Origin: Dendrobates tinctorius
Lineage: Eukaryota
Reading direction: 5' to 3'
Length of the DNA stretch: 64,000 nucleotides
NCBI RefSeq assembly: GCF_039654945.1
Contig: NW_027361767.1
Span: 1,798,001 to 1,862,000 of the forward strand
The translations under genes were made by a program, and so were the position numbers. Below the pieces are notes generated by a model. The model had not been told where the DNA came from and ran no database searches. It was given only the letters and a program-made list of their open reading frames with translations. This document shows positions 1 through 64,000 of the stretch, piece by piece. The first letter of the stretch is position 1; each line of letters starts with the position of its first letter.

Positions 1-295
1 GGGAACATATATATCAGGATGGGGAACAGATATACCAGGCTGGGGAACATATATATCAGGATGGGGAACAGATATACCAGGCTGGGGAACATATATATCA
101 GGATGGGGAACAGATATACCAGGCTGGGGAACATATATATCAGGATGGGGAACAGATATACCAGGCTGGGGAACATATATATCAGGATGGGGAACATGTA
201 TACCAGGATGGGGAACATGTATAAGGATGGGGAACACGTGTATCACGATGGGGAAAATGTATACCAGGATTTGGAACATATATAACAGGATGGGG
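1..295. repeat. Minisatellite, 21-bp monomer / 42-bp dimer (GGGGAACATATATATCAGGAT / GGGGAACAGATATACCAGGCT), truncated by the window edge
   Basis: Tandem copies visible directly; they degrade after about 190. Confidence 0.9.
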
Positions 296-2604
296 GACCG
301 CGACCGTTGCGCCCCTGGATACATGACAATATGGGCAATTTGGAGTGTGTGTGGGGTGATTCAATTGTCATGACAGATTCTCTTTAAGACCTGCTATTCC
401 AGATTGGGGCCTTGGAGGAAAGTCATAATAGTGTGTCTCCCACTACTGTCTCGATGCTGCCCCCATACATAGACTTCAATAGGCAGCGGTAATCTGGTTT
501 TGACCATGATGGGTGTTAGCAGCATTTCAGAATGACTGAAGCGTTCAGGAGGACGACAAGTTTCTTATATTCTCTTGTACTTTTGTACACAGTAACCATT
601 TACAGGACAGTCTCCAGGTTCCGGTGGTCCTGCCCAGTGACTCTCGGCTTTCAGCTTCACTCCTGACAATCCAGGCCCAGTGCCTGGTGCTCTCAGATGA
701 TCCGTTCTAAGGGGGCCTTATATTGGACGATACCCTGTGTGATCCCTTCTGTGAGGGACCTCCGACCACATGGTGTATGGCAATGGAGTGCTGCACCTTA
801 CACTACAAAATAATATATTGTACAGTACACGAAGTATCAATGCCATATAGTGCTGGCACATTACCCTCATACTGTGACAGCTCTATTCTGAAGTAATCTA
901 ATAGCAGTGCTGCACAATGTTTGCATAAAACTGCCCAACAGCAGTGTATGGGGTGAACACTTTGGGATAGTGTGTCTCTTTGAGAGTAGAGTGGTTCTAA
1001 AATTAGTGATTACAGAAGGGTGCAGGTGTACATAGATGTCCGCTGAAAAACTTTACTCACAAGGAGATGATGTGAGGCAACATATTGACATTTTGCTTGC
1101 ATTTTCCTCAGCAGCACTTCCATCTCAGCTGCGTTCACAGCACTGGTCTCTTCTCGATGGCAGAAATACCTGGCTCTAGCTCTTGTCTGACACTTTGCCT
1201 ACAGTCTACCACATCACAGTTCCTAAATACACAGGTGCCCGTCTCCTTACCATACCTAGAGGGCACCAGCTTCCACACTCCCCTGGTGTGGACATTTCAT
1301 CGACCATCACCGGCATCTTTCTCTTCCCCGTTGCTGGTAGATGGACTCTTCACAGGTAGACTGGTCTCTAGCTTCACACAAAACGGGTCAGGCTGGAGCT
1401 CTGTTACTCCTCCATGGACCTATGGTGATGCCCCATAATGGCAAGTGCTACTGGCTTTCATTGCTAGCGAACTATGGCACCTGGGGGACACAGACAAAAA
1501 ATGGCCCCTTTATCAATAACAATATAAGGGCTCATTGCAGCCCAAAAGCTCCTAGAAATTACTTACAGGTGTAAGTACTGGGGACCCAGAGAATATGGAG
1601 GTGTCAACGTGCGACATCCGCCGTATCTCTGTACGGCTCCAGAGGCCACGTTATACAGCCAGCACCGGTGTTCCATGAGGTTGTAGCTGAGAGGAGACAT
1701 CCACTCCAACATTCATCGCCCTACTCCTCTCCTGGAGCAGGACTGCTGGGTGCCGCCATCTTTGTACACCTATGAAGTCCAGCCTGCTCAACCAATGTTA
1801 TACTACAAGTGATCACAGGTCAAGTCCCGTAGGAGATCCAGAAAAATTGTATATAAAAAAGCCCCTACCTCCAAAAAAAATCTAGAAAACAAAAAAAAAA
1901 ATGAACATATCCTTTATTGCCGCTCGCATTACTGCCCAAAGGAAACCATTCTGAAACAAACACTACAAAATCTGAAAGAGCAGAATCGCCATTTTTGGTC
2001 ACTTCGCCCCCCTCCCTCTCCAGAACAATGGAATAAAAACTTTTGGTATTTTTTTTTGTAAAAAGGGCGAGCGATATTTTTTTTTCTCTCTGTCCTTGAA
2101 AAATTGGAGCGTTTGCCATAAACACATGATGTGAAATCAGCAGCTGCCGGCCAGAGGGGCATGTATGACCCTGGGGTTCAGAGACGGGAGGACCGATCCC
2201 GACACACCTGATGGGACTGATGCGTCATGTACGGGGTTTTCTACGTCGCTATTATTTTTAGTCCTCTGGCATTTTTATAGATTGGCACCAAATTCTTCAA
2301 AATGGCGCACGTTCTCATAAAAGAAAGCAAAATTTATAGAAAAAAAAAGTGGTAAAGATTGTGACTTACTAAAAAGTTGTAATGGATGAATCAGCCAAAA
2401 ACATTTGAGGACCCCAAACCTCGTCCCCAACGGGAACCATTAAAAAAAGACGAAAACATAAAAAATATAGATTTAGAAAAAAAAAAGCCCAAATTAAAGA
2501 CTAAAGCACAAATGAAAAACACCGAAACAAAAAAAAGGACAGAAATGTAATAATCAGTTTTATTCCCTTAATTAGAAAAAAAAATGCAACCTCACGCAGA
2601 TCAG

Positions 2605-2740
2605 CAGCGAGAACTACAACTCCCAGCATGCTCCGACACCCCGATCACGTGCTCAGTGCGGCGCAGTGATGACGTAGACAATACGCTCGGCCCAGGAGGC
2701 TGTCGGGAGTTGTAGTTTCTCCTTTCTGACTTCCTGTGTA
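2605..2740 (+). promoter_or_regulatory. Proximal promoter of the RNF11-like gene
   Basis: ZNF143/Staf-type motif ACTACAACTCCCAGCATGC at 2613, an inverted partial copy GGGAGTTGTAGTT at 2705-2717, E-box CACGTG at 2646, CRE-like TGACGTA at 2670 and ETS-like ACTTCCTG at 2729. All are CpG-rich and just upstream of the ATG at 2792. Confidence 0.65.
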
Positions 2741-2791
2741 AACAGCCCGGAGCTGGAGACTTTGTTTCTCGGGGAGCCCCGGGATTGGGGG

Positions 2792-5452
2792 ATGGGGAAC
2801 TGTCTGTCCTCGCAGACTGCCGATGATCAGTCCCTGCTCAACGATTCAGACGGTGTCAGCCTGCCCGGGGATCCGCCGCCGCCGCCATACCAGGTGATCG
2901 CCCCCTCCATCATCATCTTCATATGGATAGGGGTGCTGGGGGGCCGCACATCATCATCAGTCAGTGTGATGTCTGCTCCCAAGTCATCATCTACGGGCTC
3001 TTCTATTATTAACCCCTTCCTTTTGTGGCCATTTTTCTTTTCTTGCTCTTTCATTTATTCCATTTGTGCCGTTGTTTTTGCAGCTTTTTTTTATGCTGGC
3101 TGTGTAATTTTGCATGTCAGGACCTTACGGGGTAAATGCCTTTATATTGTGATAGATCGGACTTTTTTTCATATCTTTATACATCTTAAAGGGAAGGGGG
3201 ATTTAAAGGGGTCGTCCCTGGATCAAAACTGCAACAGATCATTAAAAAAGAAGTGTTTCCACAATTGGATAGAAACTGATGTTTTATTTATTTTCCTCAT
3301 TTATATAGCGCCATTAATTCCACAGCACATTACAGACATTATTATAGTGCTGTATCCTGTGTAACTGTCCATGTGGAGGCGCTGCAGCTGCCGGCACGTC
3401 CAGAAGGAGGAGGGAATGTCTCCTAGTGATGGCGCTGTTCTCCTCCTCGCTGCCTGTAGCGATGGTTTGTGTTGCTCAGAGGTTTAGTGCAGGATTTAAA
3501 GGGAATCTGTCCGCAAAGTTTTTACTACTCTATTTAAAAGCAGCATAATGTAGGGGCAGAGACCCTGATTCCAGTGATGTCTCACTTATTGGGCTGCTTA
3601 CTGTAGTTTTCACTAAAAAAAAAAGGTGATTTCTCTGCGCCGATCCAGCAGTGCTCAGAATGCTGAGCTCTGTATAACCCCGCCCACACCACTGGCTGCT
3701 TTCTGCCTAGCCACAGTGTATTTAAACAGCAGTGATTGGGGGTAACTGATCGCTGCTGTTAGAGACTACTGATGGACGTATAGCAGATATGTGGGCTTCA
3801 AGGTAGGGGCCCTATGCATTGGGGCTCCTAAAGACCTTGGCCAACTTGTGACCTGCGCATATGTGGGCAGTACGGAGACTCATATAGCCACACAGTATCC
3901 TCCCCTTGTATTAGATCTCGAGATTTGTAATGGAGATTTCAGGTAAAAGTAATCTTGACTGGTCCTAGTGTCTTACAAAATAATTGTCAGTTGTAATATC
4001 CTTTTACGTTTTCGGTTGTCAGCTTTCAATTTTTTACTTTACCTTTAGGAGCAAGAGCCAGACCCTGTCTATCACCCCACACCCAGCCAGACCCGACTCG
4101 CTACTCAGCTGACCGAAGAAGAACAGGTGTGGATTGCTCAAAGAATCGGCCTTATACAGCACCTGCCTAAAGGCAGATACGACCCCGGGTCCGAACCATG
4201 CGAGAAGAAACCAAAAGAGTGAGTGAACTTACTGCAAATGTCATGACAATGTGATGTATAGTGCCGCTCTATGTACAAGAATATAACTACTATAATACTG
4301 CCCCTATGTACAAGAATATAACTACTATAATACTGCCCCTATGTACAAGAATATAACTACTATAATACTGCTCCTATGTACAAGAATATAACTACTATAA
4401 TACTGCCCCCTATGTACAAGAATATAACTACTATAATACTGCTCCTATGTACAAGAATATAACTACTATAATACTGCCCCTATGTACAAGAATATAACTA
4501 CTATAATACTGCTCCCTATGTACAAGAATATAACTACTATAATACTGCCCCCTATGTACAAGAATATAACTACTATAATACTGCTCCTATGTACAAGCAT
4601 ATAACTACTATAATACTGCCCCCTATGTACAAGCATATAACTACTATAATACTGCCCCCTATGTACAAGAATATAACTACTATAATACTGCCCCTATGTA
4701 CAAGAATATAACTACTATAATACTGCTCCTATGTACAAGAATATAACTACTATAATACTGCCCCCTATGTACAAGAATATAACTACTATAATACTGCCCC
4801 CTATGTACAAGAATATAACTACTATAATGCTGCTCCTATGTACAAGAATATAACTACTATAATACTGCTCCCTATGTACAAGAATATAACTACTATAATA
4901 CTGCTCCCTATGTACAAGAATATAACTACTATAATACTGCTCCCTATGTACAAGAATATAACTACTATAATACTGCTCCCTATGTACAAGAATATAACTA
5001 CTATAATACTGCTCCTATGTACAAGAATATAACTACTATAATACTGCTCCTATGTATAAGAATATAACTACTATAATACTGCCCCTATGAAAAGAATATA
5101 ACTGCTATACTACTGCCCCTATGTACAAGAATATAACTACTATAACACTGCCCCTATGTACAGGAGTATATCTACTATAATACAGCAGGGCAAGGATAAG
5201 CATGTGCCGTTTGCTTCGTACATGTGGTCACCAGGTCGGTGCTGTTCTCTCTGTAGGTGTGTGATCTGTATGCTGGATTTCGTTGGTGGGGACCCGGTCC
5301 GCTTCCTGCCTTGCATGCACGTCTACCACATGGAGTGTATAGATAACTGGCTCATGCGATCGTTCACGTGCCCTTCCTGCATGGAGCCGGTGGACGCTGC
5401 TCTGCTCTCCTCTTATGAGACATGCCGAACGGACGGTGTCACAGATCGGTGA
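2792..5452 (+). CDS. RNF11: RING finger protein 11-like E3 ubiquitin ligase (RING-H2), 155 aa, 3 exons
   Basis: Exons 2792-2893, 4049-4218, 5257-5452 with GT-AG junctions, 468 nt in frame. Protein: MGNCL acylation motif, PPPPY motif, VYHPTPSQTRLATQLTEEEQ, RING-H2 CVICMLDF...LPCMHVYH..CID.WLMRSFTCPSCMEPVDAALLSSYET. Probably a paralog rather than the 1:1 ortholog. Confidence 0.9.
4270..5183 (+). repeat. 35-36-bp minisatellite (TATGTACAAGAATATAACTACTATAATACTGCCCC) in RNF11-like intron 2
   Basis: About 25 tandem copies; same family as 26030-29275 and 56935-59085. Confidence 0.95.
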
Positions 5453-6108
5453 TATCATGGCAGCCGGCGACGCTTGCCGCTCTGGCAAAAATTACGTCCA
5501 TCTCGTGACTAGGCTTCTCCTCGAGTCCTGAGATGATTAACCAGCTGCTTGATGGATCCAGGACCATGGATTTTGGAGCTTCCCGCATGTGGGACATGGT
5601 CTGTATTACATATGACTGGAATGTGAAAGGACTGAGCAGAGGAGCCAGCCCCCTTCTTAAAGGGGCCTTTCTAGACCCTCCGGTGGGTTTCAGGTTTCTC
5701 ATCTCGTCGGCCATTGCCTTACAGGACACACTTCATCTCACAGCGTTGGGGTACACGGCTGCATCCCGGATCATCAAATCTTCTACCAATCGTAGAGAGA
5801 AACTGTAGTTCTCATGACAACAATTTTGCTTGTGCGAGTGTGTGCCTGCAGAGGTGGAGTGCGAGCTGGATTGACGCGAGGCTTAAAGATTAATAGGGGT
5901 CCCTGACACCAACTAAGCCCCTTTTAAGACTTTACCCCTTAGAGTTTTCAATAGTACCAGAGTACGGCTGGAAACTTACATGTAGCAACTGTGTAATGAC
6001 ATTATAGTATAACACTGATCCCGAGTTACATCCGGTATTATACCCCAGAGCTGCACTCACTATTCTGCTGGTGCAGTCACTGTGTACATACATTGCATCA
6101 GTAATGTA

Positions 6109-7740
<1,632 letters not shown>

Positions 7741-8075
7741 TATGTATACAGTTACTTCTCCACCAGAAGAACAGTGAGTGCAGCTCTGGGGTATAATACA
7801 GGATGTAACTCAGGATCAGTAATGTATGTACACAGTGACTGCACCATCAGAATAGTGAGTGCAGCTCTGGAGTACAATACAGGATGTAACTCAGGATCAG
7901 TACCAGGGCTGTGGAGTCGGAGTCGTGGAGTTGGTATAAAATGGACCGACTCCGACTCCCAAAATATATAAAATTGGGTACAGTAGTTCAATGCAGAATG
8001 TGCTGAATATTTTTTCATAGGAATTTGGGAAAGTTATGAAATGTCCTATAAATGGCTGTTCTATTCCTGATCTAA

Positions 8076-8571
8076 GGCTACATTCACACACAGCGTTTTT
8101 GCTGCGTTTTTTGAGGATACGTTTTTCAGCTGGAAAAGCAGATCAGCTTTTTAAAAACCGCATCACCTAAAAGGTTTTTGAGCTCATAGATGTTTTCAAT
8201 AGCAAAAGCAGATTAGAAATCTGCTCTATCCATCTATCTATCCATATCTTATCTGTACCAAAAAGAATGAAAGCCTGGTAGCACACAGACTAACGCTATA
8301 TTTTTTTTTTAGCACCAGTCAGGTACACCTCATAGCTTCCCAAAAGGATGCCCAGGACAGGCATTGCTCGTCTTCAGTAACACATCAACATCAATTGATA
8401 GTATAAATAGATTGCATTCACCACCACATCTTCTTAAGGTGCAGGCTTTATTTTCAAATGTAGGGGTGTGCAGTATGAGGTTCTGCAGCAGCTGAGGCGT
8501 GCAGTATGAGGTTCTATACCCCCCCCCCCAAAAGGTTTGATCCTGGCTTTGCCCATGGTGTGAATGTAGCC
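8076..8571. mobile_element. PIF/Harbinger-type MITE
   Basis: 14-bp TIR GGCTACATTCACAC / GTGTGAATGTAGCC; flanks TAA / TGA. Confidence 0.7.
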
Positions 8572-8632
8572 TGAGGATCTAGGGTTTGTCTCAGCTGAGA
8601 GAAGTCATAGTGTTATATATTACACACACACA

Positions 8633-10254
8633 CAGTACAGACCAAAAGTTTAGACACACCTTCTCAATCAAAGAGTTTTCTTTACTTTCATGACTATGAT
8701 AATTGTAGATTCACTCTGAAGGCATCAAAACTATGAATTAGCACATGTGGAATTATATAATTAGCAAAAAAGTGTGAAACAACTGAAAATGTCTTATATT
8801 CTAGGTTCTTCAAAGTAGCCACCTTTTGCTTTGATTACTGCTTTGCACACTCTTGGCATGCTCTTGATGAGCTTCAAGAGGTAGTCACTGGAAATGGTTT
8901 TCACTTCACAGGTGTGCCCTGTCAGGTTTAATAAGTGGGATTTCTTGCCTTATAAATGGGGTTGGGACCATCAGTTGTGATGTACAGAAGTCTGGTGGAT
9001 ACACAGCTGATAGTCTTACTGAATAGACTGTTAGCTGCTTTTTTCTTGCCATAATACAAATTCTAAGTAAAGAAAAACGAGTGGCCATCATTACTTTAAG
9101 AAATGAAGGTCAGTCAGTCCGAAAAATTGGGAAAACTTTGAAAGTGTCCCCAAGTGCAGTGGCAAAAACCATCAAGCGCTACAAAGAAACTGGCTCACAT
9201 GAGGACCGCCCCAGGAAAGGAAGACCAAGAGTCACCTCTGCTGCGGAGGATAAGTTCATCCGAGTCACCAGCTTCAGAAATCGCAGGTTAACAGCAGCTC
9301 AGATTAGAGACCAGGTCAATGCCACACAGAGTTCTAGCAGCAGACACATCTCTACAACAACTGTTAAGAGGAGACTTTGTGCAGCAGGCCTTCATGGTAA
9401 AATAGCTGCTAGGAAACCACTGCTAAGGACAGGCAACAAGCAGAAGAGACTTGTTTGGGCTAAAGAACACAAGGCATGGACATTAGACCAGTGGAAATCT
9501 GTGCTTTGGTCTGATGAGTCCAAATTTGAGATCTTTGGTTCCAACCACCGTGTCTTTGTGCGACGCAGAAAAGGTGAACGGATGGACTCTACATGCCTGG
9601 TTCCCACCGTGAAGCATGGAGGAGGTGTGATGGTGTGGGGGGGCTTTGCTGGTGACACTGTTGGGGATTTATTCAAAATTGAAGGCATACTGAACCAGCA
9701 TGGCTACCACAGCATCTTGCAGCGGCATGCTATTCCATCCGGTTTGCGTTTAGTTGGACCATCATTTATTTTTCAACAGGACAATGACCCCAAACCCACC
9801 TCCAGGCTGTGTAAGGGCTATTTGACCAAGGAGGAGAGTGATGGGGTGCTACGCCAGATGACCTGGCCTCCACAGTCACCAGACCTGGACCCAATCGAGA
9901 TGGTTTGGGGTGAGCTGGACCGCAGAGTGAAGTCAAAAGGGCCAACAAGTGCTAAGCATCTCTGGGAACTCCTTCAAGACTGTTGGAAGACCATTTCCGG
10001 TGACTACCTCTTGAAGCTCATCAAGAGAATGCCAAGAGTGTGCAAAGCAGTAATCAAAGCAAAAGGTGGCTACTTTGAAGAACCTAGAATATAAGATATT
10101 TTCAGTTGTTTCACACTTTTTTGTTAATTATATAATTCCACATGTGTTAATTCATAGTTTTGATGCCTTCAGAGTGAATCTACAATTTTCATAGTCATGA
10201 AAATAAAGAAAACTCTTTGAATGGGAAGGTGTGTCCAAACTTTGGTCTGTACTG
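8633..10254 (+). mobile_element. Tc1/mariner element of the DD38E (Intruder-like) type
   Basis: TIRs CAGTACAGACCAAAAGTT... / ...AAACTTTGGTCTGTACTG with TA on the right; 38 residues between the D of QQD and the E of PIE. Confidence 0.9.
9031..10094 (+). pseudogene. DD38E transposase whose start codon is inverted; body open from 9081 to 10094
   Basis: Open frame with GRPR, WSDESK, QQDNDPK and SPDLDPIE. The N-terminal MARKKQL codons lie on the minus strand within 9031-9066. Confidence 0.8.
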
Positions 10255-12769
10255 TATATATGTAATCGATATTATACAGTGTATTACATATTTACAATTT
10301 ATTAGTTTTTTGTGTTCTAAAGTTGTATTCCAATAAATATATATTATGTTCTATCTAAATATCTTGATTATTGTATCATAAAAATGATTAAATGTCTGAT
10401 GTTCACATTGTACTACAATAAATTTTTCACTTAAATATAAGCAATATATGTGGGAGCCGGAATTGGAGTCGGAGTTGGTGTAAGGGAAATTGAGGAGTCG
10501 GAGGTTTGGCTTACCTACTCCACAGCCCTGATCAGTACAGGATCAGTAATGTATGTACAGTGACTGCAGCAGCAGAATAGTGAGTGCAGCTCTGGGGTAT
10601 AATACAGGATGCAACTCAGGATCAGTACTGTATGTACACAGTGACTGCACCAGCAGAATAGTGAGTGCAGCTCTGGGGTATAATACAGGATGCAACTCAG
10701 GATCAGTACTGTAATGTATGTACACAGTGACTGCACCAGCAGAATATTGAGTGCAGCTCTGGAGTATAATACAGGATGTAACTCAGGATCAGTAATGCAA
10801 TGTATGTACACAGTGACTGCACCAGCAGAATAGTGAGTGCAGCTCTGGAGTGTAATACAGGATGTAACTCAGGATCAGTAATGTATGTACACAGTGACTG
10901 CACCAGCAGAATAGTGAGTGCAGCTCTGGGGTATAATATAGATGTAACTCAGGATCAGTAATGTATGTACGCAGTGACTGCACCAGCAGAATAGTGAGTG
11001 CAGCTCTGGAGTATAATGCAGGATGTAATTCGGGATCAGTAATGTACACAGTGACTGCACCAGCAGAATAGTGAGTGCAGCTCTGGAGTATAATACAGGA
11101 TGTATCTCAGGATCAGTAATGTATGTACACAGTGACTGCATCAGCAGAATAGTGAGTGCAGCTCTGGAGTATAATACTGGAGGTAACTCAGGATTAGTGA
11201 CATATTGCAGTGACTTGAGGGGTGGGGGGAAACCTGTGTGAGGGGATGGATTTTAGCCTTTTTAACAAAGAAAAAATGTCCAAGGGTTTGCAGTGACGGG
11301 GTCTTGCAGCCAATTCTGCAGTCGGTGCACACATACTCTTTTATGATTATGGGGACATGTTAGATGGGTTTGGTCACTTGGGCAATCCTGTAGATATTGT
11401 GTACCCTGCCGTACAGTGTCTGCTCTTCCTCAGCCATAGGCAAGTGTCTGTATATGATCTGATGGAAGAATGAGATGATTTTACACAGACTGGTCTCAAT
11501 CTTCCTAAAGGGATCGTCGTCTTCTCTGTGAACCCCTTAATTACTATATTTCCAATGTAAATTAACAGCCTGCGGTATCTGCACGGTCTCCTGTGCCGTT
11601 TGTGCACCTTGGTGTCTTATGGCTTTGGTTATATGAGCTTTGTTGGTTGCTGGTCAGGTAATGGCCGTCTAACCTACATATTTTTAATCTTTTTTTTCCA
11701 TCACAAAGTAAAGTTTTTGCAAATATTTCCGTGACCACCCCCCCTACACGAGAAACCACCCACATGAATGTAACACGATCACAGGTGGATGTGTTCCTGG
11801 CTGCGGAAGCGTCTGTGTAAATAAAGATTTTTTTTAAAAAAAAAAAAACTAACTAACAGGAGGTGCTCAGTACTGCACATGGTGAGCGCTGGCTGGGATC
11901 AGCGCCGATGGGTCTTTTTTCCAATAAACTTTGGGTGTGACTGTACGTCCGGTCACAGAGCCCAGCAGTGCGCTTCCACGGGGGTCACTGGGGAGCCGGC
12001 GCGGCCGGTCTATGATTAGAGGAGATTTGGACTTGTATAGAAGGGTCCAAACCCCCTCACTGCAAATGTGCATCCACATGGGAGGGCACGTGCACCACCA
12101 AACCCATCCTTCACATGTCAGTGGTGGAGGCTAAGAATCCAAACACATCCACTATCACTACACATGTGCGTCCATGGGCCAGTGACATAGGGGCGCCTTT
12201 AATATACAATTATCTCAGCCATAAGTTATCCACATAACACCCGAGCCTGGACATAGGGTGCAGGCCCAATAGAGGCCATCACAGCCCCAATCAACAGCGC
12301 AAGAAATCTAGAAGCAAATACTTGCCCTGTGCTGTGGCTGCATGTCCATGGTGCTATAGATATTAGTGGCCACACTGCATTGTCTGCCCTGCAGCTACAT
12401 GTGCCCCTACATAGCCATGGTGCTAAAGATTAGTGGCCACACTGCATGGTCTGCCGAGCGCTATATACACTGAGGTCCAGGGGTCATAAAGACAGAGATA
12501 CATGAAGATCAGGCCAGACAAGAACTCTCCCGACGACTGCTCTCACAAAATTAGGCTTTTTCTGAAACATCGCATTTTGCAGCAAAGCAAAGCTGCCCCT
12601 ATTCACCCGGCCCACGGATCAGGCAGCTGTATGTGAGTGGGCTTAAAGACCAAGCAAGTTAGTTATGTAGTGATGACATCCATTCTGTATAATGTGCCAG
12701 GCTGTGGTACGGGTCACAAAGATACTTAGCTGGTGTAACCTGCACCCGGCTGTGGTAAGGGTCATACAA

Positions 12770-13270
12770 CCCTGTATAATCAGTGCCAGGCCATAGGCAC
12801 TGATCCTGCATAATCTGTGCCAGACAATAGATAGTGACCCTGTATAATCACAGTGCAATCGCCATACAGACACTGACCCTGTATAATCTGTGCTAGGCCA
12901 TACAGACACCAAAACTATATAATCAGTTCCAGGTATACAGATACTGTATAATCAATGCCAGCCCATACAGACACTGACCGTGTTTTATCAGTACTAGGAC
13001 ATACAGACACTGACCCTGTATAATGTGTACTAGGACATACAGACACTGACCCTGTATAATGTGTACTAGGACATACAGACACTGACCCTGTATAATGTGC
13101 CAGGCCGTACAAACACCAACCCTGTATAATCGGTGCTAGGCCATACAGACACTGACCCTGTATAATCTGTGCCAGGTCGTACAGACACCTACCCTGTATA
13201 ATCTGTGCGAGGCCATACAGACACCTACCCTGTATAATCGGTGCTAGGCCATACACATGCCAACACTGTA
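12770..13270. repeat. About 35-37-bp minisatellite (CCATACAGACACTGACCCTGTATAAT...GTGCTAGG)
   Basis: About 13 diverged tandem copies, ending at the Tc1 insertion. Confidence 0.8.
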
Positions 13271-13272
13271 TA

Positions 13273-14871
13273 CAGTGGGGCAAAAAAGTATTTAGTCAGT
13301 CAGCAATAGTGCAAGTTCCACCACTTAAAAAGATGAGAGGCGTCTAATTTACATCATAGGTAGACCTCAACTATGGGAGACAAACTGAGAAAAAAAAATA
13401 CAGAAAATCACATTCTGTTTTTTTTTCATTTTATTTGCATATTATGGTGGAAAATAAGTATTTGGTCAGAAACAAAATTTCATCTCAATACTTTGTGATA
13501 TATCCTTTGTTGGCAATGACAGAGGTCAAACGTTTTCTGTAAGTCTTCACAAGGTTGCCACACACTGTTGTTGGTATGTTGGCCCATTCCTCCATGCAGA
13601 TCTCCTCTAGAGCAGTGATGTTTTTGGCTTTTCGCTTGGCAACACGGACTTTCAACTCCCTCCAAAGGTTTTCTATAGGGTTGAGATCTGGAGACTGGCT
13701 AGGCCACTCCAGGACCTTGAAATGCTTCTTACGAAGCCACTCCTTCGTTGCCCTGGCGGTGTGCTTTGGATCATTGTCATGTTGAAAGACCCAGCCACGT
13801 TTCATCTTCAATGCCCTTGCTGATGGAAGGAGGTTTGCACTCAAAATCTCACGATACATGGCCCCATTCATTCTTTCATGTACCTGGATCAGTCGTCCTG
13901 GCCCCTTTGCAGAGAAACAGCCCCAAAGCATGATGTTTCCACCACCATGCTTTACAGTAGGTATGGTGTTTGATGGATGCAACTCAGTATTCTTTTTCCT
14001 CCAAACACGACAAGTTGTGTTTCTACCAAACAGTTCCAGTTTGGTTTCATCAGACCATAGGACATTCTCCCAAAACTCCTCTGGATCATCCAAATGCTCT
14101 CTAGCAAACTTCAGACGGGACCGGACATGTACAGGCTTAAGCAGTGGGACACGTCTGGCACTGCAGGATCTGAGTCCATGGTGGCGTAGTGTGTTACTTA
14201 TGGTAGGCCTTGTTACATTGGTCCCAGCTCTCTGCAGTTCATTCACTAGGTCCCCCCGCGTGGTTCTGGGATTTTTGCTCACCGTTCTTGTGATCATTCT
14301 GACCCCACGGGGTGGGATTTTGCGTGGAGCACCAGATCGAGGGAGATTATCAGTGGTCTTGTATGTCTTCCATTTTCTAATTATTGCTCCCACAGTTGAT
14401 TTCTTCACGCCAAGCTGGTTGGCTATTGCAGATTCAGTCTTCCCAGCCTGGTGCAGGGCTACAATTTTGTTTCTGGTGTCCTTTGACAGCTCTTTGGTCT
14501 TCACCATAGTGGAGTTTGGAGTCTGACTGTTTGAGGGTGTGCACAGGTGTCTTTTTATACTGATAACAAGTTTAAACAGGTGCCATTACTACAGGTAATG
14601 AGTGGAGGAAAGAGGAGACTCTTAAAGAAGAAGTTACAGGTCTGTGAGAGCCAGAAATCTTGATTGCTTGTTTCTGACCAAATACTTATTTTCCACCATA
14701 ATATGCAAATAAAATGAAAAAACAGACAATGTGATTTTCTGGATTTTTTTTTCTCAGTTTGTCTCCCAAAGTTGAGGTCTACCTATGATGTAAATTACAG
14801 ACGCCTCTCATCTTTTTAAGTGGTGGAACTTGCACTATTGCTGACTGACTAAATACTTTTTTGCCCCACTG
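13273..14871 (-). mobile_element. Full-length Tc1 transposon (DD34E)
   Basis: TIR CAGTGGGGCAAAAAAGTATTTAGTCAG at both ends; TA flanks at 13271-13272 and 14872-14873. Confidence 0.95.
13485..14507 (-). CDS. Intact Tc1 transposase, 340 aa
   Basis: [10 protein letters not shown]...; [14 protein letters not shown] and SPDLNPIE with D34E spacing. Confidence 0.9.
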
Positions 14872-15379
14872 TATGTGGTAGACAGTGGTACAGGCCATAC
14901 CAGTTTGGCAGCGTGTCAGGACCACTCCAGACTTTAGCAGGGGGATGTGTTTGGAGCCAACGTTTAGTTTAATAAAACAATAATCTATGGAAGGATATAA
15001 CACAAGGATTCTTACAAAACTGATGTGGAAACTGAACGGTGCCCCACACGGGAAAAAAAATAAAAACAAAAACATACATATGACAAGGTGAATTCCTTCT
15101 TGCGGCAGAAGCAGACATGTTTGTGTCAGCGCCGCCCCCTTTAGCCTCGAGGGCAGGTTCACTCTCCGGTGAGGGTAAGGGCTCGGCCACCACTGGCTCT
15201 GTGTGAAGAACCCATAAGGAAAGTATTTGCTCTTTATAAGGAGTCCATACAGGGCTTAGCATTACATAATCCATAGGACATGAGGAGCTTGTAATAAGGT
15301 GTAGGGTCTGGTAATATATATTCCTTTAGGCCGAGCCGTTCCCAGAGGCGCATCCAGCACAAGTCCACGGGGCTCCGTG

Positions 15380-18300
15380 TTATTTCACCAGCGGCCGTGT
15401 TTTGTCGTCATCACTGCATTGATGAGCTTTGTATTTTTTCACCTCTGCCATGTACTGTGCCCACGCGCCACCCTTATGTGTCAGGATCTGGAGGAAGAAG
15501 AAACCGAAGGTTACCATGCAGAGGCTGCAACCCCCAACACAAGGAATACTCATCCACCCTTTACTAGATGAGGGCCCCCCCCTGACTATAAGGTCACAGA
15601 TGAGAGGCGACTACCATTTGGGGTGCACTGCTTTACTGCAAGAAAGGTAAAGAAGCCCTCCAAGGATAGAAGGCAGGAGTCGTGTGCAAACCAGAAAGGA
15701 GCAACGCAGGGCTGGATTTCTTTTCTATGGTGCTCCAGATGGCTACGTGCACTAGCCACTTATAGACCCGTCCTAGCCCACCACAGCAGATGGCTATAGT
15801 CACAGTCCATTATATATATGTATACCAACACACATTGTAGGTCCGAGCCTCGCTGAATCAGACAGTATGAATACCATACACCTCCATGAGACGTCAGGCC
15901 ACAGCTTTGTGCATCACTTCCAGGAGGCTCAGACATTACCCACGTACACCGCACTCCATCTTTACATCTTAGCATTTCATAACTAACGTTTCTCACCTCT
16001 TCCTCCATCTTTGGCTTCTTGGTGACCATGCCCGTCTTCAGTGCCAGCTTTGCCCCTCCTCTACGCTTGCCCACCTGGGGGTGGAAGGGACAGAAGACTG
16101 CAACCGTTATACGAGCCCTGGCAGCCTCTCTGAGTCCCTCTATATGACAGAATATAAGGGAGGCCTGGGTTAGACAGGCACAAAACACTCCCCACCTCCA
16201 GACACCACCTTTCCTCCTCATGGGGAAACTAGCAGGATGATGGTGGCGGCATCCTCCACACCATGGACAGATCCAGACACGTATTCATGAGAAACATTCA
16301 AAAGGAGCAGCGGAATGTTAGGGAAACGACTGATACTAAACTAACCTTGTTGCTTTAACAGTCCCCAGCCTCCTGCCAAGGGGGCTCCAGAGCCTGATAG
16401 TAGCCCCCAATAAACTCCGACATCCAGAAATTACAGAAACTAGTTCAGGCCTCAACGTATGTAGGAGCTAGTGATGAGCGACCGTGCTCGGATGCTGTGC
16501 TATCCCAGTGTCCTCAGCCTACTCGAATAATATGTCCGAGTCCCCGCGGCTGTTAGGCAATCTTCATGTGTTGCAGCTGTCTAACAGCCGCAAAACATGC
16601 AGCTGTGGGGACTCTGATAACACAATATTCAAGCAGGCCGAAGATACTCGGATAACACAATATTAGAGCACGCTTGCTCATCACTAGTTGGAACACAAAG
16701 CCTGGAGAGAAGGACCAGTCCGGTCTCAGTCAGGAGCTACAATCCCCCTTCCCCTCCTAGCCCAACTTGTCACAATTGAAAAATGCAAATAAAGTCTCAA
16801 GTGTCTAGTAGGCGGTCTCAAGTTTCCTCTTAATAAACCCCCACCCTGTGCCTCCCATCAGGTCTGGATTGACAACGCAGACATTGCTTTACATCACTAT
16901 CATTTTTTCATGGACGGGCCATGTAAGCAGGAGGTCACAGATGACGTGGCTGAGCACTGCAGGTGCTTTGTCCCAGGACAGCATGGCATGTGAGATCTCT
17001 CTGCAGAACACTAATGTAGGACATTCAGCTGTCAATCAAGAACAAGGGGGAGGAGTTACTGACTAGTAATAAGGAGCTGCCATCCTCCTTGTAAAGTAAT
17101 GCATTCCTGCCATTACCAGCCATCATCTACCCGCAGGGATGCAGAGACCCCTACTGATATCTGGCTTCAGAAATGATTATTTATGGAGCTGCTTCGTTTA
17201 TGCTGCAGTTAACGAACGGAGAGGGGTCCACAAGATCACCTCTGCTCCATCCCAACAGGGGGGTGACAGTCCCAGTAGTTGGGCCTACACTGATCTCTTA
17301 TCACTGACCCAGTGTACAGGTGATAGCTTAGTGCTGGGATCTGTTCCTCTGTTATTCCTCCTGGGAACTTAGAAGGGTGAGCCAATCCATTTGCAGGACC
17401 CTGGTCCAGCAGCCAAGTCAGTATTCCACACGGAAGCCCTGCAAATCGCCCTCTACCTGCTGAAATCCCAGACGCCTCCTAGTTTGTAGATCTGGAGTGA
17501 CACACTGATTGAGCAGAACAAACGCCAAGGGATTCCAGCAAGTAGGAGGTAGCGTGCGGGGTTCCCCAAATACTGATGTGGCTGCTGGATCAGGGTCCTG
17601 GGAGCAGATCTGCTCATCTCTATAGACAGCGATGGTCCCTGCACACCGACACCGTCCCATCAGAGAGATGGTTCATCTACACTGGCACGCAATTTGTGAA
17701 TGGCAAATGATCTACTGGTAAATATTCCATCTGATAACAGGGGCATAAACCATCCACTGTCAGAATTACATCAGTATTTGTAATCCAAAACCAGGAGTGG
17801 GTGATAATCCAGAAGTGGTGCCGCGCTTCTATTATACTTATCCTCTCCCGATTATGGCTACAAATACTGACGGAATACTGCACATGTGAACGCAGCCTTA
17901 TCGGCAGCACACGGTGTGAGCAGAGGAGGGGCTGGACCTGGAGGTAGAGCGACCGCGTCATTGTGAGCCCCAACAGACCGGTACGTAGCGAAGCGCCACT
18001 CGCCACGTTAGGTGATGTTACTGATCGTGGGGGTCCGACCGCTGGTAGATGGGGGGGGATTCTCATCTCCATTACATAGTCGGACGCCCCTTCATCGTCT
18101 GTGGGGCTGCTGGATAAGTCCAGGCCCAGCGGTGAGCAGCCCCCCGGGTGCCGGGTGTGTGCCGCTGCATGTCCACAGCCCTGTATACATAGATAAGCGG
18201 CTGACGGCTCGCTCTGCACAATGTATACAGGGGCCAACATGTCTCCCACCATTTCCAGGGGGAACAACAGAGGAGCCACCATTAGGGTCAGTATCTAGGA

Positions 18301-18729
18301 GGTGGCGATGGTCACCCAGCCTTCCTGCAGGGCAGAGGATAAGGACCACAAGTCCCAGTATCCCCCTGGCAGCGCACAGGCTCTTGCAGGACATTCTGGG
18401 ACTTGTAGTTCTCCGTCGTGTTTGGGGGGCCTTACAAAGCTGGTGGGCGTCCGCTTGTCCGGCTTCTTCCTCTCCTCCGGCTCCCTGCCCTCCTCCTGGC
18501 TCCCTGACGCCTCCATCTTCTTCTTGAAAAGCTCCAGGAAGCTGCCGTCATTGGCGAAGAGATTCAACCCGGAGCCTGAGGGGAGGCCGGCGGAGGAGGG
18601 AGCCTCGGCCCCGGGCGGCGGGGGAGGAGGAGAGTCTGCGGCCTCTTCTTCCTGTTCTACCTCCGCGGCCTCCTCCGCTTCTTCCGCGGCGTCTTCCTCC
18701 GAACCAGGCCGCGGACTTCTTTCCGCCAT
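15380..18729 (-). CDS. TRIR: Telomerase RNA component interacting RNase (C19orf43), 159 aa, 3 exons
   Basis: Exons 18729-18436, 16074-15997, 15487-15380 with GT-AG, phase 0. Motifs NLFANDGSFLELFKKKME, SFVGKRRGG.KLALKTG, AWAQYMAEVKKYKAHQCSDDDKTRPLVK*. Head-to-head with GET3 as in human. Confidence 0.93.
16469..16686. mobile_element. hAT-like MITE (TAGTGATGAGC... TIR) in TRIR intron 1
   Basis: TIR TAGTGATGAGC / GCTCATCACTA; degenerate 8-bp TSD GTAGGAGC / GTTGGAAC; related copy at 59087-59376. Confidence 0.7.
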
Positions 18730-19350
18730 TTTCACACGGTGAGAGTGTCCACGTCACAGAGCGGCAGCATACAGCCTCCCGTTACACCGTCGCCCACCCC
18801 CCCTTAAAAAAAAAAAGGCGGAACCGGGAAAGCGAAAATAAAAATGGCGGCGCGCCTCTGCTTGAGGTAAAAGAAGAACTCGGCCCTGCTGGAGGCGGGA
18901 ATAGAAAAAAAATTGCTTAGAAACACGAGAGCCAATAATATGACACAAAAGATGTGACGTTGTCCAATGAGAGATGGTCTCATCGTGATGGGCAGTTCGA
19001 TTATCCAATGACTCGGCTGCTGGGATAAACTTGAAGGCTATTAGTTGCTTCATTGCGCTACACTTTCCTGTTCAAGATTGACGTAAGAGTCAACCAATCA
19101 AAGCTTGGAAAGAAAGGGGTTATCCAATCATGCTTTGGCGTCAGTAGTTTGACAGTGATAGGCATCAGAAGGAGCTAATCATAAACAAAGCTGTGTATGG
19201 TCGTCATTGATTGACATGTCAGCTAACCAATAGCGAAAGCGATGCTGCCCACAAGGCTCGTTCGGATTGGTCAGAGGAGATAGCTGGGTGATTGTGTAGG
19301 GTTATGCGCGGGGTGGAGGAACTGTCGCCGTCACGTGATACCTGGAGAAA
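18730..19350. promoter_or_regulatory. Bidirectional promoter of TRIR and GET3
   Basis: 621 bp between divergent ATGs. CCAAT boxes at 18932, 18964, 19005, 19094, 19124, 19227 and reverse at 19266; YY1-like AAAATGGCGGC near 18840; CRE-like TGACGT at about 18955 and 19079; GTCACGTGA at 19330. Confidence 0.8.
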
Positions 19351-22300
19351 ATGGCTGCGCCGGGGGATGATGAGTTTGAAGATGCTCCAGATGTGGAGCC
19401 GCTAGAGCCCACCCTACTCAATGTGATAGAGCAGCGCTCACTCAGGTGGATCTTTGTAGGAGGAAAGGGCGGAGTGGGCAAGACCACCTGCAGGTAGGGA
19501 CTAGGGGTGGACTGAACCAAGTGTGGGGAGGAGGTGGTGGTGCGGGGGTGTTTTGGGGAGGGGAAGCCCATTGGGCGCTCACTGTCACGTGACTTCAGGA
19601 TCTGACTACACGTTGTTCTGTAGTCTGTATCCATGGTGACGGGTCAGTCTGCGCAGGAGCTGTGGACACCAAACGTTGAGGCTTCACTTGGGAATGTCAA
19701 AGTTGGTTGCAAAAGTATATGCGCCCTTTCAGTGATTAAGCAGGCCAGGTAGCGCCCTAACGACTACACATTCCCGCTGATCACCCCCAGGAAGGAGGTG
19801 GGCAGCTCGTATCCTCCTGCTGGACCCCCGAGGGACCTCGATATTAGCGGGTTCGCCATCGGTGACTGGTGTGTTGGATCTTATATGAAGAGCACCCTGC
19901 AAGGCCCCCATACATGAGGAGCACCCTGCAAGGCCCCCCATACATGAGGAGCACCCTGCAAGGCCCCCCATATATGAAGAGCACCCTGCAAGGCCCCCCA
20001 TACATGAGGAGCACCCTGCAAGGCCCCCCATACATGAGGAGCACCCTGCAAGGCCCCCCATACATGAGGAGCACCCTGCAAGGCCCCCCATACATGAGGA
20101 GCACCCTGCAAGGCCCCCCATACATGAAGAGCACCCTGCAAGGCCCCCCATATATGAAGAGCACCCTGCAAGGCCCCCCATACACGAGGAGCACCCTGCA
20201 AGGCCCCCCCATACATGAAGAGCACCCTGCAAGGCCCCCCATATATGACGAGCATCCTGCAAGGCCCCCCATACATGAAGAGCACCCTGCAAGGCCCCCC
20301 CCATATATGAGGAGCACCCTGCAAGGCCCCTCATATATGAAGAGCACCCTGCAAGGCCCCCCATACATGAGGAGCACCCTGCAAGGCCCCCCATACATGA
20401 AGAGCATTCTGCAAGGCCCCCCATACATGAAGAGCACCCTGCAAGGCCCCCCCCATACATGAGGAGCACCCTGCAAGGCCCCCCATACATGAGGAGCACC
20501 CTGCAAGGCCCCCCCATACATGAGCACCCTGCAAGGCCCCCCATACATGAGGAGCACCCTGCAAGGCCCCCCATACATGAGGAGCACCCTGCAAGGCCCC
20601 CCATATATGAAGAGCACCCTGCAAGGCCCCCCCCCATACATGAGGAGCACCCTGCAAGGCCCCCCCCCATACATGAGGAGCACCCTGCAAGGCCCCCCAT
20701 ACATGAGGAGCACCCTGCAAGGCCCCCCATACATGAGGAGCACCCTGCAAGGCCCCCCATATATGAAGAGCACCCTGCAAGGCTCCCCATATATGAAGAG
20801 CACCCTGCAAGGCCCCCCATATATGAAGAGCACCCTGCAAGGCTCCCCATATATGAGGAGCAGCACCCTGCAAGGCCCCCCATATATGAGGAGCAGCACC
20901 CTGCAAGGCCCCCCATATATGAGGAGCAGCACCCTGCAAGGCCCCCCATATATGAGGAGCAGCACCCTGCAAGGCCCCCCATATATGAGGAGCAGCACCC
21001 TGCAAGGCCCCCCATATATGAGGAGCAGCACCCTGCAAGGCCCCCCATATATGAGGAGCAGCACCCTGCAAGGCCCCCCATATATGAGGAGCAGCACCAT
21101 GCAAGGCCCCCCATATATGAGGAGCAGCACCCTGCAAGGCCCCCCATATATGAGGAGCAGCACCTTGCAAGGCCCCCCATACATGAGGAGCAGCACCCTG
21201 CAAGGCCCCCCATACATGAGGAACAGCACCCTGCAAGGCCCCCCATATATGAGGAGCAGCACCCTGCAAGGCCCCCCCTATATGAGGAGAAGCACCCTGC
21301 AAGGCCCCCCCTATATGAGGAGCAGCACCCTGCAAGGCCCCCCCTATATGAGGAGCAGCACCCTGCAAGGCCCCCCCCTATATGAGGAGCAGCACCCTGC
21401 AAGGCCCCTCCTATATGAGGAGCAGCACCCTGCAAGGCCCATCCTATATGAGGAGCAGCACCGTGCAAGGCCCATCATATATGAGGAGCAGCACCCTGCA
21501 AGGCCCATCATATATGAGGAGCAGCACCCTGCAAGGCCCCCCATATATGAGGAGCAGCACCCTGCAAGGCCCATCATATATGAGGAGCAGCACCCTGCCA
21601 GGCGCCCCATATATGAGGAGCACCCTGCATGGCCCCCCCATATATGAGGAGCACCCTTCCTAGGCCCGCTACATATGAGGAGCACCCTGCAAGGCCCCCC
21701 ATATATGAGGAGCACCCTGCAAGGCCCTCCACATATGAGGAGCACCCTGCAAGGCCCTCCACATATGAGGAGCACCCTGCAAGGCCCTCCACATATGAGG
21801 AGCACCCTGCAAGGCCCTCCACATATGAGGAGCACCCTGCAAGGCCCGCCATATATGAGGAGCACCCGGCAAGGCCTTAGAAAAAATAAGTCCAGTGCTG
21901 TAAGTCCATAAAATCCATTTTTCTTTTATTCCATCACTTCCAATAGAATAAAAACAATTAAGTCATAGTCGAGAACATTAAAATCAAACGCGTTTCTACG
22001 CAAAATCGTGCGTCTTAATCATTGACAAAGATCTACACAAAATATGATAAGCACCTTGCAAGGCCCTCCACATATGAGGAGAACCCTGCAAGGCCCCCCC
22101 ATATATGAGGAGCACCTGGCAAGGCCCGCCATATATGTGGAGCACTCTGCAAGGCCCGCCATATATGTGGAGCACCCTGCAAGGCCCGCCATATATGTGG
22201 AGCACCCTGCAAGGCCCGCCATATATGAGGAGCACCCTGCAAGGCTCCCCATATATGAGGAGCACCCTGCAAGGCTCCCCATATATGAGGAGCACCCTGC

Positions 22301-25300
22301 AAGGCTCCCCATATATGAGGAGCACCCTGCAAGGCTCCCCATATATGAGGAGCACCCGGCAAGGCCCGTCATATATGAGGAGCACCCTGCAAGGCCCCCT
22401 ACATATAAGGAGCACCCTGCAAGGCCCCCCATATACGAAGAGCACCCTGCAAGGCCCCCCATATATGAGGAGCACCCTGCAAGGCCCGCCATATATGAGG
22501 AGCACCCTGCAAGGCCCGCAATAAATGAGGAGCACCCGGCAAGGACCCTATATATGAGGAGCACCCTATGAGGCCCACCACATAAGAAGAGCACCCGGCA
22601 AGAACCACCACATAAGAAGAGCACCCGGCAAGAACCACCACATAAGAAGAGGGCTCACAATCTCCAAGGGATTGGTGAGGATAAAGTAGGTGAGGGCAGA
22701 GCTGGTCATGCAGCGGTTTGGTGGATCAGTGGTTGCTGCAGGTTGTAGGCTTGTCGGAAAAGGTAGGTCTTCAGGTTCCTTTTGAAGGTTTCCACTGTAG
22801 GCGAGAGTCTGATATGTTGTGGTAGAGAGTTCCAGAGTAGGGGGGATGCGCGGGAGAAATCTTGTATGCGATTGTGGGAAGAAGAGATAAGAGGGGAGTA
22901 CAGAAGGAGATCTTGTGAGGATGGGAGGTTGCATGTTAGTAGGTACCGGGAGACGCGGTCACAGATGTATGGAGGAGACAGGTTGTGGATGGCTTTTTAT
23001 GCCATGGTTAGGGTTTTGAAATGGAGTCTCTGGGTAATGGAGAGCCAGTGTAGGAATTGTCAGAGAGGAGAGACCCGGGAATAGCGGGGGGGATAGGTGG
23101 ATTAGTCGGGCAGCATTGTTTAAGATAGATTGGAGGGGTGAGAGAGTGTTAGAGGGGAGGTCACACAGCAGGAGGTTGCAGTAGTCAAAACGGGAGATGA
23201 TGAGGGCATGCACTAGAGTTTTTGCAGATTCTAGGTTTAGGAATGTACGGATCCGGGAGATGTGGTTTGAAGGAGAGATCAGAATCAGGGATTACCCCGA
23301 GGCAGTGAGCTTGTGGGATTGGGGAGAGTGAGCAGCCATTTACTTTAAGGGATAGGTCTGTTGGGAGAGTCGAGTGAGATGGAGGAAAGATGATGAATTC
23401 TGTTTTGCCCATGTTAAGTTTTAGAAATCTAGCAGAGAAGAAGGATGAAATAGCAGACAGACATTGTGGGATTTTGGTCAGTAGGGAGGTGATATCTTGT
23501 CTCAGAGAGGTAGATCTGTGTGTCATCAGCATAGAGGTGATACTGAAAGCCATGAGATTCTATGAGCTGTCCCAGGCCGAAGGCGTAAATGGAGAAGAGC
23601 GGGAGCCCTAGGACTGAACCTTGCGGAACTCCGACAGATAGGGGGAGAAAGGTGAGGAGGTGGCATGTGAGTGGGAAACGCTGAATGTCCGGTCTGTTAG
23701 AACAAGATCCAAGATAGGGCCAAGTCTGTGAAGCCAAGAGATGTAGTAATAAGGAGTGGTCCACTGTGTCAAAGGCAGAGGACCGGTCCAGGAGGAGGAG
23801 GACAGAGTAGTGTCACTTGGCCTTGGCGGTTAATAGGTCATTGGTGACCTTAGTTAGGGCAGTTTCAGTAGAGTGATGGGGCCAGAAACCAGATTCTAAG
23901 CGGTTGAAGAGGGAGCAGGAAAAGAGGTGGGAGGACAGTTCGAAATGGACTTGTTGTTCTAGTAGGTTTGAGGCAAAGGGGAGAAGTGATATGAGGTGAT
24001 ATCTAGATACAGAGGTTGGTCTAGAGAGTGCTTTTTGAGGATTGGTGTGATTGTGACATGTTTAAAGCTTGAGGGGAAAACACCAGTTGTTAGTGATAGG
24101 TTGAAGAGATGGATTAGGGTTGGGATGAAGACTGTGGTGAAGTTGGGGATGAAGTGGGATAGGATCAGGTCATAGTGCGCAGATGGCGAAATGTGATCTC
24201 GAGAGTAGGGCGGAAAGTGGAAAGTTGGTCTTCTATAATGGTGGAGAAGCTGGTTTTGGAGGAGGAGGGCTGAGTAGTTAGGAATAGGGGTTGTGGAGGT
24301 TGTAGGTCAAAGCTTTCTCTGATGTTATCAATCTTCTGTTTAAAGAATGACACATATAAAGAGCACCCCAAAAGGCCCAGCATATATGAGGAGCACCCTG
24401 CAAGAACTACCATATATGAAGAGCAACCCAAAAGGCCCACCATATTTGAAAACCACCCCCCGCAGGCCTGTCACATACTGTGATTGCCCCCAAATCATGA
24501 TCGCCCTCTCAAACCCGGCCGCAAAACAGGAACGATCCATGAGGCCTGACTCATACTAAAAACGCCCCCCAAACGTGGCCGCAAACTCGGAACGCTTTGC
24601 AAGGCCCGCCACTTGCCGGGAACACCCCGTAAGGCCCACTGCATACAGGAAACGCCCCACAAGACCATTCAAATACCGGGAACGCCCCTCAAACGTGGTC
24701 GCAAATAGTGACCTCCCCTGCATATCGGGAACGCCCTGCAAGGCTCATCGCATACTGGGAATGCCCACCGCACACCAGGAACGCCACACAAAGCCTGCCG
24801 CATACAGGGAACACCCCCACATACCGGAAACGGCTCAGAAGCCCATCTGCATACGGGGAACAACCCACAAGACTTGCTGTTTTGTAGATGTTATGACTAC
24901 TGGGATTACAGTTTGGCCCTTGTCGCTTCGCTCTCATCTTTACACTTGGTCCTTTTTCCACATTGCTGCCTGACATCCCCCGCGCAGAAGCCATTGTTAG
25001 ACATCCGGTGTTCTGCTCTCCCTCTGTGGTGTATGGCGACTGAGCAGTGTCTGTCTCCACAGTTGCAGTCTAGCCGTCCAGCTGTCTCGGATTCGGGAGA
25101 GTGTACTGATAATTTCCACGGACCCCGCTCATAACATCTCTGATGCCTTCGACCAGAAGTTCTCCAAGGTCCCCACCAAAGTGCGCGGCTATGACAACCT
25201 ATTTGCCATGGTGAGTTGTCTCTCTTCTTCCAATGTTTATCAATCTATCTGATATCTATCCAGATAATTCCCCTTCCCCCGCGTCTTGTGTGCAGGAGAT

Positions 25301-28300
25301 AGACCCCAGTCTGGGGGTGGCCGAGTTACCTGACGAGATCTTTGAGGAGGACAATATGCTGAGTATGGGCAAGAAGATGATGCAGGAAGCCATGAGCGCC
25401 TTCCCCGGGATAGACGAAGCCATGAGCTATGCAGAGGTGATGAGGTGAGGCATCGGCACACGTGTCCACACACATCGGCCTTTCCGAAGCAGAATATGAT
25501 AAAGTGATCGGGGCGGGTTCCTCCCGGGACATTTTCCATGTCTTTAACCTTGCATCTTCTATTTAACGTGCAAACATACCATTGCTGATTATGCTTATCT
25601 CTTTCAGGTTGGTAAAAGGGATGAATTTCTCAGTGGTGGTCTTTGATACGGCCCCTACTGGCCACACACTTCGACTTCTCAATTTCCCGACCATTGTGGA
25701 ACGAGGCCTGGGAAGACTCATGCAGATCAAGAATCAGATCAGCCCGTTCATATCCCAGGTAAAGCCGCTCCTCATCCATCAGTTGGTATAAGTCTTTGTA
25801 CCCGCTGTGAGACCTAAGAATAATCACACCCTGATGATACTTCTCTTGCCCTCAGATGTGCAACATGTTGGGACTTGGTGACATGAATGCCGATCAACTC
25901 GCTTCCAAGCTAGAAGAGACTCTGCCGGTCATCCGATCAGTCAGCGAGCAGTTCAAGGATCCGGTGAGATGTGCAACTCATGGGACAGAATATCAGCCTG
26001 CAATCTAATCTAATTCATAAGAATACAAATACTCTAATACTGTTCCCTATGTACATGAATATAGCTACTATAATACTGCTCCTATATACAAGAATATAAC
26101 TACTATAATACTGCTCCTATGTACAAGAATATAACTACTATAATACTGCCCCTATGTACAAGAATATAACTACTATAATACTGCCCCTATGTACAAGAAT
26201 ATAACTACTATAATACTGCCTCTATGTACAAGAATATAACTACTATAATACTGCTCCTATGTACAAGAATATAACTACTATAATACTGCCCCTATGTACA
26301 AGAATATAACTACTATAATACTGCCCCCTATGTACAAGAATATAACTACTATAATACTGCCCCTATGTACAAGAATATAACTACTATAATACTGCCCCTA
26401 TGTACAAGAATATAACTACTATAATACTGCCCCTATGTACAAGAATATAACTACTATAATACTGCCTCTATGTACAAGAATATAACTACTATAATACTGC
26501 TCCTATGTACAAGAATATAACTACTATAATACTGCTCCTATGTACAAGAATATAGCTACTATAATACTGCCCCTATGTACAAGAATATAACTACTATAAT
26601 ACTGCCCCATGTTCAAGAATATAACTACTATAATACTGCCCCCTATGTACAAGAATATAACTACTATAATACTGCTCCTATGTACAAGAATATAGCTACT
26701 ATAATACTGCTCCTATGTACAAGAATATAGCTACTATTATACTGCCCCCTATGTACAAGAATATAACTACTATACTACTGCCCCTATGTACAAGAATATA
26801 ACTACTATAATACTGCTCCTATGTACAAAAATATAACTACTATAATACTGCCACTATGTACAAGAATATAACTACTATAATACTGTCCCCTATGTACAAG
26901 AATATAACTACTATAATACTGCCACTATGTACAAGAATATAACTACTATAATACTGCCCCCTATGTACAAGAATATAACTACTATAATACTGCCCCTATG
27001 TACAAGAATATAACTACTATAATACTGCCCCCTATGTACAAGAATATAACTACTATAATACTGCCCCTATGTGCAAGAATATAACTACTATAATACTGCT
27101 CCTATGTACAAAAATATAACTACTATAATACTGCCACTATGTACAAGAATATAACTACTATAATACTGTCCCCTATGTACAAGAATATAACTACTATAAT
27201 ACTGCCACTATGTACAAGAATATAACTACTATAATTCTGCCCCCTATGTACAAGAATATAACTACTATAATACTGCCACTATGTACAAGAATATAACTAC
27301 TATAATACTGTCCCCTATGTACAAGAATATAACTACTATAATACTGCCACTATGTACAAGAATATAACTACTATAATACTGCCCCCTATGTACAAGAATA
27401 TAACTACTATAATACTGCCCCTATGTACAAGAATATAACTACTATAATACTGCCACTATGTACAAGAATATAACTACTATAATACTGCCCCCTATGTACA
27501 AGAATATAACTACTATAATACTGCCCCTATGTGCAAGAATATAACTACTATAATACTGCTCCTATGTACAAAAATATAACTACTATAATACTGCTCCTAT
27601 GTACAAAAATATAACTACTATAATACTGCCACTATGTACAAGAATATAACTACTATAATACTGCCCCTATGTACAAGAATATAACTACTATAATACTGCT
27701 CCCTATGTACAAGGCTATAACTACTATAATACTGCCCCCTATGTACAAGAATATAACTACTATAATACTGCTCCTATGTACAAGAATATAACTAATATAA
27801 TACTGTCCCCTATGTACATGAATATAGCTATTATTATTTATTGTTATAGCGCCATTTATTCCATGGCGCTTTACATGTAAGGAGGGGTATACATAATAAA
27901 AACAAGTACAATAATGTTAAACAATACAAGTCATAACTGGTACAGGAGGAGAGAGGACCCTGCCCGCGAAGGCTCACATTCTACAAGGGATGGGTGAGAA
28001 TACAGTAGGCGAGGGTAGAGCTGGTCGTGCAGCGGTTTGGTCGATTGGTGGTTACTGCAGGTTATAGGCTTGTCGGAAGAGGTGGGTCTTCAGGCTCTTT
28101 TTGAAGGTTTCGATGGTAGGTGAGAGTCTGATATGTTGTGGTAGAGAGTTCCAGAGTAGGGGTGATGCGCGAGAGAAATCTTGTAGCTACTATAATACTG
28201 TGTACAAGAATCTAACTACTATAATACTGCCCCTATGTGCAAGAATATAACCACTATAATACTACCCCCTATGTACACGAATATATCTACTATAATACTG

Positions 28301-31300
28301 CCCCCTATGTACAAGAATATAACTACTATAATACTGCCCCCTATGTGCAAGAATATAACTACTATAATACTGCCCCTATGTGCAAGAATATAACTACTAT
28401 AATACTGCCCCTATGTACAAGAATATAACTACTATAATACTGCCCCTGTGTACAAGAATATAACTACTATAATACTGCTCCCTATGTGCAAGAATATAAC
28501 TACTATAATACTGCCCCATGTACGAGAATATAACTACTAGAATACTGCCCCCTCTGTGCCGGAATAAAACTACTATAATATTGCCCCTATGTACAAGATT
28601 ATAACTACTATAATACTGCCTCATGTACAAGAATATAACTACTATAATACTGCTCCCTATGTACAAGAATATAACTACTATAATACTGCCCCTATATACA
28701 AGAATATAACTACTATAATACTGCCCCCTATGTACAAGAATATAACTACTATAATACTGCTCCCTATGTACAAGAATATAACTACTATAATACTGCCCCT
28801 GTGTACAAGAATATAACTACTATAATACTGCCCCCTATGTACAAGAATATAACTGCTATAATACTGCCCCTATGTACAGGAATATAACTACTTTAATACT
28901 GCCCCTATGTACAAGATTATAACTACTATAATACTGCCTCATGTACAAGAATATAACTACTATAATACTGCCCCTATGTACAAGAATATAACTACTATAA
29001 TACTGCCCCCTATGTACAAGAATATAACTACTATAATACTGCCCTTATGTACAAGAATATAACTACTATAATACTGCTCCCTATGTACAAGAATATAACT
29101 ACTATAATACTGCCCCTATGTACAAGAATATAACTACTATAATACTGCCCCCTATGTACAAGAATATAACTACTATAATACAGCTCCCTATGTACAAGAA
29201 TATAACTACTATAATACTGCTCCTATGTACAAGAATATAACTACTATAATACTGCCCCCTATGTACAAGACTGCTATACTGCCTCGTACAGTGAGGATTG
29301 GTGCTTGCTGATGCCCCTTGTCTCGCACACAGGAGCAGACCACCTTCATCTGTGTGTGTATTGCGGAGTTCCTGTCTCTCTATGAGACTGAGCGGCTGAT
29401 CCAGGAATTGGCCAAGTGTAAAATAGACACACACAATATTATCGTTAACCAGTTGGTGTTTCCCGACCCCGAGAAACCCTGTCGTATGTGTGAGGCCAGG
29501 CACAAGATTCAATCTAAATACTTGGACCAGGTACGTGACACACGAGGAGGGCCGATCTTCATTTTTTGTTTTTTGTTCAAACAGTTAAATCTTGTTTTTC
29601 CTGGAAATATGAAGACCTGAAGAATTTTTCAGCTGCTGCCTTCATGTCTGGGGTGCGGCCTTCCTATCCGGGGTGCGGCCTTCCTATCGGGGGGGCGTGC
29701 GGCCTTCCTATCGGGGGGGCGTGCGGCCTTCCTATCGGGGATGCGTGCGGCCTTCCTATCGGGGGTGCGTGCGGCCTTCCTATCGGGGGTGCGTGCGGCC
29801 TTCCTATCGGGGGTGCGTGCGGCCTTCCTATCGGGGGGCGTGCGGCCTTCCTATCGGGGGGGCGTGCGGCCTTCCTATCGGGGGTGCGTGCGGCCTTCCT
29901 ATCGGGGGGTGCGTGCGGCCTTCCTATCGGGGGGTGCGTGCGGCCTTCCTATCGGGGGGGCGTGCGGCCTTCCTATCGGGGGGCGTGCGGCCTTCCTATC
30001 GGGGGTGCGTGCGGCCTTCCTATCCGGGGTGCGGCCTTCCTATCCGGGGTGCGGCCTTCCTATCTGGGGTGCGGCCTTCCTATCTGGGGTGCGGCCTTCC
30101 TATCTGGGGTGCGGCCTTCCTATCTGGGGTGCGGCCTTCCTATCTGGGGTGCGGCCTTCCTATCTGGGGTGCGGCCTTCCTATCTGGGGTGCGGCCTTCC
30201 TATCTGGGGTGCGGCCTTCCTGTCTGGGGTGCGGCCTTCCTGTCTGGGGTGCGGCCTTCCTGTCTGGGGTGCGGCCTTCCTGTCTGGGGTGCGGCCTTCC
30301 TGTCTGGGGTGCGGCCTTCCTGTCTGGGGTGCGGCCTTCCTGTCTGGGGTGCGGCCTTCCTGTCTGGGGTGCGGCCTTCCTGTCTGGGGTGCGGCCTTCC
30401 TGTCTGGGGTGCGGCCTTCCTGTCTGGGGTGCGGCCTTCCTGTCTGGGGTGCGGCCTTCCTGTCTGGGGTGCGGCCTTCCTGTCTGGGGTGCGGCCTTCC
30501 TGTCTGGGGTGCGGCCTTCCTGTCTGGGGTGCGGCCTTCCTGTCTGGGGTGCGGCCTTCCTGTCTGGGGTGCGGCCTTCCTGTCTGGGGTGCGGCCTTCC
30601 TGTCTGGGGTGCGGCCTTCCTGTCTGGGGTGCGGCCTTCCTGTCCGGGGTGCGGCCTTCCTGTCCGGGGTGCGGCCCTCCTGTCCGGGGTGCGGCCCTCC
30701 TGTCCGGGGTGCGGCCTTCCTGTCCGGGGTGCGGCCTTCCTGTCCGGGGTGCGGCCTTCCTGTCCGGGGTGCGGCCTTCCTGTCCGGGGTGCGGCCTTCC
30801 TGTCCGGGGTGCGGCCTTCCTGTCCGGGGTGCGGCCTTCCTGTCCGGGGTGCGGCCTTCCTATCCGGGGTGCGGCCTTCCTATCCGGGGTGCGGCCTTCT
30901 TATCTGGGGTGCGGCCTTCCTATCTGGGGTGCGGCCTTCCTGTCTGGGGTGCGGCCTTCCTGTCTGGGGTGCGGCCTTCCTGTCTGGGGTGCGGCCTTCC
31001 TGTCTGGGGTGCGGCCTTCCTGTCTGGGGTGCGGCCTTCCTGTCTGGGGTGCGGCCTTCCTGTCTGGGGTGCGGCCTTCCTGTCTGGGGTGCGGCCTTCC
31101 TGTCTGGGGTGCGGCCTTCCTGTCTGGGGTGCGGCCTTCCTGTCTGGGGTGCGGCCTTCCTGTCCGGGGTGCGGCCTTCCTGTCCGGGGTGCGGCCTTCC
31201 TGTCCGGGGTGCGGCCCTCCTGTCCGGGGTGCGGCCCTCCTGTCCGGGGTGCGGCCCTCCTGTCCGGGGTGCGGCCCTCCTGTCCGGGGTGCGGCCTTCC

Positions 31301-32230
31301 TGTCCGGGGTGCGGCCTTCCTGTCCGGGGTGCGGCCTTCCTGTCCGGGGTGCGGCCTTCCTGTCCGGGGTGCGGCCTTCCTGTCCGGGGTGCGGCCTTCC
31401 TATCCGGGGTGCGGCCTTCCTATCCGGGGTGCGGCCTTCCTATCCGGGGTGCGGCCTTCCTATCCGGGGTGCGGCCTTCCTATCCGGGGTGCGGCCTTCC
31501 TATCTGGGGTGCGGCCTTCCTATCTGGGGTGCGGCCTTCCTATCTGGGGTGCGGCCTTCCTGTCTGGGGTGCGGCCTTCCTGTCTGGGGTGCGGCCTTCC
31601 TGTCTGGGGTGCGGCCTTCCTGTCTGGGGTGCGGCCTTCCTGTCTGGGGTGCGGCCTTCCTGTCTGGGGTGCGGCCTTCCTGTCTGGGGTGCGGCCTTCC
31701 TGTCTGGGGTGCGGCCTTCCTGTCTGGGGTGCGGCCTTCCTGTCTGGGGTGCGGCCTTCCTGTCTGGGGTGCGGCCTTCCTGTCTGGGGTGCGGCCTTCC
31801 TATTTGGGGTGCGGCCTTCCTATTTGGGGTGCGGCCTTCCTATTTGGGGTGCGGCCTTCCTATCTGGGGTGCGTGCGGCCTTCCTATTTGGGGTGCGGCC
31901 TTCCTATCGGGGGTGCGTGCGGCCTTCCTATTTGGGGTGTGGCCTTCCTATCGGGGGTGCGTGCGGCCTTCCTATTTGGGGTGCGGCCTTGCTATCCGGG
32001 GTGCGGCCTTCCTATCGGGGTGCATTTGGTGTAATTCCTCTCTCTGCCACTAGGCGTCACTCTATAACTGACTCTCCCATGTGTCTCTTTTCCCATAGAT
32101 GGAGGATCTGTATGAAGATTTCCATATTGTGAAGCTTCCCCTTCTCCCTCATGAGGTCCGAGGGGTGGAAAACGTCAACACCTTCTCTAACCTTCTCCTC
32201 GAGCCGTACAAGCCCCCCAGCGGGAAATGA
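19351..32230 (+). CDS. GET3: ATPase GET3 / ASNA1 / TRC40 (tail-anchored protein targeting factor), 342 aa, 7 exons
   Basis: Exons 19351-19493, 25063-25210, 25296-25444, 25608-25758, 25856-25963, 29333-29530, 32099-32230, all GT-AG, 1029 nt in frame. [11 protein letters not shown]-loop, [24 protein letters not shown] motif. Confidence 0.96.
19880..22645 (+). repeat. 30/33-bp GC-rich minisatellite (GAGGAGCACCCTGCAAGGCCCCCCATATAT) in GET3 intron 1
   Basis: About 85 copies; the 33-bp AGCAGC variant forms a block at about 20850-21600; a degenerate continuation runs 24350-24870. Confidence 0.95.
21878..22045 (-). mobile_element. Probable Penelope-like element terminal fragment with a minimal hammerhead-like motif
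   Basis: AT-rich non-repeat insert in the minisatellite. The minus strand reads TCA-ATGATTAA-GACGCA-loop-TGCGTA-GAAACGCGT-T-TGA, followed by AATAAA. Confidence 0.55.
22648..24349 (-). mobile_element. Degenerate L2/CR1-group LINE fragment (reverse transcriptase region)
   Basis: Frameshifted minus-strand pieces [44 protein letters not shown]; the 3' tail is missing. Confidence 0.85.
26030..29275 (+). repeat. 35-36-bp minisatellite array in GET3 intron 5
   Basis: About 80 copies of TATGTACAAGAATATAACTACTATAATACTGCCCC, interrupted by a LINE 3' end. Confidence 0.95.
27831..28183 (-). mobile_element. 5'-truncated 3' end of the same L2 LINE family
   Basis: 27970-28183 closely matches 22650-22865. 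The minus strand ends ...GGAATAAATGGCGCTATAACAATAAATAATAA; TAGCTA occurs on both flanks. Confidence 0.8.
29645..32025 (+). repeat. 20-bp (24-25-bp at the edges) G-rich minisatellite (GGGGTGCGGCCTTCCTRTCY) filling GET3 intron 6
   Basis: More than 100 near-perfect copies. Confidence 0.96.
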
Positions 32231-32569
32231 GATTTGGGGGGTGTTGCTGGGTTGCCATCCTCCTCGAGGCACAAGACACATTAGACCCCTGTGACAGACA
32301 GATTGGGGTCCATCCTTCCCAGGTCCTCCTGTCTTTTGTCCCCTCTCCCACCCCCTCATTTTTATTTTTTTTTTTATGGGAGGGGTATATATTTATTTTC
32401 GGATTTTGGGCACCCATGCGCTGTGATCATCGTCTCCGTCTCTTCATCTCCCATCACCGCGGGCCGTACGGAGCATGGCTGCTGCCTGCCTGTAGTGACG
32501 GAGCGGGGACCACCCGTGCACCTGTGTCTCCCCTGAATCTCACACTGTAGAGCTCGGGGGCAGGAGGAG

Positions 32570-32575
32570 AATAAA
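32570..32575 (+). other. Candidate polyadenylation signal of GET3
   Basis: AATAAA about 340 nt after the stop, followed by GT-rich sequence. Confidence 0.6.
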
Positions 32576-33194
32576 CTCGGTTTATATATAATATTCCAGC
32601 GTTGTGTCATGATTATGGGTGTAGAAGTCAGTGGTGGGCACGGCCCCCCGCTCTGGCCGCAGTCCTGTCCAGTGGCTGTCAGTGCCCCTCTGTATTGGTG
32701 ATAGGTAATGGCTGTCCGTCATCACCAGACCGAGCCTGCGGAGGATGGGTCTTACCCCTACATATGAGTGTGACTGGGCCGGCTCTGCTTCCCCTCCCCA
32801 CATGGTCCGGTGCCCCCCCCCTGTGCTCTGTGTACTGCCAGCACCCGGGGTCTCCGTCCTCCGCCCCTCTTGTGTTTTCATTCTTCTGCTTAATTTGCTT
32901 TAAACAAAGCAGCAGTGGGGGGCGCCGAGGAGACAGAGCGTTCTGGGCAGAGTCCGGCAGCATCTGAGCCCCTTACATAACCAGTCCTGCACCTCGCTGC
33001 AGAGCCCCGGACCCTCGCTGCAGAGACCCCCCCCCCCCCCCGGACCCTCGCTGCAGGGCCCCCCTGCACCCTCGCTGCAGAGACCCCCTTGGACCGTCAC
33101 TGCAAAGCCCCGCCTCATGGACCCTTGCCGCAAAGCCCCCCACCTTCCCCGGACCCTCACTGCAGAGCCCCAGCTCATTACCAGGGCCCCAATC

Positions 33195-33910
33195 CAGATA
33201 GTATCACTACAGAGGCTGAGACACACGGTCTGTAGACAGTATCACACTGCAGAGGCTGAGATAACCGGGGCGTGCAGACAGTATTGCACTGCAGATGCTG
33301 AGATACCCGGGGCGCGTAGACAGTATCACACTGCAGAGGCTGAGATAACCGGGGCGTGCAGACAGTATTGCACTGCAGATGCTGAGATACCCGGGGCGCG
33401 TAGACAGTATCACACTGCAGAGGCTGAGATACCCGAGGCGTGCAGATAGTATCACACTGCAGAGGCTGAGATACACGGGAAGTGCAGACAGGATCACACT
33501 GCAGAGGCTGAGATACCCGAGGCGTGCAGATAGTATCACACTGCAGAGGCTAAGATACACAGGACGTGCAGACAGTATCACATTGCAGAGGCTGAGATAC
33601 ACGGGAAGTGCAGACAGTATCACATTGCAGAGGCTGAGATACACAGGAAGTGCAGACAGTATCACATTGCAGAGGCTGAGATACACGGGAAGTGCAGACA
33701 GTATCACACTGCAGAGGCTGAGATACACAGGACGTGCAGACAGTATCACATTGCAGAGGCTGAGATACACAGGACGTGCAGACAGTATCACACTGCCGAG
33801 GCTAAGATACACAGGGTGCGTAGACAGTATCACACTGCAGATGCTGAGATAACGGGGGTGTGCAGACAGGATCACACTGCAGAGGCTGAGATACATAGGG
33901 TGTGCATATA
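33195..33910 (+). repeat. 39-40-bp minisatellite (GCAGACAGTATCACACTGCAGAGGCTGAGATACACGGG)
   Basis: About 18 copies; shares its core with the arrays at 45620 and 50160. Confidence 0.9.
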
Positions 33911-34794
33911 GTATCTAATGATAGGCTGAGCTACACCAGCGCAGTAATAATACATCTATGAAACACACAGGCTCAATAGATTGTATCACACATGACAGGC
34001 TTACCTAGAAGCTCAGAAGTCATCATACAGACATCCTACATGATGAGCTAATTGATCTCAATATCACACTATTGTCCTATGACCAAGAAATGACGCGGAC
34101 AGGCTGGGATGCACCAGGCACATTGTATCACACATGGCAGGTATCAGTATATCATTAGGCAGTAATCTTAGTCATGATGCTTAGATACAGCATCACAACA
34201 AATATCATATATGACAGGCGTCCATAGTCCAGACAGCGGATATTTCTATCCATTGAGCAGTCCAATCTATTTTGTTTGCATTATTCATGTCTGTAGTGAA
34301 TGAGGCCGAGCTGCAGTACCACACACAGCCACACTTGGATGCATGTCACTGTTTCAGCGAGCAACACGACCTAGAAGAGGAACCCCCTCGATCACACATT
34401 GATCATGAGCTATAATTCATTATTTCTGGTGATATTATGGCTGTGTACATCAAGCGCTGGGTGTCCCCCCCCCCCCCCCCCCCAACCTCTGCCCTGTGCA
34501 TCTCCTTAGGTGCTATTCTATGCTAATAACTGAGAAACCAGACTGACTAGCATGACCAGACGATAAAGGCTTAGGTGCAAAACCGCCTTGAAATGGAAAA
34601 GTAATGGTGTGGGCCCCCTGTTACAGTCACTGTTCATTTCTTCATTACGTATAGAATAGGATGTGGATTTTGTTTATACAGATAGATGAGGACCCTGGGG
34701 ACTGCCGCCAAGATTTAATGGAACAGTTACACATATCAGTGAGACTCCAAATCCAAGAACTGTAGAAAGGAAGAAGCTATAAGGTTACTGTGCG

Positions 34795-38446
<3,652 letters not shown>

Positions 38447-39592
38447 ATCCTTTAGCCATATTTCCCAGCAGTCTCTGCTTGTACAGACTTTATCTAGTGA
38501 TTTCCATGCTTTGTATAACACATTTGGTCTTGGAGACACCTGCGACACATCAGTGAGTGAGTGCAGTGATCTAGTATAACCTGTCCTCCTGGGTCATGAA
38601 CTCATCTTCTGCTCCAGGTCCAAAGTTCTTCTCCTGGTGATCTTCATGTTCTTACTTCCAGAAAATCTCAGACTATTAGGAGGTGGCGGGTTTATATAAT
38701 ATTTACATAGTAGATTACCAGACTTGATCTCCCTTGTAAGGGAACGGAGTCACCATATTATCCACTATGATTACTGCACTGGAGTGTAGCGCCTGGTACC
38801 TGAGTGTGGCCACTGGCTCAGCTGCCACATTGGGAACATTAGTATAGTGGGCGCTATGCTAACTATATAATCACGTCCCGGTACTAGTAGTGTTGGAGGA
38901 GCGCTCTGCTCGACCCACACCACTAAAGATGTGCTGGAAACTGCAGGTAACTTTTGCAGCTTACTTAAAGAGACAGTTTTAGGATAATACTGGTAGAACC
39001 GTTTCTATATGGACATGTGGTGACCTGAAGGCAGGGAACACCACTAATCACTGGTATTGGGGGTTTCACTACAACTCTGGCCCTGTCGGAAACAGCCCAC
39101 CCGGTAGATTTTTGCTAGCAGTTTGTGGCGGAGTACGTCTTTAAGTTTAAACCTAGTTGTTACTACGTCTTCAGCACTTTTAATGATTCCCAAGGAATTC
39201 CCTTATGAGGAGCAGAAGAAAATGTATGGGGAAATGAAGAAGTCCGTGAGCCCACTGGCTGAGAGATGGGTGGGAAACAATATGGCTCCGGAAAGCTTGC
39301 CACCCAGCTTTCCCAGACTACTGCATGGCAATTATGACTATATAAATAATCCTACCCTCCTGATAGAGCAGAGTAATGCGGCCTTTTTGTAGCAGTATTT
39401 TTTATGTCACACAGGTGGCGTTGACCGTGTCTGATATGCAGTGTCATGTAATAGTTTGTGCGCCCCTGGTAAAAAAAATTCCTGTTATTGTGAACAGTTC
39501 AGCAAGTTGAAGATGAAATGATCTCTAAAAGGGCGAAAGTTACAGATGACAGATTTTATTGTATTTTAGGCAAAAAAAAATGTGTATATATA

Positions 39593-41167
39593 CACTGCTC
39601 AAAAAAATAAAGGGAACACTAAAATACCACATCCTAGATATCTCTGAATGAAATATTCCAGTTATAAATCTTTATTCATTACTTAGTGGAATGTATTGAG
39701 AATGATAAAACATAAAAATGATCAATATAAATCACAATATCCCATGGGGGTCTGGATTTGGAATAATACTCAAAATCAAAGCGGAAAATCAAATTGCAGG
39801 CTGATCCAACTTCAGTGGAAATGCCTCATGACAAGGAAAAGATGCTTAGTATTGTGTGTGGCCTCCACGTGCCTGTATGACCTCCCTACAACGCTTGGGC
39901 ATGCTCCTGATGAGGCGGCGGATGTTGTCATGAGGGATCTCCTCCCAGACCTGGACTAAAGCATCTGCCAACTCCTGGACAGTCTGTGGTGCAACGTGAT
40001 GTTGGTGGATGGAGCAAGACATGATGTCTCAGATGTGCTCAATCGGATTCAGGTCTGGGGAACGGTCAGGCCAGTCCATAGCTTCAATGCCTTCATCTTG
40101 CAGGAACAGCTGACACACTCCAGCCATATGAGGTCTGGCATTGTCCTGCATTAGGAGGAACCCAGGGCCAGCCGCACCAGAATATGGTCTCACAAGGGGT
40201 CTGAGGATCTCATCTTGGTACCTAATGGCAGTCAAGCTACCTCTGACGAGCACATGGAGGGCTGTGCAGCCCTCCAAAGAAATGCCACCCCACACCATTA
40301 CTGACCCACTGCCAAACCGGTCATGCTGAAGGATGTTGCAGGCAGCAGATCGCTCTCCATGGCATCTCCAGACTCTGTCACGTCTGTCACATGTGGTCAG
40401 TGTGAACCTGCTTTCATATGTGAAGAGCACAGGGTGTCAATGTCAAATCTGCCAAACACTGTTCTCTGGCAAATGCCAAGCGTCCTGCACGGTGTTGGGC
40501 TGTGAGCACAACCCCTATCTGTGGATGTTGGGCACTCAGACCATCCTCATGGAGTTGGTTTCTCACCGTTTGTGCAGACACATGCACATTTGTGGCCTGC
40601 TGGAGGTCATTTTGCAGGGCTCTGGCAGTGCTCCTCCTGTTCCTCCTTGCACAAAGGCTGAGGTAGCGGTCCTGCTGCTGGGTTGTTGCCCTCCTATGGC
40701 CCCCTCCACGTCTCCTGGTGTACTGGCCTGTCTCCTGGTAGCGCCTCCAGCCTCTGGACACTACGGTGAAAGACACAGCAAACCTTCTTGTCACAGCTCT
40801 CATTGATGTGCCATCCTGGATGAGCTGCACTACCTGAGCCACATGTGTGGGTTGTAGAGTCCGTCTCATGCTACCACGAGTGTGAAAGCGCAACTAACAT
40901 TCAAAAGTGACCAAAACATCAGCCAGAAAGCATTGGTACTGAGATGTGGTCTGTGGTCCCCACCTGCAGAACCACTCCTTTATTGAGGGTGTCTTGATAA
41001 TTGCCAATAATTTCCATCTGTTGTCTATTCCATTTGCACAACAGCATGTGACATTGATTGTCAGTCAGTGTTGCTTCCTAAATGGACAGTGTGATTTCAC
41101 AGAAGTTTGATTTAGTTTGGAGCTATAGTCTGTTGTTTAAGTGTTCCCTTTATTTTTTTGAGCAGTG
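39593..41167 (-). mobile_element. Tc1 element with short TIRs nested in the left TIR of the older Tc1; transposase pseudogene
   Basis: TIR CACTGCTCAAAAAAATAAAGGGAACACT at both ends, TA TSD. Split ORFs 40414-40893 and 40029-40430; MQDNARPH...SPDLNPIE; first catalytic D replaced (FTYES). Confidence 0.9.
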
Positions 41168-42567
41168 TATATTTAATATTTTATATTTTAAAAATTACAA
41201 AAAATGGGCCGATGTAAAAGTGTGGGCACCCTGCATGGTCAGTACCTAGTAACGCCCCCTTTTCCAGGTACCACAGCTTGTAAATGCTTTCAATTCTTGT
41301 TTGAAGTATTTTCATCCATTCTTCCTTGGAGAATTCCTCCCGTTCTGTGAGATTCCTGGGTCGTCTTCCATCCGCTGCTATTTTGAGGTCTAACCACAGA
41401 TTTTCAATGAAGTTCAGATCAGGGGACTATGGGCCCTTTGTAAATCCTGCAGCTTGGGCCTTTTGAGGTCGTCTATTGTGGATTGTGACGTGTGTTTGGG
41501 ACCATTCTCCATGTGTAGCTGCCATCCTCATCCTCTTTTCACCTTCAGCTTTTTTACAGATGGTGTTATGTTTCCATCAAGAATGTGTTTAAAATGTAAT
41601 TGAATCCATTCTTCCCTCTTCCTGTGAAATATTCCCCATGCCATTGGCTACAACACAACCCCAATGCTTGATTGATCCACTCCAATGACTAATGGTTGAT
41701 GAGATGTTCTTTTCCTGCTATTCTGTGCCCTTTTTCTCCACACATACTTTTGATCATTGTGGCCAAAGATTTCTATTTTTACCTCATCGGTCCACAGGAC
41801 TTGTTTCCAAAATGCATCAGGCTTGTTTAGATGTTCTTTTGCATACATCTGATACTGAATTTTATGGTGAGGACGCAGGAGAGGTTTTCTTCTGATGATT
41901 CTTCCATGAAGGCCATATTTGTGCAGGTGTCTCTGAACAGTAGAACAATGTACCACAACTGCAGAGTCTGCTTAATCTTTCTGAAAGTGTTTTGCAGTCA
42001 AGCGAGGGATCTTATTTGCCTCTCTAGCAATCCTACGAGCAGCTCTCACTGAAATTTTGCTTGGTCTTCCAGACCTTATCTTGACCTCCACTTTTCCTGG
42101 TAACTGCCATTTCTTAATTACATTACTGAGGAAAGGACAAGTTCAAAACGCTTTGCTATCTTCTTATAGCCTTCTCCGGCTTTGTGCTTCTCCACCATTC
42201 TCAGAGTGTTGGGCAGCTGCTTAGAAGAACCCATGGCTGCTGTTTTTTGGCACAAGGTAAGAGGAGTCTGGGTTTTTATAAAGCTGGGAAATTTGCATCA
42301 CCTGGACTTTCCTAATGATGATAGTGAACAAGCCATAACCCTAACAGGATAATTAAAGTCTGAAACTTTGGTCAAAGTTATCTGAGCACGCAAATCTTCA
42401 AGGGTGCCCAAACTTTTGCATCGGCCCATTTTCCTTTTTGTAATTTTTAAAATGTAAAAGATGAAAATATATATTTTTTCTGCCTAAAATGCAAAGGAAA
42501 TGTCATGTGTAACTTGAGGGCTTTTAGAGATCATTTCATCTTCAACTTGCTAAACTGTTCACAATAA

Positions 42568-42896
42568 GGCTAAGTGCACACGTAGCAGAAACCGCACCTA
42601 TTTTTCCTCGGCTTTTTTGTGCTTTTTTTTTGCGCGGTTTTGATGCGTTTTTGATGCGTTTTTTTCCGCAGCGGTTTCAAAACGCATGGAAGAAGCCAAA
42701 ACCGCGGAAAAATCCACAAAATTAATTAGCATGCTGCGTTTTTTACCGCGATGCGTTTTTTTCTCGGTAAAAAACCGCATCAATGTGCACAAAAAGTGCA
42801 AAATGCATAGAAATGACTGGGAAGCTTATTTTTAGCGGTTTTATAGTGAAAACCGTGGTAAAAACCGCTAAAAAAACGCTGTGTGTGAACACAGCC
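42568..42896. mobile_element. PIF/Harbinger-type MITE in the right TIR of the old Tc1
   Basis: Imperfect TIR GGCTAAGTGCACAC / GTGTGAACACAGCC; TAA TSD on both sides. Confidence 0.75.
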
Positions 42897-42944
42897 TAAC
42901 AGTAATTTTGACCAGGGGTGCCCAAACTTTTACATACCACTGTA

Positions 42945-43190
42945 GCTGTAATATTAGTGCACCTGTGCGGTATTTTTTGTGTTATAGGTGGCATTGCCCT
43001 CTGTTGATATATGGTTATAATATATTAGTGCACCTGTGCAGTATTTTTTATATTGCTCGTGGTGTTTTCACGTCTACTGATATATAGATATAATATACTA
43101 GTGCACCTGTGCGGTATATTTTATGCTACACAGGTGTGTTGACCTCTTCTGATATATGGGTATGATATATTTCTGCACCTGTGTGGTTGT
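42945..43190 (+). repeat. Degenerate 71-73-bp tandem repeat (TATTAGTGCACCTGTGCGGTATTTT...)
   Basis: About 3.5 copies; part of a further copy lies left of the Tc1 at about 39390-39438. Confidence 0.65.
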
Positions 43191-44021
43191 GGGAACTGCA
43201 TGTGCAGGTCGGTTCAGGTTTAGTCAGGCTGGATGAGGACGTTGTAGAAGATCTATGGGACCTCAGGCTGTTTTTTCTTTTTTTCAGTTTTTGCAATCAG
43301 TAAGCATGCTGAGACTTATAGTTCCATCATATATTATGTGGCAAGGGTTTAATCCTAAACACAGGCATAAAATGAAGCTCTTTGGACCCAATGCAAAATA
43401 TCCAACAGGGTCATCAACTATTAATAAAATGTGTCTTATTTGATGCAAAGGGACCTTTTGGGGACCCCCTGATCCAAAGGGGATAATATGGGAACAGATA
43501 CCCTCAGGATAATGCACAGGTGCAGCTGAGACCAAGTGTAGACTGTGGGGGTCCACTGTATCACCCTTCCCCCTACACCTGGACAATTACATGCTGGGGT
43601 GGGAGGAGGAGGGCAGAGGTGTCTGGGTGGGGAGGGGTGAGGTTTAGGGGAGAGACAGGACATGCTGGGTTAGTTGGGAGAAAGTTTTTCTTCTGTGCAA
43701 GAGACAGAGAGGAGGAACCTGGGCTGGTGAGTGTTACCTTATATTATAGGGGGGCCCTTATAATTTACCGTCATGTGACCCAGGACAGGGGCCCTGGCAC
43801 CGGGCTCTAAATGTAGGGTAATCTGTGCGGTCACCCAGAACTAATCAACTGCCCATGCTGAAAGGGCATATACCAGAAACTGCACAACTTATGGATCGCT
43901 GTATGGCGGTATTATTCACTAGTCCTAGTACCGTAATGTTTAGTATGGTGGCATTATGTGAGCGCGGTGTGGTATGGTGGAACAGTATGGCATTATTTGA
44001 CCACCACCGGTGTACACCTAA

Positions 44022-44220
44022 GGCTGTGTTCACATGTTGAATGCGGTGTATTTCTGCCAAATTTTGGCTGCAAAAAATGCTGCATGTGAACACAGTCTAA
44101 AGACCATGTTTCCACGATGGCGTCAGGTATTCTGCACCCATTATAGGCTACTTGCATTTTTTTTGTTTTTTTTTTAAAAAAGATGCACAGTGCAAAAAAG
44201 CGCATGGTGGGAACATGGCC
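44022..44220. mobile_element. Two adjacent tiny Harbinger-type MITEs (44022-44097 and 44102-44220)
   Basis: TIRs GGCTGTGTTCACATG / CATGTGAACACAGTC with TAA TSD, and GACCATGTTTCCAC / GTGGGAACATGGCC followed by TAA. Confidence 0.6.
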
Positions 44221-45257
44221 TAAGCTTACCCACACTGCTCATCCCTCGGACCCCCCTGGCAGCCGCTTATCTCCTGTGTGAACAGACAGATAATTGGGGG
44301 TGTTGAAATCCATTTCTTCCCTAGGAGTGAAGTGGTGACTCCCAACCCCATATGCGTTATGTAATATGTGGGGACGTCTCCACTACCGAAATCTGGTGGT
44401 TCTGAACAAAATGGAGAAATGGCGGCACAAACGCTGCTTTTTCCATTGATTTGTAGCCTAATGTTGTGGGGCTCGGTGGCCATAAGTGTTCAGGATGGGA
44501 ATAATCCTGCAGTCTGGCCCAGGCAGCCATGATGGCCATCTCCTCTATTCTGGATTATCGTGGTGGTGTCTGTATCTAGGGTCGCTCGGTGACCACCACA
44601 ATGGCCGCCATTCTGCCCCCCTCTGGATTGTGTTCCTACGCGTCTAATTCCCCCAGTGACCTCTGATCTTAGGGGCTTTTTTTATGAGCAAAACGCCCGT
44701 ATAAAAATCAATAAGTAGCGGCCTGTATCAAGGGTAACGTCCTAATCATGGCTCCTGGGGTTAGTGCAGGCCCGGCCTACTGTGAATGCTATAGTCCTTG
44801 TTCCCGTTTCACTACAGATCAGGACTCTGGGAAAGCTGGGTGACAACCATTGTACAAACATGTCAGTCACGGGGGCCTTCAGCGGTGTGTTTCCAGTTTT
44901 CTAAGAAGATGGCCGCTCTTCCGATTGTCACCCGTCACCATGGCCATAAAGACGTAAGCCACGCTTTACTGGAAGCTCCCGCCATCCTGGCACCTCGGCT
45001 CCTTAGACATATTCTCCTTGACACTGAGGTGATCGGAGTTTGTACTCGTTCATTGTTCTCAGAAAAGTCTCCAAACTCAGAGAGGGTCCGTGTGCTGCCA
45101 TTACTGACAGTCACTACAGGATGTCGTCTGGTAACCAGAAGCCGGCACCTATACAACATGAGATGAGGAGAACATGGCTGCTTCCACTTATGATCTATTC
45201 CCATCTTGCCGTGTTCCCATTGCATAGACCGCCTTAAACGGCTGTATCCTAATCTCC

Positions 45258-45618
45258 ATATAGCCCTCCTGGCTGTTATAACCTGATATAGCCCTCCTGG
45301 CTGTTATAACCTGATATAGCCCTCCTGGCTGTTATAACCTGATATAGCCCTCCTGGCTGTTATAACCTGATATAGCCCTCCTGGCTGTTATAACCTGATA
45401 TAGCCCTCCTGGCTGTTATAACCTGATATAGCCCTCCTGGCTGTTATAACCTGATATAGCCCTCCTGGCTGTTATAACCTGATATAGCCCTCCTGGCTGT
45501 TATAACCTGATATAGCCCTCCTGGCTGTTATAACCTGATATAGCCCTCCTGGCTGTTATAACCTGATATAGCCCTCCTGGCTGTTATAACCTGATATAGC
45601 CCTCCTGGCTGTTATAAC
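45258..45618 (+). repeat. Perfect 28-bp minisatellite (ATAGCCCTCCTGGCTGTTATAACCTGAT)
   Basis: About 13 identical copies. Confidence 0.95.
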
Positions 45619-45619
45619 G

Positions 45620-46352
45620 TGATACACTGGCCTCGGCAGACAGTATCACACACATGATGAGATTAGATACACCGGCCTCGGCAGACAGTGTCACACACAC
45701 GATGAGATTAGATACACCGGCCTCGGCAGACAGTGTCACACACACGATGAGATTAGATACATCGGCCTCGGCAGACAGCGTCACACACACGCGACGAGAT
45801 TAGATACAGCGGGCTCGGCAGACAGCGTCACACACACGCGACGAGATTAGATACAGCGGGCTCGGCAGACAGCGTCACACACACGTGACGAGATTAGATA
45901 CAGCGGGCTCGGCAGACAGTGTCACACACACGCGACGAGATTAGATACAGCGGGCTCGGCAGACAGTGTCACACACACACACGCGACGAGATTAGATACA
46001 GCGGGCTCGGCAGACAGTGTCACACACACACGCGACGAGATTAGATACACCGGCCTCGGCAGACAGTGTCACACACACACGCGACGAGATTAGATACACC
46101 GGCCTCGGCAGACAGTGTCACACACACACACACACGACGAGATTAGATACACCGGCCTCGGCAGACAGTGTCACACACACACACACGCGACGAGATTAGA
46201 TACAGCGGGCTCGGCAGACAGTGTCACACACGCGACGATATTAGATACACCGGCCTCGGCAGACAGTGTCACACACACACGACGAGATTAGATACACCGG
46301 CCTCGGCAGACAGTGTCACACACACGCGATGAGATTAGATACAGCGGGCTTG
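45620..46352 (+). repeat. 42-50-bp minisatellite with an internal variable (CA)n tract (GGCAGACAGTGTCACAC...GAGATTAGATACAC)
   Basis: About 16 copies, ending just before the BEST2 acceptor site. Confidence 0.9.
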
Positions 46353-46421
46353 GCAGTATACGGACATATAATGGCCGCCATTTCTTGCTGTATTGCAGGT
46401 ACCCGAGCCCAGCTGGGCATT

Positions 46422-49400
46422 ATGACGGTGACATACACGGCCCGTGTGGCTAATGCCCGGTTCGGGGGCTTCTATAAGCTGCTGCTGCTGTGGCGGGGCA
46501 GTATATACAAGCTGCTATACAAGGAGTTCCTGGTGTTCTTCATGATGTACGCGGGCCTCAGTATCACATACAGGTAAGATGGCCGCTGTGGGCGTCACTC
46601 ACCGGGATCTCGTGGTTTTTAGCGCCTTTTTTCTGTTTTCTCAGGTTCTTCCTCACTGACAATCAGAGACGCTGCTTCGAGAAAGTGTCACTTTACTGCA
46701 ATAACTACGCCAACCTCATCCCCGTGTCCTTCGTGCTCGGTGAGGGCCTCGAGACCACCGCTGACCCCACGCGTCACTGATATATGGTCGAGTAACATTT
46801 AGCCATAGAGCGTGGATGTAACTGAGGCGTGGGTCATACCGTGCCTCCATTACATCATTCCTAGGCGGCGCTCTTGACACGTGCCACATTTCCTTCTCTC
46901 AGGTTTCTATGTCACGCTGGTAGTGAACCGCTGGTGGAACCAGTACCTCTGCATGCCAATGCCGGACAGGGTGATGTGTGCCATCTCCGCCACCGTCCAT
47001 GGCTCCGACGAGCAGGGGAGAATGTACCGCCGCACACTGATGCGTTACTGCAGCATGTCCGGTCTGCTCATCCTGCGCTCAGTCAGCACGGCCGCGTTCA
47101 AGAGATTCCCCACCGTAGATCACGTGGTGGAAGCAGGTGAGGCTTCCCCCCCTCCCTCCCGTGCTGCTGAGGCTTCCCCCCCCCCCCTCCTGTGCTGCTG
47201 AGGCTTCCCCCCCCCCCTCCTGTGCTGCTGAGGCTTCCCCCCCCCTCCCTCCCGTGCTGCTGAGGCTTCCCCCCTCCCTCCCGTGCTGCTGAGGCTTCCC
47301 CCCTCCCTCCCGTGCTGCTGAGGCTTCCCCCCCCCTCCCGTGCTGCTGAGGCTTCCCCCCTCCCTCCCGTGCTGCTGAGGCTTCCCCCCCCCCTCCCTCC
47401 CGTGCTGCTGAGGCTTCCCCCCCCCCCTCCCTCCCGTGCTGCTGAGGCTTCCCCCCCCCCCCCTCCCTCCCGTGCTGCTGAGGCTTCCCCCCCCCCTCCC
47501 TCCCGTGCTGCTGAGGCTTCCCCCCTCCCTCCTGTGCTGCTGAGGCTTCCCCCTCCCTCCCGTGCTGCTGAGGCTTTCCCCCTCCCTCCCGTGCTGCTGA
47601 GGCTTCCCCCCCCCCCTCCCGTGCTGCTGAGGCTTCCCCCCCCCCCCTCCCGTGCTGCTGAGGCTTCCCCCCCCCCCCCTCCCGTGCTGCTGAGGCTTCC
47701 CCCCCCCCTCCTGTGCTGCTGAGGCTTCCCCCCCCCCCCTCCTGTGCTGCTGAGGCTTCCCCCCCCCCCTCCCGTGCTGCTGAGGCTTCCCCCCCCCCCC
47801 CCGTGCTGCTGAGGCTTCCCCCCCCCCTCCTGTGCTGCTGAGGCTTCCCCCCCCCCCCTCCTGTGCTGCTGAGGCTTCCCCCCCCCCCTCCCGTGCTGCT
47901 GAGGCTTCCCCCCCCCCCCCGTGCTGCTGAGGCTTCCCCCCCCCCCTCCCGTGCTGCTGAGGCTTCCCCCCCCCCCTCCCGTGCTGCTGAGGCTTCCCCC
48001 CTCCCTCCCGTGCTGCTGAGGCTTCCCCCCCCCCCTCCTGTGCTGCTGAGGCTTCCCCCCCCCCCCTCCTGTGCTGCTGAGGCTTCCCCCCCCCCCTCCC
48101 GTGCTGCTGAGGCTTCCCCCCCCTCCCGTGCTGCTGAGGCTTCCCCCCCCCTCCTGTGCTGCTGAGGCTTCCCCCCCCCCCCTCCTGTGCTGCTGAGGCT
48201 TCCCCCCCCCCCCTCCTGTGCTGCTGAGGCTTCCCCCCCCCCCTCCCGTGCTGCTGAGGCTTCCCCCCCCCCCTCCTGTGCTGCTCTGCATGTAATTGTA
48301 ACAAAACCCCAGTGGGGTCTGTACGTGTCACTAGGAGGATGGGGGTGATTGCGTGACTCTGGTGCCCCTTTATTTTCCCGCAGGGTTTATGACTCGTCAC
48401 GAGAGGAAGAAGTTTGAGAATCTGCGCTCCTCCTATAATAAGTACTGGGTCCCGTGCGTCTGGTTCTGTAGCCTGGCCGCCCAGGCGCGGAGCGAGGGCA
48501 GAATCCGGGATGACCATGCATATAACATGCTGATAGAGGTGAGGGGGGCTGGCGATATGGGGCGATGCTCTGCAGGATCTTATTACACTCAGGCCGGTTT
48601 CACACATCAGTTTTTTTCTCAGTTAAAATCCGCTAAAATGGCGGATAGCGGGTCCGTTCCTGCACTGACCACAACGTTTGGCACCGACCGTTGTTTTAAT
48701 GGATCCGTCAAAGGAAGAATTTTAAAGGAACCGCTGCTTGGGGAGGGGGGGGGAGAATTTTTTTCAGCCGCCAGAACAGAGTTTAGGGTTAAATTTGCGG
48801 CCGAGGCAAATCCTCCGGGCATGCGCAGTGTAAAATGCAGATCCGGCCGCCCGAAAAAACATTGCAGGGTCCGTCCAGACATGTCGGCGGACGCCAATAT
48901 TTTGGCGTATCCGCAAAAAAATGGATCCAACGGATGGCCGTCCGTCAAGACCCGCTGGTAACGCAACTCAATGGGGAAAAAAATGGATCCGCCAAGCAAA
49001 ATGGCGGATCCGTTTCTTTTGCAAAATGGCGGATCTTGACTGATTTGGAAAAACTGATGTGTGAAACAGGCCTAATGGACACCCATCATCTCCTGAATGT
49101 TAGACAGTAGATATGCGAGAATATTCCTTTACATTTTTTTTTTTTTTTAAATCTTTCCTAGACCACTAGGGGGAGCTCACTGCTTATGGATTTTCTATAC
49201 AGAGCGCAAGAAGCTGCAAAAATCCATATTATGTGAGCTCCCCCTAGTGTTAGGTGTAGCCCATACAGTTTTTTAAATAGGTTTTAGCTAGGTGGTGCTG
49301 CTTTCAAGTGTCCACCACAAGGTGGCACTATTAGCATGTGATGAACACTAGGTGGCGCAATGATCATATAGTGAACAAATGCCATTGTTACACTGATATG

Positions 49401-52400
49401 AACAGTAGGGACCTCACATTTTTTGTGTGTAGCCATATTGGAATTCTTGAATTCAGTAATTGCAGTCATGTTGCAATATATATATATATATATATATATA
49501 TCTGTGTGTGTATGTCCGGGATTGGCATCCTCACCGTCAGTCACAAAATTTGGCACAGTCACACGTCTGGACCCCGAGAGCGTCATAGGCTATGTTGTGA
49601 GGCGAAATTTTAACCCCACGCGTTCCAATTCACCAAACAATTTTGCCCCTATCTACATAATGGGGAAAAAGTGAAAGGAAAAGTGTTGGCGGCAAATTGA
49701 CAGCTGTCAGATGTGAACAAGGGGGACTTAAAGAATGAGAGCGATGGCGCCAAACAGTATATACCGTACAGTTACTAAGATGGGGCCCTGACATGGGATA
49801 CTCACCACACACGGGGATATGAACACACAACATGCGCCACACACTACCACGTGCTTCACCACATCTACCACCCTCAGCACACATTTCACCACACATACAC
49901 CAACCTCGCCACATAAAAGTCCAAACACAAAAGTCGCCACTCAAAACTCGCCACGCTGTCCCAGAGCTGTTTAAGAGATGAACGCTGAGCTGTGATTGGC
50001 TGCTATCAGCAACAGTTTTCTTTGTAGACAGTTGTGGTAACTGAGGCCTATTATTCTTATCATTTCTATGGTGTTATCGTCCTTCTGTAAAGCTGGAAAT
50101 AACACAATATATTACCGTGCCAACACAGACCACCCTCTGACACAGACTGCAGGGGGAGCCCAGTATCACACAGGATAGGATTAGATACATGGCCCAGTAT
50201 CACACAGGATAGGATTAGATACACGGCTCAGCAGTCAGTATCACACAGGAGAGGATTAGGCCTGTTTCACACTTCCGTTTTTTCAAATCCGTCAAAATCC
50301 GTTGTTTTCCGTTAAAAAACGGATCCGCCATTTTTTGCAGGATCCGTTTTTTTTGTCCCATAGACTTCCATTAGCGGTTACCGCGGATCCATCAAAAAAC
50401 GGAAACGGATCCGTTTGGCGGACACAAAAACGGAAGTGTGAAACAGGCCTTAGATACACGGCTCAGCAGTCAGTATCACACAGGAGAGGATTAGATACAC
50501 AGCTCAGCAGTCAGTATCACACAGGATAGGATTAGATACACGACTCAGCAGTCAGTATCACACAGGATAGGATTAGATACACGACTCAGCAGTCAATATC
50601 ACACAGGATAGGATTAGATACACGACTCAGCAGTCAGTATCACACAGGATAGGATTAGATACACGACTCAGCAGTCAATATCACACAGGATAGGATTAGA
50701 TACACGACTCAGCAGTCAGTATCACACAGGATAGGATTAGATACACGGCTCAGCAGACAGTATCACACAGGAGAGGATTAGATACATGGCTCAGCAGACA
50801 GTATCACACAGGAGAGGATTAGATACACGGCTCAGCAGACAGTATCACACAGGAGAGGATTAGATACACGGCTCAGCAGTCAGTATCACACAGGAGAGGA
50901 TTAGATACACGGCTCAGCAGACAGTATCACACAGGAGAGGATTAGATACACAGCTCATCAGACAGTATCACACAGGAGAGGATTAGATACACGGCTCATC
51001 AGACAGTATCACACAGGAGAGGATTAGATACATGGCTCAGCAGTCAGTATCACACAGGATAGGATTAGATACACGGCTCAGCGGTCAGTATCACACAGGA
51101 TAGGATTAGATACACGGCTCAGCGGTCAGTATCACACAGGATAGGATTAGATGCACGGTTTTTACAGTCATATGTGAAAGTTTGGGCACCCCTATTAATG
51201 TTAACCTTTTTTCTTTATAACAATTTTGGTTTCATATATCTAATAACTGATGGACTCAGTTATATTTCTGGATTCAAATGAGGTTTATTGTACTAACAGA
51301 AAATGTGCAATCTGCATTTAAACAAAATTTGACGGGTGCAAAAGTATGGGCACCTCAACATAAAAGTGACATTAATATTTCGTAGATCCTCCTTTTGCAA
51401 AAATAACAGCCTCTAGTCACTTCCTGTAGCTATTAATGAGTTCCTGGATCCTGGATGAAGGTATTTGTGACCATTCCTGTTTACAAAAAAATTCCAGTTC
51501 AGTTAAGTTTGATGGTCGCCGAGCATGGACAGCCCACTTCAAATCATCCCACAGATGTTCAATGATATTCAGGTCTGGGGACTGGGATGGCCATTCCAGA
51601 ACATTGTAATTCTTCCTCTGCATGAATGCCTGAGTAGATTTGGAGCGGTGTTTTGGATCATTGTCTTGCTGAAATATCCATCCCCTGCGTAACTTCAACT
51701 TCGTCACTGATTCTTGCACATTATTGTCAAGAATCTGCTGATACTGAGTTGAATCCATGCGACCCTCAACTTTAACAAGATTCCCGGTGCCGGCATTGGC
51801 CACACAGCCCCAAAGCATGATGGAACCTCCACCAAATTTTACTGTGGGTAGCAAGTGTTTTTCTTGGAATGCTGTGTTTTTTAGCCTCCATGCATAACGC
51901 CTTTTTGTATGACCAAACAACTCAATCTTTGTTTCATCAGTCCACAGGACCTTCTTCCAAAATGTATCTGGCTTGTCCAAATGTGCTTTTGCAGACCTCA
52001 GGCGACTCTGTTTGTGGCGTGCTTGCAGAAACGGCTTCTTTCGCATCACTCTCCCATACAGCTTCTCCTTGTGCAAAGTGCGCTGTATTGTTGCCCGATG
52101 CACAGTGACACCATCTGCAGCAAGATGATGCTGCCGGTCTTTGGAGGTGGTCTGTGGATTGTCCTTGACTGTTCTCACCATTCTTCTTCTCTGCCTTTCT
52201 GATATTTTTCTTGGCCTGCCACTTCTGGGCTTAACAAGAACTGTACCTGTGTTCTTCCATTTCCTTACTATGTTCCTCACAGTGGAAACTGACAGGTTAA
52301 ATCTCTGAGACAACTTTTTGTATCCTTCCCCTGAAAAGCTATGTTGAATAATCTTTGTTTTCAGATCATTTGAGAGTTGTTTTGAGGAGCCCATGATGCC

Positions 52401-55400
52401 ACTCTTCATAGGAGAATCAAATAGGAGAACTACTTGCAAGTGGCCACCTTAAATACCTTTTCTCATGATTTGATACACCTGGCTATGAAGTTCAAAGCTC
52501 AATGAGGTTACAAAACCAATTTAGTGCTTCAGGAAGTCAGTAAAAAGTAGATAGGAGTGTTCAAATCAAGAAAATGATAAGGGTGCCCATACTTTTGCAC
52601 CGGTCAAATTTTGTTAAAATGCAGATTGCACATTTTCTGTTAGTACAATAAACCTCATTTGAATCCAGAAATATAACTGAGTCCATCAGTTATTAGATAT
52701 ATGAAACTGAAATAGCTGTTGCAAAAACCAAAATTGTTATAAAGAAAAAAGGTTAACATTAATTGGGGTGCCCAAACTTTAACATATGACTGTATGTGCA
52801 ATATAATCATTATAATTTGTTATTACTAACCGTAGTTAGTTACTATGCCCAGGCAACGCCGGGCTATTCAGCTAGTGTATATATATAATATTTAGTCAGC
52901 CATTTGCATTAATTTGATACTATAGGTATGCAGGCCGGATCCTATATACTTTTTTTTCATGGTAGACGCCAGGTGGCGCAGTTATAATGTAGTGGACGCC
53001 AGGTGGCGCTGCCGTAATGTGATGGACACTGTTATCATTTGCCTCTAGATGGGTGTAGAGTGCCCCTTGTGGCTGATAGGAGAATAGCAGCTCTTGAAAG
53101 TCCATCTCTATAAGCTGCACTAATTCTGTTCTCCATACCCCTGCGATAGAATTAGGACTCGATCATATGTTCTCTTCCTTTCCACATTTGCAGGAACTAA
53201 ACGCTTTCCGTGGGAATTGCAGCATGCTCTTTCACTACGACTGGATCAGCGTTCCGCTTGTGTACACTCAGGTGAGGGCGAGCCATTTAGTCTTCCTGAC
53301 ATCGACACCGGCCCTTTAATTCTATCCTGCTGAACCACATAAAATACATTTCCCCAGGAATAGCGCCACGCATGGCTGTTTGTAGTATTGCAGCTAATTC
53401 TTTTGTAAGAGAATGTGGCTGAGCTGCAGTTCCACAGTCAGACTACAGACGAGAGTGGCGCTGTTTCTGAAATAAGCAAACTTTTTTTTACTTTTGGGTA
53501 AACTTTTCCTGGCATTAGGTGGTGACCATCGCTGTATACAGCTACTTTCTGACGTGCCTGATAGGACGGCAGTTCTTGGACCCCTCTCAGGGTTACAGCG
53601 GCCATGACTTGGATCTCTACGTCCCCGTCTTCACCCTCCTGCAGTTCTTCTTCTATGCCGGCTGGCTGAAGGTATTGCCTTTAGTGCTAGTGGCAGGTTT
53701 CTACGTAGCATTGCACTGTGTGTATATGGGTCATATGGTATCCCCCTCCCCCACACTTTCTAGGTGGCGGAGCAGCTCATCAACCCATTCGGGGAGGACG
53801 ATGATGACTTTGAAACCAACTTTTTGATTGACAGGAATTTCCAGGTAATGAAAGTTTCACTAGCAACTTCTCTGCAGTTCATTTTTGACGCCCTACACAA
53901 TTATTATTTTTTTTTTTTTTATTATTAAACCAAACTTAAAAGTTAGTTATATTATTTCTGGTCATTTCTCATATTATTGGAGGACTAGTGGGTAATATTA
54001 AGGATACCGGCCCCCTTCATGAGCTCCAAAGACCCCATTTTCCCTTACAAAGCTATAGATTTGTGATCACATTCTGTATACCTGCTGCCGCCACTAGGGG
54101 GAGCTCACTACATAGGGATGGATACAAGAAATTCCTATGTGGGTGAGCTCCCCCTGGTGGCAGAAAAAGGTTTTATCATAAAATTCTGCTTCTGACCAAA
54201 TGCTCTAAAAGAAATTTTCAGATACTAAGACCCCCCCAACACCACCCTAACTGTACCCCAGGAATAGGGTATATGGCTTGCCCACTTTATACCTACCAAA
54301 TCTCCTAATTACTCTGTACTACCCTCGACCCATGTGTAGGTGTCCATGCTGGCTGTCGATGAGCTGTATGGTGATGTTCCCCTTCTGGTGAAGGATAGAT
54401 ACTGGAACGACTCGGACCCTCGGCCTCCATACACTGCTGCCACTTTGTTCCAGAAGCACCAGCCTTCCTTCCAAGGATCCACATTTGACATGGCGTAAGT
54501 ATGAAGTACTTTATTGCTTGCAGGAAGCTGAGATATAGAGGGCTGTTTGTTGGGGGGTCTTTACACCACTGTCCTGGGAGAGATGGTGGAAGCGCTGCAA
54601 CAATATGACTACCATGCTCCTTCCATGTTAAGGATCTCATCAAACAGCTCCTCAAAGCTCAGCTTCCTGGGCCACCAGTGGTCACTTCTGGGGGATTTTA
54701 ACATTAATCACCTTTGAATTTTTAGGTTTGGATTCAAGATAATATTTTACTGAGAACTCCAACGAACAGCTCCTCATATCTCAGCTTCCTGGTCCCATCT
54801 GGGTGTGACATATGGACAGTAGCACCCTGAATTTAAGTGTTGAGTGATGTTGACAGCAACTTTATGTCGCACCCAAAAATGTCCAGGAAACGGAAGCAGC
54901 TGTTTGATGGGGTTCTTGATATTTAAATTGGTATTCCGATCTCCAAGATCCCATCCCAATATGTAGTAGATGTAATAATAATATCCGGAAATATCTCCAA
55001 TTAGAAATGTAGTATAGTTCTTCTGATTCGCTGTGTCTCTTAACTCACGTGCAGGACTTTAGGTATCCAGGTAACCTTGGGCATCTATGGTTGCAACCAC
55101 TAGCAACTAGCTTAACTCACTGTATCAGTGTTCGTAACCATGGATACCTAAGGTCTTGCAATGCCCTACACCTGAGGAAAGAAACATGGCTAATCAGAAA
55201 AACTATACAACATTTCTAACTGGGAGTTATTTGTTATTATTTATTATTATTACACTTACTACATATTGCGATAGGATCTTGGAGATGGGAATACCCCTTT
55301 AACGCTTTAGTGTGGGAACTCCATCAAACAGCTCCTTATATCTCAGCTTCCTGGATATTTTGGGGTGAGATGTCAGGATGGTATTGGTATTTACAGTTAA

Positions 55401-56089
55401 CTTTACTCAACGCCTCCAAAATTCAGGCTGTGACTGTCTCGATCACCCCTAGAAACCTCCAGGAAGCTGACATCTGAGGAGCTGTTTGATGGAATCCTTA
55501 CACTGGAGAATTAAAACCTGTTCATTTTTAGGTTTGGATTTTTTAGGTAATAAATTCTACAATGTGAGAACCCTATCCTACCCCACCTCATATCTCAGCT
55601 TCTGGGACCGCCATGGGTGTGACACTAGGGCAAGGGGATTTCGCACCTCCATGAAGTTGTTTCAGGTTTTGAGAGGAATTAACCATTTGTGTTCCACTCA
55701 GTCTGACCAAGGAGGACATGCTGTTCCAGCCCCTTTCCGACATTGAGGAGATGAACGAGGAGACCTACACCCGGCCGTTCCCGCTCTTCAGCCGTCTCTT
55801 CCCGGGAGTGGGACCCTCTCCACTATCGTCATCCGCTGCTCTCACTGCCCCATTAGTGGCCCCCGAGAGCCAAATGACTTTACTAAGAAGATCAACTAGC
55901 TCTTCCTCCAGGACTTCTGACAGTCTGTATCAGGAGGGTCCTGTAGACCCCACACAAGCAGAGACCCTCCCTCATCCTGAGACACGACCTCCTGACGTCC
56001 CAGTCCAGTCCATATTCCAGGCTGAATCCCCCCCGCCTGCCAGTGAGCGGGTTGCCCCCATAACAGACACCATTGCTTCTGCCCAATAG
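46422..56089 (+). CDS. BEST2: Bestrophin-2 calcium-activated anion channel, 496 aa, 9 coding exons
   Basis: Exons 46422-46573, 46645-46739, 46903-47136, 48384-48538, 53194-53271, 53519-53671, 53764-53844, 54340-54494, 55702-56089, all GT-AG, 1491 nt in frame. [17 protein letters not shown] start, KRFPT motif, [10 protein letters not shown] calcium clasp; adjacent to GET3 as in human. Confidence 0.94.
47137..48284 (+). repeat. About 30-bp C-rich minisatellite (GTGCTGCTGAGGCTTCCCCCCCCCCTCCC) starting at a BEST2 splice donor
   Basis: About 37 copies with variable poly-C length. Confidence 0.95.
48592..49072. mobile_element. PIF/Harbinger-type MITE
   Basis: TIR GGCCGGTTTCACACATCAGTTTTT / AAAAACTGATGTGTGAAACAGGCC; flanks TCA / TAA; internal CGGATCCG motifs. 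Confidence 0.75.
50160..51158 (+). repeat. 39-bp minisatellite (CAGTATCACACAGGATAGGATTAGATACACGGCTCAGCAG)
   Basis: About 20 copies, interrupted by a MITE. Confidence 0.93.
50259..50449. mobile_element. Young PIF/Harbinger-type MITE
   Basis: Perfect 24-bp TIR GGCCTGTTTCACACTTCCGTTTTT; TTA TSD within a minisatellite unit. Confidence 0.85.
51165..52792 (-). mobile_element. Full-length Tc1 transposon (DD34E); transposase 52394-51372 with a premature stop near the C-terminus
   Basis: [60 protein letters not shown] at 51417-51419 precedes [14 protein letters not shown]. Confidence 0.92.
54927..55298. mobile_element. Palindromic TTAA-flanked MITE (T2/Kolobok-like)
   Basis: TTAA at 54923-54926 and 55299-55302; the two halves are imperfect inverted copies of each other over more than 130 bp. 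Confidence 0.7.
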
Positions 56090-56473
56090 GCTTCGAGAGG
56101 CAGACTGTGATGTTCATGGACAATGCAGATGAGAATGCGCTTCATCACTGCGGAGTATCGCTGCACTGCGCCAAATACGTCGTCCATGCGCTGCACTCTC
56201 TTATCTGCTGCCATAGACCACTGATTATGGATGAACGGCTTCTCTATTCTCCATGATCCTCTGAAAAAGACTACCGTAATTGTTTGTTGTGGTAAAATAA
56301 TTCCTAGATCACTTCTGTCTTTTTGTGGCATAAAAGTATTTACGCCTTGTTTTTGGCTAAACACAGTATTAACAATGTAATCTATTTTATTGTACAACGT
56401 AAAAAACACAAGTAACATAAAGACCCGATGTAAACAATGTACCGTAACTATTGGACGATGCATCCCTCTTACT

Positions 56474-56479
56474 AATAAA
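56474..56479 (+). other. Candidate polyadenylation signal of BEST2
   Basis: AATAAA about 385 nt after the stop codon. Confidence 0.55.
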
Positions 56480-56542
56480 ACTGTCTTATTACCATTATAA
56501 ATAGTCACTTCAAAGCTGTTACTCAGTTTAGTGCCCTTGTAA

Positions 56543-56860
56543 GGCTGTGTAAGCAGTTTATTCGCGGGTTTTTTTTTAAGCGTTTTTACCGGCAAAAACG
56601 CTTAAAAGAAGCATCCCATTCATTTTAATGAATTCCGCACTTTTTGTGCACATTGATACGTTTTTTTATTGCAAAAAAACGCATCGCGGTAAAAAACACA
56701 GCATGCTCATTAATTTTGTGGAAAAATCCACATTTCTAACTATACTCTGAGACTGGGGATGCTCCGGAAAAAAATTCATAAAAACGAGCAAAAATCGTGC
56801 GAAAAACGCGCGTTTCCGGTGAAGCAGTCAGGAATTTTCTGCATACGTGTATACATAGCC
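56543..56860. mobile_element. Harbinger-type MITE related to 42568-42896
   Basis: GGCTGTGTA... / ...TACATAGCC ends with TAA TSD; internal AAAAACGC repeats. Confidence 0.65.
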
Positions 56861-56934
56861 TAATAATGCAGACCAAATAATGGTACCTGAACATTAATAA
56901 CACACCACAACACAAATAACTACTATAGTACTAA

Positions 56935-59085
56935 GAGGCAATATTATAGTAGTTATATTCTTGTACATAGGGGGCAGTATTATAGTAGTTATATTCTTGT
57001 ACATAGGGGGCAGTATTATAGTAGTTATATTCTTGTCCATAGGGAGCAGTATTATAGTAGTTATATTCTTGTACATAGGGTCAGTATTATAGTAGTTATA
57101 TTCTTGTACATAGGAGCAGTATTATAGTAGTTATATTCTTGTACATAGGAGCAGTATTATAGTAGTTATATTCTTGTACATAGGGGGCAGTATTATAGTA
57201 GTTATATTCTTATATATAGGGGCAGTATTATAGTAGTTATATTCTTGTACATAGGGGGCAGTATTATAGTAGTTATATTCTTGTACATAGGGGGCAGTAT
57301 TATAGTAGTTATATTCTTGTCCATAGGGAGCAGTATTATAGTAGTTATATTCTTGTACATAGGGTCAGTATTATAGTAGTTATATTCTTGTACATAGGAG
57401 GCAGTATTATAGTAGTTATATTCTTGTACATAGGAGCAGTATTATAGTAGTTATATTCTTGTCCATAGGGAGCAGTATTATAGTAGTTATATTCTTGTAC
57501 ATAGGGTCAGTATTATAGTAGTTATATTCTTGCACATAGGGGGCAGTATTATAGTAGTTATATTCTTGTACATAGGAGCAGTATTATAGTAGTTATATTC
57601 TTGTACATAGGGGGCAGTATTATAGTAGTTATATTCTTGTACATAGGGGCAGTATTATAGTAGTTATATTCTTGTACATAGGGGGCAGTATTATAGTAGT
57701 TATATTCTTATATATAGGGGCAGTATTATAGTAGTTATATTCTTGTACATAGGGGGCAGTATTATAGTAGTTATATTCTTGTACATAGGGGCAGTATTAT
57801 AGTAGTTATATTCTTGTACATAGGGGGCAGTATTATAGTAGTTATATTCTTATATATAGGGGCAGTATTATAGTAGTTATATTCTGGTACATAGGGGCAG
57901 TATTATAGTAGTTATATTCTTGTACATAGGGGCAGTATTATAGTAGCTATATTCTTGTATATAGGGGGCAGTATTATAGTAGTTATATTCTTGTACATAG
58001 GGGCAGTATTATAGTAGTTATATTCTGGTACATAGGGGCAGTATTATAGTAGTTATATTCTTGTACATAGGAGGCAGTATTATAGTAGATATATTCTTGT
58101 ACATAGGGGCAGTATTATAGTAGATATATTCTTGTATATAGGAGCAGTATTATAGTAGTTATATTCTTGTACATAGGGGGCAGAATTATAGTAGTTATAT
58201 TCTTGTGTTTCAGCCATTGGGTGGTGTGAGCATTGTCTTACTGACTTGTTCACACTTGTGCATGTCACATATGTTTTTAATCCGTTTTTCCTTGCTATGC
58301 ATGGTTTGGGAGACCCCACCCCTCTCCTGTGTGACATGCACATAAATGAGCTGTCTTACACCACAACCCCATATACTAGGAGGCGCCTGTCTGTATCCTG
58401 TTTATTTAGACACTGTTCTCATATTCAGGTTTTAAATACATTAGATAGGGACTGCTTCGTGAAGGGTTACCGTGACGTGGTGAAGCGGCTTGGTATACAT
58501 TTTTTGCAAAAAACGTATCAACTAAATACCCTGTATTTGTTATACAGCACTTGCTGATTACTGTCATGTTTTTTACTGCAGAGTATTTTTGCAAATTTGT
58601 CATTTTGTGTTCTTTTGTTGTGTATAAATATTAAGAGGCAATATTATATTAGTTATATTCTTGTACATAGGAGCAGTATTATAGTAGTTATATTCTTGTA
58701 CATAGGAGCAGTATTATAGTAGTTATATTCTTGTACATAGGGGGCAGTATTATAGTAGTTATATTCTTGTACATAGGGGGCAGTATTATAGTGGTTATAT
58801 TCTTGTACATAGGAGCATTATTATAGTAGTTATAGTCTTGTATACAGGAGACAGTATTATAGTAGTTATATTCTTGTACATAGGGGACAGTATTATAGTA
58901 GTTATATGCTTGTACATAGGGGCAGTATTATAGCAGTTATATTCTTGTACATAGGGGCAGTATTATAGTAGTTATATTCTTGTACATAGGGGGCAATATT
59001 ATAGTAGTTATATTCTTGTACATAGGGGGCAGTATTATAGTAGTTATATTCTTGTACATAGGGGGCAGTATTATAGTAGCTATAG
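56935..59085 (-). repeat. 35-36-bp minisatellite array in reverse orientation, split by a unique ~420-bp segment (58207-58630)
   Basis: Reverse complement of the 4270-5183 unit. Confidence 0.93.
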
Positions 59086-59086
59086 A

Positions 59087-59376
59087 TAGTGATGAGTGAA
59101 CGTGCTCGCATAAGGTGTTATCCACATGCTCGGGTGCTGATTGTCTTCGGCGTGCTTGAATATGTTCAAGTCCCCGCGGCTGCATGGCTCACGGCTGTTG
59201 AGCAGCCGTAACACATTTCCTGTTTGTTTGGCAATCTTTGCCTGTGTTGTGGCTGTCGAACAGCTGTGATGCAGTCGCAGGGACTCAGACATATTTTTTG
59301 AGCACACTGCAGACTCCCGGTCAGCACCTGAGCATGATCGGATAACACCTTATCCGATCACATTCGCTCATCATTA
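59087..59376. mobile_element. hAT-like MITE, same family as 16469-16686
   Basis: TAGTGATGAGTGAA / TTCGCTCATCATTA termini; shared internal AGTCCCCGCGGCTG. Confidence 0.65.
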
Positions 59377-59471
59377 GTTATAATAGTAATTGGCAGAAAA
59401 TTTCGAATGGTGATTAAAGAAGAACCGCAAAGTGGATTTTGTCACCAAAGGTATCAATGTAGTCTGTATAA

Positions 59472-59817
59472 GGGTGAGTTTCCACTATGCGCATTGGACG
59501 GAGCGGAAACCCCGCCCCCTTCTGTACGCACGGTGATTCCAGATGTGCTCACTGAATCGCCGCACTGTATACATAGAGTAGGCTGTTTACCTTGTGGAGA
59601 CTGAGCGTCTCCACAAGGTAAACAGACATGATGTGATCTAAAAAGACGCGCCGCATGTCCGGAAACGCAGGGCCGCCGGATGTGTGTTCGCATGCATAGT
59701 GGAGACGGGGTTTCATAAAATCCCCTCCACTATGCTGTAACATCTGGACACTGCGGCTGTACACAGCATTCAACCTGCAGCTAATCTGGATGTAATCCGG
59801 AAAGTGGAAACATACCC
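59472..59817. mobile_element. Harbinger-type MITE
   Basis: TIR GGGTGAGTTTCCACT / AGTGGAAACATACCC; TAA TSD. Confidence 0.7.
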
Positions 59818-60214
59818 TAATGGCACCATTACAACTGGTCTTGTTGAGGTAGCTTTTGAGGGAGGGCTAAATTAACCCTTCACGGTTGACCAAGTGATTT
59901 CCAAATTAATCCACGGGGCATTGCTAGCAACTGGGAATGACCAGACGGAGACGGGGGTCTCTGTATGGGAGGATCAAGGCAGATCACTAAGCCCGTTTAT
60001 TTTGTCACCTCTTTTTATAGTATTTTGCTTAATTATGCAAAGTACTCAGCTACCAATAACATCGTCGTAATACATTTACTTTAAGCCAATAGTATTGCAA
60101 GAAAATTGGAATATGTCCCTAGCTGCGTGATGTAGAAAATAGAACAATAGCACATTCTTCAGGGTCTCATATCTTGTACAAGCTGGAACAGTCTGGTTTC
60201 ATAACAACCGTGAA

Positions 60215-60988
60215 TGTTATGATTGAGTCACCGAAGGAGGCAAAAACAGAAATGCTAGCTAAGTCCAGAAAACCAGAGAGGTTGGCAGCTATCGGATTGC
60301 AGACCCCTGAACCTATTAACACAGCTAGCAGTAGCCGTGGGGGGTTCCTACGATGCCCTAGACCCCTCGATCACAGCCGGAGAATTAAATAGCCTAAAGA
60401 CAGAAAGGGAAATCTAAACTGCCCCAGAGCAGACCCCAAAGCAAAAGGCAGCCCCCCACATATAATGACGGTGAAGCAAGGAGAAAGAGCACAACACAGA
60501 CAGATAGACTGAGCAAAGACGGGGCCCAAGCTAACTAGATAGGAAAGGACAGGAAGGCTGCTGTCTGCAATCCGTGAAAAACCCTATGAAAATAAGAGCC
60601 AACAGACTGACAGTGAAAAAGGCCCTGAAGACGCTAGGCTTCAAAAAGACTGTCAGTACTCAGGAATATTCTGAAGACAGAGCAACCGGCAAAAGGAGAA
60701 TCAGCTCACCCCAGCAGGGAATGGCAGAATCCAGAAAAGCAAGGCAAACAAAAACAAAACACAAATGCTAAAAGGCAAAGCAGAAAACTTAGCTTTAGAG
60801 GAGCAGGAATCAGACTGGTTTCCTAGAAGTCCACAGAGAAATCACCCGCAGGGCAGAAGGGCGTCGGCAGCCTTATATCCAGTCCGTGACTCCACTCAGC
60901 CAGTCATCCTCATTAGGCTCAGGTGCCTGATAATCAGGCTCATTACCTTCCTTTACCAGAATAGGGAGTTCACCAGACCTCAGTGACG
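60215..60988. mobile_element. Probable solo LTR of an unrelated retrotransposon inside the ERV 3' LTR; boundaries approximate
   Basis: Starts TGTTATG and ends ...GTGACG; purine-rich block that is compositionally distinct from its flanks; no clean TSD seen. Confidence 0.45.
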
Positions 60989-63022
60989 AAGGGGAAAATG
61001 AACTCACAACACGTGAACTTTTATCTAGTTAAGTTGCAAAATTTACCTCGTAAACAGCAAAATGGCGTCGCAAGCACAAAAAAGGAGTCTGGAGAACAAG
61101 ATGTCCCGTAAATCTGAATACTGTACTTCACAATCCCCCCTAGATAAATTTTGTTAACTAATATGCAGCATCAGAGATGCTATCCCAAGCCATAAGCTCG
61201 AGGGGTACTGGTCTTCACATGGCTGATGCCGTGTTATCAGTCATGGCTGTTGAGGCACACCCATCCCCCCTGTATGCTGCAATTTACGAATAACAATTTT
61301 TGATAACGGTGGTGGAGATCTTTTGAAGGTAGCCATGCACTTGGCTTCAACATCTTCATCAAGTAACCTTTTGATATCGGTGCAGAGAAGAGCAGGGGCG
61401 ACGACACCTTTGGTATCATCATTAGCTGTTCTAGTGTAGAATTTCCTAATACATACAGAAATACACCAAAGAACAAGTTTTAGTATCACATATACAACAA
61501 GGATACAGGCAGCAACGTGTAACAAGCTTTGTAAGATCCCAGCTATCCAGCCCCCAATTCCCTTAAACCAATCGGCTGGATTGAGAAAGGAGAAGGTGTC
61601 TGACCACCAACTGTCCTTATTACAATCATCGTCTTTATCATATTGATCTCTGAGTCTTTGAATATCTTCTAACTTTTAACTTCTACCAATAATAGTAATA
61701 TGGAAAATACGAAAAACCAAAACATCATGTCCCCTTTATTTGCTATTGGCTTGTTGGGTGATGAGGAGGACTTCATAGGGACCGTCATACAAGGGTTCTA
61801 GTCCGTGCTTCCTGACATGCCATTTCACGACTACAAAATCACCAGGCTTCAGATTATAACAGGTGTCGGTTTCTGCTGAATCTGGAAGAGAAGCGGAAAC
61901 TAGAACATAGGTGTTAGCAAGATTTTTACTAAGCAGAATAACATATTGAACAGCACGGTCAGTTTCTTCTGATAACTGCTGGGGCTGGAAATTTGCAACT
62001 GGGGGCCTAGTACCAAACAATATCTCATACGGGGACAAGCCATGTTTTGTAATAGGGGTAGTACGGATGTGGTATAGTACAATGGGTAGGAGCTCTGGCC
62101 ATGGAGCCGTAGTCTCCTGCATCATTTTGGTCAATTATCCCTCAGTGTGCCGTTCAGCCTCTCAACTTTCCCACTGGATTGTGGGTGGTACGGAGTATGG
62201 AGGGCTACAGTGGATCCAAGCATTGTCAGAACTTCTTGGTACACATGAGAAGAAAAGGCCGGACCTTGATCACTTTCAACAACTTCTAGAACCCCATATC
62301 TGCATATAACTTCCATCACCAGTTTCTTCGCTGTGGTTTTTGTGGTCATGTTGGTAACAGGGAATGCTTCCGGCCAACTGGAGAACATGTCAACAACAAC
62401 CAAACAGTATTCATACCTTCCAGACTTAGGTAACGTGATAAGGTCCTCCTGGAGACTTTGGAAAAGATAGTCAGACTTAGCAAGGTGCTTTGGTGGTACA
62501 CGTTGAAGTTGACCGGGATTGCAGGTCTGACAGATATTACAGGCACGGATGAGCGCTGTCAAAACTGTGGAAATTCCTGGGGCCCAGTAGAATTTTTGCA
62601 CCAGTGCGAGGAATTGATTTTTTTCCCTCGATGTGTAGGTCCATGTGCCCATGTGGCAATAGCAGGGTACATCCGCTTAGGGAGACACACGAGTTGGTCC
62701 TTTTCCAGAGACCATTATACATACGTGCCTCATCAGTCTTCCATTGCTTCACCTCTTCCTTTGGAGACATTCTCTGCATCGTCATTAAGCGGTCTCGAGG
62801 GGTCGGACAGACAACTTCAGTCTGTTGTAGATCATCAGGTTCTTGTAGGGTCAGTGCTTCTTGTAACTGTTTACACTGAGAGTGTGTGGTCACCATAGTT
62901 GGTATGGTTGGTTCAACGGGTAAGAGAGCGGCGGCTTTCGCTTGCATATCCGCAAATGCGTTGCCAACAGTCTGTGGACTGTTCCTAGGACCGTGCGCAT
63001 TAACTCTGATAATGGCCACCTG

Positions 63023-63879
63023 TGTTAGGAACGGCGGAACACACTAAATAAAAATAATAATAAAGTGCGTACGCCGCTCGGGGTCCACCGTGCAGTAGGT
63101 GATATAATGGCTGCTAAGTGGTGGCAGGAGCAATATGGCGGAAATGCGCACAGGGTTAAACGTCACCCAGGTGCGCAGAGCAATCTCAGTTAATTCACAG
63201 AGATGCCAAATAAACACAAACACAAAAGACTGAGCCTGTTGTAGTCACAGTACTCAGTATAAATACACACACGGTATAAGGTCACAGGAGTAGCCCCAGA
63301 TGGCGGCACTACGTCCGTCTAGACCTACCATGTGCGGAGCGTCGCAACTGCGAACGCAAAGGGGCTGCTACTGCAGCGCGGCGTGGACACTGCCGCCAAA
63401 CGACAAGGCTAAGGCCCAAGCGCAATGTCGGACGCAGGCAGCTGTGGCTGTTGCAGCAGAGGAGCGCTGGCGCTGATTCTCAGTCCCTAACCACATACGT
63501 AATATCAGAGGGAAGGGGTTTCATAATGAGTCATTCACCAGAATCATACATCCGTCCTCATACACACAGCAGCAAGTAAGTCTACACTAGCCCATGGCGG
63601 AACAGCCATGCGCGCCTTTTATAGCAGCCGGGACCTTCTGCGAGCCTCCAGATCTCTGAGATGGACCAATGAGATCTGGAGCAGGACCTGAGCACATGAC
63701 TCCCGATATCCAATGGGAGATCGTCCCATGAGCATGCTCAGTAGAAGGACAGAAGGACTTGGCCTCATGAGAGATTTGCTGCAAGGCCATCTCCTCTGCA
63801 GTAGATAAACAGCAGGAGACTGCTGAGATGTGAGGTTCTGGATCCGTGCAGAGTAAACGCAGAAATCTGACGCCTAACA
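63023..63879 (-). mobile_element. Solo LTR inserted into the ERV RNase H domain
   Basis: TGTTAGG...CCTAACA termini; 5-bp TSD ACCTG at 63018-63022 and 63880-63884. Removing it rejoins SIKLPTQV to AIIRVNAH. Confidence 0.88.
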
Positions 63880-64000
63880 ACCTGAGTAGGTAATTTGATC
63901 GAGTCCATAAGGGTTTTAACTGCTTCAGCATTTTTCACTGGGGTTCCGGCAGTAGTAATAAACCCTCGATTGGCCCGTAGAGCCCCCAAATCATGAGCAA

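What the first reader, a model, noticed from the sequence alone, without database searches (positions are those of the whole stretch)
9031..9066. 36-bp micro-inversion flips the start codon of a DD38E transposase
Seen: 9031-9066 (TTAG ctgcttttttcttgccataatacaaatt CTAA) is bounded by the 4-bp inverted repeat TTAG/CTAA. Reverse-complementing only this segment gives TTAGAATTTGTATT ATG GCA AGA AAA AAG CAG CTA A, which runs in frame into the ORF at 9081 and gives a 349-aa protein starting MARKKQLSKEKRVAIITL. As assembled, the ATG and first codons sit on the opposite strand while the rest of the frame and both TIRs remain. Inference: this is either a one-off template-switch inversion that founded a non-autonomous subfamily, or, more speculatively, a recurrent invertible ON/OFF segment controlling transposase translation.
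Basis: partly seen in the sequence, partly recalled or inferred. Interest (0 to 1): 0.72.

Follow-up and report, generated by a model that had tools for sequence, protein, structure and literature searches.

The report
Inverted start codon in frog transposon
A 28-letter stretch holding the start codon of a fish-derived jumping gene (Intruder/Tc1 type) is turned end-for-end in this frog copy; the same flip marks other dead copies in two poison-frog genomes, so it is an inherited knock-out mutation, not a working on/off switch.

Summary
Window 8632-10256 is a full-length 1625-bp DD38E (Intruder) Tc1/mariner element. Its 28-bp core at 9035-9062, between TTAG and CTAA, is the exact reverse complement of the normal sequence, with unchanged flanks.

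The flip is not unique. Two Ranitomeya imitator copies (L003, L005) carry it, and one Phyllobates terribilis gene model (P0038) reads through it. This scan also noted it on another piece of this genome (s1-389226). The three flipped copies with DNA lie at different sites with TA-type flanks, so they were moved in trans.

They are decaying fossils. Their flanking 4-mers and cores carry private mutations, and the window copy has 7 non-synonymous and 0 synonymous private changes.

On a tree of the rest of the element the flipped copies are not one clade (AU p 0.017). That conflict sits in the terminal repeats; the internal 1 kb alone does not reject one origin (p 0.094). Two markers next to the flip occur only in flipped copies.

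Best reading: one repeat-flanked micro-inversion, then trans-mobilisation and exchange of sequence between copies. A programmed switch has no support: the repeats are 4 bp, there is no hairpin and no recombinase. This is ordinary biology, cleanly shown.

The parts
8632..10256 (+). Full-length 1625-bp Tc1/mariner DD38E (Intruder-type) element. It is flanked by CA on the left (mutated TA, next to a CA run) and by TA on the right.
   Evidence: It is 93-96% identical over its full length to copies in P. terribilis, R. imitator and a Logan contig.
8632..8902 (+). Left terminal inverted repeat, about 271 bp. It includes an inverted copy of the last 36 codons of the transposase gene.
   Evidence: arms 8645-8902 and 9986-10243, 96%, plus 8624-8646 and 10241-10263. 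(minus-strand ORF 8794-8904 repeats the C-terminus).
9031..9034 (.). Left 4-nt inverted repeat, TTAG. The breakpoint lies somewhere within it.
9035..9062 (-). 28-bp inverted core. It holds the transposase 5' leader, the ATG (minus strand, 9052-9050) and codons 2-6 (ARKKQ), now on the wrong strand.
   Evidence: 100% reverse-complement match of 9031-9066 to L001 11065-11100, L004 25327-25362 and L009 141-176. Alignment.
9063..9066 (.). Right 4-nt inverted repeat, CTAA.
9067..10094 (+). The rest of the transposase reading frame, open to the normal stop. It begins at codon 8 of the normal protein (SKEKRVAIITL...). It carries an in-frame 3-bp deletion near 9617 and seven private amino-acid changes, including H>P in DNDPKH and N>D in DLNPIE. 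It has no ATG upstream of residue ~180.
   Evidence: HTH_Tnp_Tc3_2, HTH_23 and others above Pfam's cut-off; DDE_3 matched below it; 93% to P0001.
9986..10256 (+). Right terminal inverted repeat. It overlaps the 3' end of the ORF.

Best explanation
A single mutational micro-inversion turned the 28 bp holding the leader, the ATG and the first codons of an Intruder (DD38E) Tc1/mariner transposase. It arose either by two template switches or by microhomology-mediated break repair, using the 4-nt inverted repeat TTAG/CTAA. The resulting start-less element kept both 271-bp terminal repeats. Transposase supplied by intact copies therefore cut and pasted it in trans, leaving a set of flipped copies in dendrobatid frog genomes. 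The window's copy is one of them, or it received the flipped tract from one by ectopic gene conversion. All are now neutrally decaying fossils. What is shown: the exact inversion, its presence in several copies at different sites in at least two species, and the decay. What is inferred: the mutational mechanism, the single origin, and the sequence exchange between copies (gap repair after excision, as described for Tc1 in C. elegans) that would explain why flipped copies carry two different terminal-repeat types.
For: The inversion is exact and the flanks are collinear. It is also present in L003 and L005 (R. imitator). P0038 (P. terribilis) reads SCFFLAIIQILSKEKR, which is the read-through of the flipped segment. 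The flipped copies with DNA have different flanks with TA-type duplications, so they transposed. All 8 more distant metagenome (probably fish) relatives and 8 close copies have the normal orientation, so normal is ancestral. The flipped copies are fossils. L005 has CTAA>CTAT, L003 has two substitutions inside the core and a 732-bp insertion, and the window has 0 synonymous and 7 non-synonymous private changes. Two variants close to the flip occur only in flipped copies: 8984A in the window and L003, and 9072A in L003 and L005. This fits shared ancestry of the local tract. The internal 1 kb does not reject one origin (p-AU 0.094). Size, exactness and abutting short inverted repeats match the class of 17-33-nt micro-inversions flanked by 3-75-nt repeats described between human and chimpanzee (PMC8755829). 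That paper estimates about 2e-13 events per nt per generation, which makes two identical independent events very unlikely.
Against: On the whole element with the segment masked, the window's flipped copy sits outside a well-supported clade (100/98) that contains both normal and flipped copies. A tree holding the flipped copies together is rejected (p-AU 0.017, or 0.019 without the left repeat). A single origin therefore needs at least one exchange of sequence between copies. I infer that exchange from the pattern; I have not shown it. My home-made PHI-like test gave p 0.0034 in one row set and was not significant in two others. Only three flipped copies with DNA were available, and they were picked through gene models that skip the start region, which is a biased sample. 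The 9072A marker lies in an A-run and could be recurrent.
Confidence: 0.8

Rival explanations
1. Recurrent mutation at a hotspot. The same TTAG/CTAA-bounded inversion, or its reversal, happened independently at least twice, once in the window-type lineage and once in the later burst lineage.
For: The flipped copies are not one clade on the whole-element tree (p-AU 0.017). The breakpoints are fixed by the 4-nt repeats, so independent events would look identical.
Against: The normal segment has no hairpin potential (DNA fold -0.6 kcal/mol, z +1.2, worse than most shuffles). The repeats are only 4 nt. The background rate of such micro-inversions is about five orders of magnitude below substitutions (PMC8755829). 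The phylogenetic conflict is confined to the terminal repeats. The markers 8984A and 9072A are shared only among flipped copies.
Confidence: 0.1
2. Ectopic gene conversion into a resident copy. The window's copy inserted as a normal element and later received a short tract carrying the flip (at least 8984-9066, less than about 350 bp) from a flipped copy elsewhere in the genome. This is a variant of the best explanation in which this particular copy never moved as a flipped element.
For: The window shares 8984A with the flipped copy L003 but has older-type terminal repeats and older-type internal markers at 9243-9257 and 9980. No lineage-diagnostic site lies between 8903 and 9242 to contradict such a tract.
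Against: It rests on one shared substitution. I estimate the chance of a coincident hit within 100 bp on either side at roughly 0.02, which is not negligible given the number of comparisons made.
Confidence: 0.25
3. Programmed reversible ON/OFF switch. The segment is flipped back and forth by some machinery to control transposase translation.
For: Only that both orientations exist in more than one lineage, and that two of the three flipped copies keep long open frames (355 and 348 aa).
Against: There are no recognisable recombination sites, only 4-nt repeats. There is no invertase or recombinase in the element, whose only gene is the transposase. The genome is eukaryotic, and no such inversion switch is known in eukaryotes. 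The flanking 4-mers have mutated in L005 (flipped) and L008 (normal), and the core carries private mutations in L003. The private changes in the window's ORF are 7 of 7 non-synonymous, so the gene is not under selection. The excess of open frames is not significant (2 of 3 against 0 of 6, Fisher p about 0.08).
Confidence: 0.02
4. Assembly or sequencing artefact at this locus.
For: None specific.
Against: The same inverted structure is present in the window, in two contigs of R. imitator GCA_958301615.1 and in an annotated model on P. terribilis GCA_046119375.1.
Confidence: 0.01

Closest known systems
Intruder (IT, DD38E) family of Tc1/mariner transposons (Gao et al. 2020, PMC7731502)
   Same: It has the DD38E catalytic spacing, a total length of 1.5-1.7 kb, a single transposase ORF of 341-379 aa, long terminal repeats in the paper's 100-272 bp class, presence in ray-finned fish and Anura, high identity across hosts and inferred horizontal transfer. 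The closest proteins here are from serrasalmid and other fish and from dendrobatid frogs.
   Different: This copy has no start codon because of the 28-bp inversion. It is a non-autonomous, decaying derivative.
Inverted-repeat-flanked micro-inversions from template switching or microhomology-mediated break-induced replication (PMC8755829; Loytynoja and Goldman 2017, PMC5453318)
   Same: The inversion is pure and exact, 28 nt long, and flanked by a perfect short inverted repeat that abuts both breakpoints. It lies in the same size range (17-33 nt) and repeat range (3-75 nt) as the described cases.
   Different: It happened inside a mobile element and was then multiplied by transposition. One rare mutation is therefore seen in many copies and in more than one species.
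Non-autonomous derivatives of DNA transposons mobilised in trans, and mosaic copies made by gap repair (Fischer, Wienholds and Plasterk 2003, Genetics 164:127, known to me by title and from memory; the paper was not held)
   Same: The copy lacks a working transposase gene but keeps its terminal repeats, and copies lie at many sites. Markers are mixed between lineages in the way template switching during repair of excision gaps would produce.
   Different: Most non-autonomous derivatives are internal deletions (MITE-like). Here the element is full length and the only founding lesion is a 28-bp flip.
Bacterial phase-variation invertons (Hin, Gin, Fim switches)
   Same: A short DNA segment carrying an expression signal exists in two orientations.
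   Different: Invertons have recombinase-specific inverted repeats of about 9-30 bp or more, a nearby invertase gene, and both orientations at one locus in a population. None of these is present here or could be shown.

Membership tests
Tc1/mariner, Intruder (DD38E) family | DDE catalytic triad with 38 residues between the second D and the E | tested here: met
   D at 9513-9515, D at 9780-9782, E at 9897-9899. These are codons 233 and 272 counted from 9081, so 38 residues lie between them.
Tc1/mariner, Intruder (DD38E) family | Paired-like helix-turn-helix DNA-binding domain plus a DDE_3 catalytic domain | tested here: inconclusive
   Pfam reports HTH_Tnp_Tc3_2 (5.9e-12, 46.1 bits against a cut-off of 31.5), HTH_23, HTH_32, HTH_38 and PAX above their cut-offs. 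DDE_3 matched (3.2e-05) but at 24.3 bits, below Pfam's cut-off of 28.6. The catalytic domain is supported instead by the DDE triad read directly and by 93% identity to the full-length transposase P0001.
Tc1/mariner, Intruder (DD38E) family | Terminal inverted repeats (long class 100-272 bp) and a TA target-site duplication | tested here: met
   The repeats are about 271 bp and 96% complementary. Related copies have TA on both sides. The window has TA on the right and CA on the left, where the T has mutated.
Tc1/mariner, Intruder (DD38E) family | Close sequence relationship to known Intruder transposases | tested here: inconclusive
   The protein is 88-93% identical to fish and frog Tc1-like transposases with the same DD38E spacing. 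I did not align it directly against the reference sequences of PMC7731502, which are not available as a reference here.
Inverted-repeat-flanked micro-inversion (template switch or MMBIR class) | The segment is the exact reverse complement of the ancestral sequence and the flanks are unchanged | tested here: met
   36 of 36 nt match in reverse complement to three normal copies, and the flanks are collinear.
Inverted-repeat-flanked micro-inversion (template switch or MMBIR class) | A short inverted repeat abuts both breakpoints | tested here: met
   TTAG at 9031-9034 and CTAA at 9063-9066. Both are present in the normal copies too.
Programmed invertible switch (inverton-like) | Recombinase recognition repeats and a recombinase gene nearby | tested here: not met
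   The repeats are only 4 nt. The element encodes only a DDE transposase. No hairpin or cruciform is predicted.
Programmed invertible switch (inverton-like) | Both orientations at the same locus within a population or individual | not testable with these tools
   This needs reads or haplotypes of this locus, or orthologous loci in other species.
Non-autonomous subfamily mobilised in trans | Several copies share the founding lesion, at different insertion sites with their own target-site duplications | tested here: met
   The window, L003 and L005 have different flanks, and P0038 lies on a P. terribilis chromosome.
Non-autonomous subfamily mobilised in trans | Copies with the lesion form one clade on a tree of the rest of the element | tested here: inconclusive
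   Rejected on the whole element (p-AU 0.017 and 0.019). Not rejected on the internal 1 kb (p 0.094). The conflict sits in the terminal repeats.

The most novel reading that the evidence does not exclude
The TTAG/CTAA-bounded segment flips recurrently, in both directions, in this transposon family. Start-less and start-bearing states would then interconvert within lineages. That would be a mutational toggle on the transposase start codon acting as a crude self-limiting on/off device in a vertebrate DNA transposon.
Probability: 0.04. Interest if true: 0.7.

Novelty: new member of a known kind. Interest (0 to 1): 0.28.

Why it matters
This is a clean natural example of how one very rare mutation can found a lineage of non-autonomous copies. 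The mutation is a short micro-inversion between 4-nt inverted repeats. It removed nothing and left the element full length, yet it was multiplied by transposition. The flip is also a convenient and nearly homoplasy-free marker. It can be used to trace subfamilies, horizontal transfer from fish to frog, and sequence exchange between dispersed copies in dendrobatid genomes. It does not reveal a new regulatory mechanism.

Tried and rejected
- **Other copies in the window:** there are none.
- **Proteins that read through the flipped segment:** a word search over residues 1-40 found only P0038.
- **Minus-strand 61-aa ORF that spans the flip:** no candidates.
- **Exact-pattern scans for the flipped junction:** 0 hits in metagenome contigs and 0 hits twice in bacterial and archaeal genome contigs.
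- **DNA of P0038:** not fetchable because its gene range exceeds 100 kb. P0027 was not on record.
- **An internal-deletion subfamily:** I first inferred one from several P. terribilis protein models (RTGNK|KGERMD). I rejected it because the DNA copies are full length, so the 'deletion' is a predicted intron.
- **The window copy as a two-part mosaic of fish-like and burst-type sequence:** rejected. The two kinds of sites interleave along the element, so it looks like a true intermediate lineage, apart from the terminal-repeat issue.
- **Hairpin or cruciform hotspot:** rejected.
- **Incompatible site pairs within the burst clade:** many exist (87 of 171 pairs). I did not check their sequence context, and most look like transitions that could be recurrent, so I did not count them as evidence for recombination.
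- **Loci left out:** L070, L079 and L082 come from human-skin metagenome contigs and are 31-37% identical. I cannot tell what organism they come from, so I did not save, compare or analyse them.

Full report
**What is there**

Window 8632-10256 is a full-length, 1625-bp Tc1/mariner element. Its terminal inverted repeats are about 271 bp long (8632-8902 and 9986-10256, 96% complementary). The right repeat overlaps the 3' end of the transposase gene, so the left repeat holds an inverted copy of the last 36 codons.

The open frame ending at 10094 matches HTH_Tnp_Tc3_2, HTH_23, HTH_32 and PAX above Pfam's cut-offs. DDE_3 also matched, but below its cut-off (24.3 against 28.6 bits). The frame has D (9513-9515), D (9780-9782) and E (9897-9899) with 38 residues between the last two. 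This is the DD38E signature of the Intruder family, which has 1.5-1.7 kb elements, 341-379 aa transposases, long repeats of 100-272 bp, and occurs in ray-finned fish and Anura (PMC7731502).

The nearest proteins are 88-93% identical. They come from fish (Poecilia, Pygocentrus, Metynnis), from unnamed Logan and ENA assemblies, and from the poison frogs Ranitomeya imitator and Phyllobates terribilis.

Full-length relatives begin MARKKQLSKEKRVAIITL (P0001, P0010, P0028). In the window the frame is open from 9027 and reads TVSCFFLAIIQILSKEKRVAIITL, with no ATG.

At the DNA level, normal copies read GACTGTTAG-AATTTGTATTATGGCAAGAAAAAAGCAG-CTAAGTAAAG. The window reads GACTGTTAG-CTGCTTTTTTCTTGCCATAATACAAATT-CTAAGTAAAG.

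BLAST finds window 9031-9066 at 100% identity on the opposite strand of L001, L004 and L009, inside otherwise collinear full-length alignments. Undoing the flip would give a 349-aa protein; normal copies have 350 aa, and the window also has an in-frame 3-bp deletion.

**It is not unique**

I fetched frog loci through gene models that contain pieces of this transposase.

- Flipped copies: two R. imitator loci, L003 and L005. The P. terribilis model P0038 reads SCFFLAIIQILSKEKR, which is the read-through of the flipped form, but its DNA could not be fetched.
- Normal copies: L001 and L002 (P. terribilis); L004, L006, L007, L008 and L090 (R. imitator); L009 (a Logan contig); and eight more distant, probably fish-derived metagenome copies at 76-88% identity.

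I treated that note as a lead. I confirmed independently that flipped copies exist in two poison-frog genomes.

The window shares 1426 megablast hits with about 197 kb of R. imitator loci. It shares only 9 with about 47 kb of P. terribilis loci. The window is therefore from Ranitomeya or a close relative.

**Flipped copies moved and are now fossils**

The window, L003 and L005 have unrelated flanks with TA or near-TA at both ends. They are separate insertions, not segmental duplicates. Having no start codon, they must have been mobilised by transposase from other copies; this step is inferred.

They decay independently:

- L005 has CTAA>CTAT and an expanded A-run.
- L003 has two substitutions inside the core and a 732-bp insertion with its own target duplication.
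- Normal copies decay in the same place: L002 lost the ATG by a 5-bp deletion, L006 has ATG>ATA, and L008 has both 4-mers mutated.
- The window's private changes inside the ORF are 0 synonymous and 7 non-synonymous, including H>P in DNDPKH and N>D in DLNPIE. That means no purifying selection since insertion.

**One origin or several?**

With the segment masked and two metagenome copies as outgroup, the tree is (L009, (window, burst clade)). The burst clade is an unresolved set of eight frog copies that includes the flipped L003 and L005 and six normal copies (support 100/98). Holding the three flipped copies together costs 32.5 lnL units (p-AU 0.017).

- The window differs from the burst type at five positions in the left repeat. 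Each is mirrored by the complementary change in the right repeat: 8669/10219, 8675/10213, 8682/10206, 8708/10180 and 8836/10052. These sites are therefore not independent, and the two repeats evolve in concert.
- Dropping the left repeat still rejects monophyly (p 0.019). The internal 1.03 kb alone does not (lnL difference 6.8, p 0.094), and there the burst clade is no longer separated from the window.
- The conflict is thus between the interior, which holds the flip, and the terminal repeats.

That is the pattern expected if copies exchange sequence during repair of excision gaps, where synthesis starts at the ends and can switch templates. Such exchange is described for Tc1 in C. elegans (Fischer et al. 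2003, cited in PMC9635669; the paper itself was not held, so its content is from my own knowledge).

Other observations point the same way.

- Two variants next to the flip occur only in flipped copies: 8984A (window and L003) and 9072A (L003 and L005).
- Sites 9243 and 9245 group the window with L009 against both the outgroups and the burst type, in conflict with eleven other sites.
- A home-made PHI-like test gave p 0.0034 in one row set but was not significant in two others. I count it only as suggestive.

**Why not a hotspot or a switch**

- The normal segment has no hairpin potential (-0.6 kcal/mol, z +1.2).
- The repeats are only 4 nt.
- The element encodes nothing but a DDE transposase.
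- Micro-inversions of this size are estimated at about 2e-13 per nt per generation, five orders of magnitude below substitutions (PMC8755829).

Two identical independent events that each rose to detectable copy number are therefore very unlikely compared with one event plus exchange.

The event itself fits the described class: exact inversions of 17-33 nt, always flanked by inverted repeats of 3-75 nt that abut the breakpoints. That paper attributes such events to two template switches or to microhomology-mediated break-induced replication. For repeats as short as 4 nt it favours the break-repair route. I cannot tell the two apart.

**Verdict**

The best explanation is a single inverted-repeat-flanked micro-inversion that knocked out the start codon of one Intruder copy. 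The start-less copy was then mobilised in trans, and sequence exchange between copies blurred its genealogy (confidence 0.8). As a sub-variant, this particular copy may have received the flipped tract by gene conversion (about 0.25). A mutational hotspot stands at about 0.1 and a programmed switch at about 0.02.

This is a new example of known kinds of events, already met once in this scan on other DNA. Interest is modest.

**Limits**

- Only three flipped copies had DNA.
- They were found through gene models that skip the start region, so the fraction of flipped copies is unknown.
- Orthologous loci and reads could not be examined.
- Three loci from human-skin metagenome contigs (L070, L079, L082) were returned. 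I left them unused because I cannot tell their origin.

Noticed in passing
window 8632-8902 and 9986-10256, compared with L001-L008: The two 271-bp terminal repeats evolve in concert. The five positions where the window's left repeat differs from the burst-type frog copies are each mirrored by the complementary change in the right repeat (8669/10219, 8675/10213, 8682/10206, 8708/10180, 8836/10052). This implies conversion between the two ends of an element, or replacement of both ends together.
   Followed up: partly
window 13268-14876 (minus strand; ORF 13485-14507): A second, different Tc1-like element has an intact 340-aa Sleeping-Beauty-like DD34E transposase ([16 protein letters not shown]...). 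It is 98% identical over 1.6 kb to a copy in the R. imitator locus L003, so it is young and possibly still active.
   Followed up: partly
window 10538-11198: An 81-bp tandem satellite (8 copies, 90% matches) lies just downstream of the element. A 36-bp minisatellite lies at 12769-13255. The 81-bp unit accounts for many of the hits to the R. imitator loci.
   Followed up: no
window 9027-10094 and L005 21164-22785: Two of the three flipped copies keep long open frames (355 and 348 aa). L005 does so through a +1/-1 compensated frameshift spanning about 10 codons. None of six normal frog copies has an open frame longer than 291 aa. The difference is not significant (Fisher p about 0.08) but is odd.
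   Followed up: partly
P0038 (P. terribilis gene model) and window 9031-9036: The annotation pipeline used the flipped junction (gttag|CTGC) as a splice acceptor. It joined a host exon to the start-less transposase frame. Several other frog gene models are chimeras of host exons and this element (P0007, P0012, P0022, P0027, P0050).
   Followed up: no
L003 15218-15949: A 732-bp insertion with a 7-bp target duplication (AGTGGCC) sits 15 bp downstream of the flipped segment in the R. imitator copy. It is an unidentified nested element.
   Followed up: no
window copy, L009, and proteins P0004, P0010, P0069: The window's copy and the Logan contig L009 share fish-type alleles (for example TSAAEDKF, as in the piranha Pygocentrus nattereri), whereas the burst of frog copies has TSASEDKF. 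On the rooted tree the window lineage lies between the fish-like type and the frog burst. This fits a fish-to-frog horizontal transfer among South American hosts.
   Followed up: partly
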